A DNA stretch of 20,000 bases, taken from the IMG/VR virus record IMGVR_UViG_3300018413_000001; one strand, written 5' to 3'. Every line of letters begins with the position of its first letter. The stretch's first letter is position 1. The notes beneath the pieces were generated by a model. The model made no database searches. It was given only the letters and a program-made list of their open reading frames with translations, and had not been told where the DNA came from. The DNA comes from an uncultured virus (IMG/VR IMGVR_UViG_3300018413_000001). Its lineage: Duplodnaviria > Heunggongvirae > Uroviricota > Caudoviricetes. The position numbers were made by a program, and so were the translations under genes. Below are positions 1 through 20,000 of this stretch, piece after piece.

Positions 1-27
1 CATATCTAATGAGCTTCCTGTTTTCAT
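1..27 (-). CDS. 5' end of a divergent leftward gene (MKTGSSLDM...), truncated by the window edge
   Basis: ATG at 27-25 on the minus strand, AGGAG at 43-39 upstream, and a leftward promoter at 106-78. Only 9 codons are visible. Confidence 0.45.
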
Positions 28-77
28 CTTGTTGGTTTCTCCTGTTTTATTGTTCTCTGCCTTGTGGCAACGAGCAC

Positions 78-106
78 AATATGGAGCATGGCCGTGAATT
101 AATCAA
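78..106 (-). promoter_or_regulatory. sigma70-like leftward promoter
   Basis: Minus strand reads TTGATT(106-101)-17 bp-CATATT(83-78). Confidence 0.5.
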
Positions 107-154
107 GGACTTATTTTACATTTTGATGGATTCTTTGCCCCTCCAATGATGATA

Positions 155-588
155 TGGCGGGTGGACAGGTGGACAGTTCAACCCGGCACCTGTCCACATG
201 GAGCCGATTTTTACCGTTTTCGGTCTCCGAGTCCCCCCATTTATTATATCATGTTCAACTCAGAGCACCCTACAATATGTCAAAACAAGCCAATTGATAT
301 TATATCACGGTCAAAAACGGTCAGCAGGTGCCGGGTGGACAGTAGTGAAAGATTTGCTGTCCACCCAACTGTCCACCCATCTTAATGTCATTAATGATAT
401 TATATCATATTCAATTCATTGATAATCAGTAATTTATGAAGAATGGATATTAGTTAAGATGTGTTAAGTGACAGGATGGACAGTACTTTTGGGTTAATTG
501 CAGTAACATGAGAGAAATATGAGAGAAGAAAAAAAGTACAAAGGGAGAGCGACTAGCGGAAAGTTGTGTCTGTCTGTCCATCCCGCCA
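155..588. repeat. Iteron-like direct and inverted GGACAG/CTGTCC repeats around AT-rich spacers; putative replication origin
   Basis: GGACAG at 163, 171, 337, 478 and CTGTCC at 190, 357, 369, 574. ACCCGGCACCTG (181-192) is the exact reverse complement of CAGGTGCCGGGT (325-336). TGATATTATATCA occurs at 295 and 394. No convincing CDS. Confidence 0.6.
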
Positions 589-799
589 CTTTTATACTGG
601 TTATAAGATTCTGGTTTGTAGTGATAATATATCAGGTTTTACGGGGGAGGGCTGGATTCTCGTTTTACGGCCCCACACGCCAGCACATTGGAGAAATCAC
701 GGGCGGAGAGCTGGAACGTTTGGAAGGGCGAATCTTGAGCAGTGGTGGCCGGGTCAAAGGAAAGCCGGTTGAACCGGATCAACGGGAGGCTGGTTGAAC

Positions 800-935
800 C
801 GTTTTACGGCATGCCCTGGATTCTCGTTTTACGGCATGCCCTGGATTCTCGTTTTACGGCAAGCCCTGGATTCTCGTTTTACGGCAAGCCCTGGATTCTC
901 GTTTTACGGCAAGCCCTGGATTCTCGTTTTACGGC
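800..935 (+). repeat. 25-bp tandem repeat, about 5.4 copies: GTTTTACGGCA(T/A)GCCCTGGATTCTC
   Basis: Units start at 801, 826, 851, 876 and 901, with a partial unit at 926-935. A detached degenerate copy lies at about 636-671. No spacers. Confidence 0.97.
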
Positions 936-965
936 TATAGTTGACAAATGTGATAGACTATCAGC

Positions 966-1538
966 ATGCTCACGAAAGAACGCTCTCGTATTGACAACCT
1001 CACATCCTCCCTTAGCCCGGAATCATGGGCCGCATTGAAGCTGGCTAGCATAGGCGGGACTTCCGACAGGGACTTGTCAGAGGTCTATGAAGTGACTGAA
1101 GATGCAATCCGAAAGAAGAGAAGCCGTGACAAGGTATGGGCCGTGTCGGTCGGATTGAGAAATCAGGCATTAGGTAAGGTTGGCTTAAAGTCAAAACACC
1201 TCAAAGAGCTGATCCCCGACACACAACGACACAAAGAGGCCGAGAATGCCGCTCTAGGGGCAATTGCAGCCACCTTCGCAGACGAATCTCAGGCAGCCCG
1301 CCTCCTTGCGCTACAGATTGGCACCAAGGGCCTCAAATCGAGTCTGGATAGTGAAGGTGGCCTAAAGCCCCATCTCGCGCCTATGGAGCCCGCACACGTC
1401 AAAGTCTACGCGGAGATCGCGGCCAAAGCAGGCCAGTGGGGCGGAGACAACCAGGTCACAATCAACTGTCAGGCCTACGCAGGGTCGGTGATTGCGCCTC
1501 TCAGTAATGAGAGTGAAGACAATATAGTGGATATTTGA
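966..1538 (+). CDS. Putative terminase small subunit (N-terminal HTH)
   Basis: 190 aa. HTH-like SDRDLSEVYEVTEDAIRKKRSRDKVW resembles TerS N-termini, followed by a helical middle and a C-terminal beta-like NQVTIN. Flanked by the repeat array and the pac-like tract. Confidence 0.55.
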   Translation: MLTKERSRIDNLTSSLSPESWAALKLASIGGTSDRDLSEVYEVTEDAIRKKRSRDKVWAVSVGLRNQALGKVGLKSKHLKELIPDTQRHKEAENAALGAIAATFADESQAARLLALQIGTKGLKSSLDSEGGLKPHLAPMEPAHVKVYAEIAAKAGQWGGDNQVTINCQAYAGSVIAPLSNESEDNIVDI

Positions 1539-1840
1539 TCCGGTAAAAAGTTAGATCATTGATAATGAATGAGTTAATCCTCATGATTACGGTTGTAGTA
1601 TGTATGTAATACTACATTAATGGAAGTTAGTATTCTGAATCCAATCGTTAGAACGAGTAGAGCCTAAGCATGGGAAGCCGGGCTGCATGTGGCTACCGAT
1701 CTACGGCAGGGGGTGCTGCTTTTCTGCGCAGGCTGAAGGACCACGGGGGGCATGGGGTCACCCTCGGAACCACGAGCGAAGTCCACGTCCCCCTGACCAG
1801 AATTTTTTCTCCCAAACCAGAGAACTATTATATCATTATC

Positions 1841-1870
1841 TTGACACTACGGTATTAACGTGTTAAGTAT
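1841..1870 (+). promoter_or_regulatory. sigma70-like promoter for the HNH gene
   Basis: TTGACA(1841-1846)-17 bp-TAAGTA(1864-1869); ATG at 1879. Confidence 0.55.
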
Positions 1871-1878
1871 CTCACACC

Positions 1879-2664
1879 ATGGCGCATCCACGATTCAACG
1901 ACCTCACCGGAAGACGGTTCAACCGCTGGCTCGTGATTGAGCAGGCACCGCCCGAGTTCACGGGAAAACCACCCCACCAGAAAAAGGTCGTGGGGCAGTC
2001 CCGGTGGAAGTGCAAATGCGACTGCGGCACCATCAAGGAAAGAGTTCTCTACGGCAGCCTCGTGAGAGGACACTCCCAGTCTTGTGGGTGCTTGCACTGG
2101 GAGCAGATGAGGAAGCCGGATGAAGACAAGAAGACGCTCCACCCATTGCACAAGACGTGGGTGAGCATGAAGACCCGGTGCTATAACTTGAACCATCCGT
2201 CATCGAAGCACTACGGGCAGAGGGGCATCATGGTGTGTGCTCGGTGGCTGGATAGTTTTGAAACCTTTGTCGAGGACATGGGGCCAAGGCCCACACCAGA
2301 CCACACACTTGAACGCAAGGACAACAACGGGCACTACACACCCGGCAATTGCACATGGGCCACACGGGACGCGCAAAACTCGAACAAACGGTCAAACGTC
2401 AAGCACCTGTGGAAGGGGGAAGTTCGCACGCTCACCCAGGTTGCCCGCATGGAAAACGTGGATTACACCGATCTGTACATGCGGACAAAGGGTGATCCGT
2501 CATCATTGGAGCTGGTTGTCAAAACACTCCAACAACAGGGCAGAACTTTCTTTGAGCGTGCCAAGGGCATGGGTGCCACAAGCAAGAACAAGACCAGCCA
2601 GAAGCGCACCCGCCGCATGATTGAAGGCAGGTTTGTCATCGACCCGCTGGCCGACGTGTGGTGA
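1879..2664 (+). CDS. HNH homing endonuclease-like protein with N-terminal Cys/Zn domain
   Basis: N-domain DLTGRRFNRWLVI...WKCKCDCG...SQSCGC, then catalytic region YGQRGIMVCARWLDSFETFVEDMG...HTLERKDNNGHYTPGNCTWAT..Q..N, typical of phage HNH endonucleases. Confidence 0.9.
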   Translation: MAHPRFNDLTGRRFNRWLVIEQAPPEFTGKPPHQKKVVGQSRWKCKCDCGTIKERVLYGSLVRGHSQSCGCLHWEQMRKPDEDKKTLHPLHKTWVSMKTRCYNLNHPSSKHYGQRGIMVCARWLDSFETFVEDMGPRPTPDHTLERKDNNGHYTPGNCTWATRDAQNSNKRSNVKHLWKGEVRTLTQVARMENVDYTDLYMRTKGDPSSLELVVKTLQQQGRTFFERAKGMGATSKNKTSQKRTRRMIEGRFVIDPLADVW

Positions 2665-2689
2665 TCCACACATCCGCTCAATTTTTACC

Positions 2690-2704
2690 CACACACACAC
2701 ACAC
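2690..2704 (+). repeat. (CA)7 microsatellite between the two HNH paralogs
   Basis: CACACACACACACAC ends 8 nt before the ATG at 2713. Confidence 0.85.
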
Positions 2705-2712
2705 GCATTGTC

Positions 2713-3237
2713 ATGGCCACCCCAATTAAAGACCTCACCGGAAAAACATTTAACCGCTGGTTTGTGATCGAACAGGCACCCAGCGACCCTGCACGTTCAC
2801 AAACCCTGTGGCGCTGCCGGTGCTCATGTGGCGTGGTCAAGGAAGCCGTTGCATATTGCAGCCTGACATCAGGCAGATCCGGCTCATGTGGGTGTGTCAA
2901 ACGCGAGCAGGGTGAAAGGCGCAGGGCCATGAAGGAATCTGCCAATCACCACAACAAGCACATGTGGTGGGGCAAACTGATGAAGCTCACGGAGATTGCC
3001 CGTCAGGAGAATGTGGATGCCATGGAGCTTCGGCGCAGGTATCTCTGCCAAGGCATTGCTCTTGATTGTGCTGTGATGGCGCTTAAGCACGAAGGCCGTG
3101 TATTCCACGAACGAGCAGCCAGCTATGGGGCAACAGGCGAGACAAGAACCGGGAAGAAACGCACGAGACATGTTGCCAATGGGAAACTGCTGCACCCCGT
3201 ATGTGAACCGCCCGACCCCCTTGCCGGCATCTGGTAA
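2713..3237 (+). CDS. HNH paralog lacking the catalytic core (Zn domain plus C-terminal domain)
   Basis: Shares DLTGKTFNRWFVIEQAP...WRCRCSCG...SCGC and KH.W.G...LT..AR.ENVD...GR.F.ERA...GAT...KRTR...DPLA..W with 1879..2664, but roughly 80 aa containing the HNH motif are absent. Confidence 0.8.
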   Translation: MATPIKDLTGKTFNRWFVIEQAPSDPARSQTLWRCRCSCGVVKEAVAYCSLTSGRSGSCGCVKREQGERRRAMKESANHHNKHMWWGKLMKLTEIARQENVDAMELRRRYLCQGIALDCAVMALKHEGRVFHERAASYGATGETRTGKKRTRHVANGKLLHPVCEPPDPLAGIW

Positions 3238-3266
3238 GACACATCACACTTTTTGTAACATCATCG

Positions 3267-3295
3267 TTGACATAACAGCACCAGCATTGTAAAAC
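3267..3295 (+). promoter_or_regulatory. sigma70-like promoter, probably giving a leaderless mRNA
   Basis: TTGACA(3267-3272)-17 bp-TAAAAC(3290-3295); ATG at 3302. Confidence 0.55.
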
Positions 3296-3301
3296 ACACC
3301 C

Positions 3302-3520
3302 ATGGACACACCAACAACACTGCCAACATCAGAGTTCACCCCCAGGTTCAAACGCGGCGACATCGTGCGCCTCAACAGCGGAGGGCCGCAGATGACGGTG
3401 GAGGACCCAGCCGGAGAAGAGGACGAAATGGCGGAGTGCACGTGGTTCACCGACGACGGCAGCACCGGGCCATTGTCGCATTGCTTCTTCGAGGAATGTC
3501 TCACTCTTGTCACACCATGA
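3302..3520 (+). CDS. YodC/DUF2158 family small protein
   Basis: Signature FKRGDIVRLNSGGPQMTVE...AECTWF...F.EECL. Confidence 0.85.
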   Translation: MDTPTTLPTSEFTPRFKRGDIVRLNSGGPQMTVEDPAGEEDEMAECTWFTDDGSTGPLSHCFFEECLTLVTP

Positions 3521-3744
3521 CCATCATTGTCACACTCTCGCTCATCTCATGGGCTGTTGTCATCACAGTTCTCACAATTGGTGTCAGCCAGAAAAATGAA
3601 GACTGCGCCATGGCTGGAGCAGTTCTTTTAATTGGGCTGGTTATCGTCCACTTCTCTTTTAGCGTCGGGGCGTTTTGGCAGCATAATGACACATTGGAGA
3701 AGTACAATCTTGTCAAGAAAACCCACCCGGCCACGCCACAATGA
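3517..3744 (+). CDS. Small membrane protein, two predicted TM helices (75 aa)
   Basis: ATGA overlaps at both ends; hydrophobic IIVTLSLISWAVVITVLTIGV and AMAGAVLLIGLVIVHFSFSVGAFW. Confidence 0.7.
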   Translation: MTIIVTLSLISWAVVITVLTIGVSQKNEDCAMAGAVLLIGLVIVHFSFSVGAFWQHNDTLEKYNLVKKTHPATPQ

Positions 3745-3971
3745 CCACAGACCCCCACGCCCCGGCGTTCCCTTCGTCCGCAACCACGGAGACATCACGC
3801 AGCAGCCTCGGCCTCTCTGTCCGGGAATACATCGCCACACGGGCCATGGAGAGGCTGCTGGCTGACACGGCGGTGGACTGGAAGCCGTCGTCACTGGCGA
3901 AATACTCCGTCAGCATTGCAGACGCGCTGATCGCGGAGCTGAACAAGCCTGTGGATGACAACACGTCATAA
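3741..3971 (+). CDS. Conserved phage hypothetical protein
   Basis: PAFP...GLSVREYIATRAM...ADALIAELNK matches the common phage pattern 'G.t.RdyfA..Am...AdA.l..l'. Confidence 0.75.
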   Translation: MTTDPHAPAFPSSATTETSRSSLGLSVREYIATRAMERLLADTAVDWKPSSLAKYSVSIADALIAELNKPVDDNTS

Positions 3972-3985
3972 TCACACTTTCTGTG

Positions 3986-4013
3986 TTGACAATACCGCAG
4001 CGCGTGGCACCAT
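3986..4013 (+). promoter_or_regulatory. Putative promoter
   Basis: TTGACA(3986-3991)-16 bp-CACCAT with TG just upstream. Preceded by ATCACACTTT (3971), which also precedes the 3267 promoter (3243). Confidence 0.4.
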
Positions 4014-4058
4014 GCCGCACCACGTCAGTTTGAAGAAACATAAAACGAAACAGAAACC

Positions 4059-4145
4059 ATGACACCATCAGCAGCCATCATTGTCTTTGTTGCGGTCTTC
4101 ACGATTGCACTGGCCATCTGCATCTATACAGACCCACTCCCATGA
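4059..4145 (+). CDS. 28-aa hydrophobic micropeptide, not in the ORF track
   Basis: MTPSAAIIVFVAVFTIALAICIYTDPLP*; A-rich leader; stop overlaps the next ATG (ATGA 4142-4145). Confidence 0.6.
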   Translation: MTPSAAIIVFVAVFTIALAICIYTDPLP

Positions 4146-4330
4146 CCACACTTCTCTCCACCATCGACAAGCTCTGCGCCTCGTTGCAGCAGGGTGACGT
4201 GGCTGTCGTCCTCACCCGCCCCGACCTTGCCACACTGACCAGCTTGGTCGAGAAGTCGTGGAGCACCAACGACGAGTTCAAGATCTTGGGGAACCTGAAG
4301 AAACTGATGGAGGCGAAGAACCCACTATGA
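4142..4330 (+). CDS. Hypothetical protein (62 aa)
   Basis: ATGA-coupled on both sides. Confidence 0.65.
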   Translation: MTTLLSTIDKLCASLQQGDVAVVLTRPDLATLTSLVEKSWSTNDEFKILGNLKKLMEAKNPL

Positions 4331-5016
4331 GCACCCAACAAGAACAGACCGCAGCAGATCCAACCCCAGCGGGCAAGATGAGCGACAAGGAGCTGGCTGA
4401 AAGCTACCAAAATACTACAGCAGCATCTCATGTAGGCCATTCAGTTTATAAATGGGACGAGCTTTCACAGGATCATCAAGAGGCTCGCATTCAAGGAATC
4501 CGCGCCGTGCGTGAGCAGGTGGGGGAGGAGCAAGCCGAGGAAATCGCCCGACTCACTGCGGAGCTTGAGGAGAAGAACAGACGATTCTCCACCTTGCAAG
4601 AAACCATGGTTTCTTATCGCGATGAAAGCCGCTCTCTCGCCGCCCAGCTCGCCGCCGTGACAGCCGAGCTTGAGCGGATGCAATGGAGGCCGGTTAGCGT
4701 GAAGCCGACGAGGGGGGATGCAGACGAAGGAGGATTTGTAACCGTTCTTCGTGCTGACAAGTTGACTGCCATTGTTCAATGGGATGCTAACGGTTTTAAT
4801 CCTGACTTCGATTGGAGGCAAATAAGCCAAGCGTTGCGTTACACAAAATGGCGTGCCGCCGCTTTACCACCATCACCCTCCGCTGAAGAGGTCGAGAGGG
4901 AGAGGTTTGAGAAGTGGTACCAAGACTACAAAGCGATTAAGTCGCCCAAAGGTCTAGCATTTGACGCATGGCAAGCCCGCGCATCGAAGGAAACAACCCC
5001 GCCTACCACCAAATGA
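4327..5016 (+). CDS. Mosaic phage accessory protein (coiled coil, Ead/Ea22-like segments)
   Basis: Start reassigned to ATG 4327 (ATGA overlap). EIARLTAELEE coiled coil, WRPVSVKP, and C-terminal RERFEKW...AFDAWQARA. Confidence 0.6.
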   Translation: MSTQQEQTAADPTPAGKMSDKELAESYQNTTAASHVGHSVYKWDELSQDHQEARIQGIRAVREQVGEEQAEEIARLTAELEEKNRRFSTLQETMVSYRDESRSLAAQLAAVTAELERMQWRPVSVKPTRGDADEGGFVTVLRADKLTAIVQWDANGFNPDFDWRQISQALRYTKWRAAALPPSPSAEEVERERFEKWYQDYKAIKSPKGLAFDAWQARASKETTPPTTK

Positions 5017-5513
5017 AAATCCTCTGTCTCCTCGCCAACACGTGGCATCCCGACCCCACGGCCCTCCACCAGCTCCTCTCACGTCAGCCCGACAGACGGC
5101 ACGAGGCCATCGCCCGGCACCTGTTCTACACCAAGAACCTCACCGGCTCACGCCTTCTGACCGTGTTCGGCCAGCACTTTAAAGCACACCACACCATCTT
5201 CGAGCACGCCTCGACGACCAGCCCGGCCATCGGTGACAGCGGAGGCCGTCCGGCCTACAACGTGGAGCATGTGCGCCAGGTCATCAACCGTCACCGGCCC
5301 GACGTGATCCTCGCCGTGGGCGTCGGCCCGCAGGATGCCATCAAGGACATGCGGGCAGCCAAGAAGGCATCCTCCCCGCTGCCGCCTGTCATCGACTGCA
5401 TTCAGCCATCGACCACCCGGCCAGGATGGTTGAAGCGGATGACGGCTGCACGGGACGAGCTTGACATGGTGCTGGTGGGCAGACGGTTCGCAGAAATGGG
5501 GGTGGGGTTGTGA
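5013..5513 (+). CDS. Hypothetical protein with uracil-DNA-glycosylase-superfamily-like motifs
   Basis: Start at ATG 5013 (ATGA overlap). ILCLLAN, TGSRL, INRHRPDVILAVG and CIQPS align by eye to the UDG-fold pattern (..P.vi..lG..; HPS). Confidence 0.45.
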   Translation: MKILCLLANTWHPDPTALHQLLSRQPDRRHEAIARHLFYTKNLTGSRLLTVFGQHFKAHHTIFEHASTTSPAIGDSGGRPAYNVEHVRQVINRHRPDVILAVGVGPQDAIKDMRAAKKASSPLPPVIDCIQPSTTRPGWLKRMTAARDELDMVLVGRRFAEMGVGL

Positions 5514-5713
5514 GTGCGGAAACACCAGAATTCATATATGTTCTGTCCCACGGCGAAGGACGGTATGAAGATTATTGTGAACATGTGATTGCAGCTTCAT
5601 TTAGGGAGGATGCTTTTACCCAGAAAATTGCTGATCACGATGCCGCCCAAGAAGGTCCACATTGGGAATGGGATTCTCACATGTTTGTCACCAAAACCCA
5701 GATTGAGCAATGA
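5510..5713 (+). CDS. Acidic hypothetical protein (67 aa)
   Basis: GTGA and ATGA coupling; IYVLSHGEGRYEDY is a typical phage small-protein start. Confidence 0.65.
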   Translation: MSAETPEFIYVLSHGEGRYEDYCEHVIAASFREDAFTQKIADHDAAQEGPHWEWDSHMFVTKTQIEQ

Positions 5714-6015
5714 CCTCTTCTTTCACACCACCCACAGACCCTCTCACCGCCATCGGGCCAGCCCTGTTCGCCACAGCCGTCATCTTTGTGATCTATGGAG
5801 CCCGGCAGCTCCACATCGGTCTCACCCAGACCCACGAGCAGCAGGTTCGCACGGAGGCCCAGCGGCTGATGCTGCGCTTCTGCAAGAACCCGACACAGAA
5901 GCGGTTCGAGGCGGCGTGGCGTTACATCGAGGAGAATGATGTCTGGGTCTCCGAGCTTGACCAGCCGCTGGTGCAGCGGTTCAACAACATGGTCGGCAGT
6001 GTGAACATCAAGTAA
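5710..6015 (+). CDS. Hypothetical protein with an N-terminal TM helix
   Basis: Hydrophobic AIGPALFATAVIFVIYGA; ATGA coupling. Confidence 0.65.
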   Translation: MTSSFTPPTDPLTAIGPALFATAVIFVIYGARQLHIGLTQTHEQQVRTEAQRLMLRFCKNPTQKRFEAAWRYIEENDVWVSELDQPLVQRFNNMVGSVNIK

Positions 6016-6023
6016 GCAGACAG

Positions 6024-6052
6024 TTGACAATATGTCAGCATAACATTAAGAC
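6024..6052 (+). promoter_or_regulatory. sigma70-like promoter with an overlapping palindrome
   Basis: TTGACA(6024-6029)-17 bp-TAAGAC(6047-6052); dyad TGACA-ATA-TGTCA; ATG at 6058. Confidence 0.55.
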
Positions 6053-6057
6053 ATATT

Positions 6058-6246
6058 ATGAACAACCCATCACCTGACGACGACAAGACACCGGGCCGGG
6101 ACGCGCTGGCCCTGGCGTTCTACGACCCCGCGTGGCATGAGATGTCACCGGAGGCCATGCACCGGATGCCCGACGAGTGGCAGGGCCGCATGGCCGCGCT
6201 GATCAACGAGTTCGCGCTCCACAACCAGGAAGAATCCCAACAATGA
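6058..6246 (+). CDS. Hypothetical protein (62 aa)
   Basis: Follows the promoter and is ATGA-coupled to the next gene. Confidence 0.65.
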   Translation: MNNPSPDDDKTPGRDALALAFYDPAWHEMSPEAMHRMPDEWQGRMAALINEFALHNQEESQQ

Positions 6247-6515
6247 AACAACGCAACCCAGTCCTCGACAAACAACCCGAGATGGTTCGGGAATACAACG
6301 TTCTGCTCAGCAGATCCGGTCTCTCGTACAAAGAACTCACAGATGCCCTTGGTGTGAGGTATGAATGCCTCCATAACAGAAAACGTGGCAAGCAAACCAT
6401 CACCACGGAAGCTCTGCTGGCCCTGCGCATGGTGGTGCTGGGCCGTGAGGCCGACCAGCTCGTGGCCAGGGCAAAGGCGCAGACCGGCGTTGATCCGTTG
6501 GAGGGGGTTTACTGA
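6243..6515 (+). CDS. Cro/XRE-like HTH DNA-binding protein (90 aa)
   Basis: Start at ATG 6243. LLSRSGLSYKELTDALGVRYECLHNRKRGKQTI fits the Cro/XRE HTH pattern. Ends in DPLEGVY. Confidence 0.75.
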   Translation: MKQRNPVLDKQPEMVREYNVLLSRSGLSYKELTDALGVRYECLHNRKRGKQTITTEALLALRMVVLGREADQLVARAKAQTGVDPLEGVY

Positions 6516-7049
6516 TTGAAGTCACAGCCCAATAGCAATTACATTAGCAACGATGTGGTGATGACTCCGCTGCACCTTGCCAAGCGGATTGTTGAGCATT
6601 TCAAGCCTTGCGGTAATGTGCTTGAACCGTGTGCAGGTGAAGGCAGTTTCATGAATGCTTTGCAAAAATATTCAGAAAACTACCAGCCCATTGGCATTGA
6701 CTGGTGCGAGGTATCCAAAGGCCGGGACTTTTTCAACTGGGGGGCCAAAGCCAACTGGATCATCACCAACCCGCCATGGAGTCAGATCCGGCAGTTCCTT
6801 CAGCACAGCATGGTATTGGCTGATGAGATTGTGTTCCTGATGACAGTGAACCACTGCTGGACAAAGGCCCGTGTGCGCGATGTAAAGCAGCACGGGTTCG
6901 GCATCAAAGAGATTTGCCTTGTGGAGTTTCCACCGGAGTTCCCGTCATCTGGGTTCCAGCTTGGGGCCATCCACTTTTCCCGAGACTGGAAAGGTGACAT
7001 CAAGTTTTCAGACATCTCACAACAAGACCCACTCGAAGGAGTTTGGTAA
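6516..7049 (+). CDS. Orphan DNA N6-adenine (amino) methyltransferase
   Basis: D.VMTP, then motif I VLEPCAGEGSF, GRDFF, and motif IV IITNPPW. TTG start directly after the upstream TGA. Ends in DPLEGVW. Confidence 0.85.
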   Translation: MKSQPNSNYISNDVVMTPLHLAKRIVEHFKPCGNVLEPCAGEGSFMNALQKYSENYQPIGIDWCEVSKGRDFFNWGAKANWIITNPPWSQIRQFLQHSMVLADEIVFLMTVNHCWTKARVRDVKQHGFGIKEICLVEFPPEFPSSGFQLGAIHFSRDWKGDIKFSDISQQDPLEGVW

Positions 7050-7121
7050 TCAGTCAAGGTGACTTTTTAACATACCCGTCTCCGCCCTTTACCTGCCCCG
7101 GCACTCGGGCACAATCACTGA

Positions 7122-7802
7122 ATGGATCTGTGGTTGACCCTTCACGACGGACGCACGGCACCCCTGACTGGGGTGACTGCAATCTCGTCAATTGATACAG
7201 TGGGCACGTCCACCCTGTTCACCGGAGCATCCATATCCAGCGGCAGCCCGAACGTGACGGTTTCAAGCACCTCCGGCATCCGCCCCGGCTCCATGGTGTT
7301 TGGTGCAGGAGTCCCCACAGGCGCGACGGTTCTTTCCATCACATCGGGCACCGTTTTTGTGATGTCGGCCAACGCAACAGCCTCCATCGGTTCTTTGACC
7401 GTCACCGTCACAGCCATCAGTGATGCAGACCTCAAGCTGTTGACAGTCAACTCGGGCTGGTACCGGGACATCTTCTCGGCAGACACCAACCTGGCATATT
7501 CAAGTGGCTCACCGCTGAATGGGACCACACTTCAGGTGCCCACAGTTTCAGGCATCACATTCACCAATCCGGTTGTGACACCCCCATCATATTCCACCGG
7601 GGCCATCCCAGGCAGTGTCATTGGCACTCTTTCCAGCACCACGTCTGACGAATTGGCCCATGCCGCGCTCCGGCAGGCCACATGGTATGAGGCTCTGTGG
7701 GCTTTCACCTGCACGACGGATGCCGTCGTTGGACCAACCCTGACGCTCTATTACCGGAAGTATGATGTCGTCGGGTTCTGCAACATGGCACCGTCCCTTT
7801 GA
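7122..7802 (+). CDS. Ser/Thr-rich putative virion surface/decoration protein
   Basis: Beta-rich SGSPNVTVSSTSGIRPGSMVFGAGVPTGATVLSITSGTVFVMSANATAS module of a type seen in phage tail and capsid accessory proteins; very high S/T content. Confidence 0.55.
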   Translation: MDLWLTLHDGRTAPLTGVTAISSIDTVGTSTLFTGASISSGSPNVTVSSTSGIRPGSMVFGAGVPTGATVLSITSGTVFVMSANATASIGSLTVTVTAISDADLKLLTVNSGWYRDIFSADTNLAYSSGSPLNGTTLQVPTVSGITFTNPVVTPPSYSTGAIPGSVIGTLSSTTSDELAHAALRQATWYEALWAFTCTTDAVVGPTLTLYYRKYDVVGFCNMAPSL

Positions 7803-7806
7803 TGCC

Positions 7807-8607
7807 ATGCCCGTTGAACTCAATTTCCTAGTCGAGACGACGCCGAACCCGGCAGAGGTGAGCTTCAAGGTCAAGGTGGACGGCAACCAGCTCAACCCTG
7901 ACTCAATGCCCACCATCGGGCTGCCATACAACAGGATCAGCAGTTCCATCACCAACCCACGTGTCAACGAGTGCGGGTTTGGCAGCTATGTTTACATCAG
8001 TGCCACGCAGGAAGGTGGGGACATCTGGCTGCACTTTGGCAAGGACAAAACCGCCCAGGAAAAGAACACCCCGTTCCGCACCAGCTACTCGACCCGGTAC
8101 TATCCGTGGCCCCCGGTGCTCGAAACACTCAAGATTGTCAGCACCACGACGTTCCCGCAGGCGGTCAACACGGGCACAGAAGTGGTGACCGCCCCCCGGT
8201 ATTTTCCACGATACAAGTTCCGCCCCACCCCGAGCGTGAACAGTGTGATCAAGATTGAGCAGTTCCTTGCGCCCACTCCTTTTGACGGTCAGGCGTTGAT
8301 TCACCCCCAGCCAATCCCCACGGAGATCAGCGGGCACTATCTGGGCATGACCATCAGCTTCCCGCGCTGCCTGCACCCGCTGGTGGTGCTCGATGAGAAT
8401 GTGCCAGGGGCCAACGTGGTCGAAGGCCAGGGCACCATCAATGTGCCAACCACTGGCAACATATCCCGGCAGGTCTTCCCGGCCACCAACTTCCTTGACT
8501 GGTCCCCGTTCATCCTTGAGGATCAGTGCCAGCCCGTGGGGGGCTTGTATCTGCGTGAGCGCATCACCATCTACCCTCCGTTCAGGCCAGCAAAAATCCA
8601 GAACTGA
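7807..8607 (+). CDS. Hypothetical Pro-rich, probably structural protein
   Basis: Likely start at ATG 7807, 4 nt after the previous stop; phage-like codon usage; no recognised motif. Confidence 0.6.
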   Translation: MPVELNFLVETTPNPAEVSFKVKVDGNQLNPDSMPTIGLPYNRISSSITNPRVNECGFGSYVYISATQEGGDIWLHFGKDKTAQEKNTPFRTSYSTRYYPWPPVLETLKIVSTTTFPQAVNTGTEVVTAPRYFPRYKFRPTPSVNSVIKIEQFLAPTPFDGQALIHPQPIPTEISGHYLGMTISFPRCLHPLVVLDENVPGANVVEGQGTINVPTTGNISRQVFPATNFLDWSPFILEDQCQPVGGLYLRERITIYPPFRPAKIQN

Positions 8608-8610
8608 GCC

Positions 8611-8787
8611 ATGCCCATCACCACACAAGCAGGGTCTTTTCAAGGGGACACCCCCTTTTTCAACCAGCCGTGGCTGTGGGGTCAGGACAATGTTCAGACC
8701 TACCGTGATCCGAACACGGGAAGCACCATGATTGCGGAGCAGAGCAGCCCGGTGGTAAAGTTTGACAACTTTTCGTACGTGCTGTAG
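8611..8787 (+). CDS. 58-aa hypothetical protein, not in the ORF track
   Basis: MPITTQAGSFQGDTPFFNQPWLWGQDNVQTYRDPNTGSTMIAEQSSPVVKFDNFSYVL* fills the gap between 8607 and 8801. Confidence 0.6.
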   Translation: MPITTQAGSFQGDTPFFNQPWLWGQDNVQTYRDPNTGSTMIAEQSSPVVKFDNFSYVL

Positions 8788-8790
8788 CGT
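8762..8790 (+). promoter_or_regulatory. Putative internal promoter for the glycosyltransferase cassette
   Basis: TTGACA(8762-8767)-17 bp-TAGCGT(8785-8790); ATG at 8801. Confidence 0.45.
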
Positions 8791-8800
8791 CAACTATATT

Positions 8801-9535
8801 ATGAAGTTGCCGCCGATGATCGGGGTCACTGTGGTGACACCAGCATACAAGCATTTGGAGAAAGAAGCCGTGGCCCGGTTCAAGAAGCACACGGGGCTGC
8901 CGGTGAAGGTCATCCGGTGCAAGGATGAGGACGGGTTCAAGGCCAAACTGGAGCTGGACCGTCATTGCCCACGGACCCGCATTGTGTTCTTTGATGTGGA
9001 CCTGTGGCTGCTGCGCCCCGTGGACCCCTTGCGGAACTGGAGCCCGTACACGTGGATGGCGGTCAACGACAGGGCCGTGTTCAACATGCACGCGTTTCCA
9101 CACACTGACTGTGGCAGGCACCAGATGCAAAAGTTGAGGTATTTCAACAGCGGGCTGATCGGGCTCAACCTTGCCTTCCCACCGCACCGTGAAGTGTTCA
9201 AGGAGGCCCGCAGGCTGCGACAGATGGTGCTGCGCAAGAAACTCCCGGTACCCGTGGATGAGACCGACCAGTTTTACCTCAACAAGGCGGTGCAGAATCT
9301 GAACATCGGCCAGGCGATGATGCCTGAGAAGTTCAACTTCTACATGAAGTCCGCCGACTGGGGGCAGTCCCCATGCATCCCCCGTGAGATCGTGGGGCTG
9401 CACGCAGCCGGGGAGCCTTTGAAACGGAAACTGAGAGCCCTGAAGCAACAGGCAGCCGTGTTTGAGCGCACCACCGGCCCCATGCTGGAGGAAGCTGCGT
9501 TCAACAACCACAACATGATCTTCGACCAGCGATGA
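8801..9535 (+). CDS. GT-A fold glycosyltransferase, family 8-like
   Basis: IVFFDVD (DxD), YFNSGLIGLN, TDQFYLN, MPEKFN and LHAAG are GT8 hallmark motifs in the expected order. Confidence 0.85.
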   Translation: MKLPPMIGVTVVTPAYKHLEKEAVARFKKHTGLPVKVIRCKDEDGFKAKLELDRHCPRTRIVFFDVDLWLLRPVDPLRNWSPYTWMAVNDRAVFNMHAFPHTDCGRHQMQKLRYFNSGLIGLNLAFPPHREVFKEARRLRQMVLRKKLPVPVDETDQFYLNKAVQNLNIGQAMMPEKFNFYMKSADWGQSPCIPREIVGLHAAGEPLKRKLRALKQQAAVFERTTGPMLEEAAFNNHNMIFDQR

Positions 9536-10149
9536 AAGCGTTCATTGTTTACACCCCGGACATCAAGGAGATGGCTGAAGAATGCCGTGACCGGGTGCTG
9601 CGGTTTACCAACATCAAAGCGGTGGAATTGCTGGCGGCAGACACAAGGTTTGCAGCACATCGGATGAAGTTGGAGGCGTGGCAATGGTTTGGTGGCCCCA
9701 CGTGGTTGGTGGATGCGGATCTGTGGTTTTTGCAGTCTTGCATCTTGCCGGTGCCGGATGGGCTTGTGATCTTTGGCAACCCGGACAACTCTCCCATCAA
9801 CAAAGAGAGATATTGGGGGACGGTCGTGGAGATTGGGCATGCCATCAACACATCCTTGGTCGGCGCTGATTGTGGCAACGAGAGGATGCAAGAAGCTGTG
9901 AAAGAATCCATGTTGCTTCAGGCTGACAGGTATGGCGAAAACCCTGTGGCAGACGAGAAGTTTTTCAACGAGGCCATCAGCAAGCAGCCTCTGGTGATTG
10001 CCCGTCTCTCCACCCGCTTCAACTGGTGCGGCATCAACCCGCCAGCCCGGACTTTCGCGGTCCACGCCGCCAGCCAGTCAAACAAGCTCCAATGGCTCAG
10101 AGAATCCGTCCAAAATCATGAACGAAACACCACCGCCCCAGACCCCTGA
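9532..10149 (+). CDS. Second, divergent GT8-like glycosyltransferase
   Basis: LVDADLWF (DxD), INTSLV, ADEKFFN, LSTRFN and VHAAS are colinear with the upstream GT. Confidence 0.7.
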   Translation: MKAFIVYTPDIKEMAEECRDRVLRFTNIKAVELLAADTRFAAHRMKLEAWQWFGGPTWLVDADLWFLQSCILPVPDGLVIFGNPDNSPINKERYWGTVVEIGHAINTSLVGADCGNERMQEAVKESMLLQADRYGENPVADEKFFNEAISKQPLVIARLSTRFNWCGINPPARTFAVHAASQSNKLQWLRESVQNHERNTTAPDP

Positions 10150-10684
10150 GTGGACCAATGACTGGGCCTGCCACCACTACACCAACTGGATGAAGCATCT
10201 GGGCAGGTTCATCGGACATCCCGCGCTGGCGCTGGAGATCGGCTCATGTGAAGGCCGGTCTTCGTGCTTCTTCGTCCAGAACATTCTCACCCACCCGGAC
10301 TCGCGGCTCATCTGTGTGGACCCATGGGTGATGCCAGGAACGGAAGAACGGTTCCAGAAGAACATCGGCATTCTGGGGTGCCGGGAGAAAATCATAATTC
10401 ATCGAATGCCCAGTGATGAGCTTGTCCTGTCGTCACCCCCCGGATGTGATTTCATCTACATCGACGGCTGGCACTCGGCGGCAGCCACGATGAAGGATGC
10501 CTGCCGGTCATGGGTGGCGCTGAAAAAGGGCGGCATCATGATTTTTGACGACTACATGTGGCACATCAATGACCTGCCCCGAGTCGATGCGCCCAAGCTG
10601 GCCATTGACTCGTTCCTGCTGATTTTTGAGAAGGAATTGAAGGTGCTGCACATCGGTCAGCAGGTCATCGTGGAGAAGAGATAG
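10118..10684 (+). CDS. Class I SAM-dependent methyltransferase (Methyltransf_24-like)
   Basis: LEIGSCEGRSS, CVDPW, DFIYIDGWHS and LKKGGIMIFDDY; likely start at ATG 10118. Confidence 0.9.
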   Translation: MNETPPPQTPEWTNDWACHHYTNWMKHLGRFIGHPALALEIGSCEGRSSCFFVQNILTHPDSRLICVDPWVMPGTEERFQKNIGILGCREKIIIHRMPSDELVLSSPPGCDFIYIDGWHSAAATMKDACRSWVALKKGGIMIFDDYMWHINDLPRVDAPKLAIDSFLLIFEKELKVLHIGQQVIVEKR

Positions 10685-10744
10685 CAAAATATCACCTTGA
10701 CGCTTTGCCAGTTTGTCATTGTCAAAAATGAGATTTGACAGACC

Positions 10745-12214
10745 ATGCTGGTTATGGCACGCACCCGCGCTCAAAGTTATGATCCTTACAGTGACTGGGG
10801 GGTAAACCCTAAAGGCCAGCAAGTCAACGCAATGGGCCAGAGGAAGACCATAGGCTTTTCTCCAGACCGTGCTCCTTCTCGCGGGTTTGGTGGTCTCAAC
10901 GAGCATTACGCCAGACAAGCTTATGATGGCTCACCCAAAGCCATTGAGGATTATGCCAGTGAAGCACGCAAGGCTGGGGAGCTCGTAGGCAACGCTGGTG
11001 GGCGGATGCTCGATACATGGGAAAACCGTGGGTTCAAGACCCACCTTTCCGACAAGAACCCCTATGCACAGCCAGCAGGGCCAGTGGCACCAGTTGCCCC
11101 GTCATTACCACCCGGTGCGCCTTCGGCAGACAGCATGGCTTTTGCTGAAAAGGCAGCACCCAGAGATCTTGAAGATCGTGGCAATCCGGCACCCCCACGG
11201 CCCGTAGCTGGCCGCACTCTCGACAACCAAGAATGGGCCAACAAGCCAGCACCCAAGGGCGGGGGCGGCGCGGCAGCCCCAGCAGTCCCTGGCAGCGGCG
11301 GCAATGATGAGCCTGGCAGCGATGAAGCCCCGCCCGAAGAACCAACAGATGAGGGGGGAGGAGACCCCGGTGAAGGTGGGGGCAGCAGCGGCGGGCCAAC
11401 TCCGCAGCCCAAGCCTGAAGATCCGAACCTTTTGAAAGTGCCGTTGCCAATAATCAACCGTGCAGCAAAACCTCCTCCGATGCCTTCTCCTATGGGGAAT
11501 GACAATTCAGGGCAGGCAGCACCCAGGTACCAAGGCATCACAGATTCCGGCTGGGGACAGTCCGCAGCAGAATCGGCAGCACAGAGCAGGCCGTCTCCAC
11601 AGCCTGTCAGCAACCGTGTTTCGGCCAACCCATACATGACCCGTGCAGACAATGTGGCACAAGCTAAAGCAGCGGGCACTTTCGACAACATCCGCAACGG
11701 GTACAACCGGGACAACATGGAGCAGGGGTATGTGATGAACCCGGCAGGCGACATCATCCAGAACAAGGACATCCAGCAGGATTATGCCCGGTCCCAGTTG
11801 CAGCCAATGGCTGATGAAATCGCAGCCCGGAGAGACTTTGCCCGCGGTGAGGCCCCAGTGATGTTCACTGATCCCAACGAGAGCCCGACAGCCGATGAGA
11901 TGAACCCGCAGCCACGGCGTGCGGTCAAAGTGAACCCGTATGGCACAGCCACAGCCACATATGGCAGCAGCCCACCCGCTGGTGGCACTATGGAAGATCC
12001 GCTGACCGGCGCAACGGTTCCAATCAAGCAGTGGACCAACGATCAGAGTGCTGTGCAGGCCACCAAGTATGGCCCTGGCGCTGCTCAGGCGGGGGCGGAT
12101 TATCTGAACCCTAAAAGGATCGCAGCCAGCACCGAACCACTTGGGCAGGACGACGCTGAGCAATACCGTGCCATCGCCCGAGGGGGTAAAATCCCACGCT
12201 CCTCGAAAGCATGA
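10745..12214 (+). CDS. Low-complexity P/A/G/Q-rich protein; putative internal virion/ejection protein
   Basis: 489 aa, apparently disordered (GGGGAAAP, acidic PPEEPTDE tract), no Cys, located in the structural module. Confidence 0.5.
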   Translation: MLVMARTRAQSYDPYSDWGVNPKGQQVNAMGQRKTIGFSPDRAPSRGFGGLNEHYARQAYDGSPKAIEDYASEARKAGELVGNAGGRMLDTWENRGFKTHLSDKNPYAQPAGPVAPVAPSLPPGAPSADSMAFAEKAAPRDLEDRGNPAPPRPVAGRTLDNQEWANKPAPKGGGGAAAPAVPGSGGNDEPGSDEAPPEEPTDEGGGDPGEGGGSSGGPTPQPKPEDPNLLKVPLPIINRAAKPPPMPSPMGNDNSGQAAPRYQGITDSGWGQSAAESAAQSRPSPQPVSNRVSANPYMTRADNVAQAKAAGTFDNIRNGYNRDNMEQGYVMNPAGDIIQNKDIQQDYARSQLQPMADEIAARRDFARGEAPVMFTDPNESPTADEMNPQPRRAVKVNPYGTATATYGSSPPAGGTMEDPLTGATVPIKQWTNDQSAVQATKYGPGAAQAGADYLNPKRIAASTEPLGQDDAEQYRAIARGGKIPRSSKA

Positions 12215-13185
12215 ACACTCGCCTGACAGTAGCGGAAGCGCGGGATCAATTGTGGCAACTGGCTGATCCATCTGACCGGAACAGCCCGATGTTCCTGTAC
12301 ATGCTCAACGAGATCTGTTCCAAGCTCATAGAATCTGGAAAATGGAAGGGCTCAGTGGTCCACGTCACTTTTGATTCGTCGGCTGGCTACATCACCCTGC
12401 CGCCCGAGGCTTTCTCGGTCATGGCCATGACGTACAACCGGGTGCCGGGCATGACTTTCACCCAGTTTCACCAATATCAGGAGAACGGCCCTGGCAACTT
12501 GAAGGACACCCTCAACTGGACAGGCATTCTGATGGAGATGGGGGATGGGTTTGTCACCCAGACCGACATTCCTGAAGGTGTTGCCACCAACCTCCGAGTC
12601 ACCTTGAGCAATGCAGCGGACGCGGCGAAAGTGTTTCGTCTGTTCGGTCAGAACGGCTCCAACCAGCCCATCTATGATCTGACCACGGGAGTGGAAGGCA
12701 TCAACCTGACGAGTGCTTTCCCTTCTGCTGACACCCCGACCACCACGTCCCAGCTTTTTTCCAAAGTCACAGGCATCCAGGCTCCAGCCAACCTGAAAGG
12801 GTCATGGACACTCTCTTATCTGGTCGATGGCACGGCCACCCAGATTGGTCAGTATCTGCCATGGGAGACCATCCCTATCTACTCCCGCTACCAGACCGGT
12901 GTGGCTGAAAAGACCATCCGCATTCTGTGCCAGCGCCGGTTCCGCAAGATGGTCAACGAGACCGATTGGGTGATCCCAGGCAACATTGGCGCTCTCCGTG
13001 AAGGGTTCTGGCACCTGAAGTATTTGAACTCCTCGGACGACGAGAAAGCACAGATGAAGTTTGACCGTGCTCTCTACTGGCTCAACAATGAAGCGCGTTC
13101 GTTCCGTGCCGGGGCCATGACGCCCACCAATGTGCAGCAGTGGGGGTATGCAGGCTACTACGGCTGGACCGGCGCTGACTATTGA
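12211..13185 (+). CDS. Putative head-tail adaptor / tail tubular protein
   Basis: N-terminal helices (LTVAEARDQL...LYMLNE), YITLP, a beta-rich middle and C-terminal helices match podovirus adaptor-like architecture. Confidence 0.45.
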   Translation: MNTRLTVAEARDQLWQLADPSDRNSPMFLYMLNEICSKLIESGKWKGSVVHVTFDSSAGYITLPPEAFSVMAMTYNRVPGMTFTQFHQYQENGPGNLKDTLNWTGILMEMGDGFVTQTDIPEGVATNLRVTLSNAADAAKVFRLFGQNGSNQPIYDLTTGVEGINLTSAFPSADTPTTTSQLFSKVTGIQAPANLKGSWTLSYLVDGTATQIGQYLPWETIPIYSRYQTGVAEKTIRILCQRRFRKMVNETDWVIPGNIGALREGFWHLKYLNSSDDEKAQMKFDRALYWLNNEARSFRAGAMTPTNVQQWGYAGYYGWTGADY

Positions 13186-13194
13186 TCCCACATT

Positions 13195-14148
13195 ATGCCA
13201 CCCCCAGCCACCAGTCCTGCAATGCGTGAGTTCGGTTATGGAGCACGCCGTGCTCTGGAGCCATACCGCAGTCCTGACGCCCAGACCTATCAAGATCCGA
13301 ACGTCAAACCGTATTTCCGCATGAACCAGCTCCCGGCTGCGGAGCGCAACAGTCTTGCGTACAGCGGCTATGCCCGGCAACAGGACAACATGGTGCTTCA
13401 GGAAGACCAGATCAACCAGCAACTGGCTGCCCAGCGTGAGAAACTGGGTCAGGACAAGCGCAAAGTGGCTCGACTTGAACAGGTGCAGGACGTGGAGGAT
13501 CAGGCCAACGAAGCATTGAACTCGGGAGTGCCTGCCAATCAGGTCATTCAGCAGTTTCCGGGACTGGTGCAGTCCCCGGCGTTTGGCCGGTATGCCCAGT
13601 TGGCCAAGATGGCATCGCCTGCCCAGCAGACACTGGCCCCCCACTTCCGCAAGAGCCTCAAGAGCCCAATTGCCCGGCAGTATTTTGACAAGCACTTCCA
13701 AGTCACCGGAGATGCCACCCAAGCACATGACCTCGCGCAGGCCGACGAGATGAATGACAATCTCAAGGTGGATCTTATCAAACACGGGGTGCCCTTCGAC
13801 ATCGTTGAAAGTCAGCAACGGTGGACTCCTCTGATGGCTCAGTCGGCCATCCAGACTCACGGTAAATCCAAAAAGGACAATCTTGATGAGCTGGGCTATC
13901 GCAAGGCCGTGTCCAAGTATTTCGATGACATGAAAGCTGAAGAGGATGTGATCGGTAAACCCCGTGACATGCTCAAAGTGAAAGAGGACATAGACAAACT
14001 CCGTGGAGTGTTCTTCCCACAAGCACCTGTGGCATCCCCCGTCGTCCCCGGTGCAAAACCGGCAGCATCCAGCACCCCGACCAAATCGAAAGTGCAAGTT
14101 TTGGCTGAGCGTTATGGCATCATCAAACCTAAAGTCACACAGCCATGA
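13195..14148 (+). CDS. Q-rich helical protein; putative DNA ejection/internal protein
   Basis: 317 aa, coiled-coil-like, directly upstream of and ATGA-coupled to the giant protein. Confidence 0.5.
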   Translation: MPPPATSPAMREFGYGARRALEPYRSPDAQTYQDPNVKPYFRMNQLPAAERNSLAYSGYARQQDNMVLQEDQINQQLAAQREKLGQDKRKVARLEQVQDVEDQANEALNSGVPANQVIQQFPGLVQSPAFGRYAQLAKMASPAQQTLAPHFRKSLKSPIARQYFDKHFQVTGDATQAHDLAQADEMNDNLKVDLIKHGVPFDIVESQQRWTPLMAQSAIQTHGKSKKDNLDELGYRKAVSKYFDDMKAEEDVIGKPRDMLKVKEDIDKLRGVFFPQAPVASPVVPGAKPAASSTPTKSKVQVLAERYGIIKPKVTQP

Positions 14149-17100
14149 GCCCGTGGGAAGAAGTTGAAAAAGACCCCGAGTTCTCCACTCTGGCTCCACA
14201 GGACAAGGCTGCTCTGTTTGACGACTGGCACAAGTCCACAGTTGAAGAGTTCCACAAAGACCTCGACCCCGATCAAATTGACAGCGCCGGGATGCGTGGG
14301 TTCCTTGCTTCGGGTCAGGCCAAGCGACGGGAACTGCTTGGTGAACCGGTGGCCCCGGAGCAGGCAGTCAAGGAGTTCGATCAAAGCTTGCAGGCCCGCA
14401 GCAAAGCACAGCAGCAAGCACTCAATGACTATGACGAGCTGGAGAAGGCACGCTTCGCATTGAAAGATGCCGGGCTCACCCAGCAGTTTATGTCCGGCTT
14501 TGGTGAATCCGAAGCAGGGAGTGCCCCACAGGAGGCCACTGAAAACAAGCAGAAAGAAATCGAGGCCATCCGCAGCCGGATCACCCCAGAACTTGAAAAA
14601 CAGGCCAAGGAAGCACGGGAAGCCCTTCGTGGTGAGCGCCCGGCAGCCGTTCTCGGCAGTGACATCTATACAGACCCCTCGCTGGTTCTCGACAAGGAGA
14701 AATACCGGCAGGCCATTCAGTCCACCGACGCGTCGCCCGAGGCCAAACTGCTGGCGCTCGCGGACTACAACACCCGGCGTGACGATTTTGCCAAGAAGGC
14801 TTTGAACACGTTCAACACGGCGGGTGAAGCTCCAAAGCCATACTTCTTTGGTGCTGAAAAAGTGCTGCCTGAGATGACCTCTTTTGCCAAGTGGGAATCC
14901 GAACAACCACCAGAAGTGCGTTCCAAACGACCCGAAGACAAAGCTCTCGATTACCTGCGCACCATGCAGGGCCGTCCGGGGTTCCAGAAGATTGTGAGTG
15001 CCATAGGTACTGGGACAATGCAAGGCGGTGCTGATGTGGCTAGTCAAGGGATCGGCCTGGCAGCCATGACCACTGGCAGCGACGCTCTGGCTAAGAAAGC
15101 CGGGGAAGTCGAGAAAGGTAGCCAGTTGATGTCCGAAGTGCAGAACCTTGAAGGTGACACAAAAGGGACAGATGTTTTTGATGTGGGTGGTGTGAAAGCT
15201 AATGCAGCAACTACGTTGGGCGGTCTTTCCCGTCTCGGTGTGGGCATGGCCCCGGCCATCGGTGCTGGTGTGCTCACTGGAGGCAGTCTCCCCGCAGCCG
15301 CGTTGGCAGCCGGTGCCCAGACAGCCGGTGCCCAGTTTCCGACCACCTACAATGCCATGATCGAGCAGGGCAAGACCCCAGAGGAGGCACTGAGTGCTTC
15401 CCGTGGTGCCGCCGTGCTATCAGGAGGCATCACGGCAGCCCTGACAGCCTTGGGTGGTTACAACGGTGTGGAAGCTCTGGTGCGCCGTGGCGGCATGGAG
15501 GCTGCCCGCAGCAAGCTCAAGTCGGTGCTGCTGACCGGCCCGCTCAAGGAAATTGCCGAAGAACTGCCCGACGAACAGGCCAGTCAGATCATTGAATCGA
15601 GTCTGACCAATCCTGACAAGCCGGTCTCACAGGTGGTCGATGAGTTCATGGCCAAAGCGCCGGACCTCGCCTTGCAGGTGGGCCTTCTTGGCGGAGCCGG
15701 TGAAGCCTTCTCCAAGCAAGGCACCGTCCCCGCAGTGCCAACACCTGCGGAGCAGCAACGCACTCCTGTAAACTCGGCTGGTCTGGGCCGCACCGTGGGT
15801 GAAGTCGTCGCTGAAGCGGATGCTCTCAAAGCCAAAGCACAGCAGCAAGCTGTTGAATCTGGCTCCCCTCTGCTGGCTCAAGCCATTGCAGAAAATGTGG
15901 CTGCCCCCACTCCCGAGGCTCAAACGGAGGAAACAGGAGAAACCGCAGAGCCAAGCGAAACACAGGAGCCGGGGGCAGCCGGGCAGACCACAGAACCACT
16001 TTCTGATACAGAAGTCAAGGCGACAAATGACCAAATCTCCCCCACCAACGAAACACCAACAAACCAAGACAATGCCACTCAGCAAGAGCCCATCCAAGAA
16101 GGCGTTCTCCAAGAACGTCAAAACCGAGATCAAAGCCGGGAAAAAACCGAAGCAGGCCGTAGCGATAGCGTACAGCGTTCAGCGCAAGGCCAAGAAGAAG
16201 TAGCCCCGACCAATATCACCAACAACGTGGCCCTGGTCGAACAGGGCCACGTTGATCAGCATGCAGGTGAGTCGCGAACTCCGGCAGAGGGGTCGATCTC
16301 TGACGTTACCACAGGAAAAATGGCTGATAATAAGCCATTGTCAACTATTGACCCGTCTGTACAGGGGGTCGTCACACTTCAACCGGAGCAACTGGCTGCT
16401 CTCACACCGAACCCGGCTGAGATCGAGCAGGCCATTCAAGACAACCAGACTCCAGCCCGTGAGTCGATGGACCTGAACAAAGCCGGACCCATCTTGGTGA
16501 TCCGTCAGAAAGACGGCACCCTGAAGGTGGCCCAAGGGCACCACCGTCTGGCCCGTGCTTTGCGTGACAACGTGCCTCTGCGTGTGGACATTCAGAACGA
16601 AGCCACAGCCAAACCGCTCAAGAGCATCCCAGACCGCATCAAAGAGTCTTCGCTTTCACCACGGACCACCTACCCGACGCTCGTTCAGGACATCAAGAAC
16701 CTCACTGGCAATACTGCAAGCAAATTGCAGGAAGTCGCTGATGCCCTCCTGCCTGAACCGATGGCCCGGCCTACGGCTGAGAAAATCGCCCGTCGTCTGA
16801 TGGAGGACAACGCCGTGCAACGAGAGGCCGGTGCCGCCCGTGAACGCGCTATCGAACGCAAACTCATTGGCGAAGAGAAAGCCCAGCGTGGAGACGAGCG
16901 CCCGGTCAGCGATGACAAGGCCCCCGTCACGCAGGGAGATTTCGTCACATGGCAGGATGAGAACGGAGCCATGCGTGAAGGTGTGCTCACCAAGGCCAGC
17001 GCCGGACGCGGCAGCCTCGGAGAGCCGATGTCCGAAGTGACCCTTGAAGACAGCCAGGTGGTGCAGGTGCCACGGCGCGAACTGCAACCGCTCATGGCCA

Positions 17101-20000
17101 GCAGCCGGGGCAACCCGGTGCAGGCATCCCGTGCCGAGGCCATTGAGTCTTTGCGCGGCCATCTTGGCAAGGAAGTCTCGGTGGGTGTGTCAGCCGTGGA
17201 CGCCATCAACGGGGCTGCCGAGCTTCAGGGAGATGTGCCCGGCGTGCAGAAAGCATGGGTGGGCACCAGTGACGAGTTTCTGGCTGACGAGGGGCTGCGC
17301 AAAGCGTTCCCGCAGGTCAACAAAGCCATGACAAGCCCCGACAGCAGCCGGTTCGAGGGGTTGTTCTCGGGTGGCCGTGCGTTCGTCTTCACCGACAACG
17401 TGGGCATCTATGAAGGTGACATCGAACTGGCCGCACAGGAGGGCATGCCACCCGGTCAGGCTGCGGTGCAACGGGTGATCACGCACGAAGCTCTGGTGCA
17501 TCGTGGGTTCTATGCCCTCGACAAGCCGACACGGCAGGCACTCTTGCGCTGGGGTGAGCAGAACATTTACGAAGGTGAGATGGACGCCAAGGCCGAGGAG
17601 TACGGCGTCGGTGCCAACTGGCGCTCAGACGTGGGCTCCCGCGAGTGGCTGATGGAGGAAATCATGGCCAAGATGATCGAGCGGTTGAAGGCACCGCCGA
17701 AGTCGGGGCCGCTGAAGCAATTGTGGGACATCCTGGCGAGCCTGTGGCGCAAGCTCACCGGCAGAAGCCGCGAAGTCACATTGAAAGACATCCACGACGT
17801 GGCGAAGCTGCTGCGCACGGCGCTTGAACTTGCCGAGAACAACGTCCAGACACGGGACGGAATGCCGATCAGGGTTGAGGTGGTGAAGCCGTCGATGGCG
17901 GGGGAACGTGGTGCTCTGGATGCTGAGTACATGGCAGCCGTGGAGTCCGGCGATGTCGCGAAGCAGCAGGCGATGGTGGACGCGGCGGCGAAGGCTGCGA
18001 TGCCTGATAGTGTAGTTCATGAACGCATGTTGTCATCCAAGGAGCGCCGTCAGGACAAACCGCTCCTGAAGACATATCACGGCACTGATCAGGAGTTCAA
18101 TACTTTTGAATCTGGCAGACCTACTGCGGATGACTGGGGCTTCTTTGGCACGATAGAAACTAACAGGCATGGCAGCTTTTTCGCTGAGAACAAAACCTTT
18201 GCGGAGACATACGCCAAAGCGCGGCAAGGCAAAAGGGTCATCAGCGTGTTCTTAAATATCAAGAATCCATTTCAGTTCACGGATGCACAGGACATTCTGG
18301 AATCGCGAGAATTCGGGGAAGAGATGACCGCAGACTTTCACATGGCGCGGTGGCTCATGTCCCTGAAGCATCAGTGGGAGGCATTTGATGGCAGGGAGGG
18401 TGTGGAGTTCACAAACTGGCTGAGATCAAAAGGATACGATGGTGCTTTCATTCAAGAGGATGGGCACGGGTTAGTGGATGCAGAAGAAGTGCAAGACGTG
18501 TGGGTGGCACTTGACCCCAACCAGATCAAATCCGCCGATCCCATCACCCGCGATGCCAATGGCAACGTGATCCCGCTCTCACAGCGGTTCAACACGGAGT
18601 CCAATGACATCCGGTTCTCTGTCCGCCCCACATACACATCACCCCTCGACCAGACTCTGGCCAACACGGCCAAAGCCGTTCGTCTCATGCGTGACGGGCC
18701 TCCCGCCGTGCCGGTGAACCTGCAAGAGGTCTATCAGAAAGCACAGGTGGGCAAGTCCTCGGCCATGGTGTCGCTTGATGACATGTTTGCCGAGGCAAAG
18801 AAAACCCACCCGGACCTCACCGAGGCCGAGTTTGGCCAGCAGGTGCAGGCGATGTACGATGACAATGGTGCCTACATCGAACCGGCTGACTCACCCACCG
18901 CGATGCGCGAGGCCGGGGAGAAGTACAACGTGAGGACGCAAGGAGTTCCAGCGTCATATGTGATGGTGCTTGATGGGGCACCACCAAATGCATCTTTCCG
19001 CCCCGAGGTGGCTGAAAAACTGAAGCGCGTTGTAGAGGTGGCCCAGACAGCATCTGGTGGCATCACAGAGTCTGAGCAACCACAGACACAAAGCCCGGCT
19101 GGGGTCAATCCTGTTCACACATTCACACAGCAGTCGGGTGAATCCCATGTGGATGCTGCTGTGCAGATTTTTGACGCTATGGAATCTGAAGGCGTGTCCA
19201 AGGAAGAATGGGTTGACGAAATCACCAGCCCAGCCGTGATCCGTCAGCTTGGCATTGATAATGACATGATGAGCGTTCTGCTGGCCGAAGCAATGCGCCG
19301 GGATGCCCCTGGTGCTTTCAGTGCTTATGAGGTCACTCGTGAGCGTGCAGGTCGTGCTCTCGGCAGCGGGGCCATGATCCACAACCATCCACGGTATCAG
19401 CATCTCTTCGTGCTCAATGGCATCAAGAAAGAGCATCAGCAGCAGGCCAATGACATTGCCGAGGCCAACGCCGACATCAAAACCGATGAGGTCAAGAAGA
19501 TTGTTGCCGAGTCTGGCCGCACGGCTGACCAAGAACTGGCTGATGATGCCATGGAAGCCGCATTCCGTGAAGGGGAAGAGGCTTTGAACAAGGAGAACAA
19601 AACCTTGTGGAGTAACCTCAAGGACTGGATCACAGAGATTGGGGTTATTTTGCAGATCAAGGCAGCCAGAAAAGCCAAAGCGGACAAGAATGCAGCAAAA
19701 CCATCTGCGTCATTGGCTGGTGTCGTTTCTCAAGCTCGATACGAAGAATTGAACAACCTGTCAGATGATCAGCTTGATGCACTTTTTGCAAAAAGACAGA
19801 ATGACATTTCTGCTGCTGCCAAGAAGATGCTGGGCAAAGGCCCCAAGGCAAAGGCTAATCCTGATGCCAGGCGCATCGCCACGCTGGTGAACCGGCTGTC
19901 CGAACAGCTCGGGGTGCCAACTGACATCACATCAGCGGTGGAAGCTTTGACGGCTTCACAGGACTCGCTCAAGAGCCAGTTCGAGCAGAGCATCGTGGAC
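14145..20000 (+). CDS. Giant polyvalent internal virion protein (>1950 aa, runs off the window) with ParB-like, zincin-like metallopeptidase and ART-PolyVal-like domains
   Basis: Hand translation from ATG 14145 ([13 protein letters not shown]...) finds no stop through 20000. G/A-rich hydrophobic region about 15000-15720; [19 protein letters not shown] about 16488-16550; FEGLF...[10 protein letters not shown]...EEIMA about 17350-17670; [12 protein letters not shown]...YHGT...LNIKNP...GYDG...DPNQIKSA...DIRFS about 17916-18620. Confidence 0.9.
16072..16203 (+). CDS. Nested 43-aa Lys-rich protein overprinted in the +1 frame of the giant gene
   Basis: [43 protein letters not shown] resembles the common small phage protein pattern MPL.K..S.K..S.N...E...GK..KQA.AIA.S. 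It has an A/C-rich leader like other starts in the window. Confidence 0.75.

Follow-up and report, generated by a model that had tools for sequence, protein, structure and literature searches.

A PHROG 2423 gene nested in the +1 frame of a giant polyvalent-protein gene of an uncultured tailed phage, and its probable capture out of frame

Results

The window ends in a giant polyvalent-protein gene. The window is the whole stretch of 20,000 nucleotides that we analyzed, from an uncultured virus (IMG/VR record IMGVR_UViG_3300018413_000001). The giant gene begins at position 14145 on the + strand and continues beyond the window end at 20000; on a contig that matches the window without a difference over 12,152 bases (L085), its open reading frame is 3012 codons long. 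The product has an ART-PolyVal domain (aa 1307-1465; 18063-18539, + strand; Pfam, E 5.9e-19), and with this match above the cut-off and a length of 3012 aa it falls among the polyvalent proteins, probably as an ejection or internal virion protein. The same record encodes a terminase (phrog_2) and a capsid candidate that resembles capsid clusters, by features only, and we therefore take the virus to be a tailed phage. The direct neighbors of the giant gene were unannotated in Pfam and PHROG profile searches, and we found neither a sigma-70 promoter nor a + strand terminator in 14000-17500.

Relatives of the giant gene differ in domain content. A 3125-aa relative of the giant protein (P0142) shares the linker that contains, in the window, the nested gene described below. 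In the relative L226, ART-PolyVal is replaced by LPD23 and YkuD, with an additional metallopeptidase-like match, and the giant gene of L223 lacks ART-PolyVal. The giant genes of L223, L226 and the window appear to have several domain-swap sites. A GHHR-containing segment at about 16480-16600 (giant aa ~780-820), which we take to recall ParB-like domains, had no Pfam match and is absent from L226 at the corresponding place. Elsewhere in the window, two adjacent genes (1879-2664 and 2713-3237) both match phrog_374 (HNH endonuclease) from the same profile start, as a tandem paralogue pair, and methyltransferase-like genes lie at 6516-7049 (phrog_799) and 9998-10684 (Methyltransf_24).

A small basic gene lies wholly inside the giant gene. 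The nested gene (16072-16203, + strand) runs from ATG to TAG in the +1 frame relative to the giant gene, which is open throughout, one base behind. It encodes a 43-aa protein with 14 K/R and 1 D/E. In the host frame, the same bases (16071-16202, + strand; giant aa 643-686) read as a Q/E/R/S-rich linker with 6 K/R and 9 D/E. The initial annotation of this DNA had described the 43-aa frame and the open giant frame across it, and we reproduced both translations. Contigs of three RNA runs and one DNA run were compared with 14400-18000: X1 spans this entire interval as a single piece and may be DNA, and X19 and X20 lie outside the nested gene.

The likely initiation region of the nested gene (16042-16071, + strand) is an A/C-rich leader that is unstructured, as initially described, and has no Shine-Dalgarno (SD) sequence. 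The folding energy of the 40 bases spanning the start is 0.0 kcal/mol, which places them in the weakest 0.9% of equivalent segments within 1.5 kb. At 19 of 22 nested loci (17 from one family), the start-region fold is within the weakest 4.3%. Some nested copies in other phages do have SD sequences, AAGGAG before the ATG in L129 and L091 and GGAG in L040, and an SD core is encodable by the host residues before the start in 25 of 41 proteins from outside that family, versus 40% locally (p 0.004), a measure of compatibility only. By eye, the starts of this phage (window 7290-20000, G002) have no evident SD and have C/A-rich leaders. Such leaders are expected in hosts that do without SD pairing. 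Since the phage's own starts look SD-less, the A/C leader of the nested gene fits.

The nested peptide belongs to a widespread phage family. A profile search with the 43-aa peptide, as proposed in the initial annotation, matched PHROG 2423 (E 3.7e-21, residues 1-43 on profile positions 1-43 of 52), and 214 of 220 candidate proteins matched the same profile at E<=0.001. We conclude from this membership that the nested peptide is not a chance frame. It retains all 8 invariant family positions, and its best ten database matches are 77-86% identical. Family matches occur in 448 phage records. In four records that we examined and in cyanophage MED4-117, free copies are found among terminase, portal and head genes; their positions include the interval between terminase and portal and the place after a head-morphogenesis gene, and some copies form the beginning of a longer ORF in a block of structural genes. 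The MED4-117 copy (L213, NC_020857.1 6615-6743) is unannotated, a weak family match (44%, E 0.05) among head genes. Longer forms of the family are common (3341 matches among 7999 scored candidates, many with DUF6321), and the family domain is also found inside prohead proteases and a Nudix protein. NCBIfam had no match for the nested peptide, and a degenerate pattern had 0 matches in prokaryote genomes. These results agree with the initial annotation, which had recognized a widespread and usually free-standing phage family. Its comparison to DUF6496 (PF20106) was not supported: 0 of 51 family members matched at E<=10, with the model assumed present in the Pfam copy searched, and the sole lead was the 30th atlas cluster, 15% DUF6496.

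The predicted structure is a helical hairpin. The AlphaFold model is confident (pLDDT 92), with helices at residues 9-21 and 26-42. A PDB fold search with this hairpin returned nothing at E<=0.001, the best VIA fold match (Z 6.0) was among generic helical pairs, and no sequence relative of the peptide was found in the PDB. We also considered the coat-binding helix-loop-helix of P22-type scaffold as a functional analogue; it was not among the fold-search matches listed. As modeled, the fold is a generic hairpin for which solved structures are uninformative. The peptide is not an embedded spanin, as it has no cysteine or hydrophobic signal and its host is a 3012-aa polyvalent protein.

Selection acts on the nested frame. 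The initial annotation had proposed examining constraint in both frames, and we did so in a lake-phage family around L119, using 32 loci (two incomplete) that were fetched by the upstream host protein while ignoring the peptide. The ATG, the frame and the stop position are intact in all 30 complete loci. Among 28 distinct copies, pN/pS, from pairwise counts without a tree, was 0.24 in the peptide frame (bootstrap 0.13-0.44) and 2.99 in the host frame (1.6-7.2). Just upstream, it was 0.17 for the host frame and 1.83 for the +1 frame. Variation at host codon positions 1, 2 and 3 was 0.049, 0.033 and 0.181 upstream and 0.222, 0.109 and 0.051 inside the nested interval, that is, the peak moves from position 3 to position 1. 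All three stop codons are used (TAG 10, TGA 10, TAA 8), and over the 150 codons preceding the nested gene, 2-5 stops interrupt the +1 frame.

The relative P0142 has a similar pattern. It differs from the window's giant protein at 9 of 44 host residues in the nested interval, and 7 of these 9 differences are compatible with a silent change in +1, versus 31 of 113 elsewhere (Fisher p 0.004; protein only). We infer that P0142 also has the nested frame. The open frames, the conserved start and stop, and the purifying selection on the nested frame indicate, at the level of sequence, a functional internal overlapping gene, and the host-frame segment (giant aa 643-686) appears to behave as a by-product of it.

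The nested gene occupies a variable slot in the giant gene. The slot (approximate ends 16030-16254, + strand) contains the nested gene in the window and other contents in relatives, which we found using the C-terminal part of the giant protein. The comparison covers L223, L226 and L260/L263; L224 ends before the site and L225 was left out. Both flanks are kept in L223 (92% there), which has an unrelated insert of ~110 residues, and in L226 (85%), which has an insert of ~45 residues; neither has the nested gene. L260 and L263, alike over the stretch shown, keep the flanks with a short linker only. The insert in L223 (3177-3572) looks globular and had no Pfam match. PHROG 2423 was not found elsewhere in the six slot-relative records (G008 100% and G012 91% complete, with G002 as the positive control). 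The capsid candidates of three such relatives are 86-97% identical to that of this phage, and the family is therefore not essential. Its absence in relatives could be due to loss or replacement and not to a gain here. The segment is missing from this site in close relatives, and for that reason we take the small frame to be the older one and the host frame to be the by-product.

The right side of the slot has structured sequence that is separate from the nested gene. A 13-bp perfect hairpin (16223-16254, no strand assigned) lies 20 bases after the nested stop. We rejected it as a component of that gene, since a hairpin, though of another sequence, occupies the corresponding place in relatives that lack the nested gene, and a downstream fold in the top 2% was found in only 3 of 22 nested loci. 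To its right is a nucleotide-conserved, probably structured element (16262-16310, no strand assigned) that is present with or without the nested gene. In the window (16223-16310) and in L259, L260 and L262, the hairpin occurs in three sequences, followed by ~50 nucleotide-conserved bases. Of 11 predicted pairs in the hairpin right of the slot, 7 are changed on both sides among 4 sequences. Rfam had no match in 15900-16500. The hairpin and conserved element might serve as a signal for RNA processing or for termination, or might mark a boundary of recombination.

Nesting recurs in other giant genes. Among 80 viral loci fetched by the peptide, one (L040, with a 1707-aa LPD38 protein as host) had the host phase open over 600 bases or more to each side. 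Among 80 loci with flanks that were fetched with a phase-biased pattern, the host phase was open to this extent in 14, one of them the L040 contig again; L088 was left out since it is on the same contig as L040. Nesting in the other phase or antisense was seen in 0 loci of both sets, with a pattern biased to the host phase and unequal searching power. L143, L147 and L087 were rejected as nestings; they are high-GC shadow frames. At the DNA level there are four host lineages: that of the window, L129/L152, L040/L091, and the lake-phage family around L119.

The initial annotation had suggested looking for nested +1 homologues in other polyvalent genes, and a profile of the host-frame reading extended the DNA-level set. 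It gave 165 matches among 1.84 billion representatives; the 150 matches listed include 51 of at least 1000 aa and 10 of 500-999 aa. The peptide is encodable in +1 in 60 of these 61 listed matches of at least 500 aa, at 76-149 bits versus a background maximum of 45 bits over 13,558 other positions, in a test that is partly circular (the profile was built from nested copies) and in which the L119 family accounts for 19 of the 60. The 89 listed matches under 500 aa may include many shadow calls that stem from free genes. When the nested segment was masked, the 60 proteins and two DNA-confirmed hosts formed 10 groups by any BLAST match and 24 groups by 300 aligned residues. In 22 scanned hosts, we found ART-PolyVal, LPD38 or InPase in 8, MutS_I in 1 and nothing in 13. 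The nested copy is the sole copy of the family in 5 of 5 records, 4 of which are at least 99% complete.

Several loci have additional features. Further +1 ORFs lie directly upstream of the nested peptide in L215 (10768-10932 and 10975-11061) and L217 (2495-2599), and one of these has a perfect AAGGAGGT SD. No homologue of the extra nested ORF of L215 was found; that of L217 has weak matches to L079 and L122. These tandem ORFs are possible nested mini-operons. In L069, the other phase is open from the peptide start at 4001 for 2.3 kb downstream. The L087 locus (2-1672) has a terminase-like frame that continues through a free peptide gene and into the next gene, in the host phase, possibly as an intermediate for capture by read-through or possibly by high-GC chance. 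T is rare at third positions of the nested copies (0-1 of 39 codons, versus a mean of 0.19 in 83 other copies). We rejected this as a diagnostic of nesting when taken alone, as equally low values occur in 283 of 2968 +1 segments of the giant gene.

The nested copies do not group together in the family tree. For each of 13 nested peptides, some free copy is nearer than any nested copy from a different lineage. The tree requires 7 changes of state, and a single clade of nested copies was rejected (p-AU 0.024). No starred branch forces more than one origin. The alignment has 44 columns and sets 13 nested rows against 70 free ones, the latter reduced by an 85% identity cut; for these reasons the result is suggestive only.

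Discussion

We propose, with a probability of roughly 0.8, that an older PHROG 2423 gene was captured out of frame in a slot of the giant gene. A pre-existing small head gene with its own initiation region would have become a cassette in the variable linker slot, one base out of frame and in a version without stops in the other frame. Entry into this tolerant slot would be by recombination. The late mRNA would then be read twice: translation from 14145 would give the giant protein, and internal initiation at 16072 would give the 43-aa peptide. With this phasing, wobble bases of the peptide would be first codon positions of the host and lysine codons would give the last two bases of Glu, Gln and Lys codons, so a Lys/Ala-rich helix would read as a tolerated Glu/Gln/Gly/Arg-rich linker. 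Selection would act on the peptide, and the same capture would have happened more than once in different giant genes. Judging from sequence comparisons, we regard translation of the nested peptide as highly probable and insertion as the likely direction of change. That nesting arose repeatedly is also a reading that we favor, a little less firmly.

The frame requirement limits such captures. With the codon usage of free genes, the chance of being stop-free is 3.2% in the host phase and 29.5% in the other phase; because the host phase is so rarely stop-free, capture needs luck or pre-adapted codons. At ~3% the share of suitable free-type copies is small, but the family is abundant.

Several alternatives account for parts of these results. 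The strongest, which we nevertheless consider unlikely, is that the small gene lay between two virion genes and was engulfed when they fused through its other frame. Free copies do sit in blocks of virion genes, the tandem +1 ORFs before the peptide in L215 and L217 resemble an engulfed cluster, the terminase frame of L087 already runs through a free copy, and the available sections of PMC6139136 discuss such a route for embedded spanins. However, the giant ORF of relatives is continuous, with the same flanks and other or no inserts, pointing to a swap slot in a gene that was already fused.

We think it very improbable that the nested gene is a recent passenger, a young insertion whose +1 frame is intact merely by age and which is not translated. 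Its lack of an SD and the absence of the family from close relatives would be expected of such an insertion, but the differences in P0142 are mostly silent-compatible in +1, the start region is unusually unstructured, all invariant family positions are kept, and the same arrangement in the L119 family is under strong purifying selection.

Even less likely is an origin of the peptide de novo in the +1 frame of the linker, with later escape as a free family. The initial annotation had proposed true overprinting in a linker. The nested gene is indeed in a linker and under selection, and that part stands; the part that does not is the order of events, as the peptide frame appears to be the older and relatives lack the segment. 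In its favor, the de novo frames described so far are mostly internal and +1 (PMC8227390, in its available sections), and nested copies are found in many giant genes. The free family is, however, far more widespread, the host-frame segment lacks purifying selection and is absent from close relatives, and the nested copies are not one clade. Finally, an assembly or frameshift artefact that misjoined a free gene into the giant ORF can be dismissed: high-GC shadow frames did produce the false nestings at L143, L147 and L087, but the same reading is found in L085, L219 and L220, a divergent contig crosses 15874-16552 with 10 differences and no gap, P0142 shares the linker, and Pfam domains show that the host is a genuine gene.

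Homologues of the nested peptide point to the virion. ORF22 of Pbunavirus SCUT-S1, 63% identical to the nested peptide over 43 aa, was detected by mass spectrometry in LiCl/DNase ghost particles (7 peptides, 77% coverage; PMC6521218, in the sections available). In Pa193, gp21 was detected by LC-MS but has no assigned place in the structure, where a helical trimer beneath the hexons is unassigned (PMC11456595, in the sections available); by position and length only, gp21 would be a PHROG 2423 orthologue. We lean toward the captured gene encoding a small head-interior virion protein. Tentatively, the hairpin might dock on the inner shell or on another head protein with its basic ends toward the DNA, a picture favored by the virion homologue, the place among head genes, and the fusion to prohead proteases. 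Its main rival, a free DNA-condensing peptide as initially suggested, is less likely. The presence of the homologue in LiCl/DNase ghosts fits attachment to the shell no less well than it fits a free core peptide that condenses DNA. Prediction of a complex between the peptide and the capsid candidate scored 0.00 in two runs and is no evidence either way.

Linker slots of giant ejection genes might be recurrent docking sites for whole small virion genes, taken up in the +1 phase because the genetic code renders Lys/Ala-rich helices as acidic and polar linkers, giving a hidden layer of swappable microproteins. We offer this as a speculation that the present data encourage without yet favoring. 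If true, head microproteins would be found across dozens of unrelated phage lineages, sometimes in nested mini-operons, and would be made from the same mRNA as the cargo that is packaged with them. The nesting also means that parts of the 'disordered linkers' of polyvalent proteins are shadow readings of genes that lack annotation. A conserved virion gene has its sole copy hidden in this way in four near-complete genomes, and analyses of gene content and virion proteomes therefore miss it. The filled, other-insert and empty slots are natural replicates of overlap formation between two existing genes, and with such relatives side by side, the origin of an overlapping gene is directly testable.

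The arrangement resembles several known systems and differs from each. Our host gene has ART-PolyVal, like the polyvalent proteins of phages, and other nesting hosts have LPD38, ART-PolyVal or InPase. Polyvalent proteins have been proposed to be packaged and ejected (PMC5512222; phi24B gp47, bioRxiv 10.64898/2026.04.10.717836). The word 'overlap' is absent from the main text of PMC5512222, and the sections available of the polyvalent-protein papers that we examined have no nested genes. Literature searches, with most subscription papers outside their coverage, returned no description of such nesting. The genes for SCUT-S1 ORF22 and Pa193 gp21 are free-standing, 68 aa, and follow a head-morphogenesis gene, whereas that of the window is 43 aa and nested.

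Embedded spanins (lambda Rz/Rz1, T7) are alike in that a same-strand gene lies wholly inside another, often in +1, and is missed by annotation (PMC6139136, in the sections available here and below). In the view of the authors of that survey, embedded forms arose from genes that had been separate. A spanin pair is functionally fixed, and in those sections the survey has no family that is both embedded and separated. In contrast, PHROG 2423 is one family that is both free and nested, in largely unalike giant hosts, and is optional at the site.

The ORgenes of E. coli are also alike, in that one existing gene is integrated out of frame into another and supplies its alternative frame; full-size out-of-frame integration has been proposed in theory (PMC8788219, sections available). 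Unlike ORgenes, the gene captured here keeps its start, its stop and its purifying selection. De novo overprinting, as in phiX174 E within D, shares the internal +1 overlap and the disorder in one frame (PMC8227390), but the genealogy is reversed: here there are hundreds of free homologues of the nested frame, and it is the outer reading that is new. Nested frames are usually assumed to be the younger ones, and this case would reverse that assumption.
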